From Octopus sinensis (lineage: Eukaryota): a stretch of 64,000 nt of DNA. The notes under the pieces are model-generated. The model had not been told where the DNA came from. It searched no databases and saw nothing but the letters and a program-made list of their open reading frames with translations. The stretch covers positions 56,246,464 through 56,310,463 of the forward strand of contig NC_043011.1 of NCBI RefSeq assembly GCF_006345805.1. Direction: 5' to 3'. Shown here piece after piece: positions 1 to 64,000 of this stretch (positions within the stretch are counted from its first letter, which is position 1; each line of letters starts with the position of its first letter). Made by a program: the position numbers and the translations under genes.

Positions 1-65
1 TGCTGTTGTGTGTGTGTGTGGTTTCTTTTGCTAAAATAAATTTGTTTCTTTGTTTCTTTCTTCAG

Positions 66-114
66 AGTACTGTGATATATGAATCCACATTAACTGATGG
101 GAATGCAGATGCTG
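66..114 (+). CDS. SECISBP2L: SECIS-binding protein 2 (SBP2/SECISBP2L-like), first exon in window (gene starts upstream)
   Basis: Polypyrimidine tract + ttcag acceptor; STVIYESTLTDGNADA+G; gtaaat donor; phase 1 matches the next exon. Confidence 0.7.
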
Positions 115-1308
115 GTAAATATCTGAAACTCTTTTTTAAAATATCTCTTATGATTTGTTTGGATTGTTTAGTTAGAAAACGGATACTGAGCGAAGCCTTA
201 ACAGTTAATGTTGTGATGCTTGCTGCTGAGAGAGCAATGCGATTGATGAATAATTTGGGAAGAGAGAAAAACCAAAGTTTGAGGAGTTCCTTTTGGGAGT
301 TCAATTGCTTCACTTGAATTTAACTTATATAAAGATCCCAGATCTTTTTGCTTTGACCGGCAGATTTTTAAAATAATTTCTTTGTAACTAAACACTTTTA
401 AACTTCGTATACTGGTAGAATGTGTTTAAAAAACATCTTTTTTCTCTTGGCTTTATTGAGAAAATTCTGTAGTTTGTAAGCTATTTGTTCTTTAATTTCT
501 TGCATTTTGGCAATTTCAACCAATCAATGACGTCTATTGAGGTGAATTCAATTTCTGCCCTAGAAAAAGATGTTTTATAAACACATTCTGCCAGTATACA
601 AAGTTTAAAAGTGTTTAGTTACAAAGAAATTACTTTAAAAATCTGCCGGTCAAAGCGAAAAGATCCAAGATCCCTGCTTGAACTAATCAGAACTCATTTC
701 TCTTTATGGCACACAAACTTTTATTCTATTCTATTGTTCAGATCATTTTTCACTTTTCTGCACTGTTATTTGCCAATAACCAACTGGAAATTGTTCCATT
801 TGTGTACTACACAAGCCTTCTCTCTTAGACTCCTCCAAGAAATGCTCAACCATTCCAACATTCTGCAAATTCTTCTTTGGTTGAATTAGAGAAACGATAT
901 TCGTTGATACCAACCGTAAACCTTTGTATTTACTGTTGATGGATTTAACCCTTTCGTTACTGTATTTATTTTGAGATGCTCTGTGTTTCTTTCAATTATT
1001 TTAAATATAACAAAGAATAACTTAGTTATCATTAAGCTAGTATTAGGAATATAAATTGCGACTAAGGTTTCGTGGTATATTTTGATGCAAAACTTACGTA
1101 AAAAAGACATAGAATAAGTACCAAAATTTTTTTAAATATATACTGGTGGGGGGTCTCTTCATTTGACTAAAATTCTTCAAGACTATGCTCCAGCATGGCC
1201 ACAATCTAATAAACCAAGTAAAAGGTAAAAAAAAAAATGCTATTTAAATTATTTTTATTTCTTATATTTTCAATGTTTTTTTTCTACCAATTTCCTTGCT
1301 GACTCCAG

Positions 1309-1637
1309 CAAACAAAAAAGACGGTCATTTGACCCGGCGCTGGCAGAAGAGACAAGAATTAGCTAACCGTGCCGCAGAGGAAGAACTTGCCGAAATCTCA
1401 CTGGAACAACAGATGTTGATACAACGCAATATTCCCAAGAAGAAGTCTGCTTCTGGCACCCCTCGATCCGTGACACCCACCTCGACATCCAAAGCAGGCA
1501 AAACTGTGGGTGGCATCAGTAATACTGGGAGGCTGTCTGTGGCACCCAATGACGTTATTCATCATGCTGTGGCACCTGGCAAGAAATCTAAACAACCAAT
1601 CTCGTTAGATATTAGTGCTATGATTGATGCTCTTGAA
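1309..1637 (+). CDS. SECISBP2L: SBP2/SECISBP2L-like exon
   Basis: ccag acceptor, 329 nt open frame (NKKDGHLTRRW...KQPISLDISAMIDALE), gtaaga donor. Confidence 0.85.
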
Positions 1638-1639
1638 GT

Positions 1640-2005
1640 AAGAGATTTTTCTTTTTCCACCTCTTTTCTAACACCTCTACCTCACCCGTCACCCTTTTTT
1701 TCACCTGTATTCTAATCCCTCCCTCACCTTCTTTTTCACCTCTATTCCAACACCTCACCCTTTTCACCTCTATTCTAATCCATTCCTCACCTTCTTTTTC
1801 ACCCCTATTCCAACATCCCACCCCTCACCCTTTTCACCTGTATTCTAACACCCTCTCACTTTCTTTTTCACCTCTATTCCAACACCCCACTCCCTCACCC
1901 CTTTCACCTCTATTCTAATCCCTCTATCACCTTCTTTTTCACCTCTATTCCAACACCCCACCCCTCACCCTTTTCATCACTATTCCGACATCCCACCCCT
2001 CCCCT
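1640..2005 (+). repeat. C/T-rich minisatellite, alternating 30-38 bp units
   Basis: About 11 repeats of core TTTTCACCTCTATTC(C/T)AA. Confidence 0.85.
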
Positions 2006-2058
2006 CCTTTTATCCTTCTCCTGTGGGTAGCAAACCTGTTGGCAACGTTATTATGAAG

Positions 2059-2280
2059 ACGGTGAGCTGGCAGACATGATAGCATGCCGGACGAAATGTT
2101 TCGTGGCATTTCATCCATCTTTATGTTCTGAGATCAAATACCGTCAAGGTGGACTTTGCCTTTCATCCTTTCGGGGGTCAATAAAACAAGTACCAGTTGA
2201 ATACTGAGGGGCGATGTAATCGACTGGCCCCCTCCCCCAACATTTCAGGCCTTGTGCCTATAGAAGAAAGGATTATTATT
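2059..2280 (+). mobile_element. tRNA-derived SINE family A, (ATT)n-tail variant
   Basis: GGTGAGCTGGCAGA head, GACTTTGCCTTTCATCCTTTCGGGG core, tail GCCTTGTGCCTATAGAAGAAAGGATTATTATT. Confidence 0.8.
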
Positions 2281-2949
2281 ATCATTAAGAGACCCTTATC
2301 GTTTTGACATCCACCTTTGCATGCTTGTATGGATCAAATGGAGTTTTGTTGAGGTGGATTTTCCTCAATTGGATGCTCTTCTTGTCACCAGCCCTGTTCC
2401 CAAGAAGCTAGGTAATATTTCCAGACATGTTTTCCACAGGAAACAAACAACACTGCTTGTTTACAACCCTGGAAATTTGGATGTTAAATGAGGCTGATCA
2501 CACACACACACTTACTTTCACTTTATTATCTCCCTTTGCATCACTCTCCAAGCACCTCCACCTCATCTGCCACAAACACATGTTGAAACAATACATGGTC
2601 CACAACCACTTTTTAACCATGCATTTCTCCACTAGAATCTCTTCTGCCCTTTCCACTTCTCAAATTCACTTAGAGATCTTCAAACTTACCTCTGCCTCTC
2701 TTCGCCTCATTTTTTTACCCTTGGATTCTTCACAACTTTTTTCACCTTTGACCTTTGTCACTGGACTTCTGGACTCTTTCCATTTGTGTAACATTTTTAA
2801 AAAGATCCTTTCTATTATAACATTTTCTTTTAACTGCATGCTGTTTCCCCCCTTGTTTTTCTTGAGCCCAATAATTTCAGCGGTGGTGCCCCAGCATGGC
2901 CGCGGCCTTCGGGCTAAAACATTTTTAAGGATTTAAGGAACCTCCTGAC

Positions 2950-3600
2950 TTTTCAGTGTTGTCTATTTATTTATATATTTAATCACAATTTTATTTATAT
3001 TTTATTTCATCTGGGTTTATCTTCAATGGTTTTCCAATCACCCCAAACCCCTACCCCCAATGCCTTCCTCTCACCTACAATATATTCGCTCCTACTTGCT
3101 ATCGTCCCACACAAACATTCCTTTCTGCCCATTTTTATACATGGACATCCTTCTCTACATAACACCCACCATGCTGCATTCTCACTTGGTCTCTAAATCT
3201 CTTTTATTCTTTTCTCTCAGCTTCCCTCCTATTCTTAATAACACTTTTCTTAAAACTTTTCCCCTCTCATTTTGTCTTTTTTGTTCATTACCTTATATAC
3301 ACATTACATATATATATGTGTGTGTGTGGTGTATGTGTCATCTTTACTCTGTTATCTCCCCTACTTCTTCCTTCTTGTGTGTGACCCTTCTGTCCGAAGT
3401 CAGTCGCCATGATAGATCATTAGCCACTACACACATTTTTTTCTCTCCTTGTTTTTTCTGTGTCCCTTTCTGAAGAAGTGCATAGGCTCGAAACGTAAAA
3501 TACTTTTTCCATTCCTGAGCGTTATACTAATACATCTGTTTTGTACACCACCTGTCTTCGTCTTTTGTTTTTTTCGTAAACTCTCCCTATACACACATAT
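2950..3600 (+). mobile_element. Probable Penelope-like element terminal repeat fragment
   Basis: Pyrimidine-skewed tract containing a minimal hammerhead and ending in (TA)n(CA)n. Confidence 0.45.
3467..3500 (+). ncRNA. Minimal (Penelope-type) hammerhead motif
   Basis: TTT CTGAAGA A GTG CATAGG CTC GAAA C GTA AAA: intact core, ACGT palindromic helix III, one T-T mismatch in helix II. Confidence 0.5.
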
Positions 3601-3838
3601 ATATATCTACACACACACACACACACGCATGCACACAGCTTCTGTCTACCAATTTCACACATAAAGCTTTGATTAATCAAAGGCAATCCTTAAAAACACA
3701 TTATCAATGTGTCTATGTTTCAAAGTGAACATTTCCAGTCACATGGTCCAATAATTATTTTGGTTTTATGTAATTTTTTAAAAGTTTAAAGATTTAGTTT
3801 GATAGAAATTTTCTCTTTCTACATTTTCTCAATTTTAG

Positions 3839-3886
3839 AAACGATTTAAAGAACCTCAGCAAAAGAAGGAAGTTTTCAAAGAGAAA
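3839..3886 (+). CDS. SECISBP2L: SBP2/SECISBP2L-like 48-nt exon
   Basis: ttttag / KRFKEPQQKKEVFKEK / gtaagt; phase 0-0, keeps the frame between flanking exons. Confidence 0.7.
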
Positions 3887-4440
3887 GTAAGTCACCAGAA
3901 TTTAACCTTTCGTCCTCCCACTCTCTCTCTCTCTCTCTCTCTCTCAGATATTATTCATAAAAAATATTGCTACCTTAGGAATCTGCTCAACTTTTTAAAG
4001 TGACATCTAGTAGAAGTCACTGGAAACCACATAATTGCAAATCAAACTTCTTAATTATGCAGCCATAATTAAGTTCAGTCCAGATCGCGATTGTGAAAAC
4101 CTGTGCTCAAAGGTATTCCAGTCCTGACCATCCCACCTCTTCAGGCATAATTTATTCCAGATTATGTCTTCCTTTCCCCCAAAGACAACAGATATGACCT
4201 GAAAGGAAATTAAAACTTTGAACAGAAATGTTTCAACTAATTTTGCTCAGACCAAAACCTGGGTATTTCCAACTAAACTGAAACATAAAGGAGTTGAAAT
4301 AAGATTTTTCTGTTCTGAAATTACCTCTTTTTAAAAATTTTTTCTTTCTATTCTTCATTATCACCACCTTAATATATTGTTATATGGCTCACAATTAATT
4401 TTTGAGATTTTTCCAGAATTTTAATTTTATTTCATTTTAG

Positions 4441-4548
4441 TCTGTAAATAAACCAATTGTTGGAAACATCCTTGACAGTTCAGCTCCTGCAAAACGAGGC
4501 AAGGAAAGGGAGATTACGAAAGCCAAGAAACCAAGTCCCTTGAAGAAG
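4441..4548 (+). CDS. SECISBP2L: SBP2 exon, SID / Lys-rich motif
   Basis: SVNKPIVGNILDSSAPAKRGKEREITKAKKPSPLKK matches the conserved SBP2 motif N.LDSSAP..K.GK.RE..KAKKP..LKK; canonical splice sites. Confidence 0.95.
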
Positions 4549-5664
4549 GTAAACATGTTTCTTTTTAAGCCCTTCTTCACTCTCCATGAAGCATCAGGCC
4601 AGCAACGATTTTTCCCCACTGTTCTTCACTTTAGGTTGCTTTTTTCCCTGCTTCAGTTGGATCCCTGCTTTTTTTCCAGGTCTGCCTCAATATCCTGCCC
4701 CCAGCTATTTTTAGGGTATCCTTTCAAGAACTGGACATTTTGGTGTATATAAATTATATATTTTTTTCTTTTCCTGGTTTCACTCATTGGACTGAGGCTG
4801 TAAGCTTTAGTCAATCACCCTAAACTCTGTTGTGAATTTATTAACTTTAGCAAAATGAAAAGTAAATTAACCCGAGCAGGTTTTAAACTACCAATGCAAA
4901 AGAGACCAAATACCACAAGGTATTTTGTTTCGCTCTATCTGTTCAGCCTATACGACAGATTGTATAGACTATAGATACTTGTTTTGTGTCCCAAATTAAT
5001 TGTTACAGTGTATATTACAATCTTGCTGGTTAATTTTGTCTCTTCATTTTTATATACATTAAAAAAAATATATATATAAAATAAATTAACACTGTGGGTG
5101 CATTTTATTGAGGGCCCCTCACTATTGAGGTCCTGATGAAGTTCACAAGATTTTGATTCCCCCCTCAACTGAATGAGGCTACTTTGGAGAAGGAGGTGAC
5201 TTTATGCCAGGTGATGACATGTTTAAAGTTCAAAATGAAAAAAAAAGAAACCTCAACAGCTTTCTTGCTCTTTAGGGGCCAAAGTCTGATGTCCGCATGA
5301 GTTTCAGGAGCCCTTTTGTGTTTTTATGTTGGTACATATTTCCAAAAGAAGATAATGCCAAAGAGCACAACACCATACCAGTAACAAAATCTCATGTTTT
5401 GGCACTTGAAACTTAACCGTTTTTTTTTTGTGTTCCTGCTTTAGATGGAAATCAGAAATCAATTTGCGTATATGGTAACTCCTTTCTTACTTCCCCTTTG
5501 GTTTTACTTTTTTCATCCCCAATATAATTTTTAAATCTCCAGATTTTCTGTCATCTTGCCAATGATGTTTTTAATGTCGTCCTATTCGGATTTGAGGTGT
5601 GTCTCAGATTTTAAAGCTGGATCCCATGACATAATGTTTTTCTGATTCTTTGTCTTTTGTTTAG

Positions 5665-5759
5665 GTAATTCTTAAAGAGCGTGAAGAAAAAAAACGACTC
5701 CGTTTGTTGGAGGTTGATCCAACTGTCAGTGCTTTGGACAATGATCTGGCTTCCCCAAG
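5665..5759 (+). CDS. SECISBP2L: SBP2 exon
   Basis: VILKEREEKKRLRLLEVDPTVSALDNDLASP continues the LKK-IILKER motif; tttag / gtacac. Confidence 0.92.
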
Positions 5760-6129
5760 GTACACGGCCCTCAATTATTCACCAACATCTTTTCAAAAAT
5801 ATTAACTGATTTCTCTATCTTCACTTTAATTAATATAATGATGTATTAGTTTAAGACATGTCAGGCAGCACCTCATCTGAGTTGAAATTCAGCTGGGGTC
5901 AGTTTTGTGTTTCATTCTTTTGGGATCAATCAAGTAACTACCAGTTGAGCAATAGGGGCCAATCTGGTCCCCTGAAATTTCTGGCTTGCCTTGTTCCTAA
6001 ATTTAAAATAATGATGTCTTGCTTTTACTAAAGGATTTTGATTCTAGATTTTTTTTATATTGTTTCCACCCATCTTCTCTCCTTCTGGAACAACAGAGAG
6101 TGTATTCCAGTGTTGATCGAATGTTGAAT

Positions 6130-6590
6130 CAATCATCATTGTTTAACGTCCGTTTTCCGTGCTAGCATGGGTTGGACGGTTCAACCGGGGTCTGGGAAGC
6201 CAGGAGGCTGCACCAGGCTCCAGTCTGATCTGGCAGTGTTTCTACAGCTTGATGCCCTTCCTAACGCCAACCACTCCGTGAGTGTAGTGGGTGCTTTTTA
6301 CGTGCCAACGGCACAGGTGCCAGGGCAGGCTGGCAGCGGCCACAATCGGTTGGTGCTTTTTATGTGCCACCGGCACAGAAGCCAGTCAAGGCGGGGCTGG
6401 CATCAGCCACGTTCAGATGGTGCTTTTTACGTGCCACCAGCACAGGTATCACAACTAAAATTTCCATTTGATTTTTATTTTGATGTTGATGTACTTGACT
6501 CAATAGGTCTCCCCAAGCACAGCAGGTCATGTGCCACCGGCACAGAAGCCAGTCAAGGTGGCGCTGGCATCGGCCACGTTCGGATGTGAA
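6130..6590 (-). mobile_element. 5'-truncated RTE LINE 3' end
   Basis: Homologous to the 30800-31233 3' UTR of the RTE fragment; (CAT)n tail. Confidence 0.85.
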
Positions 6591-7423
6591 ATACATTTAA
6601 TGGTTGCTTTTACTTCTTGGAAGTGTCCTATGATTCAAGAACTCTCTGATTGTTTTCAGCTACATTATTATATTTTTGTGTATGGATACAAGCATGGCTA
6701 GGTGGTTAAGAAGTTTATTTTGCCATCATGCGGTCCTTGGTTCCGTCTTGCTGTGTGGCATTCTAGACAAGTCTCTTTCCCATAGCCTTGAGTCAACCTT
6801 GTGCAGGAATTTTGGTTCACTGAAGCTCATTGGATGGACGACCATAACTAATTCAAATGTCTTGTGTTGTCACATGATGGTATACTGACTTTACTTAAGA
6901 ATTATATTGAAAATATATCTCTGGAATACTCAACCACTGTGCATTCTAATTCAGTAAGTTGATTCTACAACTAGGTCATCATCATTCTCACTTGATATCC
7001 ATGTTCCATGCTGGCATGGGTTGGACAGTTTGACCGGATTTGATGACCCAGAGAACTGCATCAAGCGCCAATGTCTGCTGGATGCCCTTCTTAATGCCAC
7101 TCACTTTACAGCGTGGACTAGATCCTTTTTTTTTTGTGCCCCCTGCACTATTGCGGTCGCCATGCAGTTTGCAGGGCTCTGAACTTTGGGAGAGTTGGGG
7201 ATCAGCTTCATGTTAGGAGGACAAAGGGATCACTGTGAAAATGGGGTGCAGAGAGAGTCCATATTTATGTACAAACGGATATTAGTTCGACCCCGCCTTC
7301 CTCCCCAAAAATAAAAAACTTACCCAGTTTCTATTGACAGTCCATCCTACTTTTTAATTAATATAATTAATATAACCTCTCTTTTTCCCTTCTAATTAAT
7401 ATTTTGTTTTTTTCTTTTTCTAG

Positions 7424-7476
7424 TGTTCCTGTTGGCCTTGGTGTGGTAAATGCTGAAAGTGATTTGTCTCAAGATG
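7424..7476 (+). CDS. SECISBP2L: SBP2 exon (53 nt)
   Basis: Strong polypyrimidine tract + ctag; VPVGLGVVNAESDLSQD; gtatgt donor; phases 2/1 join both neighbours. Confidence 0.85.
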
Positions 7477-8454
7477 GTATGTATAAAACAAATGTCATGT
7501 TTTACCTGTTGAATTATTTTCACCAACTCTAATTAACAAAGTCATCTGATTGGATTTATATTCCCAATCTTCTTCTATCAGATAAATTAGTCAAATACAC
7601 ACACAACAACAATTGTACTCTCTTACCTAACCAGGCTCTTTTCTCATTTACTGTAGTTTTCAAATTTCTCTTTCTCACTTTCAAGTTGGTAAAACTATTC
7701 CCATTATGTTGTGTCTGGGGAGGGTCATATTGTTTTATCTAACACACTCACCGGTTCCATTTCCACTCATTTATTATTCCTATTTTTTCTTCCAAATGGA
7801 TCTTACAAACCAGATATAAAAACGAAGTATTCCTATTTTATAGTCAATACCATTAATTTCTCTCCCTCTCTTAGTATAATGCCGAAAGGATGAAAAGCCA
7901 AAATTATTGTTGGTGACAATTACAATTATGTAGGTGTCTGTTGCTATAAGTATTGATTACATTCTCTGGCTAATTAAGCAGACAATGATTATACTAAATA
8001 GAATTGAGTTTTATTTGATATTTTTAATTAAAAATATTTTATTAGCACTTCATTTTTGCCAAATAGGTTGCCCATTGTTGTGTAATAAACACGTATGTAT
8101 GTGTGTGTGAGATGATTATGATATACAATGCACACATACATTTCTAAATCCTTACATTAATTAACAGGACTCGTCAAAACAAGTCTGTTTATGCAATTTT
8201 GTTATTTGTATTCATTTTTTTTTCTCGTCCATCCCTTATCCCCCACTATGACATATTAAGTGGTTCGTGTGATGAACACACAAACGGTGGACCGAAATCT
8301 TACTGGATGTCTTTTATCTGACAGAAGACAGTTTGGTTCATTATGTGGCAAGGAGAATAATATATCTTGCCCATGTGACAGCGATGTCACCTCTAGATGG
8401 TCATTCAACATCCTAGAAATACCAGCTAAATCACCTTTATATTACATCCTGTCA

Positions 8455-8760
8455 TCATTACCATTCAATGTCCTTTTTCCATGCTGGCATGGGTTGGCCG
8501 GTCCAACAGGAGCTGGCAAGCCAAAAGTCTGCACCAAACTCCAATTGTCTGCTTTAGCATGCTTTTTATTCCTGGATGCCCTTCCTTATGCCAACCACTT
8601 CACAAAGTGTACTTGGGTAGTTTTACGTGAGTGCAGCACCAATGAGGTCACCAAGTAACTCACCCCTAAACAGAGAGGTGGGGGAGGAATAGTGAGGGAG
8701 GTGGCTTTGTGCCCCAGCGATGAGAGGCTGAGGTGTGATAGAAGAATAGAAACAGGAAGG
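8455..8760 (-). mobile_element. Old RTE LINE 3' end copy
   Basis: CCATGCTGGCATGGGTTGG...CTGGATGCCCTTCCT motifs. Confidence 0.7.
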
Positions 8761-9415
8761 AAAGAAAATGAAGAATGTGGCTATAGACCCATTATGTCTG
8801 TAAAAAACAGGGGATGGTCACTACTGAAATGCCTTTGCTTATAGGTTAACTGATCCAGGTCACAACTGACCAGAGTCTAAACAAAACATAGCTTAACGAG
8901 AAGTGCAGGTTGCTTCAGTTGTTAAATTGACCCTTAACCTTAAATAATGTTCACATTATTCTGCCAAAATTAATCCTTTTTTATCCACTTTGTTTTGAAC
9001 TAATCAGGCATTATCTTGTAGCTATGAGGTTTTGATGAGGTAGCTGTTAATTTTTAAAACGATATTGTAGGGTTGGTGTGAGAGACCAGATCTGGCCAGT
9101 TTGAACATAAAACAGGCAGAATACTTTTGGCCAGATGTGGCCAGTTTAAATGCTAAAGGGTTAAGTAAAATCTATCAAACTTAACAGAGCTGACTAATCC
9201 CTCTTTTGTGAGATTGTTTCTTAGTAAAATACTCCGAGTTTACAAACCAAGTGAATGTGTTTATGTAGCTTCGTTTCTGCTTAACTCTTTTCATATTTAA
9301 ATATTGTTACTTCACCTTCATAAGATTTATTCAAAAGAATTCTGTTTTCTTTCTAATAAGAACAACAACATTCTGATATGCTGTAAATGTTTCTCCAATG
9401 TTGCATCTATTCCAG

Positions 9416-9602
9416 CTGCCAGTATGAAAGGTGATCCTGGAGGAGCCACGACGCCAGCCAGTGCAGATCTGTCACCTGTCAGCCAAACGTCTCCCATAAG
9501 CATCAGTCCTCTAAGTTCAGGGGTCAATAGTCCTATTGCTGGAGCCACAGAAAAAGATGTCAATCCAGCCGTTCTTAAGATCCATAGCAGGAGATTTCGT
9601 GA
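9416..9602 (+). CDS. SECISBP2L: SBP2 exon ending at KIHSRRFRE
   Basis: ASMKGDPGG...PAVLKIHSRRFRE; KIHSRRFR(D/E) is the hallmark motif before the L7Ae module; gtaagt donor. Confidence 0.95.
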
Positions 9603-10534
9603 GTAAGTACTCTTCAAAATGTCTCTGAGTCGTTATTGTTATTTATTGCAACAACAATCTCCTTTGTTCTGTGTCTTAGATAAGTCTTGGCAACATTTAT
9701 CTGTTGACCATGACAGCTTAATGTCTAGAAAAGTACGCACAGTGAATTGGTTGGTGTTAGGAAAGGCATCCAGCTGTAAAAATCAGTGTCAGAGCAGACA
9801 CTGAAGCTGTGTACAGTCCTTTGGTTTCCATGCCAGCATGGAAAACAGTAATTCAATTGTGGTAATGATGATGGTGATGCTATGTACCTCATCCATCCCT
9901 CATCTCTTGAATTGGAACTTTCCTGTCCAGCTTCTCTGCTGAAGCTGCAATGATCCATGCTCAATCCAATTCACATTCTATCAACTTTAGACTAATCCAA
10001 AATTTGCTTATTCCATGCATCCGTCCAACCCATGCCAGCATGGAAAATGGATGTTAAGCGATGATGATGATGATGATGATTGTACCCTACTGACCTATTT
10101 GCTTTCAGATGTGCTGTTTCTCTTCTTTACCCAATCCTTTCTCCTTGGGGCTTTGACCGTCTGAAATTCCTTTCTAGACCTATTGAGTTATACATCAAAT
10201 ATTTAGGAGGATTTGCAAAAGTCATGGGTACTGCACTCAATGACTGTGGTTTCAATTCCTGGACCCAGCAGTGCACAGTGTTCTAGATTAAAACACTTCA
10301 TTTCACATTGCCCCAGTCAACTCAGCTATAAATGTATTCTGGCAATAGCTAGGATGGTAACGCCATGATGGACTAGCATCCCATCCAGGGGCAGAGTGAT
10401 TGTATTCTCAGTCACTTGGATATCCTGGAAACCAGGTCAAGTTGTGGCTTTGTATGTCCCAGGGCTCATGAAAGACCTTGTTGAAAAGAAATTGCATTTA
10501 TATCGTTTAATTAATTGTAATTAATATTTTGTAG

Positions 10535-10640
10535 ATACTGTAACCAAATCCTTGACAAGGACATAGATGCTTGCTGTACCATGTTGCTGCGGGATCTAGT
10601 TTCATTCCAAGATAGACTTTACCATAAAGATCCAATAAAG
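10535..10640 (+). CDS. SECISBP2L: SBP2 exon, start of RNA-binding domain
   Basis: YCNQILDKDIDACCTMLLRDLVSFQDRLYHKDPIK; gtag / gtaaca. Not in the ORF track; found by manual translation. Confidence 0.95.
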
Positions 10641-11294
10641 GTAACAATTATCTCTCTCTCTCTATATATATCTCTCTCGTTGATATCTACTGACTACACA
10701 CTCTACTGAATTACATAGAAGAGAGTGTATAGATCTTTTAAATTGACCCTCAATATATTACTGGTTCTTATTTTATTGATGTAACAAATTTTGAACACAG
10801 AAGCAAAACCTACATGAATAGAAGGCATGGGTGTGTGATTCAGGAGTTTTGTTTTATTACAACAACCACAGGTTTCAGGTTCAATTCTCCTGCATGGCAC
10901 CTTAGACAAGTGTCTTCTACTATAGTATTAGGTAGACAAATAACGCAAGAGTGAAATTCGGTAGAGATAGTGGAAGCAAGGTTGGCGGAAAAATTAAATA
11001 CATACCAGATAGGGATCTTGTTAGGAATACTAGGATTACAAGTGTGATAAATTTTAACTGGGATGCTCACCAGAGCAGTGATAGTAGAAATAATTCCAGT
11101 AACATTAACAGTATGGAAGGATCAATGAACACTGCAAACACCTCCACTTCCCAATAAATGGAAGCTTAGACGAGATAAAGGAACATAGTTGTGCTGCATT
11201 CCAGAATAATAGGAATCCAAAGCTGAATATAAATGACCCCCACCCCCACTAACCGATGATAGGTATATAAAATACTTGCTGACTAAATTAACAG

Positions 11295-11570
11295 GCTGGC
11301 AGCAGCCACGATCGGTTGGTGCCAGTGGCACGTAAAAAGCACAAACCAATCGTGGCCGCTGCCAGCCTCCCCTGGCACCTGTGCCGGTGGCACGTAAAAG
11401 CACCCACTACACTCACGGAGTGGTTGGCGTTAGGAAGGGCATCCAGCTGTAGAAACATTGCCAGATCAGACTGGAGCCTGGTGCAGCCTCCTGGCTTCCC
11501 AGACCCCAGTCGAACTGTCCAGCCCATGCTAGCATGGAAAACGGACGTTAAACAACAATGATGATGATAC
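11295..11570 (+). mobile_element. RTE LINE 3' end copy
   Basis: GTGGCACGTAAAAGCACCCACTACAC...GCTAGCATGGAAAACGGACGTTAAAC + ATG repeats. Confidence 0.85.
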
Positions 11571-11994
11571 CAGAGGAAGACAATAAGAGTGGAGATGGGG
11601 GCAGCCATAACAGTAGAAATAGCACTTGATCATGATGGGAGCCGACCTACACTTGACAAAATAGGGAAGAGAAATGGAGCAAAAATACAAAAGATGATTG
11701 GTACAATACTCCCTTTGGGGTCCAAATTACAACAGACATCGCAAGGAAAATACCAATAGCAGCAAGAATATTGAAGCCTGCAATATAAAAGAGAAGCATA
11801 GTAATAAAAGAAATGAAAATAGAGAAATATTAGGAAGAGAGGCATCAGAGATGCTGGTGGAAATTATAAAGGTGGGGCTGATGATGATAATAATAAAGAC
11901 AATATGTATAAGAGTAGGTGTGATGATAGCAGGCTTAACCATAGGAGTAGGAGCTGCAACAGAAAAAAACAACTACAGGATTAATGATGATGAT

Positions 11995-12120
11995 AATAAC
12001 CTGAAGAAACGTACCATCCAGTATTCTGCCAGAATCCTTAGAAAGATTCTTGACATTTCAGATGTGTCTCAAGATAAAATACCTGCTAACTAAATTAACA
12101 TGCACTAGTGTAATAATAAT
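11995..12120 (+). mobile_element. R4/Dong-like LINE extreme 3' fragment
   Basis: LKKRTIQYSARILRKIL resembles the LQK..IL.SARILR C-terminus also seen at 61.3 kb; (TAA)n tail. Confidence 0.5.
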
Positions 12121-12445
12121 TTTAACAAGAAAAGTAGTGATGATAATAATAGTAAAAATATTTGTAACTTTAGAAATTAGAATAAATGTCCATTAAATAA
12201 ACTATGCCTCAAGAAGAACAGTTTCTAAACTCTCACTCGTTACAGATAATAAAGTGTACTATTACACAGGTTGTTGCCCGGATTAATAATCCCTTATTAA
12301 TCTCCTTAGAATTTTTATCTATTCTCTTCATCTCCTAATTTTTTGCTCTTCAAACAAAATCTAAATTCCTAAATTAAAATATTTCCCACAATAAAATTAA
12401 TTCCACTTATTTCATTAAATGGATTTTGTTTTTCTATTTCTTCAG

Positions 12446-12560
12446 GCTAAAATGCGACGCCGTATTGTTCTGGGCCTAAGAGAAGTTACTAAACACCTTA
12501 AGCTTAAGAAACTGAAATGTGTTATTATTTCACCAAATCTTGAGAAAATTCAATCTAAAG
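12446..12560 (+). CDS. SECISBP2L: SBP2 exon, L7Ae domain
   Basis: AKMRRRIVLGLREVTKHLKLKKLKCVIISPNLEKIQSK; L7Ae kink-turn-binding signature GLREV.K. Confidence 0.97.
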
Positions 12561-13224
12561 GTCAGAAATATTTTTGCATTTGACAAAAAAAATTCTTTAT
12601 TGGTATATTTATACTTAATATATTCTGGCAGATTCCAACACAAAATATGTAAATCGCTGTTGTGTATGTCACAGAACACCAGCTCCTTTTCTGATGACCT
12701 TGTCCTAACACACTGATGTCCTAGAATCCTTTGCACCCATAAGCCAAGTGTTTTATGAACACATTGCCATCATTAAAGGGAGGAATTGCTTTCCTGTGAC
12801 GTACAGAACAGCGATTACCATATTTGTGTTCAAATCTGCCAGAATGTTTGAAGAACAAATATGCAAATTCTTGCCTACCTTTGATCTCTGAACTGGTGCA
12901 TTGGCCCCATTAGTTTGAACCATCAGGTACAGAGTTGTTTCTGCTAGAATCACATTGTTTAATCTGTGTATTGAGTATTTGAGCCAAAAATGTTATTTAA
13001 ATTTGAGTGTGCATGTGTATTTTAAATTTTTTGTAATATCTGGAATGCTGGTGAGTGGTGTCTTTAAAAAGACCTGATTCGTTAAAGGTGTGGCTCTGGA
13101 AGTACAACTGATGTCCAGGCAACCAGATTTTCATCTCTCTTAGTTTTTCCCCCTTTTATTCTGTTGGTTCAGTATGAATGAATTCTACCTGTCTTCACCC
13201 TGATGCAAGTCACATCAAGAGAGA

Positions 13225-13432
13225 CCATAGTTGTGGTGTCAATGGCACCTGTGCTGGTGGCGTGTAAAAAGCACCCACTACACTCTGAAAGTGGTTGGCG
13301 TTAGGAAGGGCATCCAGCTGTAGAAACCTTGCCAAATCAGATTGGAACCTGGTGCAGCTCTCTGGTTTACCAGTTTTCAGTCAAACCCTCCAACCCATGC
13401 CAGCATGGAAAGTGGACGTTAAATGATGATGA
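13225..13432 (+). mobile_element. RTE LINE 3' end copy
   Basis: Same conserved 3' block and (ATG)n tail. Confidence 0.8.
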
Positions 13433-13879
13433 TTTGGTACAGTGGAAAAGTAAGGAAAAATCATGCAAGTACCCAGCTGGAGCTACTGATCCGTCTCTCA
13501 CTGCTGTGTTGCTTTTTAAAAGGCTGGAATGAATTGTGCGACTGTCACCAATTGTTGAGCATCACTTGTAGACTGAATTTGACAATGGGAGGCGAGGAAG
13601 AAACCCAATGGAACAGGGGTTGGTGGTTCTACCTTACATCGAGGTAGAACATTGGCCAAAACTGAAAACAGGGGGAGTCTTCATGTCAACAGTTTATAAT
13701 ACTGATTGGTACAAGGATCTAACGAGGAAATTTGATAAAATCATTAACTACAAGAAAATATGTATGGGATGCTTGCTTTTGGTTTTGTATTCCCCCGCTG
13801 TGGTGTTTACTTCTTTCAGTACAAGAATCCATTTTGAAATGTGAGGAAGCAAAATGTGTACTAAATTTTTACGGCTATC

Positions 13880-14172
13880 TGGCCTCCATGCAAGTGGCAC
13901 ATAAAATACACCATTCGAGCGTGATCGTTACCAGCATCGCCTTACTAGCACCTGTGCCAGTGGCACGTGTAAAAGATTCGAGCGAGGCTGTTGTCAGTAC
14001 CGCCGGACTGGCACGTAAAAGCACCTACTACACTCTGAGTGGTTGGCATTAGGAACGGCATCCAGCTGTAGAGACTCTGCCAGATCAAGATTGAAGCCTG
14101 GTTCGCCAGCCCTCAGTCATTCGTCCAACCCATGTTAGCATGGAAAGCAGACGTTAAACGATGATGATGATA
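13880..14172 (+). mobile_element. RTE LINE 3' end copy
   Basis: Same conserved 3' block with two internal subrepeats. Confidence 0.85.
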
Positions 14173-14336
14173 TTGAGAAGCTAATCATATTTTGTCCTAT
14201 GTAATCGGGCTGAACACACAATTACCCCCAAAGTTTTCCTTTGGTAAAATAATCCAAGAACGTTTTACATGGTAAAATCCAAAAATATTGAAATTGCTTT
14301 TCAAAGTTGGTCAATTTCTGAAACTTTTCCTTTCAG

Positions 14337-14491
14337 GTGGCCTTGATGATGCACTGAATAACATCTTGAATCTTTGTACTGACCAGAATGTACCTTTTGT
14401 TTTTGCTCTGGGCCGTCGTGCTTTAGGACGAGCCTGTGCCAAATTAGTACCTGTCAGTGTTGTTGGAATATTCAATTATGAAGGCTCTGAG
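14337..14491 (+). CDS. SECISBP2L: SBP2 exon, L7Ae domain
   Basis: GLDDALNNILNLCTDQNVPFVFALGRRALGRACAKLVPVSVVGIFNYEGSE; ttcag / gtaacc. Confidence 0.97.
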
Positions 14492-14941
14492 GTAACCTTT
14501 TACACCTATTATTTATTTGATTGTCATCTGTTCTCATTTGTCATGTTTCTTTGCTTCCACAGAAACAATCATGTTAAATGAAGAACAGGCTATGGGTGGG
14601 GGGCAGGGACAAAGGAAACACTCATCATGATATAGTTTCGTGGTTAGAATAAGATTTAAAATAAACTTTGATAACAGATGATGAGTAAATAATGAGGAAA
14701 ACATATTTTCTCTTCACATGAAGCTTATTAATTGGTAATCTGTATGAAAAAAAAATATGCAGCCTCACAGCACAGTGATGTGGAGACAAGTGATAATCAG
14801 TGCATTGTGGACGGTTGCTTTTGTGGCCCAAGCAGAGTCTTTGACTGAGCGCTGACCCATGTTATAGATCAAGTTCACGATATGCATAACATGTACATTA
14901 TTTACATTTGATGGATATTTGTCCTCATCTTGTTTGTTGTT

Positions 14942-14987
14942 AACACAACCTTTTGGCTGATATACCCTCCAGCCTTCTTCAGGTGTC
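14942..14987 (-). ncRNA. Degenerate minimal hammerhead relic
   Basis: GACAC CTGAAGA A GGCTG gagggtatat CAGCC AAAA G GTT GTGTT; stems I and II intact, G12 and C15.2 mutated. Confidence 0.45.
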
Positions 14988-15015
14988 TTGGGGGAAATTT
15001 TGAACCTGGATTCTC

Positions 15016-15205
15016 ATTTCGTCTGCTGCTACGTTCTGAGTTCAAATTCCGCCAAGGTCAACTTTGCCTTTCTTCCTTTCGGGGTCGATTAAATAAGTAC
15101 CAGTTATGCACTGGGGTCAATATAATCGACTTAATCCATTTGTCCTTGTTTGTCCTCTCTGTGTTTAGCCCCTTGTGGGTAGTAAAGAAATAATTATTAT
15201 TATTA
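15016..15205 (+). mobile_element. SINE family A, 5'-truncated
   Basis: ATTTCGTCTGC...GTTCAAATTCCGCC...GCCCCTTGTGGGTAGTAAAGAAATA. Confidence 0.85.
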
Positions 15206-15454
15206 TATGCCTGTGGAGAGATGGATTACAAGTAATATGTTATCAGGCAAATTGAAAAAAAAGAAAAAAAAGGTTAGAAATAACAAATGATAAATTAGAA
15301 TTTACAAAAGTATATCTTGTTATAAAACCTCTGTAACTCCATCTTGTTCTTCCAGTTATTTCCCAAATGACATTTTTAATACATTCAAAATAACAGAAAT
15401 TGTAAAACAACAAATCTAGCCAGTGGCTGGATCACACCATCGCTTATAAAATCA

Positions 15455-15834
15455 TAGCACTCCGTCAGTTGCGACGATGAGGGTTCGGGTTGATCCGATC
15501 AATGGAACAGCCTGCTTGTGAAATTAATGTGCAAGTGGCTGAGTACTCCACAGACACGTGTACCCTTAACATAGTTCTCGGGGAGATTCAGCATGACACA
15601 GAATGTGACAAGGCTGGCCCTTTGAAATACAGGTACAACAGAAACAGGAAGAAAGAGTGAGAGAAAGTTGTGGTGACAGAGTACAGCAGGGTTCGCCACC
15701 ACCTCCTGCCGGAGCCTCATGGAGCTTTAGATGTTTTCGCTCAAACACTAACAATGCGTGGTCTGGGAATTGAAACCACAATCCTACGACCACAAGTCCG
15801 CTGCCCTAACCACTGGACCACATTGCACCTCCAC
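15455..15834 (-). mobile_element. tRNA-derived SINE family C
   Basis: A box TGGTCCAGTGG and B-box-like GGTTTCAATTCC; head shared with the 42663 copy. Confidence 0.8.
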
Positions 15835-16430
15835 ACATCTAACAATAAATTCAATGTCGCATTTCTTCTTCTACCAGTTAACAACTTACTGTCCAAATCT
15901 TGCTATTGGAACTTTAACAATATAATCTGAAAACAAGGGATTCTCTTTCTGCCTTTTATTTCCCTCGCTCCCTTTCCCCCCCACTAAATGAGACATATCT
16001 ATTTTTTCAAGATATTTGGTGAATAGTATATGTATAGGCTTTTTTTTTCTGTTACTAAGTCAATTCCACTTTTATAAAATATTTATTCAAAAGTAAAAAG
16101 AAATCTTATTTAATCTGATTTTATGTCAGTTATTCTTGAAAAATATTGATTGCTTCCCAGACCCCAGTCGAACCGTCCAACCCATGCTAGCATGGAAAGC
16201 GGACGTTAATCGATGATGATGATGCTGCTGCTGCTGCTAATTATTGGTTATCCTGTTTAACATTTAAATTTTGTGAATGTCATAAAATGAAGAATGACTT
16301 TTAATACGGAGCTTCTTGATCCCAAAATTCTTTGTGTAGTCAACTTTTTCATCTTTAAAACTGCTTCCAGATTTTGGTTTAATACATTCTTCCAATTCAA
16401 AAATATTCTTTTTTTTCTTTTTTTTTTTAG

Positions 16431-17513
16431 GAGAATTTCAGAAAATTGATGGAATTAACAGAGAAGGCTCGTCAGTCATACGTGGAAATGGTTGCCATGA
16501 TTGAAAAAGACATTCAGGAAAATGTACCCCAAATATACTCGAATCCAACCCAAATCTTTGCTCACATGGGCCATTCCCGAACTCCGTCAGGTTGCAGTGG
16601 GATTTCGTTTGCCAGCAGTATTCTCTCTGAACCCATCTCAGAAAATTACCCACAGCTGGAACCTGAGACGGACAGCCGCGGAAACGAGATTGCCAAGAAA
16701 GAGAAAGATTCTGAAATGAAAATCTCTCCACTTTGTTTTCACCAAATAACTGCGTCTTCTGCAATGGCCGAAATCGATGATGGTAATGAAGCCGACACAG
16801 AAGATTCAAATGATACGGCATGTGCTCGCATTGGGAATGGTAATCTGGAATCGTTGTCATCTGGTTTTGAGCAGTGCGACAGTGAAAACGATGACGATGG
16901 TTTAAGTAATAATTTTATGTTACACGAAGCCCTGAACGTGTTGCCACACATTGATTCCATTCATTCTGTTGGCTACGAACTGAACACAGAGATTCTCTCT
17001 CAACACTCTGTACGCACGGTCGGCGACACCAGCGAGGTGTTATCAACCCATTCTTCAAAGACCATTGGGGAAGGAAGCTCCACTATTGTGACGGAGACTT
17101 ACTCTGAACAGGGACATCTCGACAAGACGACCAGCTGTGCTGACAGCTCCATCAATTTGACTCGAGTGAAAGCTGTAGAAAAAGACAAACTGATTCAGGA
17201 TTGGGTGAAGGCATCTCAGTGCTGTTTGGAAGAAGGCGGAAGCAGCGATCAGGAAACAGCGAAAGAGGACAGCTGTGAGAGCAGTGGAAGTTCAAAAGAT
17301 TCCACAGTCTTGCCAACTCTTTCTTCGTCACCGTCGGCAACGTTATTAAAGATAAGCAGTAATTTATCACTTGAAACCGTGGCATCAGTAAGCAGTACGG
17401 CAACCACGACAACAACAGTAACCAGCAACACACCTCCAAAGACTGTCCCTAATGAAACAAGTAGCACAGTCGTAACCCCAACAACCGCTGCAACTGTTGA
17501 GCTTTCTCTCTAA
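16431..17513 (+). CDS. SECISBP2L: SBP2 terminal coding exon with long acidic Ser/Thr-rich tail
   Basis: Poly-T + ag acceptor at 16430; ENFRKLMELTEKARQSYVEM... open to TAA at 17511-17513 (contains ORF 16446-17513). Confidence 0.93.
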   Translation, partial: ENFRKLMELTEKARQSYVEMVAMIEKDIQENVPQIYSNPTQIFAHMGHSRTPSGCSGISFASSILSEPISENYPQLEPETDSRGNEIAKKEKDSEMKISPLCFHQITASSAMAEIDDGNEADTEDSNDTACARIGNGNLESLSSGFEQCDSENDDDGLSNNFMLHEALNVLPHIDSIHSVGYELNTEILSQHSVRTVGDTSEVLSTHSSKTIGEGSSTIVTETYSEQGHLDKTTSCADSSINLTRVKAVEKDKLIQDWVKASQCCLEEGGSSDQETAKEDSCESSGSSKDSTVLPTLSSSPSATLLKISSNLSLETVASVSSTATTTTTVTSNTPPKTVPNETSSTVVTPTTAATVELSL

Positions 17514-17931
17514 CTTCTTGATTAATGATCTGCTAAATCTTGTCCTTTTTTTTCTTTCTTCTCTCTCTCATATTTTATTTATTTACCTTTACTCATCATT
17601 TCCCACCAATCAGTTTAAGTAAAAAGCTTATTCCAAAATACAAACAAGTATTCTTACGGAAACCATTTAAAAGCTTTTTTTTTTTTGTTGTTGATTTCAC
17701 TTTTTTTTTTTTTTTCTCAAAAATGATAAATTATATCAAGAAATGTTCCTTCGTAGAAAATGTTTTTATATTAATTTTTTTTCTTTTTGCATTGTTGTTA
17801 CTAAACCATTTTTCTATGGAAAGTGTATTATATATTAGGGCATCGGTTATCAAAGGCCTACTCACCTGTACACTCACCCAAACTCTTTAGCAATTTCATC
17901 TTATTTAAAACAATAACAACAAAAACAGCAT

Positions 17932-17966
<35 letters not shown>

Positions 17967-19506
17967 GCTGTCTGCATAATCATACAATAAGTCGATTTTG
18001 TTTATAATTAATTTACTTCTGTTAATTTACTGAATAGTTTGAAATTATATTCTTTCATTTACCGAATTCCTTTCGTTAAGAATAATAATGAGATTTTATT
18101 ATATTTGGGGATGGTCATTTTCTTTCTTTCTTTCTTTTTTTTTTCGCCAATTAAACCCATGCACTGTCTATTTGATCTTCACTTTAGCTTTTTTATCTGA
18201 CATTTTGTGACCCTTTCAAGGACTATTTGTTCCTCATATTCCTCTCAGAGAGAGGAGTATAGACAAAAGGGAAAGAAAATCACAGAAGCAGTCACAAAAT
18301 GTGTGAAGAAAGAATTCCAATAAAAAAAAGCCAGAGTGAAGATGAAATAAAAAGTCCCTGGGTTGAATTGGCAGAAAAGAAAGTGATCGTCCCCAGGCAT
18401 AAGAAAACCTGTTTCAAAACACAATTTCACATCAAGAACATTGCAAAACAAATACATAAACTTTATAATAATAATAATACTAATATGGTTATTAGCATAA
18501 ATTCTCTAAAACAAATTGTTGTAAATGTAAGTAATTATTTTTCATTTTAGTGCTTAATTTTATGAGGAATTCATTTTAAAAGATTTTCCCCACTATTAAT
18601 TAAATATTGGACAAACCTTGCTGCTAACACTGTAGTGTCTTGTGATATTCTATCAGGCTCTTTGATCCAGAGGGAAATCTAGAACCTGGTGAAATGAAGA
18701 AATGGTTTGTGTTTAGGTGTGGGACAAAATATGTAACCTTCCATGACCTGGTTTCACACTCTGCTTGAAACCACCTTACATTGCTAATAACTTTTAAAAT
18801 GAATCTTATTTGTTTTCCTTCTCTATGAGTTTGTAATCTTGTGAAGCTGCTACAAGTCAACAGCTGATAGAAATCTCTCTCTCCCTCTCCAAACAAGTTA
18901 TAGTTTTTCATGATATTCAGAATTAATTAGCCTATTGTCAACTAAAGACCGTAAACATTTTATTTCTAATTGGTTTTCTTTTAGAGATTGCTTTCATCTA
19001 AGAGGAATATTATTGGGGTTTTTCATTATTTAAATTTCACTTGAAATAACTTGAGGGTTAATCTTTGTTTCCAACATAAAATCTACAAGATTGTTGTTAT
19101 AATCTCCAACACTTCGTAACGGAACCTTTGATTGCATGACAGTGTTAATAACCGTTGCCATAGGTACAACCAAAGATTAATCTTTAAATCTCATCAACAG
19201 ACATAGCATTCTGAAAGCTGGGCGTAACTTTTGATAAGAGACACAACAGTATTAAATCTGGATGATTTTACTATCACTTTAAAATGGAATTCTGTTGTTT
19301 CTACGAGATATTTCTGTAGAAAATTGACACATTTTGACATTTCACTTTACACGTTATTTTTTCTATTAGTGGGAATTACCAATATCTACCTGGATGTTGC
19401 TGTAACATCACATTACAGGGCTAATTGTATTGCTACTCAAACATAAAAAACACACACATACATATATATATATATTAGAAGGCTTGGAGATGATGTACAG
19501 GTATTT

Positions 19507-19808
19507 TATATTAGAAGAAATGAGGTCCTCAGAAGTTCGGATGGTTTTATATTTACAGATATTTATTTGTATATTACATGTTTTTATACATCATATATTA
19601 GCACTTTCATCCATTCTAGTGGAGTTTTCACTAAGCTCTTGAGGAAAAATTTGACCATTTTACTCAATAACACTATAAAAATGGTCAAATTTTCCACAAG
19701 AACTTAGTTCAATTTGAAAACTCCACTAGAATGGACGAAAGCGCTAATATATGATGTATAAAAACATGTCATATACAATTTCTGAGGACCTCATTTCTTC
19801 TTTATATA
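19507..19808. repeat. Long foldback / MITE-like palindrome
   Basis: Arms pair over more than 110 bp around a 15-nt loop (about 19652-19666), with one asymmetric insertion; TA-rich ends. Confidence 0.85.
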
Positions 19809-22800
19809 TAGCAAGAAATCAAGTGCAGATCTCTTTGAGGTATTTTTAGGAAATGGGAATAAAATTTAGTTTTACAGTAAGGCAATGCGTGATGTGTTTC
19901 AGTCTACGATGTGTCATAGAAGACATCTAAGCAAACAGAAAACAAAGCTAAAACACCAAGATAAATTCAATTTGTTGACAATGACATGGGTATCTTTTGA
20001 TGTTAGCACAATTGGGGGCGAAAGGGGCAATTTGTTTTTCTTTCCAAGAAATGAAATTATTCCATGCCAAAATATTGACTTTCAAATGTTCTAAAACGAA
20101 CGATTTATTTATTGAGCATTGCAGTCTTTCATATTCCGACAATGAAAATGGAGACTGAATTAAGGTTTCGGAAATGTGCTCCATGTTTCAAGTCAACACA
20201 CAGCTTAGCAACCAGAGAAGGGGGGGTCCATGACATGTTTCCATCTCAGCTAGACCCCCCCCCCCATACTTGACACTGTCTGTGACCAACATCATTGATT
20301 ATTTGTAAGGAACTCATTTAACAGACCTTCATGTCAATACAGTTGACTGTTATGACAATAAGCTCAGTGATGTGTTCAAGTCCTAGCACAGGTTTGAAAG
20401 AGAACATTTGAAGCTTAATATATATAATCCTCTCAATTTTGACAAGATCACCAGGAGTTCAATCTCCAGGCAATGCCTTTAGCAAAATACAATAAAACAG
20501 TTGAGAAGAATGAAGATTTGAGATGACAATTCCCACAGTTATAAATGAAGAGGAGGAGGAGGATGGAGCCTAGAATTGTTTACTAACAGACTGGATTTGG
20601 ATTAACAAGTTCTTAATTCCAATACTGTGTTAGTCATTGGTTTACACACTGTTGACACCTCTCACTTGCAAAGTGTTCATGTTCTGACTTTCAAGAAAAT
20701 ATTTTCTTTTTTCTTCACTTGATCTCTGACTAGAATTAATGGAAGGAATGGGGGGGGGGGGGGAATGAACATTTCATTGCTAGGAATTTGACAGAAGCTA
20801 ATCCAAAGACACAGTCTTCATTGACATGGCAATGTCTGATAATAAAAGTTTTATTTAATCTGAATGTTTTGATTTTGAAACTAGAATAGATTCTATATTT
20901 GGAAAACTATATTTTGTTACAAATTTGCTTTTTTTTTTAACAATCATTTCAAAAATATTTGTGTAATCAAAGTTTTTCACTTGCTGTCACTCGTTCTGCC
21001 GAGAGAGAGAGAGAGAGAAGAAATGGCTTCACTGAATTGTTATTTAAACAAATTAATGAGAAAGAATAACTCTAACATTCTTAACAGATAAAAAAGACTT
21101 AACTAGTTTCCAACATACCCTCAAGTTATCAACTTCTGTTGTTATTTAACCCAAGGTCAGCATTGACTGACTAAACTTATATAATCAAAGGCTTTCCAGT
21201 CATGCCCACTCTGTCTATGGTAGAATGAGCTTATTCAATGTGTCCTTCCTGGTTTTTTTTTTTCAAGATATAATTTGAGAGAAATTTAGCTGCTATTTAT
21301 AGCAGGTACAGGCCCCTTACTAATGTACCTACTAATCAAAAGAAACAAGTTGTAATGAAGAAAACTAGTTGGGAAGTAAAATAATTTTTCTCTGTAAACA
21401 TTTTAATGATTAAAAAGGGGGAAAAAATAAAATCCAGGCAAAAATTGGTTTAGCTATCATGTAGGGTGGGCATTATTGGAAATTGAAAGCTTAAAGACAA
21501 GAATTAGTTGACCAGATAAACTTATATATAAAAAACTTTAATTTTCAAATGATTTAAGGAAAGAAGTCCTGATGGCCAGTCGCTAGAATATATTTTTGAA
21601 ATACTGGTTCCTGGAACCCCTAATTATTATTAATCGCTGTTTTATCTCAATGTTTATACAATTATATTTCATCAAATGTTCGAGATGTAATTTTCCAGTA
21701 CTTTTCTAAAACACTCACAATTTCATTTTAAAAAGTAAACTAAAGGAATTAGATGTTTCTCATATCATAGAAAAAAAACAAAAGAGAGAATTTTGTAGCT
21801 TTTAAAGTTCAATGAAGAGCAAACTATGTTGAGTTCCATTTTAAATTGCAAAAGAATAAAAAGAAAAAAAAACAGAGCCTTATTATATCCTGTAGCTTTT
21901 CTACACCCTTTTAGTGCAAAGAAAACAGACCCAAGTAGAAATTCTACAGACTGTGGTCTTCATGCAATAATAGGAACCAATCCAAGAGCAGAATAAGGAC
22001 GAAAATTGGAGCCATGATACATGTGCTTTGCGCTTGGGTTTTGTGCATCAAATGTGATTCTTCAGAAGTTTTTATAAATCTACGTAAACGTGAGAAATAT
22101 CAGATCTGGATCAGAGCACAGAATTTATATTTGTGTTGGATTCACCATGAAGCAATAAATTACAGAATTCAATAAAGAGAAACAAGAATATTTTTTAACG
22201 TATTTCTGCAGACAATTCTGTTCTTTTGTGGAGTGTCTATATTTACATTTGTCAAAAGAAACTAAATACTTGGTTCACAAATTTCTTGAATAGATTATTA
22301 AAAGTGCTTTGCTTAAAGAGTACAACTACCGTTACTACCCATGTGACAAAATCTAAATTTGTGTCTGGCCAGAAGTCTGTGTCACTTTTATATTGTATTT
22401 CTACAGATTTTGCACCGTAACCTTCTCTCAAAACATTAAAATTCTGCATTTATATTCACATAGCTTCAGGTGTTTTTTTAGTGCTAATCACTCAACTATG
22501 AGGCAAATGTACCGGATTAAAGTTCCTTGCTAATCGAGCTGGTCCTTAGCTAATTTGGTGACAAGGAAATTGTTGATTGCATCTCTGGTCATTGCTCTCT
22601 CTCTTTTTGTTTTGTTTTTTTTAGTCACTAGAGAGACGACATTGGCAGTCTAACTCTATATTGGTTTCTAATGCTTTTGAAATAATGCAAAAAATTTATT
22701 TTAAAATACAAATTTGTTTTTTTTTTTGAGTTCTTTAATAATTCAAATTGGAGAACTGCTTTCTGTCTTGTTATGTATTATAATATCTGTAATATTTTTT

Positions 22801-23399
22801 AATGTTTAAAAATGATTGAAATCCCAAATCCCTTTTGGCCTATAAACTTCACTCATGGAAGCTGTATGTAACCAGAAAATTTTTCTCTTAAAAATGAATG
22901 TCTTCCTTGGAAACTGCAAAAACAAAAACAATCAGATTCCTTTTGACCAATTGTAAAAGAAAGACAGCTTGCTTTATTCTTCACAGTTGTCGGTTGCTGC
23001 TTTGTTGATTTTGGTCTGCACTCAGCCTTTTATGCAGTGATATTGTTGGTAGATTCCATTAATGCTTTTTTTTTTTTTTCTTAATCTCTAAAACAAACCC
23101 CAAAAACCCAATTGTTATTGTTTAAACTCTGCATCAGTTTTGTGATTTGGGACAGTTGCCTGTGAGGAATGCAAAACCCTCGGCTGCTTAACGACCATTG
23201 AATGCTGGTGCCATTGCAATGACTCCACTGATCTTCATATTTCAATAGAAACATTTCATTTATCGATGTTGCCTTTATTTCTCTGTGGCTGAGTGGCATC
23301 GAGTTACAATGAAGCCCTTTGATTCTTGCTTATTTCTCTGCTGTGCTGGTTGTGTCCGCATCATCAATGAATAGATCTGTTTTACTGCTTGTACTTCAC

Positions 23400-23410
23400 A
23401 ATAAAATAAA
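23400..23410 (+). terminator. Candidate distal polyadenylation signal of SBP2
   Basis: Overlapping AATAAAATAAA followed by a T-rich tract (23429-23460), at the end of a repeat-poor 6 kb stretch. Several earlier AATAAA exist. Confidence 0.3.
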
Positions 23411-23645
23411 CTAAAATGATTTTAAAGTCTTTTTTTCTCTTCTTTCTTTGAGATTTTTTTTGTAAAAAGGTTGTTTCGTCTCATCCCTTTTCAACTCTGA
23501 GCCATCCTTTGGCATTCAGATGGGTTCCAGTCAGTTAAACCACTCAGTGTCACTCAGAATTGTTTCTCCAGTTACATCAAGACTCCTCTTAGCTTAGATC
23601 CATATTACAGTTGATCTTCAGCCTATTTCCTTGCCACTAGATTCT

Positions 23646-23870
23646 TATTTCTTTACTACCCACAAGGGGCTAAACACAGAAAAGACAGACAAATGGATTG
23701 TCGATTATATCGACCCCAGTGCATAACTGGTACTTAATTTATCAACCCCGAAAGGCTGAAAGGCAAAGTCGACCTCGGCGAAATTTGAACTCAGAACGGA
23801 GCGGCAGACGAAATACCGCTAAGCATTTCACCCGGCATCCTAACGATTCTGCCAGCTCTCCGCCTTTAAT
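23646..23870 (-). mobile_element. SINE family A, full length with 16-bp TSD
   Basis: TSD CTTGCCACTAGATTCT at 23630-23645 and 23871-23886. Confidence 0.95.
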
Positions 23871-24137
23871 CTTGCCACTAGATTCTGGTGGTGGTGGCCA
23901 CACACCAATAGATTCTCAGAGTTTGTGCCACTGTTGTTTCCTTCAGCCAAGTGCTTTTGTTTTAGTTCCATTAGCAGCAACAAGTTCACTTTTGCCATGC
24001 TGTGACTAGAGAACCACATTTTGATTTGCTTCTTACAACTCTTTTACATCGAAATTTGAAGCCATTCTTATTACTATTATGCTAATTTTCTGTGGTATTT
24101 ATTATCTGGTCTGTAGGGATGGTAGGTCCAGGAGACC

Positions 24138-24360
24138 TATTTCTTTATTCCCCACAAGGGGACAAACAAGGACAGACATAAATATTAAGTCGATTACATC
24201 GACCCCAGTGTGTAACTGGTACTTAGTTTATCGACCCCCGAAAGGATGAAAGGCAAAATCAACCTCGGCAGAATTTGAACTCAGAACGTAACGGCAGACG
24301 AAATATGGCTACGTATTTTGCCCGGCGTGCTAACGTTTCTGCCAGCTCACCACCTTTATA
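24138..24360 (-). mobile_element. SINE family A nested in CR1-like LINE, 16-bp TSD
   Basis: TSD GTAGGTCCAGGAGACC at 24122-24137 and 24361-24376. Confidence 0.95.
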
Positions 24361-24376
24361 GTAGGTCCAGGAGACC

Positions 24377-26338
24377 TACTATAAACAGTAATGGCCCTAA
24401 AGAGAGTTCCCTGGGGGGGGCCTCAATGCAGATTTTGTGTTTCTCTAGAGAGGCCACTGTTGGCTGCAACTACCTGACTTATCTTTCAAGAAGTCATGTA
24501 ACCACTCTCCTAGTTTACCAGCTCCGTCAAGATCTCACAGCTTGAGATATATCATGCCACGTCCCATCTTGTCAAAGACCTTTGCAAATTCAAGATATGT
24601 CACATTAATGTTTGGGGTTAAGGTTTCAAAAGCCAGTCATAGTCCCATAAGAGCTGTGTGGGGGCAGCTTCTTTTCAGGTAGCAACTATGCTGGGTATCT
24701 TTCGGCAAGTCCTTTTCTTCTAGAAACATTATCTGTTTCCTTCTGACAATTCATTCCATAACTTTACTGAAATGAGAAGACAGATTGAGATGGACCTGCA
24801 GTTTTTAGCTTCTGCTCTGTTCCTACCTTTATGGATAGGGAATATAATTTGTTTTAGCTTTTGAGGAAGTTTACCATTTGTAAGCGAACTCTGGAAAAGT
24901 ATCTGAAGTAGTTTTGCTAAAGCCTACTTATACAACTTCAAGCGAACAACTAAGAAACCCTTGGGACCACTTGCTGAGTTTAAGCTCTTTTCATCTTTGG
25001 CTATTGTTGGTTACATCTGCCTTTTCATCTTTGGCTATTGTTGGTTACATCTGCCTTTTAATCTTTGGCTATTGTTAGTTACATCTGCCTCTTCAATGTC
25101 AATGCAACTGATGCTTGCTGCCTTCTTTTGTAGAACAATAATATCAAAGAACTCAGCCAGATTATTTGCATTGGGGAAGTGAAGACACTTTTGAATTGTT
25201 CACTGAGCACTTCACTTACTGTTTTGTGGTCCACAGTCAGTGAACCATTCCCTTGGAACAATGCTCTTATTTTGTAGGGAACTGTGGCAGTTTCCTTTGC
25301 AAATTTATAGAAAGATTTAGGGTTTGTTTTTACACTTTCTACAGCTCTGTTCTCTCTTTTTCACCTGAGAATTTGATTCTAATTTCAATTTCCATCAGTG
25401 TCTGTCTTATTTTTGACTTTTCACCATTCTTCAGGCTTTAGTTCTGTGTCTTCAAAGGATTTTCCTATCTCTGGGGATTTTATTTTTGGGCCAAGCTGGC
25501 CTTTTTTTCCTGGGGCATATTTAGTGCATATAGCTTACATCATTAATATAAACTTCAAGTCGTCGTCTTGCATATAAGACAGACTGCCACACCAATTTCA
25601 TTTGTAGATCTCTTTGCTGATAAATTTCCATTCTGCTCTATGAAAATTTAAGTTGTATATGGCTTTGGTCCTTCTAATAGAGTCAATGCCAGCAATGTTA
25701 GCTTTACACTGTTGTGGTCTGAGAGTGCTGTCGGTGTCACCTTCCCATTATGGATAAGATCCATGTTATTTGTGAAGCAGAGATCCAAGATGTCATTACC
25801 CCTGGTTGGCTGGAGTATCCCTCGTTCCATGAACAGCATATTACAAAGTTCAAGTAGTGATTCTATTTGCCTTTGTTCATGCAGTGACAACCCAAAGAGG
25901 ATTCGGTCTTCAGGCCATTTCCCATTTGTGGGGTTGAAGTCACCCAGGAAGAGTATATTGATCAATCCCTCTTCCATGCATCTGAGGTTGTCTTTCAGTT
26001 GACCATCATGTTTCAAAGCATTTGGTGGATGATACTATGTGTACATCACCACTTCGAGTTACTTTAAATACACTATGAATGTGTCACAAACCAAGTTCAA
26101 TGGTGTGACATCTTCACAGATGTACAACACAATCCACCAAGCTCTTTCCCTTGTCTTTGGAAAACAGAACACATTGGGATGTGCACCTCTGCATAATTTA
26201 CATCTGCAGACCAAAGTGTTTCTCTAAGTGTGTGTGTGTGTACACACGAGACTAGACAAATTCATTGGTTAGTCTAGTTTTACTCTGCCTGAGGAAAAGA
26301 TAGGATGGTCATTGTTGGAGCGTCACAGTTTCAATCCA
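24377..26338 (-). mobile_element. Degenerate CR1/L2-group LINE (APE endonuclease + RT)
   Basis: Endonuclease motifs LGDFNP, PTRGNDILDL, SDHN (25648-26016); RT motifs YLEFAKVFDK and PQGTL.GPLLFI; many stops and frameshifts. Confidence 0.88.
24991..25092. repeat. 3 x 34-bp tandem repeat inside the LINE
   Basis: Unit TCATCTTTGGCTATTGTTGGTTACATCTGCCTTT starting at 24991, 25025, 25059. Confidence 0.95.
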
Positions 26339-27834
26339 CAACTGTACAACTTAAATCTGATTCAAAACATGAAACTTATCTCACACACGCATATTTTGCT
26401 CTATTTTCACACAGTTCTTGTGACTCGATGAAAGAAGGTCATACGAATATCAAAATAGCCACCAACAACATTGCTAATTGATATTATCATAAATTACAAT
26501 ACAATTAAGATAATGAAAGCTGATTATAATTGTTTGTGACATAAGCAAGAAGCCAGAAATTGTTAAAAGTGGGGAGAAGTCGATTCAATTCGCCCTCACT
26601 CCACACTGTTTTAGCAAACTCAGAGGAATGAAAGTCAAACGTTAGCTTCCATGGGGTGTGAACACAGAGCAACACAGAAGCCAGAAGAAATATTAAAGAC
26701 AGGTAATCTGGTGCTGCCAATCCACCCTCCTAAAAAACTACTTTAAACTATTATTTTTACCCAGGTTACAGTGATCTTGACACTCAACAACCAAATTAAA
26801 AGGAAAAAAAAAAAAGGATGATCGCACAAGGGAGGTAACTCGTATAAGTAGTTTGCAATTCAGAGAGAATTAAGCTTCGATGTTTTTAGATTAGAAAAAT
26901 AATTCTGAGACTTGATTGATGTTATTTAGTTGGATATCAACTCTGCTCCACCAAAAATCATCAGGAAGAACTTCTGATGATTTGAGTAAGATTTCAACCT
27001 AAATTCCTACAAATTCTGAAATACTTAAATACATCACAAGACTGTACAAGACACCTAGCTGCCTGTGGACGTGACATAACGAGAAAGTTCTTTTAAAAAT
27101 AATAATAATGAAATTATTGTATATAGTGCTCAGGTGCACCACAACTTGTCAGAAAGTGTGTATAAAGTATATCCTTTATAATCCTTTTAGAAAATTTTGG
27201 TGTGTCACAGTCGTCTGTTCTAGTTTCTTTTGCAATTTACTTTCTTTTTTTTAGGGGAATTTACTTTCACTTTTTTTTTATGACGGTAAACAACATGCAA
27301 AGCAAATTGTTGCTGTTTAGCCCCAGGGCAGCCCTCACTGAACAGACTTGGAACCACTTGTACAAATGGTTCACTTTGCATGCATTTGACCCTCAACAAT
27401 TCGCCTGATAATACTTCCATCGAAACCCCACCTACAATAGCCATGTAGCTTCTACAGTTGCTCGACCTGGTAGAAACAGCAGCCAAATCTCTCTCAAGAA
27501 ATCTTAAAACTTATCTTATTATGTTCCTTTACAATTAACTTTAATTTACAATTAACTTTAATTCCCAGTTCCTATTTAATCAATCCCCAGGGTCAACCCT
27601 AAGAAAGAAAACCTGAACTTGGGGAGGACCAAAACAGAAAAGTGCAAAAATTTGTTGAAATTTGAAGGACAAACTTTTGAAAAACAAACAAAAAAAAAAA
27701 AGCACTTACTTTCAAATGTTATACGTAGTTGTCTTCTTTGTTGAGCATCTCTACCAGACTTCATCTACACATCTTGTGGGAGCGCCCTTCAATAAGTTCC
27801 TCAACACAATTTTTGCACCATATGAGTGGTACTA

Positions 27835-27865
<31 letters not shown>

Positions 27866-28085
27866 ACGCACACATGAATCAAGTGTGAAACTGCAGCAGA
27901 GACATAACAGACTGGATTGTTTTAACAACTTCTATACTTTTTAGCCATGAGAACCATCTTGAAGCCAAGTTTCCAGGACACTGTGGAACAATAAAGTAGA
28001 AAACTATTTTAAAACTCATTTAAGTTTTGGTTATAGTATAATAATTGGTTATAGTATAGTAATTGGTGTCAAATAGAGAAGAAAC

Positions 28086-28404
28086 TGGATTGGAACTGTG
28101 ACGCTCCAACAATGACCATCCTATCTTTTCCTCAGGCAGAGTAAAACTAGACTAACCACTGAATTAGTCTAGTCTCGCGTGTACACACACATACACACAC
28201 ACACTTAGAGAAACACTTTGGTCTGCAGATGTAAATGATGCAGAGGTGCACATCCCAATGTGTTCTGTTTTCCAAAGACAGAAGGGAAAGAACTTGGTGG
28301 GTTGTGTTGTACATCTGTGGAGATGTCACATCATTGAACTTGGTTTGTGACACATTCATAGTGTATTTAAAGTAACTTGAATTGGTGATGTACACATGAT
28401 AGTA
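28086..28404 (+). mobile_element. Inverted copy of the CR1-like 5' segment at 26033-26338
   Basis: Reverse-complement match including the (CA)n tract and the ACTAGACTAA/TTAGTCTAGT hairpin; reads ETLWSADVNDAEVHIP (endonuclease-like). Confidence 0.88.
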
Positions 28405-28649
28405 ACTTCAAGAAAATAATTTTTTAATTTCTTAATAAAAATGATTTGATTAACAATCAGACAAATCACATTTTTCAGGAAATGTTTTCTTTTAAACTTA
28501 CACCAGAATCTTTCAATATTTTTTTTTGGGGGGGGGGGACATATATATCCAATCACGCACAAAAAAAGTTATATTAAATTAATTATTTACTTTAAAATGC
28601 TCATATCACAAAAAATTTTCACCAATAATCTCTTTTTTCAGAATATACC

Positions 28650-28876
28650 TATTTCTTTACTACCCACAAGGAGCTACACAAAGAGGAGACAAACAAGGAC
28701 AAACGGATTAAGTCGATTATATCGATCCCAGTGCGTAACTGGTACTTAATTTATCGACCCCGAAAGGATGAAAGGTAAAGTCGACCTTGGCGGAATTTGA
28801 ACTCAGAACGTAGCGGCAGACGAAATACCGCTAAGCATTTCGCCTGGCGAGTTAGCGTTTCTCCCAGCTCGCCACC
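28650..28876 (-). mobile_element. SINE family A, full length with 15-bp TSD
   Basis: TSD TTTTCAGAATATACC at 28635-28649 and 28877-28891. Confidence 0.95.
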
Positions 28877-29299
28877 TTTTCAGAATATACCATTAATGAA
28901 GGATTGCCAACAACACATTTTGAAAAGGGGGAAAAAGTCAGACACTACTGCATAAAAGAATGGCTAACTAATTTCTGTTGGTCAAGATTAAAGAGAAATG
29001 AAAGAAGTTTTGATTTATGATCCAGAAAGTGAAAGTTCCAAAGTCAGCAGAGATTCTAATTTGTCAGAAATTTTGCAGTGATACCAAAAGTGAAAAAACT
29101 GTTTTTTCTTTGAAATGAAATAAAAGTTAAACAAAACCTGATGAAACAAAACGGTTATTGTAAAATCTGTTTGTAAATTGTGTTGGATTAATTTTATTAT
29201 AATTTTCAGACTAATAAACTAAAATGTACAAATTAGACCGGATAATACTGCATCAGGCATTTAAATTGCTGCCTATTAAAGTGAACTGTGGCTCAGGTT

Positions 29300-29640
29300 A
29301 CTTATCCCCTCAGTTCTGGAGCCAGTGGGATTATTCAGAAGCAATGGGAAGGGACCAGTGATCTTACTCTCTGTCCCTGGGTAAGAGGTAAGTGCCTCAT
29401 CTGGGACACCATTGTCTGTGACTCTTTTGTTTCTTCTTACATCCTAGATGCTATGGTAACTAGGAGGATTCACTGGTTCCTTAACCAAATGGAACAAAAT
29501 CCTGAAGTATCGGGACCTATCTCTTCCAACCTGTGGCATTTGAGATGTTCAGAGGGGCTGGGCCACTAACAGCAAAGTTCTTGTCTTACCAAGGTGTCAC
29601 ATTAGCTTTGTCATCACCCATGGTAACACTGTGAGCAGGT
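29300..29640 (+). mobile_element. Non-LTR retrotransposon relic, restriction-like endonuclease region (CRE-like)
   Basis: LTLCPWVRGKCLIWDTIVCDSF resembles PDGLTL.PW.RG..L.WD.T..D of RLE-clade elements. Confidence 0.5.
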
Positions 29641-29814
29641 TGGCTTGCTTCAGTAGATTCTGTTGAACCTTATGATGTGTGACCAATTGAAGGACCTGGG
29701 ACTGCATTGATGTTTAAAAAATTTTTTTTTTGGTCTTTTTGTTCTTTTTCTTTCTTTGTTCCTCTTTTTCCATTTTTTCTCCCAATTTTGGATTTGTATT
29801 TTTACTGTGGTTTT

Positions 29815-31233
29815 GTGACCTTGCTCTAATAGCTGAGTCACTATCAGAACTAAAGGAGAAGCTTCGGGTGTAGAAGCAAGACCTAGATTCAAAGGGCCTT
29901 AGGGTCAACCTAGCAAAAACCAAAGTCTTGATAAGTAGGAAGGCAGACAAATCACAATTCCCTTCAGGTAGATGGCCCTGCTTGATCTGTAGAAAAGGTG
30001 TAGTTAGAAACTCCATAAGATGTACCCAGTGTAAGCTATGGACACAAGAGGTGCAGCAATATCAAAGGAAGGCTAACTGGGAATATAGTTTTTGTGTGTG
30101 GCAAATGCACAGAGGTAATAAACACTGAAAATGTGCAGAGAACAACTTCCGTCACATTCCAGGGAGAAAAACTACAAGTCGTTGATAACTTCCGTTACCT
30201 AGGTGACCAAGTCAGTAGCAGGGGTGGATGCTCTGAAAGGGTAGCTGCTAGAATAAGAATAGCCTGGACAAAGTTCAGAGAGCTCCCACCTCTGCTGGTG
30301 ACAAAGGGCCTCTCGCTCAAGGTAAAAGGTAGACTGTATGACGCATGTGTGCAAACAGCTATGCTACATGGCAGTGAAACATGGGCCATGACTGCTGAGG
30401 ATATGCATAAGCTCGCAATGAATGAAGCCAGTATGCTCTGCTGGATGTGTAATGTCAGTGTTCATATACGACAGAGTGTAAGTGCTCTGAGAGAAAAGTT
30501 GGACTTAAGAAGCATCAGATGTGGTGTGCAAGAGAGACGACTGTGCTGGTATGGTCATGTGTTGCAAATGGATGAGGACAGCTGTGTGAAAAAAGTGTCA
30601 CACCCTAGCATTAGATGGAACCTGTGGAAGAGGCAGACCCAGGAAGACCTGGGATGAGGTAGTGAAGCATGACCTTTGAACATTGAGCCTCACCGAGGCA
30701 ATGACAAGCAACCAAGACCTTTGGAGATCCCTGTGCTTGAGAAGACCTGGCAAGCCAAGTGAGACCGTAACCAAGGCCTATGCCAGTGCAGCATAACCAG
30801 CCCATTTAAGACTACCCTTTAATCATTGGGCTATAAACTGCACTTGTAAAGACCTGTTGAGGCAAGTGAAATCGTTGTCATGGCCGATGACAGTACTCCC
30901 TGATTGGCACCCATGTCAGTGGCACGTTAAAAGCACCATTCGAGCGTGATCGTTGCCAGTGCCGCTTGACTGGCTCCTGTGCTGGTGGCACATAACAAGC
31001 ACCATTTGAGCTTGGTCGATGGTAGTGCTGCCTGACTGGTCCTCATGCCAGTGGCATATAAAAAGCACCCATTACATTCTCGGAGTGGTTGGCATTAGGA
31101 AGGGAATTCAGTTGTAGAAACTTTGTCAGATCAGATTGGAGCCTGGTGCAGCGATCTGGCTCGCCAGCCTTCAGTCAAACCGTCCAACCCATGCCAGCAT
31201 GGAAAGCGGACGTTAAACAACGATGATGATGAT
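29815..31233 (+). mobile_element. RTE-clade LINE 3' part (RT end, PHD-like finger, 3' UTR)
   Basis: DLALIAES...GLRVNLAKTKVL; FRYLGDQV; MLHGSETW; RRLCWYGHV; 3' UTR matches the many dispersed short copies; (GAT)n tail. Confidence 0.92.
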
Positions 31234-31541
31234 GTATCATTTACATACGTGCTACATTCCAATAAAAATAAACTTTTTCTCACCAGTTAAAAAAGTAACT
31301 TATATCAAACATTGTGGAGCATTATTAAAATGACTTGCTCTTTGAAAAATGAATTTTCGATTCTTACCATTCACACAATTATTGCATGGCAATGGTGTTG
31401 TTTGGAAAAATTCAGGAACACATTAGTATAGTATTAAGAAATGTGAATTTGATTAAGGTCGGTCCTTTGCGATGCTATCTAAACAGTTTCTAAAAAGAAC
31501 CGATTCTAGATGTGACGAGTTGTCTTGAGCAGACAAAATCC

Positions 31542-32280
31542 AGCGTATCTACACAAATGTGACCCCCACCGACTTTGTTTCCTCGTAATTTCCAGAAAAA
31601 TAGATATTTTTTAATGAAATTTTCTACAAAATATGCTTCAGATGGCGCAGATTCCGATTAAATCGGAATTTATGGTGAAAATACATTATTTTCCCCGAGG
31701 CTGGAGTGAAGAGTTACAGATAATTCACACAAACTAGCTTTGTCTCTACATATCTTTCGTGGAAAATGGGTATTTTTCAATGAAGTTTACTACAAATACC
31801 TTTCAGAGTGTGTAAATTACGATTGTATCGTTATTTAATAGGAAAAAGAAAAGCAGTGGATTTGTACACACACACATACTGGCAAACGTTGGTTTTTTTG
31901 TCGAAATTTCAAGTTTCATTTTGTATGAAGTGTTTCAGTATACGAACCCACCAAAAAGGGGTTTTTTTGGGCTTTTTCATATTAAATAACGATATAATCA
32001 TAATTTACGCATTTTGAAAGGTATTTGTAGGAAATTTCGTTACAAAAAATATCCAATTTTCTGAAAGTTATAAGGAAACAAAACCGACTCGTGTCAACTT
32101 TCCGAAATTCCTCTTTCCACATTCGGAAACTTTTTCTTTTCTTTTTCATCCCAAATTCCAAAATAATCGGAATCTGCACCATCTGAAGCGTATTTATAGA
32201 AAATTTCATTTAAAAATATCCCATTTTTCAGAAAGTTATGAGGAAACAAAGTCGGTGGGTCACGTTTGTGTAGATATGCT
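31542..32280. mobile_element. MITE, about 120-bp TIRs, 8-bp TSD
   Basis: TIR AGC(G/A)TATCTACACAAA...; TSD CAAAATCC at 31534-31541 and 32281-32288. Confidence 0.9.
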
Positions 32281-32937
32281 CAAAATCCATGGATTAAATA
32301 AAGAAAAACCAGAGGAGTTTAGTTTTGGAGATTTTGCTCGAAATAAAATCCTTTTTTTTTTAATGAAAGATTGTCAAATGCCTTAAAAAACGGTTTTAAA
32401 TCTAATAACTGGTTTATGTAATGAAGTTCCCAACAGGAACACGATTATAGAAATAGGTTATTTAATTTAGCCTTTGTAATAAATGTTACAATTCTGTTGA
32501 ATTAAAGCTCAAGCTGGAAGCTAAAATGATTAAAGTGGCATAAATGATTGGGTTTTGTGAGGTTTTCGAAAACCTTTCGATAATAGATTTGCCAACACAG
32601 GCGAAAAGGAAAATAATAAAAAAGTAGTCATTCACCAATTATCCCGAACGAAATTGCTAAGCACACAATAAATGGATAGTTATGATGAAAATTCGACATA
32701 TATATATATATATATAAATTCTGGTCTTTGGTTTAGGAAAGACTCGATAAAATGGGAAATATTTAGAAAATATTTACTTTGTCAGAAATTGGTGAAATTT
32801 TACCGGTGAGTGTAAAAGGCACAAAAAGAAAATGACTCTCCCCAGAAATTGGTGATTTCTTCGTCAAAAAAGTGAAGACGTTTCCACGAACGAAAAATGG
32901 AAATTTGATGTAATTTCTTTTTAAATACAAATTAAAG

Positions 32938-33355
32938 GGCAATCTTTCGTCTCTAGTAGACCTTTCCGTCGATTTCCGTAAAAAAATTTTTTTTTTACAT
33001 ATGGGCTTGCGGGAACTTTTGAAGTAATGAGAGCGAAAGAGACTAAGAGAAAGCGATTGTATGACGAGGGAATTTCTTTTGAAGTTACCGTGCATGGGAG
33101 CATTGATGGACATGTGTGTGTGTGTGTTTGATGGGGTGTGGGAGACAGACAGTATGTTGTGTAAGTGAAGTGCTTCTGTTAGTATGTGTGAAGAGACAGA
33201 GTAATGTGTGAAAGAAAGAGATAACTGAAATTTTTTACTCGGTGTATGTGTATATGTATGTATATTACTTCAAAAGTTCCCGCAAGCCTATATGTAAAAA
33301 AAAAAAAAATTTTACGGAAATCGACGGAAAGGTCTACTAGAGACGAAAGATCGCC
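32938..33355. mobile_element. MITE, about 90-bp TIRs starting GGC, 8-bp TSD
   Basis: GGCAATCTTTCGTCTCTAGTAGACC... vs ...GGTCTACTAGAGACGAAAGATCGCC; TSD AATTAAAG at 32930-32937 and 33356-33363. Confidence 0.93.
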
Positions 33356-33389
33356 AATTAAAGTTATTAAATGAATTTAATAACTTCAA

Positions 33390-33830
33390 TTAATGGTTCA
33401 GATACATTGCATTGCCATCAACGTCCACGGTGACCAACACCACCGATTGGAACTGGTTTTTGACTAACGAAATACTTTGAGGCTGTAACGTGGTAGTAAT
33501 TATTCCGGTTGATATTCAAATGCCGTTATTTTCCCGTTTGCCAGGCCATAAACCGCCCCCCAAAAAACCACGAGGACAATGACAGGCAGAAAAGCTCGCT
33601 TATCCTAGAAAAATAAATATCTTTTCGAAAAATGAGTTGTGACATTTTGACAGTTCGTCACTTGAATGGTGAGAGTTTGCTGGGAGATTTATTTAATCAC
33701 GACAATCCCGACAGAGTTGGATGCGACGAAGACCGTAATTTTACACAGAATTGTCTCGAGTATTTACTGCTAATCGTTCGCCCTTCTGTGGAATTCCGGT
33801 CGAATAGAGTTGGACATTATCAAGGGTGCC
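33390..33830 (-). pseudogene. Possible Merlin/IS1595-like transposase relic
   Basis: Frameshifted reading CRDC...HNSFFEK...SKYFVSQKPVPIGGVGH-VDVDG resembles the Merlin pattern C..C...SFFE...IGG.G..VEIDE. Confidence 0.4.
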
Positions 33831-34149
33831 TAAAACTGTAATTTCTTTGGATTTGTATGTTTTAAGCATCACAGATTACAGTTCTGTAAACACACAAACG
33901 GGAGATTTTGTTTTCCCCCCCCCCCTCCTCATCTTCTCAGTAAATTTTAATTTTTTATTTTTTATGAAAATTTTGTTTTTTCAGATTACTGTTGGACATA
34001 ATTTTGAAGTCTCATAATTTCAATTCTGAAAACAAATTTCAAAATGAATTCCAAACTGAAAAACGACAGAAAAGGAAGGCGGAGGTTCAAATCTCACCCC
34101 AATCTTGCAGATTCGTAATTTACGAGGCTTAAAATATACAGACCCAAAG

Positions 34150-35370
34150 AAATTATGGTTTTTGGTTAGTAAAATATTCTGGAAACCCTCTTCCATACCT
34201 GTTGTTTGGCTGGGGTTCTTTTCTTGACAGAGAACAGCATCTTTGAGAGATGCAGAGATTATTTTGCTGATTTCCAAAATCCAGTTCCAATAATATATTC
34301 TGGTGGGGGTGCATCTAGGGGTGAAGACTAATCTCACAGACTGGAATCTTAAAAGCAATTAAAACACTCGAATATAGCAAGGCCACCAGGGAGGAGGAAA
34401 TTTGGTCTGAGATGTTAAAAGCTTTAAACAGAGAAAGTATTTTCTGCCTGACTTATGCATATCAGGTAGCTTGGACCACTGGGAAAGAAACAAAACAATG
34501 GTAATAGCCCCAATTTTTAAAGAGAAGGGAGTCAGGAGAGAGAGAGCACCCTAATTATAGAGGAATCTCCTTGTTGAGCTTCCCCAGTAAAGTCTAATCT
34601 AGGTGTCTGGAAAAGAGATTTAGGGAAATTGCCAAGTGGAAGAATAGTGTGGATTCCACCCTGGACACAGCACAACCAGAGAGATATTTACTCAGAGGCA
34701 GGTCTTTGATAAATTGCAGGAATATTGCCAAGACTTGCATAACTTACTTAGTAGTTCTCAAAAAGGAATATGACTGCATGCCATGGGATGATTTTGCAGG
34801 AGTTTGGGATTAATAAGCAAATTCCAGTTGCCTTGAAATCTCTTTAAGAATGCCCAGATGTTAGCATTCGAGTAAATGATGCTAAGTTGAAACTTTTTAA
34901 TGTGGGTGTTGGATTTTGGAAGGAGAGTGTGCACCCTCTGGTATCGCAAGCAGATGCCTTCCAGAGGAGAAGAGGAGAAATTACCTTGTTTTCAGCTCTA
35001 CAACAATGTCCAGCAAACTGGACTCTTCTACCTTTCACAAGAGATGGTACATAATGGATTGGCATTCACAGCCATTGTGGAAGAAATGACAATAAGTGAG
35101 GGTAGGATCGGTCGGGTGACATTTGCAGACAACATGGTGCTCCTTGGCTCGTCAGAAGATGATCTTCAACATGGACTGAATGGTTTCTCTGCTGAATGCT
35201 GCAAGACAGGAATGAGAGTGAGTGTTGCCAAGACTGGAACATTGGTTCTCTCAAGAAAGTCTTGTCAGTGCATTCTGCTTGTTAGTGAAACATCACTGAG
35301 ACGAGTGGAGAAGTTTAAGTGTCTTAGGGCTGTATCCATAAGTGGTAGGAAGCAGAAGATGGACGGACAG
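34150..35370 (+). mobile_element. Degenerate RTE-like LINE RT fragment
   Basis: PIFKEKG...NYRGISLLS, CGFHPG.ST, VTFADNMVLL, VEKFKCLR motifs; frameshifted. Confidence 0.85.
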
Positions 35371-36820
35371 ACGGACAGATGCACGGATGGATGGTGCACT
35401 AAATTTCCAACTCTATTCCACAGGAATACTTTCTTCTATTAACATTGTATATTCTTCAGTAGACAATGGCCAGGTTTTACTCCCATTAATTATAAATGCA
35501 ATCGCAAAATAATGGTAATGAATAACCCCCCCCCCACTCGTATGACAATGTTGCTTGTTCACAACCATCGTGTGGTGTTGAGAAAAGGATACACACACAC
35601 ACACTCATATATCAGGCTTCTTTCAGTTTCCATCTACTGAATCCATTGACAAGGCTTTTGGTCAGCCCTGGGGCTATAGCAGAAGACACTTGGGCCATGG
35701 TACCACATGGTGAGATTGAACCTGAGAGCACATGGTTGGCAAGCAAACTTCTTAACCGCAGTCACACCAAGCAAATATTATTTGTTCTTTTGTTGTTTTG
35801 TGATCATTGTTTGTTTGTTTTTTTTTTTCTTGCTGGAGAAACAAACGGTTTACAACTGGACGTTCTTTCTGGTCAATGAGAAGCAAGAAATAAGTTTATC
35901 CCGTCCGGCAGATTGAAGCAAATCTCATTTAAGTGATTTTACTCACAAAGCAGCAGAAGTCGGAATTTAACTCCTGACTTTATGCTAAGTAATCCAGCAA
36001 ACTTAACCGCCAAGCACATGATTCTTCAAATAATTGTTTCTCTACATTCAAAATAATCAATTCAACAAGATTCTTCTTGCATAATTTGTCTGTTTCTGCT
36101 GTGTTTGTTTACAGCTAAAACATTGTTGCCAAGAATTTGACAAAGACTAAACATTTGAAGAAAATAACAATGTAGAACTTAAACCTGCAGGGAGAGAGAC
36201 AGAGAGAGAGAGTAGTGGTGGTGGTATTTTTAATTTGAAATAAGAATTCAATGAATCAAATGTTTTGCCATGTTTGCATTTAAAAACGAGACACTCGAAG
36301 CTACACCAAGTCATAAAAAATGTGTTTTCAACACCATTTGTCACTAAGTTGGCACCATTTAACTGGAGAAGTGAAATGTTATTTTGTTATGCTGTAACCC
36401 TGCCATGATCCATAATGGATTAAATGTATTCTGCTCAAAGAATTGGTGTTTCTTTTGTGTTGGTGAAATAAGGATTCTGGGGAATTTTCTGAATGTTTAG
36501 CATGTAGAAATTTTGTGTATAATTCCAAATAGGTCTGTTTTGCTTCTTTCTACTGGTTTCAGTCATTGCATTAAGGCCATGCTGAAGCACTGCCTTGAAA
36601 AGTTTATATTTTTTTTAGTTGGTTATAACACTCAAGTTCTTTGATTCATATTTTGTGGTTGACATTTTGGCCATTTCGGTGCTGCCTACTTGGCATCACT
36701 GACTCAGCACCAACTAACTTGACACCAGACGGTTTAGTGTTTCCCTCACTTCCTCTCGCTTTATCTGTGTCTATGTGGAATGTTTCATTCTATCTCTATA
36801 TGTGTGTTTCTGTGTGTACT

Positions 36821-36851
<31 letters not shown>

Positions 36852-37639
36852 TGCCTCTTGTGCCAAAAAGTTAGTCACCAAAACAGGCTGGATGTCCAGA
36901 CAGCTGTGCCAAATCGTCCCATTTCCTTTACTTTATCGATCTTGTGAGAAACGAAAGGCAAACCATTCTTTTGGTAAATCCTGTAAACTATTCCTGTTTC
37001 ACAAATTGGTTTTGCTCACTCAATGCTGACATTTATGTAAGTATGGCCTTCCATACAGCTTGTTTACCAAATTCCAATCATATGTCACTGGTCAACCTGA
37101 GCTCATAGCAGGGGACAATTTCCCAAAATGTCACACAGCAGGATTGAACCTGGAACCATGTGGTTGTGAAGTAAACTTTTTCACCACCCATCCATGTGTG
37201 TGTGTGTGATATATTTACATTGCTGATTGGGCTGTCAGTGACTAGACTGACACCCCTACCGACCCTGCTTGGCAAGGTCTTTATTGAACACTCTGCAGAC
37301 AAAAAACAAAACCTGTCAAAGTTCAGATAAATTCTACAGCCATCCAACATCTGGGAGCAAGAGACTCCTAGTTTTTGTCTGGACATCTTCCAAAGAGAAG
37401 GAAATCTCTGGTGTAACACCAACAACTTTGTGTCCTGTAATATGGATTAGTTCTTCTTTTGTGACGAACGTATGCAGTTTACAGAATGGAGTCGACCCTG
37501 TGCAAAGTTTTTGCTCGCTTGAAAAAACTTCAAGCGCAGGTAAGTCCATCTGCTACTGAGCAGATTATGATTATTTAAGCATAGGCTACAGGTGTCAACC
37601 TAAAAAGAAAACCAAGAGAGGATTCGTCCCTACAGGTAG

Positions 37640-38340
37640 TAGGATGGTTATGGCTCCCTGTGACAAACTCCTGCATCCAGAACTTCTCTGTTGTCTTGAT
37701 TTTGTCTGGTGGCCAGATACCAGAAGAGCAGAAACAGAGGATTGTGGTAGATGCTCAGCAATTCTACCTCACCTTAAAAATCTTGCACAAGTCAGTACAG
37801 CTTTAATGGGGGTTTTTTGGGTTGGATGGGGAGCAATGACAGTAGAGCTGGAAGGTTGGGAACTGTCAGTCATAAATTCACACCCCAAATGGCTCAGGGT
37901 ATTTGGTTGTTTCTTGCAAACAAAGCAGCACTGAGCTCCAATAGGCCCCTGTTGCAGGAACACATTGCTCACCTCCTTAGAACAAGAAAGGGGCTAGAAA
38001 AAGGTGTCTCCTAAAACTGCTACTTTATTCCTTCCTGGCTAGCAGACCGAGGCTGACAGGATGCAGACATAACATAGGCCGTTGGTGCATGGAATGTATG
38101 CATTTTGCTTGGTAACAACCAAGGAGAAAGACCAGCAAGATTAGCCCTTGTTGGTAAAGAATTATGAAGGGATCACTGGGATACAGTAGAATCACAAGAA
38201 GGCTAACTGTGAAGTCAAGCTATAAATGTTGCAAATGCAGTGGAACAATATAAAAGAACAATGTTGGGGTGGATTCTTTTAAAATGCTTGGCTGGCTCAC
38301 TTGAAGTAGTTGATAGCTTCTACTACCTGGGCAACACAAT
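37640..38340 (+). mobile_element. RTE LINE relics (5' region/APE start and RT piece)
   Basis: GAWNVCILL...ERPARLALVGKE resembles the RTE endonuclease start; SLEVVDSFYYLGNTI resembles the RT C-terminus. Confidence 0.55.
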
Positions 38341-39418
38341 TATTTTGTTCATGTCAACAACTGCAATACACACACACACACATAATGTTGTTAAATCAGG
38401 AAGTGAATTGTCTTTAGTTCAACAGCAGCTGATGTAGTGAACAGTCCCTGAAGGCCTCCTTGTTGGTTAGTTCTGACATACCTGGTCCATAACTTAATAT
38501 TCTATTGGATTCTTAATTTTTAAAAATTAGGATTTCAATGCCTCAACAATTCCATTCTCTCCCTCACCAAATTCTTTCTCCTTTTGGCAGAAGCTTCTTT
38601 TGTACTTCAACACAGTTTTGCCAGGAATAAAACCATAGCAACAAATGTTTTTAAATATTTTGTTCCTCAAATTTCCTTTTTAGTCTTAAAATGGACAAAA
38701 AAAATAGACCCACATCATATTCTTTAGTTTAGCAATCACGGTAGTGATTTTGGGAATGGAATAAACAGTCAACATGTATTCTTATAAATCTAGCATTCAA
38801 CATTTTCCAGCTGCGTTTTAAAGTGTTGCTGCTTTTAAACCAAATTTCCGACCCATCAACACGAACTGCTTCAGGGGAAATATTTTTCCAATCAAACGTT
38901 TGCAGTTTACATCATTGATTTCTCTTTCTTCAAGTTTAGATCGATTAACCAAAGCTAAAAGTAAAACTGCCAAAGGAATGGGGGTGGGGATATGATTTAA
39001 ACAAATTGACAGGGGAGGATTTTTTTTATCTTTCTTTGAAGGATTTCAGTTTTTTTTTTTTTTTACTCCATAGTTTAACACGTCCATCTCATCATTCTGT
39101 GACATTGTTTTTGTACAAAGATTCCTTGTATTTGGAATATTTGTTTTGAGAAAATTTTACAGGTGAAAATGCTAGAGAACTTGAATCAAAAATCAATTTT
39201 TCACATCCCAACTCAATTCAAGATTCCCATGTTAAGGATTTAGATTCCTTGTAAATCCCAGACAATACAAACTGGCAGAGTGAATTACGGTGCTGCAGAG
39301 ATCTACCATTTCTTTTCTGAAGCAACAAATGAAATTTTTCAAATTCAATTAACTTATTTCTCATCAACTCATCAAAGCAAAATAATGCATGATTCAGCCC
39401 TGTAGCTCCTATCAAACC

Positions 39419-39626
39419 TATTTCTTTACTACCCAGAAGGGGCTAAACACAGAGAGAACAAACGGATTATATCGACCCTAGTGCGTAACTGGTATTTATT
39501 TAATCGACCCCAAAAGGATGAAAGGCAAAGTCGACCTCAGCGGAATTTGGACTTAGAACGTAACGGCAGACGAAATACCGCTAAGCATTTCGCCCGGCAT
39601 GCTAACGATTCTGCCAGCTCCTGCCT
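39419..39626 (-). mobile_element. SINE family A
   Basis: Full head-core-tail; imperfect duplication TAGCTCC(T/G)ATCAAACC at 39403-39418 and 39637-39652. Confidence 0.9.
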
Positions 39627-40213
39627 TAAAACCATCTAGCTCCGATCAAACCATCCAACCCATGCCAGCAGGAGAAACCAACATTAATGATGATGATGAT
39701 GATTACCACAATGACAAGGAGAAGGTCATTGGTGGCATGGCTGTGGCGTTTAGAAAGTTCTTTTGCCACCACATTGTTTTGGGTTCGCCCCCACAGCGTA
39801 ACATCAAGAACATCAACTATAACCTTTGGGCCAATCAATGCTTTTTGAGTGAATTTGGTAGGCGGAAACTGTGATGAAGCCCATTGTATATTTTATATAC
39901 ATGTTGGTGAAAAACTCAGAGTGAGGTACCACGCAGTGGTAGATATAATATAAGTAAAGAGGCTACATTTATTGAAAAATACAACCCAGAATTTAACATG
40001 AATATATAATGAACTTTACAAATAAACCAAAACCAGAAAAAAGATTTACCTCCCCTTAGCTAAGAAATATTATATCCACTGATTATCCCTTTAGCTAAAA
40101 AACATTATATTCATTGATTATCCCCCTTGAGCTATACTCTCTTGTATAACAGCAAAACTATCATGCCTCCTTTGACACAAAATTAAATCAAAAACTTGTA
40201 ATTTCATAACATT

Positions 40214-40247
40214 GAGTCATGATTAGCAAAGCGAAACCGGTTGACTC
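40214..40247 (+). ncRNA. Degenerate minimal hammerhead relic
   Basis: GAGTC ATGATTA GC AAA GC GAAA CCGG TT GACTC; stem I and palindromic ACCGGT intact, core has two substitutions. Confidence 0.4.
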
Positions 40248-41689
40248 TATACATATTGTAATAGGTTAAATTATCTTTATCTACTCAAACAAGGTTTGTG
40301 TGCTTTTTCACCTTAAATCTTATTTTATAAGTGCATTTGCTTGTTTCCCTGCACTCACCACTTCACAATAGCTATTGATTTGTTTACATCCTGTAACTGA
40401 CAAATAGAATAAGTACCAGGCTTTAAAAGTAAGTGCTGATGTTGTTCTGTTCAAGTAAAACTGCTTAAGGCGGTGCCCCAGCATGGCTACAGACCAAAGT
40501 CTGAAACGAATGAAATGTAAAAGATGAATCACTGAGGCAACCAGATTTGAAAACATTGAGTGGATAAGAACTGTTTTTGCCCAGTTACCATTTTGTGGCG
40601 CCAAAAGAGAAATCAATTCTACTGGTTCCTCACCATCGTTGTTTGATTCATATATTTTTATGTAAGATTCTCCTGGTAACTCTACCCAGCGGAATCTGGT
40701 ATAAGTTTCTCTTAAAAAAAATAGTCAATGGGAAATGATAATTCTTCAGCAATATGGAATTTTGCTAAATGAAGAGAATGGTAAATACATTTTATGAGAA
40801 TTGAATTTAGATTCTCTAATTCCATTAAAGTGCAAAGAGAATTATTAAAGCTACAAAACTTGAAGATCCATCTATTGTAAAAAGGGCGAAAATGTTTCTA
40901 TTTATTTCCAGATGATGATGAGGAGGATGAGCTCAAAAACTTTGCCAAAAAGATTTTGGGATTGGATTCAACTCTAAAAACAAGCATCCAATTTTATTTT
41001 GCCATTTATGATAATATTTAACAAACACATACAAATCATCATCATCGTCATCATTGTTTAAATATTCACTTTTCTATGTTTGTATGTATCAGATGGAATT
41101 TGGTTGAGGCAGATTTTCTGTGGCTGGATGCTCTTCCTGTCACTAACCCTTATCTATTTCCAAACAAAATGATATTTCCTCAAGGCCGGATATATGTTGG
41201 AAGATTGGAAATAAACGATGGGATTCTTTCAGTTTCTATCTGCCAAATCCATCCAAAAGACTATAGAAGGCACATTCCCAAGGTGCCACACAGTGGAACT
41301 GAACCTGGAACCATGCCATTGGGTAGCAAACTTCTAAACCACACATCCACATCTGTCCCTTTCCAGAATCAAAAAGGACAGATTACTTTATCGCTTATGC
41401 CTTCAATTTGTTTCTTCAGTAAAGCTGGAGCAATAATATTTTTCATAGAAATGCTGTTTATAATGAAGAAATTCCCTTCGTTAACAAAAGCTCTTTAATG
41501 ATTCACATTAGAAACAGTTAAAGATCAAGCTACAAATTCTGCTAATTAGTTCTAATTTTGTTACTTTACTAATTAAAAGGGAAAAAAAAAACTGCTTTGA
41601 TAGTTTCTCGCAAATTTTATTCCAGCAAAAGAAGCCCACTTTATTCAATCAGGTTTAGGGTCTTCTACTTCCAACGGGTCTTGCCCTGG

Positions 41690-42060
41690 TCCTCACTCAA
41701 TTTCACAACTGTGCATCCATTAGCTAGGATATCTACTTTTGATTGTTTCACTCACTGGACTGTGGCCATGCTGCAGCACCACCTTAAAGCATTTAGCCAA
41801 TCAAACTGTTCCTAACAACTTATTCCTTTTTTAAGTATGGTACACACTCAATTGTTCTCTTTTGCTGAACCACTAAGTTACAGAGAAGTATCAGGTGGTG
41901 GGTGCAAGGGGGAGGACACACACACATGATATCTACAAAGCCTTAAGTCAGTCCAGGGCCATAGTAGAAGACACTTGCCCAAGGTGCCATACATAGGACT
42001 GAACCTGAAATCCCATGGTTGCAAAGCAAGCTTCTTCACCACATAGCCGTCCTTGCATCC
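41690..42060 (-). mobile_element. tRNA-derived SINE family B (also about 6690, 10823, 35600, 37100, 41250, 47240)
   Basis: Head GGC(A/T)TGGCTGTGTGGTAAGAAGCTTGC...GGTTCAG..CACCTTGGGCAAGTGTCTTCTACTAT; tail GGTG(C/T)TCCAGCATGGCC. Confidence 0.75.
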
Positions 42061-42662
42061 CTGTGAAACATTTTATCATATTTTAGCCATTTGCTCTTTT
42101 CCGAAATGGTTAAGTTTTGGAATAATGAAGATTTGGTAAAAGAAATCATTTGTTCAGACTTCTACTACATGACTGATTAACTGTAGCTAATAACTTCTGG
42201 TTCACTTTATTATATCAAGAAGCCTCCATGTGACTGCTTGATATGCTAGAAATAGCTGTCAAATATCCTTCAATTCAATCCTTATCATTCTAAATAAAGA
42301 GGAAAAGGCTGAAAACATTGGATAATCCTGCTTAGGAGTTAGCAATTGTATAGATTTGTTAATAAATCTCTCTTTTTCTCCACAACTGGCAAAGATTATC
42401 CCTAGAGGTAAAGTGTTACTAAACAATACCATCGACAGAACCTGCCTGTCAATGATTCAATCCAGAATTCAATAATTCTGTGAAATACATTAATTAACTT
42501 TAATTATCAAAATATTTTGAGTTTGAAATTAATTTTATGCAATTTTGATATTTTGCATTGAATTTAGGATGAAAATATATAAGATATTAACAAATATATA
42601 ATGATCGGTTAAGAGTGTGTGATGTAATAACAATTACATGGTGAAATCAGCAACAGCAGTAA

Positions 42663-43010
42663 GTGGAGGCGCAATGGCCCAATGGTTAGGGCAGCAGACT
42701 TGCAGTCGGAGGATCGCGGTTTCAATTCCCAGACCAGGCGTTGTGTGTTTACTGAGTGAAAACACTTAAAGCTCCGCGAGGCTCCGGCAGGGGGTGGTGG
42801 CGACCCCTACTGTACTCTTTCGCCCCAACTTTCTCTCACTCTTTCTTCCTGTTTCTTGTCCCTTACTTCCTACGCAAGCGCTGAGCCTGGATGCGCATTC
42901 ATCCATCCGTCGATGCTCTCGGTGTCGGGGGTTGACCTGCTTTCTCTTCTGCGGGTCTTGTGAATAGCAAAGGACCACGTTTCGGACTTCTCCCACTAAA
43001 GGGACGAAGA
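42663..43010 (+). mobile_element. tRNA-derived SINE family C with different 3' tail
   Basis: GGCGCAATGGCCCAATGGTTAGGGCAGC...GGTTTCAATTCCCAGACC head; diverges from the 15.5 kb copy after about 42856. Confidence 0.8.
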
Positions 43011-43164
43011 CCATTCGCTCAACAGCAACAGCAGTAAGAACTGAAGAATTGGAGAAGGAATGAATATGCAGCACAATGGTACACAAGAGAGCCCTTGGAT
43101 GGGGCCTTGGGAAAGGAACTGCGAAACTTATATAACATTGTGTCTTAAATGAGAATAGCAATGA

Positions 43165-43955
43165 TGATGATGATCATCATCATCATCGTTTAATGTCCGC
43201 TTTCCCTGCTAGCATGGGTTGGACGAATGACTGAGGGCTGACGAACCAAATGGCCGCACCAGGTTTCAATCTTGATCTGGCAGAGTTTCTACAGCTGGAT
43301 GCCCTTCCTAACACCAATCACTCCGATGATGATGTCAGATAAGTTCAGTTAAACCCAGCAAGTGGCCTCAAAACGATCAAAACCCACTGAAATCCCTGCT
43401 TGCTTTAAATTGTCATTGTTTTGAGCCAAAGTTAAAAAATCTTCAGACTGTGTCTTATGAATGCGAGAGTTAATCTGTTCCAAGATCATCTGATTGTCAA
43501 AGATTTATGTATTTGAAATGATGGCCTCATGGGCCCAGCCCTTATAAAACAGCAGATAAACTGGTATCAAAAATATTCTTTAATTTCATTCACTAACACA
43601 CAAGTGGTTGGGTGCAAAAAAAGCTTTGGATTCACAACATCAATTGTGCTGGTGGCATGTGAAACATTCGAGCGAGGTTGTCGCCAGTGCCGCTGGACTA
43701 GCTCCTGTGCAGGTGGTACATAAAAGGCACCATTTGGGTGTGGCCATTGCCAGTACCACCAAACTGGCCATCATGCTGGTGGCACGTAAAAACACCCTCT
43801 ACACTCTCGGAGTGGTTGGCATTAGGAAGGGCATCCAGCTGTAGAAACTCTGCCAGATCAGATTGGAGCCTGGTTCGCCAAACCTCAGTCAAATCGTCCA
43901 ACCCATGCTAGCATGGAAAGCAGACATTAAATGATGATGATGATGATGATGATGA
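43165..43955. mobile_element. Two RTE 3'-end copies in inverted orientation (43165-43325 -, 43620-43955 +)
   Basis: Shared GCTAGCATGG / GGATGCCCTTCC blocks on opposite strands. Confidence 0.85.
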
Positions 43956-44589
43956 ATTGGCAGCTGTTGCAGATAATTATTGAAAGATAATAAACAAAGG
44001 AGGATCTCTGGTGTAATGTTACAAAGATTGAAGATTAGGGTGTCCTTTGAGGTTGAGTTGAAGATTAGGGTGTCCTTTGAGGTTGAGTTGAAGATTAGGG
44101 AGTCTCTAGTACTACAGACATGAGGTTAGAATGCCACAAGAAAGGATTCTAAGACAGATTCTTCAAGCTGAGCCGCCAACCAGCAGGAGACTGATGGTCA
44201 GATAATATCCCTAGTTTCAGCTGGAATCTCGAAGGGAAGTGTAATAATGGTTGTTGCTGATAGAACTCTATGGACAGAGGTGACTTAGGTCTCTAAACCC
44301 CATGACCCTCCCAGGAATAATGGGCAACAATAGATGGATAGGCACATACTGGGATTTTGTCCTAAACTTCCATACAGATTCATGATGGTATTACATAGCA
44401 ACAAGTTTAAATCCATCATTTATAATTCCTTGATTACTCTGGTCGGAAACCATCTTTTGTTAGAATTGACAAATATCAATTAAATGTTAATCTTTGTTCA
44501 TAGATCTGGCTGAACCTGATCAATCAACTCAATATTCTGAGGCATTTCAGCTGCTACCACCTCATCATATTTTTCAGGCATAGTACATA

Positions 44590-44760
44590 GCACCCACTAC
44601 ACTCTCAGGGTGGTTGGCGTTAGGAAGGGCATCCAGCTGTAGAAATATTGCCAGATCAAACTGGAGCCCGGTGCAGTATCCTGGCTTTCCAGACCCCAGT
44701 TGAACCATCCAACCCATGCCATCATGGAAAATGGACATTAAATGATGATGATGATGATCA
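44590..44760 (+). mobile_element. RTE 3'-end copy
   Basis: AGCACCCACTACACTCTC...(ATG)n. Confidence 0.8.
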
Positions 44761-45270
44761 AAAGGGTATGATTTGTGGGGAATTTGGCTGCCATATCTAG
44801 CAGACTGAATAACCACCTCAAGATTCCATTGTTGGCTGAGCAATGCTGGATAGAATTGTGATGTCTGTTCCAATGTGTGCTGAAGTCAAAACAACTGAAT
44901 TTAAATATTGCCTTGAGAGTTAATGTTGAAAACAAAAAAAATCAGACAATGTCTGAAAAAAATTATGAAAGTTTCAGAATTGTAATAAAAAGATAATAAA
45001 AAGATGATAAATATAAACTGGAAAAGTTTAGGAGAAAATTTTTGTTTTTTGTTTTTTCTTCCACAATGAATTATTATAATCATGTTTTGAACATGACATG
45101 CTTGAGAGAGGAGCTGCTACGTGTGTGTGTGTGTGTGTGCTTATATATATATAAATTAATATAAGCAGCAAGGTGCAATATAATACCATAAAAGAAAAAT
45201 TTAATTGTCACTAAGTGTCGCTGCCAAAGCACCTATACTGCAAGAAATGGAGTTAAAAACTCTTAATGAC

Positions 45271-45302
<32 letters not shown>

Positions 45303-45307
45303 TAAAG

Positions 45308-45540
45308 AAGGCGGCAAGCTGGCAGAAACGTTAGCACACCGGGCGAAATGCGCAGCCGTATTTCGTCTGCCGTTACGTTCTGGGTTCAAATTCCGCCGAG
45401 GTCGACTTTGCCTTTCATGCTTTCGGGCTCGATAAATTAAGTACCAGTTACGCACTGGGGTCGATGTAATCGACTTAATCCATTTGTCTGTCCTTGTTTG
45501 TCCCCTCTATGTTTGGCCCCTTGTGGGTAGTAAAGAAATA
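45308..45540 (+). mobile_element. SINE family A
   Basis: Full-length copy ending in (TA)n. Confidence 0.92.
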
Positions 45541-45577
45541 TATATATATATATATATATTTGTATTTATGTGCCCAT

Positions 45578-45650
45578 CTGGTATATTCAACTGATGAAGG
45601 CAGAGCTTATTGGAAGCAAAGCCAGAAATCCAGGATCTTGAATTATCCAG
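45578..45650 (+). ncRNA. Type I hammerhead ribozyme-like motif, extended
   Basis: Stem I CTGG-TAT-ATTCAA / TTGAAT-TAT-CCAG; core CTGATGA and GAAA; stem II GGC/GCC plus GCTT/AAGC; stem III ATCC-A-GGAT; AUC triplet. Confidence 0.7.
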
Positions 45651-46218
45651 TAAAATCTTTTTTTGCTAGTTTATTTTGTCTCTCTGTCTTATTTTATGGC
45701 ACGATATGAACATTTAAGGTGGTTTTTAAGATCAGGGTTTTGATTGCTATTTCGGCATGGTGGTATCTCTCAGATACCCTTATTTATACTTTTAAATAAT
45801 TATTACCTTTGTATGGTATTTATTCCCATGCTGGACACTTGATAAGATCAATATTTAAATATTGATATTATCCTTATTTATAAATATATATATGTATAAT
45901 GATGATGATGATTGCTTCATCTTGAGAGATGATAGCTGTCCCATCAACACACATGCCTACCCCATCACACAGTACAATCCATTCATTGATGAGCCCTTAA
46001 ATGACTTTTAAGACCAGCTGCTGACTGACAGGGTTTAAAACACAAGAGACAGATATTATTCAAGTATGTTGCATATCTTTGCCATTTGGAATCTGATCTT
46101 CAAGCAATTTTTTTGTGAACTAGCATGTCTTTTAAGTCCAGACAGTGTCTTCCTTGCTAGCACAGAAAACGGATGTTAAACGATGATGATGATGATAATG
46201 ATATATATATACACACAT

Positions 46219-46632
46219 AAAGGTGGCGAGCTGGTAGAAACGTTGGCATGCCGGGCGAAATGCGTAGCCGTATTTCGTCTGCCGCTACGTTCTGAGTTCA
46301 AATTCCGCCGAGGTCGACTTTGCCTTTCATCCTTTCGGGTCGATAAATTAAGTACCAGTTATGCACTGGGGTCGATGTAATTGACTTAATCTGTTTGCCT
46401 GTCCTTGTTTGTCCCCTCTGCGTTCAGCCCCTTGTTGGTAGTAAAGAAATAGGTATTTCGTCTGCGGTTACGTTCTGAGTTCAAATTCTGCCGAGGTCGA
46501 CTTTGCCTTTCATCCTTTCAGGGTTGATAAATTAAGTACCAGTTAAGCACTGGGATTGATATAATCGACTTAATCTGTTTGTCTGTCCTTGTTTGTCCCC
46601 TGTGTTTAGCTCCTTGTTGGTAGTAAAGAGAT

Positions 46633-46633
<1 letters not shown>
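46219..46633 (+). mobile_element. SINE family A tandem dimer
   Basis: Full unit 46219-46451, then a headless unit from GGTATTTCGTC. Confidence 0.92.
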
Positions 46634-46678
<45 letters not shown>

Positions 46679-48407
46679 TGTGTGTATGTGAGTAAAGAGA
46701 TAGATATATATATACACACATTGTGTGTATGTGAGTAAATGGATAGATTGATTGATAAACAGTTGTTCAAAAATCCATTATAGATCTTCAAGTAGTACAA
46801 CTAAATGTTTTCTTTAAGAAACACACACACACACACAAACACATCTACCTGTGTTACATGTATGACTCCACCATTATATTAGAACTTTATAGAATTGCAA
46901 GTTGGCAGTTCTCCAATAACTGTGATATTGATGAGACATTCAGGCTCTTGTTGTTAAGGGAAGCACCAAAGGACAGTAAATATATTTACATTACAAAATC
47001 TTTCAAAAACCAATCACCAGAAATATTGATAACGATCCGAGTGTTTTTAACTTTTTCGCTAATGACAATGATGTGTGTCTTTATGCAACAGTTACAGGTT
47101 ATAATGAGGATAATCAGAAAACCGTAAGCCCCACAACAATAGAGGAATATATAATTCAAAGAGATGGAGATTTGGTCAACATAAAATCATGTCTCACCAG
47201 GGCACAGCAGCCATTTACTTTAATCAAAAGACAGGCAAAGGCATGGCTGTGTGGTAAGAAGCTTGCTTTTTTCAACCAACCACATGGTTCTGGGTTCAGT
47301 TCTACTGCTTGACACCTTGGGCCCACCCAAGCCTTGTGAGTGGATTTGGTAGATGGGAGCTGAAAGAAACCAGGGCTGCAGTAGAAGACACTTGTCCTAA
47401 GTGCTGCACAGTGAGATTGATCCCAAGACCACAAGGTTGGGAAGCCATTCCTTTGCCTATTATGGACATAAAACCCTGAAAAACGCTTGGAAGCTAGTGT
47501 TTAGCTATTGAGTCCCAGCTATGTAGCATTGTTATTTTACATATTCTCTCAATGGATAGAAGCAGTCCTAACTGGGTCTTATTTGTAGTTACAACCCTCC
47601 TAGATGTGTTAGAGAACCAGATCTCACTTGTACATCTGTCCTATGGATGGATGCCCTTCCTTCACACAGTATGCGGATTGGATGTATTTTATTGTGACAC
47701 CAACACTAAAGAGGTTGTCATGTTATCGACAAGACAAGAATAAAGAATTGTCTTGACTCCTTATCATTTCCTTAAACAGGCGTCACAGAGAAATGATCTG
47801 CTCTGTTCCTGGAAGTCATATGAACTGAGCCAGTGAAGAATAAAATGGTAAGGTTGGTGCTGACATTTTTAATGGAGTGGACCAAGAAATTTTAATTCAT
47901 TTGAATTACACTGTTGGGAGAAGAAGGGAGATGACCCTAGAATTTTAATTAATTAGAGTTGAAAGTCAGTAATGGCATGCTGAGAAAGTAGGACCTGGCA
48001 AATTGTGGGGTTTGAACTTATTACCTCTATGTTGGCATTTCAATAGTTTATCCCCTTGACCAGTTCCCTCGTACCAATCTGTAAATCAACAACTAATATC
48101 ATAACTCAGTAGATTTAGAAACCTTTGCGGTGACATTATAGAATGAACTCTCAAGGTTTGGTCACCAAATAAGTCATGGTCTCATATCCTAATAATTTAT
48201 TTTGAAAAAATAATACTGCAAGCTCTTGTTTGTTTGTGTGTTTGTAAACACACACACACACACATCACACAAAAGACAAAAGATGTGATAGAAATCACCA
48301 TAATGTCGATATCTAAAAATATCCAATAAATCATTAACAGGTGGATTTATTAGTGTGATATATAACAGGTGGATTAGAGACATTCAAACATAATTCTTAA
48401 TACATTA

Positions 48408-48763
48408 TTATAATACATTACATAGACCACATCTCCAACGAGATGTCGCCCTGGCCACATTAGTTCTGGACAGAGTCCTTGCATGGTTGCTGTTATGCGT
48501 GGTCAATTGTTCGTTCATTTCTTGGTGAGGATTCAATGAACCTACGTGATGTTCCTCATGTGTTGTTTCTAAAGATGGAGAGACTTCGTTAACTTCATTA
48601 CTAGTTTGATTGGGTTTTACAGAACTGGGAACAAATGATTTGGATTCTGTTGTACTTTTGCTATTCTCATCGTTAATAAAATAATGTGAAATTCGGTGGA
48701 TAATCTCCTTGTATTTATCCGCCAAGTCAGCAGTCATACCTGAGCTTCCATGTCCCCCAATAC
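48408..48763 (-). CDS. Death + TIR_2 protein, terminal exon ending in CaaX motif
   Basis: tttgcag acceptor; GIGGHGSSGMTADLADKYKEIIHRI...SRWRCGLCNVL followed by TAA TAA; phase 1 joins the 50880 exon. Confidence 0.9.
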
Positions 48764-49124
48764 CTGCAAAATGATGAAGATTATTGGTAAGTTAAAAGAT
48801 AAATGCTAGACAAGATAGTTTGGGTCAGATTAACCAAGAAACAAGTTTAACAAATGCTCTGAGCCCTATACTTTCATCAATGATAATCAATGAATTTCAG
48901 AATCAATCAGTGATTGAACAGTAGGCCTGTTCTTCCCAACTGATCAGTTTGTGCTGCACAAGTATATGGAGTTCCATCAACAACAGATTGTTCCAGATAT
49001 AGAAACAATGTCACAAAAATGTCACTAAAATTCTGTACATCGAAGTTTGCCACTTGTTAAAACATATTTCTCAACTTTTATATCCTCCAAATATTTTAAT
49101 TCAGATAAACTTGTTTATAGACTA

Positions 49125-49620
49125 ACGTGGGAAGACCCGGCAGGACAAGTGAGACCATAACCCGTGGCCTCTACCTGGGACATAGCCAGTCCACTTATGC
49201 ATACCTTTCCTTCTTGTGACACAAACCCTACTTGTGAAGACCTGTTGAGGCAAGTGAAAATCAAAATCAAAATCGATCAACATCAATGGAAATTGTAGCT
49301 GTAATACCAGTGCCGGTGGCACGTAAGAGAACCATCTGAACGTGCCCGTTGCCAGCGCCGCCCCGACTGGCCTCCGTGTCGGTGGCACGTAAAAAGCACC
49401 ATCCGATCATGGCCATTTGCCAGCCTCACCTGGCACCTGTGCCAGTGGCACATAAAAAGCACCCACTACACTCACGGAGTGGTTGGCATCAGGAAGGCAT
49501 CCAGCTGTAGAAACTGCCAGATCAGACTGGGCCTGGTGCAGCCATCTGGTTCGCTAGTACTCAGTCAAATCATCCAACCCATGCTAGCATGGAAAATGGA
49601 TGTTAAATGATGATGATGAT
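49125..49620 (+). mobile_element. RTE 3'-end copy in last intron of TIR gene
   Basis: Homologous to 30740-31233. Confidence 0.88.
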
Positions 49621-50419
49621 ATTTTAGAACTTGTTTATTTGTATTGACTTTATTTTTTTCTTTAATTTCTCCTCATCTCATGGTCATCATGAAACTATTG
49701 GCTCTCATCACAATGTGAATTATTTGGATTGCTAAAATTACTGGTATCCTGGCTAAATTTGTCTCTTACTGGCAAAACATAGAAACACTCAATTAAATAT
49801 AGGAAACAAGTCATAGCTACCAAAAGCAACATGTAAGGAAATTTATCTAATTCGGTCTGATATGGTGGATCACATTCTCTGTGAAATGAAGAAACATAAA
49901 TATCATTGTTTACAGGCAACAGAAGTAGTATTTCGTGAAGACAACTGTCTGTGAATCATACTTTATGGAAATAGGTTGTGGATAGGCAAATTAACTGCAG
50001 TGTTCATCCAGAGATAACATCACTTATGGACAGACGGTGTTTAAAAACAAATATTTTAATCTAACACTGCTCCTGTTGCACATAACAAACTTTTATTCGG
50101 CTGAGTGGCTAAATGCAACATCAGTGATTCTTTAATCCCTGTTTTCTTATATCAGTGATGTCAGATTTTGTCTTAGGTTGTGGTCAACAGTTGGTACATT
50201 CTACTAACCAAATCCAAAACAGGCAGGAATGCACATTTACCATTCTCACTGCCAGTGCTGGACATGTTTTGTCTACTACTGATATAGATTTGTTTTTATA
50301 AAGAGCGTGTCTGTAAAAGATATCATATCCTAACAAATGCTGCTGTTAATTTGCCTTTCCACTATGTACATACATTAAGATATACAGACAGCTAAATATC
50401 ATTCTCTTTCATGGGCTTC

Positions 50420-50830
50420 TCATCATCATTATCATCATCATTGTTTAACGTCCGCTTTCCATGCTAGCATGGGTTGGACGAATGACTGAGGGCTGGTGAA
50501 CCAGATGGCTGCACCAGGCTTCAATCTTGATCTGGCAGAGTTTCTACAGCTGGATGCCCTTCATAACGCCAACCACTCCGAGAGTGTAGTGGGTGCTTTT
50601 ACGTGCCAGTCAGGCGGTACTGGCAATGACCTCGCTCGAATCTTTTACACATGCCACCGGCACAGGTGCCAGTAATTTCGATGCTGGTAACGATCACACT
50701 CGAATGGTGCCTTTTAAGTGCCACTGGCAAGGAAGCCGGTTAGCCACTCTGTCAATGATCACACTTGTATGGTGCTCTTTGCACCCCGCTAGCACGGACG
50801 CCATTCATTGAATTTGACTTGGTCACTTGA
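50420..50830 (-). mobile_element. RTE 3'-end copy, inverted relative to 49125 copy
   Basis: (CAT)n + GTTTAACGTCCGCTTTCCATGCTAGC. Confidence 0.88.
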
Positions 50831-50879
50831 CTTTGCCGCCACCAAATTATAAACCATATTAATTGTTTATTAAACTAAC

Positions 50880-51057
50880 CGTTCATGTCAATATATACAA
50901 GGTTGGAAAAGATGAGTGCCATGCCACCCGGTGGAGGCCAGACGATACTTTCAAACATCACAGGGAGGATAGGTTTCCGCAGACCATCAGCTAAGCTCAG
51001 TTCGCGGTTGCAGAGATGAGATATGACATACTTGGGTGTAACGCAGGCCAATATAAT
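50880..51057 (-). CDS. Death + TIR_2 protein, TIR C-terminal half
   Basis: IILACVTPKYVISHLCNRELSLADGLRKPILPVMFESIVWPPPGGMALIFSNLVYIDMN; ttttag / gttagt; phase 0 joins the 62252 exon. Not in the ORF track. Confidence 0.93.
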
Positions 51058-51289
51058 CTAAAACGAAACGAGAGAAGAAAGTTATGACAGCCACTTAAAA
51101 CACACACACATATATTTGATAAGTTTCACCTGGCTCCATGCAACTTAGAGGTTCACAGACTCATAAAACAAACCTGTTTTGTCAGACTTGCAGTGACTGA
51201 ATGAGACAACCCCCAAGATGGCTTCTAGACAGTGGGCCACGATTGGTCAATGCAGGTCACATGGTGTTATTGATATGGCAGCAACATCA

Positions 51290-52500
51290 ATCCAATTCTT
51301 TATTCCTAGGACCACATGCAAGACAGGTTACTTATTTTGGATATTCTAAAGGGAGCACACCCACACCCATAGTTTGGCTCTGTAGGGGGAGAACAGTCTG
51401 GCAAACACAAGCCATGCCATGGACAAGTCCAGGAAGGAACTGATGGAGATCTTCAAAGAATTCATCCTATCTATAATAGTCTTTAACAATTTGACAAAGG
51501 CTAACTTCCTGGACTTGAAGATAGACTTGAAGATGGACAAATATTATCCATACAGGAGGCTCAACAAGGAAACAGGTTACGTCCACAAAAACTCTAAGCA
51601 CCCCCCACACACTTTAATTAGAAACCTAGTCACAGGCATAGGTAAAAGAATCACTAAATTTTCAGAAGAGCTCTTCAATGGTCCCCACCCTCCATTATAA
51701 CTAGGTATTAGAAGAGTGGATTCACTGAGAAGTTAATATATGGAAGACATCCCACTCCTGCACCCAATAAGAGTCAGAAAAAGAAGATAATCTGGTTCAA
51801 TCCTTCATCTAACCTAGAAGTTTCAACCAATATAGCTAAGAGCTTCCTGATGCTTATTAATAGACATTTTTCTAAAACGCATAAGTAAACATTATAAACT
51901 TTTCAACCCCCACATTAAGGTCAGTTAATCCTGCTTATACAATATTGCTTCTAACATCACACATTACAATAGACACAAGCACACACCTACACAGCCTCTA
52001 GCCTATATTCCAACCTGTAACTGTCAAAATACTACCTACTGCCCACTGGGAGGATCTTACCTCACAAGAGTTGTGGCCCATTCGGTCTTGTGAACACTAT
52101 CCAATGGTATCACAAGACACTACACAACATATGTACTCCTCCAGGTGCAGGGATGGGGGCAACTGTACCTCCCTGTCCTGCTTTATCTGCAGACTTTGCA
52201 ACCATCAGAACAACTCCCCCAATATTGAATGGAATATCAACAGGACTCTACCTTACTCACCTGGAACTTGCAATTGCCAACTCTGCCTCAACGAGAGACT
52301 ATATATTTTCCATCAACAGAAACAATTAACTACCTCATTGTTGCCACGAGAGGTATATCTTGCTAAGGCACTTCAAGCCACTGGCTGCTGACAATCCAAA
52401 CATACCACCACAGGCCTGCCTCTTCTGTTCACAAGGACAGAGTATGTAACCTCTGCTGCCTGTATAAACCACAGCCTCATCATCCTACAGAAACATTGTT
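51290..52500 (+). mobile_element. Penelope-like element fragment (RT C-terminus + GIY-YIG region)
   Basis: NFLDLKIDL...YYPYRR...YVHKNSKHPP; KIIWFNP; CNC...CPL; CQLCLNERLYI; degenerate. Confidence 0.88.
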
Positions 52501-52931
52501 GCCACTGCATGGCCTCTATGGCAACACACTAACACATCAGTATACACACACACACACACACACACACCATATCTGGTGAACTGGTAAAAATCATTAGCAT
52601 GTCAGACAAAATACTTAGTGACATTTCTTCTGACTTCCATGTTCCAAGTTCAAATTCTGCTGAGGTCAACTAAAAACATGCATATATTCACTATTGTGTC
52701 TTTTAAAGACATTTGAGGTGAGTCCTGTATAAATCTTCTGCAAATCACTGAGCAGAGAGAGTATTGGCCTTACAAAAGTAATGTCCTCTCTTAGTGAACA
52801 AATAACTTGGGTCTTAGTAATTGCAGGTGGGTTGTATGAATGCAGAAGGCAGGGAGCACAAAAAATAAGACAACATAGGATGGACAAGTTTTAACAAATG
52901 TATTAGTTTAATGCTTAAAAAAGGGAAAGAG

Positions 52932-52967
52932 TCTTGACATTTTGGACACAGGTCCCTCATCAGAAGA
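52932..52967 (-). ncRNA. Degenerate minimal hammerhead relic
   Basis: TCTT CTGATGA G GGAC CTGT GTCC AAAA T GTC AAGA; both defects (G12A, C15.2T) are at CpG positions. Confidence 0.5.
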
Positions 52968-55174
52968 AAAAGTGAGAATAAAAATAAAAAGAGGAAAAGC
53001 AGTTGAAAAAATAAAATGAATGAGAAAAGGGAGTTGGGGAAAGAAGAGATTAGGGGCCAGGTGGGTATAGGAAGAGAGGAGGAGGAGGTGAAGTGATGTG
53101 TGCATATATAACAGGGTATCAATGTAAGATGGGAGGTGTGTGTGTAGAGGTGAGCAAGGATGGGAGTGTAGTGGCATGGGGATAGAGGGAGGGGTGAGAG
53201 GAAGGCATAGGGGGGAAGGAGGAGGAGGTGGCAGGGAGAAAGGGAAGGTAAGGAGGAGGTGAAAGGGAAGGTAAGAAGGTATTTAAGAGAAAAAAAACTG
53301 ATGAAAAAGTGATACAAATAGTAAAATTAATAATTATTGGCAGAGACAGAAACAACAAAAGGGAAAACTATTTGTGGTCAATCGCAGGAGGATGGGGGGT
53401 GGGGTGGATTTTTTAATATATGTAAAAGAGAAATATATCTATTGTGAGAGCAATGAAGAGGGAAAAACTGTAACCATCATCATCATCATCATTGCAGAAT
53501 AGTGGAGTAAATTTAGCTTCAATTTGTAGTTCAAATCCCAATTTTTGTTGACTTTGTATTTCAACTGTTGAAGGATTTTGATAAAGAAATTACAGAAATG
53601 TGTTAAGAACAATTCAACAGTTTGTATTGCTTATCTTTAAATGTGTGTCGTGCCAAAGTAAATAACTATTGTGAAGACCGTATGAGAAATGAAAGAAGTC
53701 ACACAGTGATACAAAGACTGACAGTACGGACGTTGGAAACATCTATTGAATTTTAGCAGAAGAGAAACGATAGCGAAAGTTCTTTTGATGAAGCTTTCTA
53801 ATGGAAGGAATCTCATTGAATTCCACAAATATCAATTTGTTACATTGGCACAGGGTCTGAGATTTGCAAGGAAAGTGGCAAGGCATTTGTGTGTGATGCT
53901 TGTCTCTCTAATGATATCAGAAGTAAATGGCAGGTTGTGTGTGAGGCATGTTTCAGACGTTTGATACTTTTCGGTAACGTAACATTGCTCTACAAAAGGA
54001 AGAAGCAACACACACACACACACAAAGACAAGAAAGCAACGCTGTCGATATAATGAGCTGGATGGGAATATAATAGAACGACGATTTGTGTTCAGCCATA
54101 ACCCAGTAAACGATTCCAATAGAAACGAATCAATTTTATAATATTTTTATTTCTTTTTCCACGAGAGAAGGTTGCGATGAGAAGACAATGTGATAATAAC
54201 AAATGGAGAAGAAGAAGAAGAAGAAGAATAAAAAAAGGTTAATATGCTATTGTTATACAATCTTCCTTGAACAGCACGGATTAGAGTAATCAGGAGAAGG
54301 AAAGAGAACGAAGAAGTGCATCGATGAGATAACGGAAGAGGAGGAGGGAGAAGAGGAAGAGCATCCATTAAAATCTGTTCAATAGAAGTAGCTGCATTAA
54401 ACTAATCAGATTCTGAACATGGAAAACTTACTATTTAGGTTTTCTTCTTCTTTTTTGTTTTTCAGTCACACACACACACACACACACAAATATTTAATAC
54501 TATTATTTTAATAATGCCTCAGAGTATGCAAATAGAAAAACACAAAATTTTCCAGGTGTAAATAATATGGAAGATCAGAATTTCTTTAAAAGAGTAACTG
54601 GATTGTGATGGTTGTTCTTCACCCCAAGTCTACCCAGATTGAGCAGACCTAGGGTCAAAGCTGTTCCGACCATGACCTTCACTTTTCTTTTGTCTTCTGT
54701 CACAGTATTGCATTCTTTTCTGTGTCTTGCTTTGTTTGAAACAGCAAGCTGCAATTTAAGGAATATTTGGCTGCCATTTCTATCAGAGTGAGCAACACCA
54801 TAGTCTTCTTGTAGCCTTGAAAATGGTTTGGTATTTATAAATGGTTCTTTATTTCAGGCATGGAGGTAGAGTGATGGTGCACAAATAGTTTACTTTTTTG
54901 AAATCCAAGAATGCAGCTACGACACATGTAAGAAGAGACAAGTTATTAAAGAATTTCTCAGAAGAATTTCGCATTCAAAACATTATAAGAATTTGCTAAA
55001 ACTGTTTGTTAAAACATTGCTATACAATGTGTGTGTGTGTGTGGGGGGGGGGGGCAAAATCTTTTGAGCACTGGGAAGCACCTTGCCAAATTTATTCCAG
55101 CTGTTTTCATTCTGAGTTCAGATCCCACTCAGGTCAGCTTCACCTTTCATCCCTCTGGGACTCAATAAAGTACC

Positions 55175-55585
55175 TATTTCTTTACTACCCACAAGGGGCT
55201 AAAAACAGAGAGGACAAACAAGGACAGATAAATGGATTAAGTTGATTACATCAACCCCAGTGTGTAACTGGTACTTATTTAATTGACCCCAAAAAGATGA
55301 AAGGCAAAGTCGACCTTGGCGGAATTTGAACTCAGAACGTAACGGCTGACGAAATACCTATTTCTTTACTACCCACAAAGGGCTAAACACAGAGAGGATA
55401 AACAAGGACAGACAAACGGATTAAGTCGATTATATCGACTCCAGTACGTAACTTGGACTTATTTAATCAACCCCAAAAGGATGAAAGGCAAAGTTGACCT
55501 TGGCGGAATTTGAACTCAGAACGTAAAGACAGATGAAATACCGCTAAGCATTCCGTCCAGCGTGCTAACGTTTCTGCCAGCTCGC
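55175..55585 (-). mobile_element. SINE family A tandem dimer
   Basis: Same tail-GAAATA|GGTATTTCGTC junction (55358/55359) as the 46.2 kb dimer. Confidence 0.92.
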
Positions 55586-56031
55586 GTGCAATAGAAGTGC
55601 ATGCAATAGAACAAAGTACCAGTCATGTACTGAGGTTGATGGGAGCAATTAATCCCCTTCCCCCTTTGACTCCTAAATCAAGAAACCGTTATTAATTAAC
55701 AAAAGAAGTTGACTTGATAGAATCAAGATTTATGGAACAAACGAATGGCAAAAAGTGTTCTTTGGCTTGTTCTTTTGCTCTTTACTGCATTCAAATGGAT
55801 CATGGGTGTCTTCATTTCGAATACCTGCATGTGTTTTTGGAAATGTTTGGGATGAAGGCAACCTCTTATGACTGCTTAGCAGAGAAATTGGTGAAGTTCT
55901 CGTATTTTTGTGTATTTTCTGGAATTGTTGTTTTTCTAGCGAGTGAGAGTTAAATTCGAAAAGATATTTTCTGCTGAATGTCAAAGTTTATCTTTATAGA
56001 TATAAAAATCAGATCTGAGATGCACCTATTT

Positions 56032-56071
<40 letters not shown>

Positions 56072-56228
56072 CAGCATCTAATGTCAGCTTCCCATGCTGG
56101 TATGGGCTATGTACACACACACACGTGTATCACCATCATCATCATCATCATCATCATCACCACAACCACCACCATCATCAATAGCAGCAGCAGCATTTCA
56201 CACATATTTGCCATGCTGGCATGGGTTT

Positions 56229-56255
56229 TATATATATATACATATATAAACACAC

Positions 56256-56292
<37 letters not shown>

Positions 56293-56566
56293 TATATATA
56301 TACACACACACACACATATATATATACACACACACATATATATATACATACACATATATATATACATACACATATATATATACACACTATATATATATAT
56401 ATTATATATATATATATATACATATATATATACACACATATATATACACATATATATATATATATACATATATATACACATATATATATTATACACATAT
56501 ATATATACACACACATATATATATATATATACATACACATATATATATACATACACATATATATAT

Positions 56567-56611
<45 letters not shown>

Positions 56612-56792
56612 TATATACACACACGTATATATATACACATATATATATATATACATATATATATACACATATATATATTATACACATATATATATATACA
56701 CACATATATATATATATATATATATAATATATATATATATATACATACACATATATATATATACACATATATATATACACACACATATATAA

Positions 56793-56824
<32 letters not shown>

Positions 56825-56837
56825 CACACACACACAC

Positions 56838-56868
<31 letters not shown>

Positions 56869-56870
56869 CT
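56229..56870. repeat. Compound (TA)n/(CA)n microsatellite, about 640 bp
   Basis: Direct inspection; explains the long Y/I/H/T ORFs. Confidence 0.98.
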
Positions 56871-57319
56871 TTATTTAAAGCAGCAGAAAATTCTACAAAA
56901 CCTGTTTCCCAATATCACTCCTACTACTTATACAACACCGAGACACCAAAGGTCACTGGTGAACAATGAAAGAAAAAACAAAAACAGAAAAACAAAGAGA
57001 CTTGCAAGAAGCAAATATTTTTACTTTATGTAAAAAAAGAAAAAATTCCAATAAAATAAAATAAGCAGTAAATATTGGTAAATCTTGTAAAGAGTTCACT
57101 GAGAGCAGAATTGGAAGATAGTGTCTTGGGAGCAAAATAGCAGACTATGCTGTCAAGTTACTCAGGGAAGCCATCTGCTTGAAAAAACAATAGTTAGTCT
57201 TCTAATTACAATTATGTTGAGATGTAAAAAATGCTTTATAGGATTATTAAAATGATTCCAGTAATTAATTCTAAATTAATGAAAGGCAGAGGAGAGAATA
57301 TAAACACTCTTAGTGGTCA

Positions 57320-57875
57320 TCATCATCATCATCATCATCATTTAGCGTCCGCTTTCCATGCTAGCATGGGTTGGACGGTTCAACTGGGGTCTGTGAAGCT
57401 GGAAGGCTTCGTCAGGCCCAGTCAGATCTGGCAGTGTTTCTACGGCTGGATGCCCTTCCTAACGCCAACCACTCCGTGAGTGTAGTGGGTGCTTTTTACA
57501 TGCCACCCGCACAGGTGCCAGACAGAGCTGGCCCATGCCAGACAGAGCTGGCGTCAAGAAAAAAAAACATTCATGTGAGGTCGTTGCCAGTGCCGCTGGA
57601 CTGGCTCCTGTAAAGGTGGCACATAAAAAGCACCATTTGAGCGTGGCCGTTGCCAGTACTGCCTGACTGGCCCTCGTGCCGGTGGCACGTAAAAGCACCC
57701 ACTACACTCTCAGAGTGGTTGGTGTTAGGAAGGGCATCCAGCTGTAGAAACTCTGCCAGATCAAGATTGGAGCCTGGTGCAGCCATCTGGTTTGCCAGTC
57801 CTCAGTCAAATCATCCAACCCATACTAGCATGGAAAACAGACGTTAAACGATGATGATGATGATGATGATGATGA
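57320..57875. mobile_element. Head-to-head RTE 3'-end pair forming a foldback
   Basis: - copy 57320-57555 and + copy 57570-57875 with (CAT)n/(ATG)n outer tails. Confidence 0.9.
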
Positions 57876-58734
57876 TGATAATTAAGCAATGACGGAGAGG
57901 ACATTGAAACCATGTAAGTTATTGGTTAATATTAGTTTATTTAAGAAGGGAGATAATCCTAGACATGTTTTGATTTTATTACAGTTTCATCAGTATAACA
58001 TAAACTTTACCATACTTACTGAAGCAGTGATGAGAGAAACAGTAAATAAATATACAAACATGTATGCTAGTTGGTGTAGAAAACTAGAATTGTCTGATAT
58101 AAATTACTCAGGGTTACCATCTGCATGGAAATTAATAATTAGTGTTAACATACTCAATGCAAAGATAGTAAAGTCTGTTTCACTGATGAGGTCATAATAA
58201 TACTGAATCAAGTATGGAATGGCTTCTCGCCTTGTCAAAATAATAAATATGATATTAATGACTACTATTGTCTTTCCCTCACTACATAATTATTTCTAAC
58301 CAGCTTTCTTTAAGGTCCTTGCATGAAATATGCTCAACTTTTTGTTACCATACACCTAGCACGAGTGTTTCAATTAATTTTTAAAATAATTAAGAATTTG
58401 AACAGATTTTGTAAAATGTTTAGCTTTTTTTATTATTTAGTTGATGTTTGGAAACCCAACTTGATAAAATAATTGTTAAATAAAATTATAATAAAAAGAT
58501 TAATATAATCCCTGTAAAATGTAAGATTTGTATTCTCGAACCAGAGTCTGTTTCTAGTGGTTGATAGCAAAACTGTATTGACAAATGTGTTGGAGATTAA
58601 AGCTTCTGATTTTAAAGCCAGCTAAATCTGGCTTAAAACAACAACAATTCCAGAGGCACAAAAGATGAATTAACAGAACGCAATAATTTGATTGGAAACT
58701 GAATTACTGTACGCACTCATCTATATGTTGCACA

Positions 58735-59125
58735 TTAGTGCAACATATAGTGCATAAGTTGCATATAGTGCACAGGTTGTGCATAGTGCATAATTGTACA
58801 TAGTGCATAAGGTGCATATAGTTCATAAGCTGCATATAGTGCATAAGTTGCACATATTGCACAAGTTGCACATGTTGTATAAGTTACATATATTGCATAA
58901 GTTGCACATAGCGCATAAGTTGCATATAGTGCATAAGTTACATGAGTTTCACATAGTGAAAGTTGCATATAGTTCATAAGTTACATATAGTGCATAAGTT
59001 GCACATATTGCACAAGTTGCATATATTGCACAAGTTGCATATATTGCACAAGTTGCATATAATGCACAAGTTGCATATATTGCATAAGTTGTACAAGTTT
59101 CACATAGTGCACAAGTTGCATCTGA
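58735..59125. repeat. 18-bp minisatellite (GCATATAGTGCATAAGTT), about 21 units
   Basis: Direct inspection. Confidence 0.95.
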
Positions 59126-59194
59126 TAGCTTGCATGGAAAACTGGATGCAAAATTATTAATGTGGTTAAAATTATTAAAATTATTAATGTGGTT

Positions 59195-59520
59195 AAAAAG
59201 CTTACTTAGCAACCATGTGGTTTTAGGTTCAGTCCCACTGTGCAACACCTAGGGCAAATGTCTTCTATTATAGCCCAGGATTACCCAATGCCTCAAGAGT
59301 GAATTTGCTTGATGGAAACTGAAAGAAGCCTTTTATATATATGTGTGTTTTGTGTATGTCTCTTTGTTGTTGTTCTCCCACTACTGGTGTTGGTTTGTTT
59401 ACATTCTGTAAACATTTTGACAAAAAGGAACAACAGAATAAGTACCAGACTTTAAAAGAAACAAGGTGGTGCCCCAGCATGGCCACAGCCCAATGACTGA
59501 AACAAGCAAAAGATAAAAGG
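59195..59520 (+). mobile_element. tRNA-derived SINE family B
   Basis: Head to GGTGCCCCAGCATGGCCACAG...AAACAAGCAAAAGATAAAAG tail. Confidence 0.8.
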
Positions 59521-60113
59521 TAAACAGAAGGAGACGAGACTCAAAAAGCCAAGGAATATGGAGCTTGACAATCAAATGAGTCGTCAAGCTGAACACATTT
59601 ATTAACGAAGATAAATTACACAAATGGTTGTGGCATAAGCTAAGTGCTGCTGCATACAATGCAACACGTGAGCAGACCATCGTTAAAAGGGCCATGGAAG
59701 CAAACGAAATACAAAGAAGATATCAAAGAACATTTCAGATTAAGCACAATTATGAAATTATCAATTAATGACGAAAGATTATTAATTACAACTTAAAAGA
59801 ATTAAACTGAATTCAATTTCAAAGCAATCAAAGTTAGATTCTTCGTTAGCAACAAAACAGAATCATCCATTTTGCCACTTCTCAAACATGATGGTTCTGG
59901 AAGCATCTCCATGCAAAGATTGCTTTGCACTTGACTCTCCACTTCTAAGTAAATTTCTTTCAAAACTTACCAATTCCACTCCACCATGAAATTCATCATC
60001 ATCATCATCATTTAATGACTGCTTTTAATGTTCACTTTTCCATACTTGTATGGGTCAGATGGAATTTGTTAGTAATAACGATAATAATAATAATGATGAT
60101 GATGATGATGATG

Positions 60114-60147
<34 letters not shown>

Positions 60148-60159
60148 TAATAATAATCC

Positions 60160-60540
60160 TTCTACTATATGCACAAGGCCTGAAATTCAGGGGAGGGGAA
60201 TAGTCAGACAGATCCCAGTATGCAACTGGTACTTAGTTTATCGACCCCGAAAGGATGAAAGGCAAAGCTGACTTCCATGGAATTTGAACTCAGAACGTAA
60301 AAACAGATAAAATGCTGCTAACCATTTTGTCCAACGTGCTAGCATTTCTACAAGACACAAGGTCTGAAATTTTGGCCGGAAGAATTAGTCAATTACATTG
60401 ACCTCAGTATGCAACTGGTACAGGTTTTACTGACACTAAAAGGACAAAAGGCAAAGTCAACCTTGGTGACATTTGAACTCAGAATGTGAAATAGGACAAA
60501 ATGCTGCTAAGCATTTTGTCTGACATTGTCAGCCAGCTGG
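60160..60540 (-). mobile_element. Two SINE family A copies, (ATT)n-tail variant
   Basis: Core GGATGAAAGGCAAAG twice; the first abuts the (AAT)n run. Confidence 0.75.
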
Positions 60541-60550
60541 AGCTACCCTA

Positions 60551-60586
<36 letters not shown>

Positions 60587-61044
60587 GATTGATGCAGTAC
60601 CAGGCAGTGGCTCTCGTGGCTTTTGATGTTATCATGTACATTGTTTTGTCTTGGTATAAAAGATGGGCTACAGCAAATATTCTGCTCAATTCCACAGATT
60701 TGCTTGTCACTTGCTTGTCCTTAACCAGTTGAGCATGTCCCTTAGTGGCTGATGAGATGTGCATCTCTGATCACGACCAGAAGTAGTGGGGGAACATCAT
60801 AGCCGTGTGTTGAGAGGAATTCTTTGGTGTTCGAAGAATTTTACCTCTAGAAATATGGATGTTTCATTCAATATTCAGGGACCTTCTGCAAGGTCACGCT
60901 CTGTTTATCTTGATATAAAATCACCATGTCACGCACATATGGTTGTGATGTATGTGCCTGGTGTACCCTTATCAGACGAGTAGTGCTGTTCTCTCACTCA
61001 ATAATAATAGGGCTTCCCCATAAAGAATCACCATCCTATTGAAG

Positions 61045-61475
61045 AAAGGGGTCAGGTATGATTGTAGAAGACAAAACAGACAAACCATGTAAGAAGACAG
61101 ACTTTGCAATACCATTCGAAAGCAAAATGGATGGGAAAGAAATGGGAAAAATTGAGGAATAACAGGATCTGGCCAGAGAGATGAGAAGATTGTGGAAGAC
61201 TAAGGCAACAATTATATCTGTGGTAAATTGGTGCCATTGGCCCAAGAGCCAAAGAACTACTTAAGAGGTTGAAGGTTATATTGGAAATGAGACTTGCATT
61301 GTCAACCTGCAGAAAAGTACCATCCTACATTCTGCACGAATCCTAAGAACGAGTCATGAAGATTTGAGGAGACTTGTTGGAACCAAAACCTCAAGATAGC
61401 ATGTCTGCTAACTAATATAGTGTATAACAGTTAAAACAAGAACAATGATGATGATAATAATAATAATAATAATAA
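61045..61475 (+). mobile_element. R4/Dong-like LINE 3' fragment (restriction-like endonuclease)
   Basis: DMIVEDK...DFAIP...QDLAREMRRLWK...VV.GAIG...NLQKSTILHSARILR; (GAT)n(AAT)n tail. Confidence 0.8.
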
Positions 61476-61744
61476 CTCCCCCGCATCAAACCAAACCACT
61501 TCTGTCCTCACCTTTTTGCCACAAATGGAATGAAGAATATAAAGGTAAATATAATTAATCATAATACAAGCGTCATAATAATAATAATAATAATTTCTTT
61601 ATTAACCAGAATGGCTAAGAAAAAGATTGAGGACAATACAGGTTGATACAGTGAGAGATTATATAAAAACAATTGTAAACAAGGGAAATAGCAAAAGAAA
61701 AAAATAATAAATAAACAGCAGAAACGACAACAACAAAAACAACA

Positions 61745-62045
61745 ACAATCCTTTCTAATATAGGCACAAGGCCTGAAATGTGGGGGAGGGGGTTAGATGA
61801 TTACATCAACCCCAGTGTTCCACTGGTACTTAATTTATCGACCCCCTAAAAGGATCAAAGGCAAAGTTGACCTCGACGGAATTTATACTCAGAATATAAA
61901 GAGACGAAATAAATAATAATAATAATAATAATCCTTTCTACAAAAGGCACAGGACTTGAAATTTTGAGTGGAGGGGGACTAGTTAATTACATCGACCCCA
62001 GTGTTTCACTGATACTTAATTTATTGACCCTGAAAGGATGAACAA
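61745..62045 (-). mobile_element. Two SINE family A copies, (ATT)n-tail variant
   Basis: TCCTTTCTA..A.AGGCACA.GG tails next to (AAC)n/(AAT)n runs. Confidence 0.78.
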
Positions 62046-62251
62046 ATGCCCTTTATATAGCAGAAGGCATTTCATCTGCTGCTCCAGGAATACTGTCAAA
62101 GCATTATCCAGTCGTCTCTGCCTCAAAGAATTGTTTCTAACAAAAGCTGAAGTCTTGGAATTTGGAAGAGGGGTATGCTGTAGATACTATGTCCCCCCAC
62201 CCACCCCCAACATACACACGATTCAAAATGCCAAGTAGATGGGTGTCTCAC

Positions 62252-62427
62252 CTTGCAATTCCGAATTCCTTGTTCGATCTTGTTGTAGAGCTGGTCACCA
62301 CCACCCATCTGGCCAATGTCCATCCAACAAGAGATCCCAGCTCTTTCCAGCCTGTCCCACAGAGCCTTCACTGCATCTTGACTGTCCCACTGGTAACTGA
62401 TGAACACTTGTGGGCAGTGGGATTGTT
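62252..62427 (-). CDS. Death + TIR_2 protein, TIR N-terminal half
   Basis: QSHCPQVFISYQWDSQDAVKALWDRLERAGISCWMDIGQMGGGDQLYNKIEQGIRNCK: VFISY box 1 and WMD..QMGGGD of TIR_2; ttccag / gtgaga. Confidence 0.93.
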
Positions 62428-62557
62428 CTGGAAAAGCAAAACACACATGCTATTGTAAATTATCTAAACGATAGCAATTAGTAATCACTAATATAATTAC
62501 AATATTTTTTAGACAATTAACCTCATCAGAAAGGAGAGGGTTAGAGAAGAACAGTAA

Positions 62558-62605
<48 letters not shown>

Positions 62606-62840
62606 GCTACTACTACTACTACTGCTGCTTCCAAAGTATACACAGAGCCTAATCAAATAAATGCTTTTAGTCTAAAAGTCCTGACATGATTTTGCTAATC
62701 TGCTACTTTGAAAGATTTAATTAAATATATTAATATCACGTTATTAAAACAATACCTTTATTTATTTACATTTTATCTACTTATTTTTTAAAATTTTATC
62801 TATTCTATTTTTTTGTTTGTTTGTTTGTTTGTTTACTTAC

Positions 62841-63014
62841 CTCTGCTCTGTTTCAGAAGATCTATGATGTCATACCTGGACATTTTCTCCAAGAAGGTGT
62901 GCAATACATCCACAGACACCTGTGTGTTGCCGCTGCCAAGAATCCAGTCAGTGAGCAGAGCAAGTGATGGATTTAAATCATTATTAAATTTATCGATTTT
63001 CGGTTTCTTATAAC
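62841..63014 (-). CDS. Death-domain + TIR_2 protein, Death-domain exon (gene starts beyond window)
   Basis: GYKKPKIDKFNNDLNPSLALLTDWILGSGNTQVSVDVLHTFLEKMSRYDIIDLLKQSR fits Death-fold helices 3-6 (LL.DW...TV..L...L..M.R.D..DLL); gtaagt donor; alternative acceptor at 63039 possible. Confidence 0.8.
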
Positions 63015-63084
63015 CTGAATTGACAACAAATTTAGGAGGCTGTGAATTTAACAGCATTTTTTTTTTACACTTAACATAAAATGT

Positions 63085-63935
63085 TCAATTACAATATTAA
63101 TTATATAATACTAATTACATAATACAGGGTGACAGCACTAATCAGTAACAGGCACAAATACAAACTCGATACCAATTCAAACATGCTTGAGAAATATTTA
63201 AACCCATAAAAACAGCATTCACTGTTAGAAAATTACTATTTGTAAATCTCACAATGAGAGATATTCAGCAACAGTACTTTGTAGTAAAGATTGTTTGCCA
63301 ACATAACATGGCAGTCCTGGTTTAGGACGAATGTTGCTGTAATTTAGCCCCAGGAGACATCGTCTCCAGCTGGCTATGACACGATCTGTGTCCTTATATT
63401 TTCGAACAAGGCAAACAATCTTTACTCCAAAGTACTGTTGCTGAATATCTCTCGTTGTGAGATTTAAAAATAGTAATTTTCTAATTTATAAATCAGTGTC
63501 ACTGAAAACTATATATTTCGAACGGGAATTTGGCAGCACCACCTCTAGCCGAACAATTATTCTGTGTTGATGAAGGGAAATAACCTGGAAATCATGATAC
63601 ACAGATATTGTTTTGAGCTGAGTGGGAATGCTAGATTCCCTTGTTCAAAAATATAAGGACACCGATCGTGTCGTATAGCCAGCTGGAGACGATGTCTCCT
63701 GGGGCTAAATTACAGCAACATTCGTCCTAAACCAGGACTGCCATGTTATGTTGGCAAACATTCTTTACAACTTTCACTGTATTTTGTAATGGAGAAAATT
63801 TCTCCATAACAAAATACGGTCAATGGCTTTTTTCATGGTTCAAATATTCCTCAAGCCTATTTGAATTGGTAACGAGTTTGTATTTATACTCATTATGTAA
63901 TGTCGTTATATAATTTAAATTTGTAATTATATGTT
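63085..63935. mobile_element. Nested foldback (MITE-like) element
   Basis: Outer arms about 63085-63224 / 63816-63935; A 63225-63299 / A' 63410-63484; B 63284-63410 / B' 63639-63768; small hairpin 63780-63816. Confidence 0.85.
63552..63612 (+). ncRNA. Type I hammerhead ribozyme-like motif, extended (C3 to U)
   Basis: Stem I AACAAT-TAT-TCTGTG / CACAGA-T-ATTGTT; core TTGATGA and GAAA; stem II GGG/CCT with AAATAA loop; palindromic stem III ATCATGAT; AUA triplet. Confidence 0.65.
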
Positions 63936-64000
63936 TCAAAACAAGTGAAAAGGTAGGAGAGATAACAAACATGTGGAACAGTGAGGCAGTGAACATGTGG

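What the first reader, a model, noticed from the sequence alone, without database searches (positions are those of the whole stretch)
48408..48440. Death-TIR protein ends in a CaaX prenylation box (RCGLCNVL-stop)
The terminal exon reads ...SRWRCGLCNVL followed by TAA TAA. Established: C-a-a-L is the typical geranylgeranyltransferase-I substrate, and a nearby upstream Cys is often palmitoylated; a basic patch (RATSRWR) precedes it. Known TIR adaptors reach membranes by PIP2 binding (TIRAP) or myristoylation (TRAM). Inference: this is a TIR signalling protein anchored by a C-terminal lipid through a roughly 90-residue disordered linker, a mode I do not know from characterised TIR proteins.
Basis: partly seen in the sequence, partly recalled or inferred. 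Interest (0 to 1): 0.7.

Follow-up and report, generated by a model that had tools for sequence, protein, structure and literature searches.

The report
Lipid-anchored TIR immune protein tail
The octopus gene really does end in a lipid-attachment signal (…RCGLCNVL-stop), and the same signal is kept at the very end of its counterparts from molluscs to amphioxus, which suggests that a whole group of invertebrate TIR immune-type proteins is tethered to membranes by a prenyl lipid, a mode I found described nowhere in the papers searched.

Summary
Observation confirmed. On the minus strand, 48405-48440 reads R-W-R-C-G-L-C-N-V-L-TAA-TAA, at the end of a properly spliced terminal exon.

It is identical to Octopus sinensis XP_029645983.1 (LOC115219837, "uncharacterized"). 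The domain order is Neuralized repeat, Roc, COR, Death, TIR_2, a roughly 80-residue linker predicted to be disordered, then CxxCaaL.

A single CaaX box could be chance; its conservation is not.
- All 17 counterparts of this architecture examined, from seven animal groups, keep Cys at -7 and -4.
- In the same proteins, linker identity is only 4-15%, against 41-68% in the TIR domain.
- Of the 145 relatives from the first two searches, 101 have Cys at exactly -4, and a2 is always hydrophobic.
- Related families (TIR-TIR, TIR-Death-TIR, ankyrin-TIR, short TIR-only) also end in CaaX, usually after S-[RK]-x.

Best reading: the protein is geranylgeranylated at Cys1264, with a second signal at Cys1261, probably palmitate. 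This would tether a Death/TIR module to membranes. The TIR is of the SARM1/AbTIR type and keeps the catalytic Glu.

Lipidation itself is untested. One O. vulgaris gene model splices to another last exon (39221-39316) and loses the box. I found no paper describing a prenylated TIR protein.

The parts
48408..48763 (-). Terminal coding exon. It encodes the end of the TIR domain (GIGGHGSSG...ADKYKEIIHRISHYF), the linker, CxxCaaL and the stop codon (TAA 48408-48410).
   Evidence: The acceptor is ttttgcag and the exon is in frame with the upstream exon. Homologues align across the junction (YIDMNG|IGGHG). It is identical to O. sinensis XP_029645983.1.
48411..48422 (-). CaaX box C-N-V-L. The Cys is residue 1264 in O. 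sinensis numbering and is the predicted geranylgeranylation site.
   Evidence: Translation. Cys at -4 occurs in 101 of 145 homologues and in 17 of 17 counterparts of this architecture.
48429..48431 (-). Upstream Cys at position -7 (Cys1261), a candidate S-palmitoylation site.
   Evidence: Invariant in all 17 counterparts. Related families have Ser at this position in 114 of 122 cases.
48432..48671 (-). Linker of about 80 residues between the TIR domain and the lipidation motif. It is predicted to be disordered and diverges quickly.
   Evidence: pLDDT is below 50 for nearly all of residues 216-298. Identity to counterparts in other phyla is 4-15%. All 6 differences from O. bimaculoides fall here.
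50880..51057 (-). Middle TIR_2 exon (IILACVTPKYVISHLCNRELSLADGLRKPILPV...). It contains the invariant Glu (E1109) that aligns with the catalytic Glu of NADase-type TIR domains.
   Evidence: E144 of the fragment is invariant and aligns with the Glu of AbTIR 'NYEL' and the Glu of Cat1.
62252..62427 (-). First TIR_2 exon (EQSHCPQVFISYQWDSQ...IRNCK).
   Evidence: Pfam TIR_2 matches at E=2.4e-24.
62841..63014 (-). Exon for the C-terminal half of the Death domain (GYKKPKIDKFNNDLNPSLALLTDW...KQSR). Earlier exons (Neuralized, Roc, COR, Death N-terminal half) lie beyond the window end.
   Evidence: Pfam Death matches at 6.9e-5. Identity to the octopus proteins starts at GYKKPK, which implies the acceptor ...aattcag|. 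tblastn finds no further exon in the window.
48541..48552 (-). Candidate internal 5' splice site CAC|GTAGGT inside the terminal exon. The last exonic base is 48546.
   Evidence: This is the point where the O. vulgaris model CAI9735787.1 diverges (…EEHH|KRNG…).
39218..39316 (-). Alternative last exon used by the O. vulgaris gene model (KRNGRSLQHRNSLCQFVLSGIYKESKSLTWES-stop). Using it removes the last 43 residues, including the CaaX box.
   Evidence: tblastn gives 100% identity over 32 aa. The acceptor is tttgttgcttcag and the exon ends in TGA. There is no evidence here that it is expressed.

Best explanation
The window carries the 3' end of Octopus LOC115219837, a 1267-aa protein with the order Neuralized repeat, Roc GTPase, COR, Death, TIR_2, flexible linker of about 80 residues, then R-C-G-L-C-N-V-L.

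The terminal C-N-V-L is a functional CaaX box. The proposed sequence of events is:
1. Cytosolic geranylgeranyltransferase-I attaches a C20 isoprenoid to Cys1264, because X is Leu.
2. The -NVL tripeptide is removed and the new C-terminus is methylated at the ER (the standard RCE1/ICMT route).
3. Cys1261, three residues upstream and next to Arg, supplies the second membrane signal, most likely S-palmitate.

The result would be a Death/TIR module held on a flexible leash at the cytosolic face of a membrane. From there it could meet receptor TIR domains or assemble into higher-order Death/TIR complexes. Because the TIR is of the SARM1/AbTIR type and keeps the catalytic Glu, it might also cleave NAD+ locally.

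Shown here: the motif, its exact placement, its conservation, the predicted disorder of the linker, and the domain architecture. Inferred: the lipid attachment, which lipid, the palmitoylation, which membrane, and the TIR activity.
For: The motif and gene model are confirmed and are identical to RefSeq XP_029645983.1.

Counterparts of the same architecture from Mollusca (3 Octopus species, Elysia, Dreissena, Sinanodonta), Annelida, Nemertea, Chelicerata (ticks, mites, spiders), Myriapoda, Echinodermata and Cephalochordata all end [R/K/Q/N]-C-x-[V/I/L/A]-C-a-a-[L/I/V]. Identity to the octopus protein is 41-68% in the TIR domain but 4-15% in the linker.

Counting Cys by position from the C-terminus in 145 homologues gives 101 at -4, 24 at -7, and 7 or fewer elsewhere. 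a2 is I, L, V, M or F in all 101. X is L 45, M 32, I 12, S 9. This is the profile expected of prenyltransferase substrates.

Of 115 homologues with a full-length tail, 98 end in CXXX. Across all 282 sequences fetched, 184 do. Only the distance from the C-terminus is conserved across families with different N-terminal domains, which is what a CaaX signal requires and a metal or redox site does not.

Related families that lack the second Cys carry S-[R/K]-x before the Cys instead. This is at most weakly reminiscent of the palmitate-versus-polybasic alternatives of Ras proteins (established knowledge), because the basic enrichment is modest.

The linker is predicted to be disordered. All 6 octopus-to-octopus substitutions fall in the linker, and none in the last 10 residues.

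Short intron-free contigs in other species encode Death-TIR-tail-CaaX without interruption, for example P0151 (1305 aa on a 4245-nt contig) and P0042 (472 aa on 1610 nt). These are probably transcripts.
Against: No lipid has been detected; everything rests on sequence.

a1 is Asn, which is not aliphatic. This position is tolerant, and relatives also have CNLL, CNIL and CNVM.

The O. vulgaris model CAI9735787.1 leaves the terminal exon at an internal GTAGGT and ends in a different exon at 39221-39316, without the box. If that isoform dominates, most of the protein would be soluble.

Position -7 is Ser in 114 of 122 single-Cys relatives. This position may therefore be conserved for a reason other than palmitoylation, such as phosphorylation or chaperone recognition.

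The basic patch is weak in counterparts from other phyla, often a single K or R.
Confidence: 0.8

Rival explanations
1. The CaaX-ending isoform is real but is one of two. Alternative splicing from the internal donor (last base 48546) to the exon at 39221-39316 would produce a soluble protein without the lipid signal. Membrane anchoring would then be regulated by isoform choice, as with prenylated and non-prenylated isoforms of other immune proteins.
For: The O. vulgaris protein CAI9735787.1 diverges exactly after …EEHH and continues with 32 residues that are encoded with 100% identity at 39221-39316. That exon lies behind a good acceptor, is in frame and ends in TGA. The divergence point in the window is a consensus-like donor, CAC|GTAGGT.
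Against: This is a single gene model from one annotation. The O. sinensis and O. bimaculoides RefSeq models and two older O. bimaculoides models all end in CNVL. The alternative tail matched nothing else in the window in the one search made with it, and it was not searched against any protein database. No transcript data were available here.
Confidence: 0.25
2. The two terminal cysteines form a metal-binding or redox CxxC site and are not lipidated.
For: C-x-x-C is invariant in the 17 counterparts examined. CxxC is a common half-site for zinc and a common redox motif (established knowledge).
Against: Related families keep only one Cys, always at exactly -4 from the stop, with Ser at -7. The three residues after it follow the aliphatic/X rules of CaaX in all 101 cases. 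The motif sits at the end of a linker predicted to be disordered, with no further ligands nearby. A metal or redox site has no reason to keep a fixed distance from the C-terminus.
Confidence: 0.04
3. The box is modified by farnesyl rather than, or as well as, geranylgeranyl.
For: Some CaaL boxes with a polar or charged a1 and Val at a2 accept both lipids; RhoB CKVL is an example (established knowledge). Related families end in M or S, which are farnesyltransferase-type X residues.
Against: Within the group sharing this architecture, X is L in 15 of 17, I in 1 and V in 1. That is the GGTase-I preference.
Confidence: 0.2
4. The ending is a chance CaaX-like sequence with no function.
For: By my estimate from general knowledge, about one protein in fifty to a hundred ends in CXXX by chance. 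The single octopus sequence alone cannot exclude this.
Against: It is conserved in 17 of 17 counterparts across seven animal groups, next to a linker at random-level identity. Cys is at -4 in 101 of 145 homologues.
Confidence: 0.01

Closest known systems
MyD88 (Death-TIR adaptor), including Drosophila MyD88 with its C-terminal phosphoinositide-binding extension
   Same: The Death domain lies N-terminal to the TIR domain. In arthropod MyD88 a C-terminal extension after the TIR localises the protein to membranes (PMC7075850, citing Marek and Kagan 2012). An Aplysia protein described with a ROCO domain, probably of this family, has been listed as 'MyD88-like with ROCO domain' (PMC9334734).
   Different: The TIR is of the TIR_2 type: 86.6 bits to PF13676, against 20.3 bits to PF01582, which is below that model's cut-off. 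The closest Death domain is NRADD/p75NTR, not MyD88. The protein has about 945 further N-terminal residues (Neuralized, Roc, COR). The proposed anchor is a covalent prenyl lipid, not a lipid-binding domain.
TIRAP/Mal (PIP2 binding) and TRAM (N-myristoylation), the sorting adaptors of TLR signalling
   Same: They are TIR proteins positioned at membranes by a lipid-based signal, so that they can meet receptor TIR domains (established knowledge).
   Different: Their signals are N-terminal, either a lipid-binding motif or a myristate. Here the signal is C-terminal and of the CaaX type, separated from the TIR by a linker of about 80 residues. There is no sequence relationship beyond the TIR fold.
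SARM1 and bacterial AbTIR (NAD+-cleaving TIR domains)
   Same: They are the closest solved TIR domains by profile, sequence and fold. The Glu of 'CNRE' aligns with the Glu in AbTIR 'NYEL', which I take to be the catalytic one from memory of the AbTIR literature. It also aligns with the Cat1 Glu. It is invariant in the family.
   Different: They have no CaaX box. SARM1 has ARM-SAM-TIR architecture. NADase activity of the octopus TIR is untested.
ROCO proteins with a Death domain (DAPK1); LRRK1/2, MFHAS1
   Same: They share the Roc-COR GTPase core. DAPK1 also has a C-terminal Death domain (established knowledge; for the octopus protein).
   Different: Pfam found no kinase domain in the octopus protein, despite UniRef's automatic name 'non-specific serine/threonine protein kinase'. 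It has an N-terminal Neuralized repeat, a TIR domain and a CaaX box.
Prenylated innate-immunity proteins: GBP1/2/5, and the OAS1 prenylated isoform
   Same: They are immune effectors targeted to membranes by a C-terminal CaaX box (PMC6400534 for the GBPs; Wickenhagen et al. 2021 for OAS1, cited in PMC9334734). From memory, prenylation of OAS1 depends on which terminal exon is spliced in. That would be a possible parallel to the alternative exon at 39221-39316.
   Different: The folds and activities are unrelated (dynamin-like GTPase, oligoadenylate synthetase). None has a TIR or Death domain.
Dual-lipidated small GTPases (H-Ras, N-Ras, RhoB) and polybasic-plus-prenyl ones (K-Ras4B)
   Same: They have a hypervariable, disordered C-terminal region that ends in CaaX, with a second signal just upstream. 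That signal is either palmitoylatable Cys or basic residues (established knowledge). The ROCO-Death-TIR group has the Cys. Related families have S-[RK]-x, in some cases within a Lys-rich stretch such as KKKSKTC.
   Different: The cargo is a 1267-aa multidomain protein, and the linker is about four times longer than a Ras hypervariable region.

Membership tests
CaaX prenylation substrates (GGTase-I / FTase) | Cysteine exactly four residues from the C-terminus | tested here: met
   C-N-V-L-stop. The same position holds Cys in 101 of 145 homologues.
CaaX prenylation substrates (GGTase-I / FTase) | a2 aliphatic, and X = Leu for GGTase-I | tested here: met
   a2 is Val and X is Leu. In the family, a2 is I, L, V, M or F in all 101, and X is L in 15 of 17 counterparts of this architecture.
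CaaX prenylation substrates (GGTase-I / FTase) | Flexible, accessible segment upstream of the box | tested here: met
   AlphaFold2 gives pLDDT below 50 for nearly all of residues 216-298. This is a prediction only.
CaaX prenylation substrates (GGTase-I / FTase) | Covalent isoprenoid on the Cys, with -aaX cleavage and methylation | not testable with these tools
   This needs metabolic labelling or mass spectrometry.
MyD88 family | Death domain followed by TIR domain | tested here: met
   Pfam Death followed by TIR_2.
MyD88 family | MyD88-type TIR (PF01582 class, Boxes 1-3) and MyD88-type Death domain | tested here: not met
   PF01582 scores 20.3 bits, below its 21.3 cut-off, while TIR_2 scores 86.6 bits. 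In the PDB profile search the MyD88 Death domain scores 1.8e-4, against NRADD at 2.6e-9. The TIR hits are Cat1, SARM1 and bacterial TIRs.
ROCO proteins | Roc GTPase domain followed by COR | tested here: met
   This was tested on the 98%-identical O. bimaculoides protein: Roc 9e-11, COR-A 5.9e-18. These exons lie outside the window, so the test was not made on the window DNA itself.
NAD+-cleaving TIR domains (SARM1/AbTIR type) | Conserved catalytic Glu in the TIR active site | tested here: met
   E144 of the fragment (E1109) is invariant and aligns with the Glu of AbTIR and of Cat1.
NAD+-cleaving TIR domains (SARM1/AbTIR type) | NAD+ hydrolase or cyclase activity | not testable with these tools
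   This needs an enzyme assay.
S-palmitoylated CaaX proteins (H-Ras/RhoB type) | Cys within a few residues upstream of the prenylated Cys | tested here: met
   Cys at -7, invariant in the 17 counterparts. Acylation itself is not testable here, and related families have Ser at this site.

The most novel reading that the evidence does not exclude
A 'TIR_2 - disordered linker - CaaX' module is an old, bilaterian-wide unit that has been combined with different N-terminal sensor or adaptor domains: Neuralized-ROCO-Death, Death-TIR, TIR-Death, ankyrin, or none. Prenyl anchoring would then be the main way this large invertebrate TIR clade is placed at membranes. It would be a fourth mode of TIR-protein membrane targeting, beside transmembrane receptors, PIP binding and myristoylation. 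Anchoring could be switchable by alternative last exons or by modification at position -7. If the TIR is an active NADase, this would be a membrane-localised NAD+-consuming or signal-producing immune enzyme under the control of a Roc GTPase.
Probability: 0.45. Interest if true: 0.8.

Novelty: new variant of a known kind. Interest (0 to 1): 0.62.

Why it matters
How TIR adaptors reach the right membrane decides where and when Toll-type signalling starts. The known solutions are phosphoinositide binding (TIRAP, fly MyD88) and myristoylation (TRAM).

A conserved CaaX anchor on a large, uncharacterised invertebrate TIR clade would add a new solution. It would also give a concrete handle on proteins that comparative immunology papers have only catalogued as 'ecTIR-DC' or 'MyD88-like with ROCO'.

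The idea is directly testable with a Cys-to-Ser mutant, prenyltransferase inhibitors and clickable isoprenoids.

It also matters for annotation. Domain databases do not flag CaaX boxes, so this feature is invisible in current records. UniRef's automatic name for these proteins, 'serine/threonine protein kinase', appears to be wrong.

Tried and rejected
- The two word-index protein searches returned no cephalopod protein, even though octopus proteins are in the collection. They surfaced only through the exhaustive representative search and the cluster look-up.
- An exact look-up of the 109-aa ORF of the terminal exon found no contig, so no octopus transcript contig could be examined.
- My first model of the Death exon started at 63039 (PPKFVVNS...). 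The octopus proteins show that the real acceptor is 25 nt downstream, so the exon starts at 63014.
- Gerdol et al. 2017, the ecTIR-DC classification, is not held. I could not assign the family number or check whether that paper mentions the C-terminus.
- Searches combining TIR with prenylation, CaaX, farnesyl or geranylgeranyl terms returned only unrelated papers: Ras/ICMT in TLR signalling, GBPs and reviews.
- I considered a tail-anchor transmembrane helix and rejected it, because only 3-4 hydrophobic residues are present. I considered a peroxisomal PTS1 and rejected it, because there is no SKL-like end. I considered Rab-type CXC/CC geranylgeranylation and rejected it, because there is no Rab fold and the Cys spacing is fixed at -4.
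- The third word-index search was not spent on the tail, because close relatives seem to be withheld from that tool.
- Retroelement-like ORFs in the 11-kb intron gave no Pfam hit.

Full report
**1. What is in the sequence**

The finding lies on the minus strand. The reverse complement of 48405-48440 reads CGT TGG AGA TGT GGT CTA TGT AAT GTA TTA TAA TAA, which is R-W-R-C-G-L-C-N-V-L-stop-stop. The open frame runs back to a good splice acceptor (ttttgcag) at 48763.

Three further exons upstream have AG/GT borders and join in frame: 50880-51057, 62252-62427 and 62841-63014. The spliced 302-residue fragment matches Pfam TIR_2 (E=2.4e-24) and Death (6.9e-5). tblastn with relatives finds only these four exons in the window.

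**2. Which gene it is**

The two word-index searches returned no cephalopod. The exhaustive representative search returned P0148, which ends …SRWRCGLCNVL. The cluster look-up identifies it as Octopus bimaculoides XP_052830315.1. Its cluster mates are:
- O. sinensis XP_029645983.1 (LOC115219837, 'uncharacterized protein', 1267 aa)
- O. vulgaris CAI9735787.1

From GYKKPK onward the window product is 100% identical to residues 974-1267 of the O. sinensis protein. It is 98% identical to the O. bimaculoides protein. The window therefore holds only the last four coding exons.

The full-length O. bimaculoides protein, in the same cluster as the O. sinensis one, has the order Neuralized homology repeat, Roc, COR-A, Death, TIR_2. 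UniRef's automatic name, 'non-specific serine/threonine protein kinase', is not supported, because Pfam finds no kinase domain.

**3. Is the CaaX box more than chance?**

A single CXXL end is unremarkable.

- *Counterparts of the same architecture.* I aligned 17 of them from Mollusca (Octopus, Elysia, Dreissena, Sinanodonta), Annelida (Lamellibrachia), Nemertea (Tubulanus), Chelicerata (ticks, mites, spiders), Myriapoda (Strigamia), Echinodermata (Asterias) and Cephalochordata (Branchiostoma). All end [R/K/Q/N]-C-x-[V/I/L/A]-C-a-a-[L/I/V].
- *Identity to the octopus protein outside the genus.* It is 41-68% in the TIR domain, 29-60% in the Death domain and only 4-15% in the linker.
- *Linker length.* It is fairly constant, at 109-152 residues after the WPP motif, apart from Elysia.
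- *Between the two Octopus species.* All six substitutions lie in the linker. None lies in the folded domains or in the last ten residues.
- *Across the 145 homologues.* Cys occurs at -4 in 101, at -7 in 24, and in 7 or fewer at every other one of the last 12 positions.
- *The box itself.* a2 is I, L, V, M or F in all 101. X is L 45, M 32, I 12, S 9.
- *Tail completeness.* Of 115 homologues with at least 70 residues after the last WPP motif, 98 end in CXXX. Many of the rest look like truncated or suspect models.
- *With the representative-search hits added.* 184 of 282 sequences end in CXXX.

**4. The anchor belongs to a TIR clade, not to one architecture**

The same TIR_2 type (FISYQW…WMDIGQMGGGD…WPP) ends in CaaX in several other architectures:
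- Death-TIR-TIR proteins of bivalves, gastropods, echinoderms and hemichordates (…KSKSCVLL)
- TIR-Death-TIR proteins, seen in rotifers and in many unnamed metagenome contigs; the CaaX endings (…SRACSLM) come from the unnamed contigs
- Ankyrin-TIR proteins of amphioxus (…SRSCVII)
- Many short TIR-only proteins

In these single-Cys families position -7 is Ser in 114 of 122, and -6 is R or K in 72 of 122.

What is conserved across all of them is a Cys at a fixed distance from the C-terminus, followed by an aliphatic residue. That is the defining property of a prenylation signal. It argues against a metal or redox CxxC site.

The two cnidarian hits examined (Actinia, Desmophyllum) and an unnamed Roc-COR-TIR protein (P0141) lack the box.

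**5. Structure**

AlphaFold2 with the 17-sequence alignment folds the Death and TIR domains, with 10-residue block means of pLDDT of about 61-86. Nearly all of residues 216-298 stay below 50. This agrees with a flexible leash of about 80 residues.

Foldseek against the PDB puts SARM1 TIR first, followed by SPARTA, Hydra TRR-2, plant TIRs, MyD88 TIR, AbTIR and Cat1. By sequence and by profile, the closest solved TIRs are AbTIR, Cat1, SARM1 and other bacterial TIRs. The closest Death domains are NRADD and p75NTR.

The invariant Glu of 'CNRE' (E1109) aligns with the Glu in AbTIR 'NYEL' and with the Cat1 Glu. That these are the catalytic residues is from my memory of that literature. NADase activity is therefore plausible but untested.

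**6. How it most likely works**

Shown here: a canonical, deeply conserved CaaL box, preceded by a conserved Cys and a basic residue, at the end of a tail predicted to be disordered, on a Roc-COR-Death-TIR protein.

Inferred from established prenylation biochemistry:
- GGTase-I adds geranylgeranyl to Cys1264.
- RCE1 and ICMT process the end.
- Cys1261 is palmitoylated as the second membrane signal.

The Death/TIR module would then be held at a membrane, where it can join receptor TIRs or assemble signalling oligomers. The Roc-COR GTPase and the Neuralized (SPRY-like) repeat are likely regulatory or sensing parts. Which membrane is involved, which partners bind, and whether the TIR acts as a scaffold or as an enzyme all remain open.

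**7.

The O. vulgaris model CAI9735787.1 departs from the others after …EEHH and ends …KRNGRSLQHRNSLCQFVLSGIYKESKSLTWES. That peptide is encoded with 100% identity at 39221-39316 on the minus strand, behind a good acceptor and before a TGA. The departure point in the window is CAC|GTAGGT, with 48546 as the last exonic base.

This may be a genuine alternative isoform without the anchor, or an annotation artefact. The other four octopus models end in CNVL. I could not examine RNA data. The conservation of the CNVL end shows that the anchored form is under selection, whatever the status of the other isoform.

**8. Comparison with what is known**

The domain combination has been noticed in catalogues:
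- 'MyD88-like with ROCO domain' in Aplysia (PMC9334734)
- A 'neuralized'-Roc-COR-Death-TIR_2 combination in Strigamia and Crassostrea (PMC5094078)
- The 'ecTIR-DC' classes (PMC6321704)

None of the papers I could read mentions a C-terminal lipid signal. Full-text searches combining TIR with prenylation terms found nothing relevant.

The protein works like the lipid-targeted sorting adaptors TIRAP, TRAM and fly MyD88, and like prenylated immune effectors such as the GBPs (PMC6400534). It is not a member of those families, and it fails the MyD88 test on TIR and Death type.

**9. Verdict**

The finding is a new variant of a known kind: CaaX anchoring applied to TIR signalling proteins. It is conserved across most invertebrate phyla sampled and is readily testable. 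Interest is 0.62.

Noticed in passing
window 39218-39316 (-) and 48541-48552 (-): An alternative last exon and an internal donor are used by the O. vulgaris gene model CAI9735787.1. Using them would remove the CaaX box and could give a soluble isoform.
   Followed up: partly
homologues P0004-P0036, P0092-P0270: In single-Cys CaaX relatives, position -7 is Ser in 114 of 122 and position -6 is R or K in 72 of 122 (S-[RK]-x-C-a-a-X). The ROCO-Death-TIR group has Cys at the same position. The Ser/Cys equivalence is unexplained. It could be a phosphorylation or acylation switch, or a recognition element.
   Followed up: partly
window 12419-12580 (+) and 14276-14578 (+); possibly also 1248-1712 and 9301-9603 (+): These are exons of a plus-strand neighbouring gene with a ribosomal L7Ae/L30e-type RNA-binding domain (Pfam E=5e-18 on the two joined exons). 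From memory it resembles SECIS-binding protein 2; this was not tested.
   Followed up: partly
window, many sites, e.g. 6128-6586, 11291-11629, 43793-43947, 44591-44758, 49125-49607, 50490-50808, 57228-57801: A SINE-like repeat occurs in both orientations. Its pseudo-ORF reads …HHHH…SVFHASMGWTVQLGSGKPGGCTRLQSDLAVFLQLDALPNANHSVSVVGAFY. Copies lie in the introns of the TIR gene.
   Followed up: no
window 51386-52388 (+), inside the 11-kb intron between the two TIR exons: ORF fragments with Cys-rich motifs (…CNCQNTTYCPLGG…, …CNCQLCLNERLYIF…) look like a degraded mobile element. They gave no Pfam hit.
   Followed up: partly
window 56081-56878 and 62560-62640: A long (TA/CA)-rich microsatellite lies at about 56.1-56.9 kb. 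An (AGT)n run lies in the intron between the Death and TIR exons.
   Followed up: no
P0088: A protein labelled 'MAG: TIR domain-containing protein [Sedimenticola sp.]' belongs to this animal TIR clade and ends in …SKSCSIL. It is probably host (invertebrate) DNA binned into a bacterial metagenome-assembled genome.
   Followed up: no
UniRef names: Several proteins of this family carry the automatic name 'non-specific serine/threonine protein kinase'. In those scanned, Pfam finds Neuralized, Roc, COR, Death and TIR_2 but no kinase domain. This is probably rule-based over-annotation from the ROCO family.
   Followed up: partly
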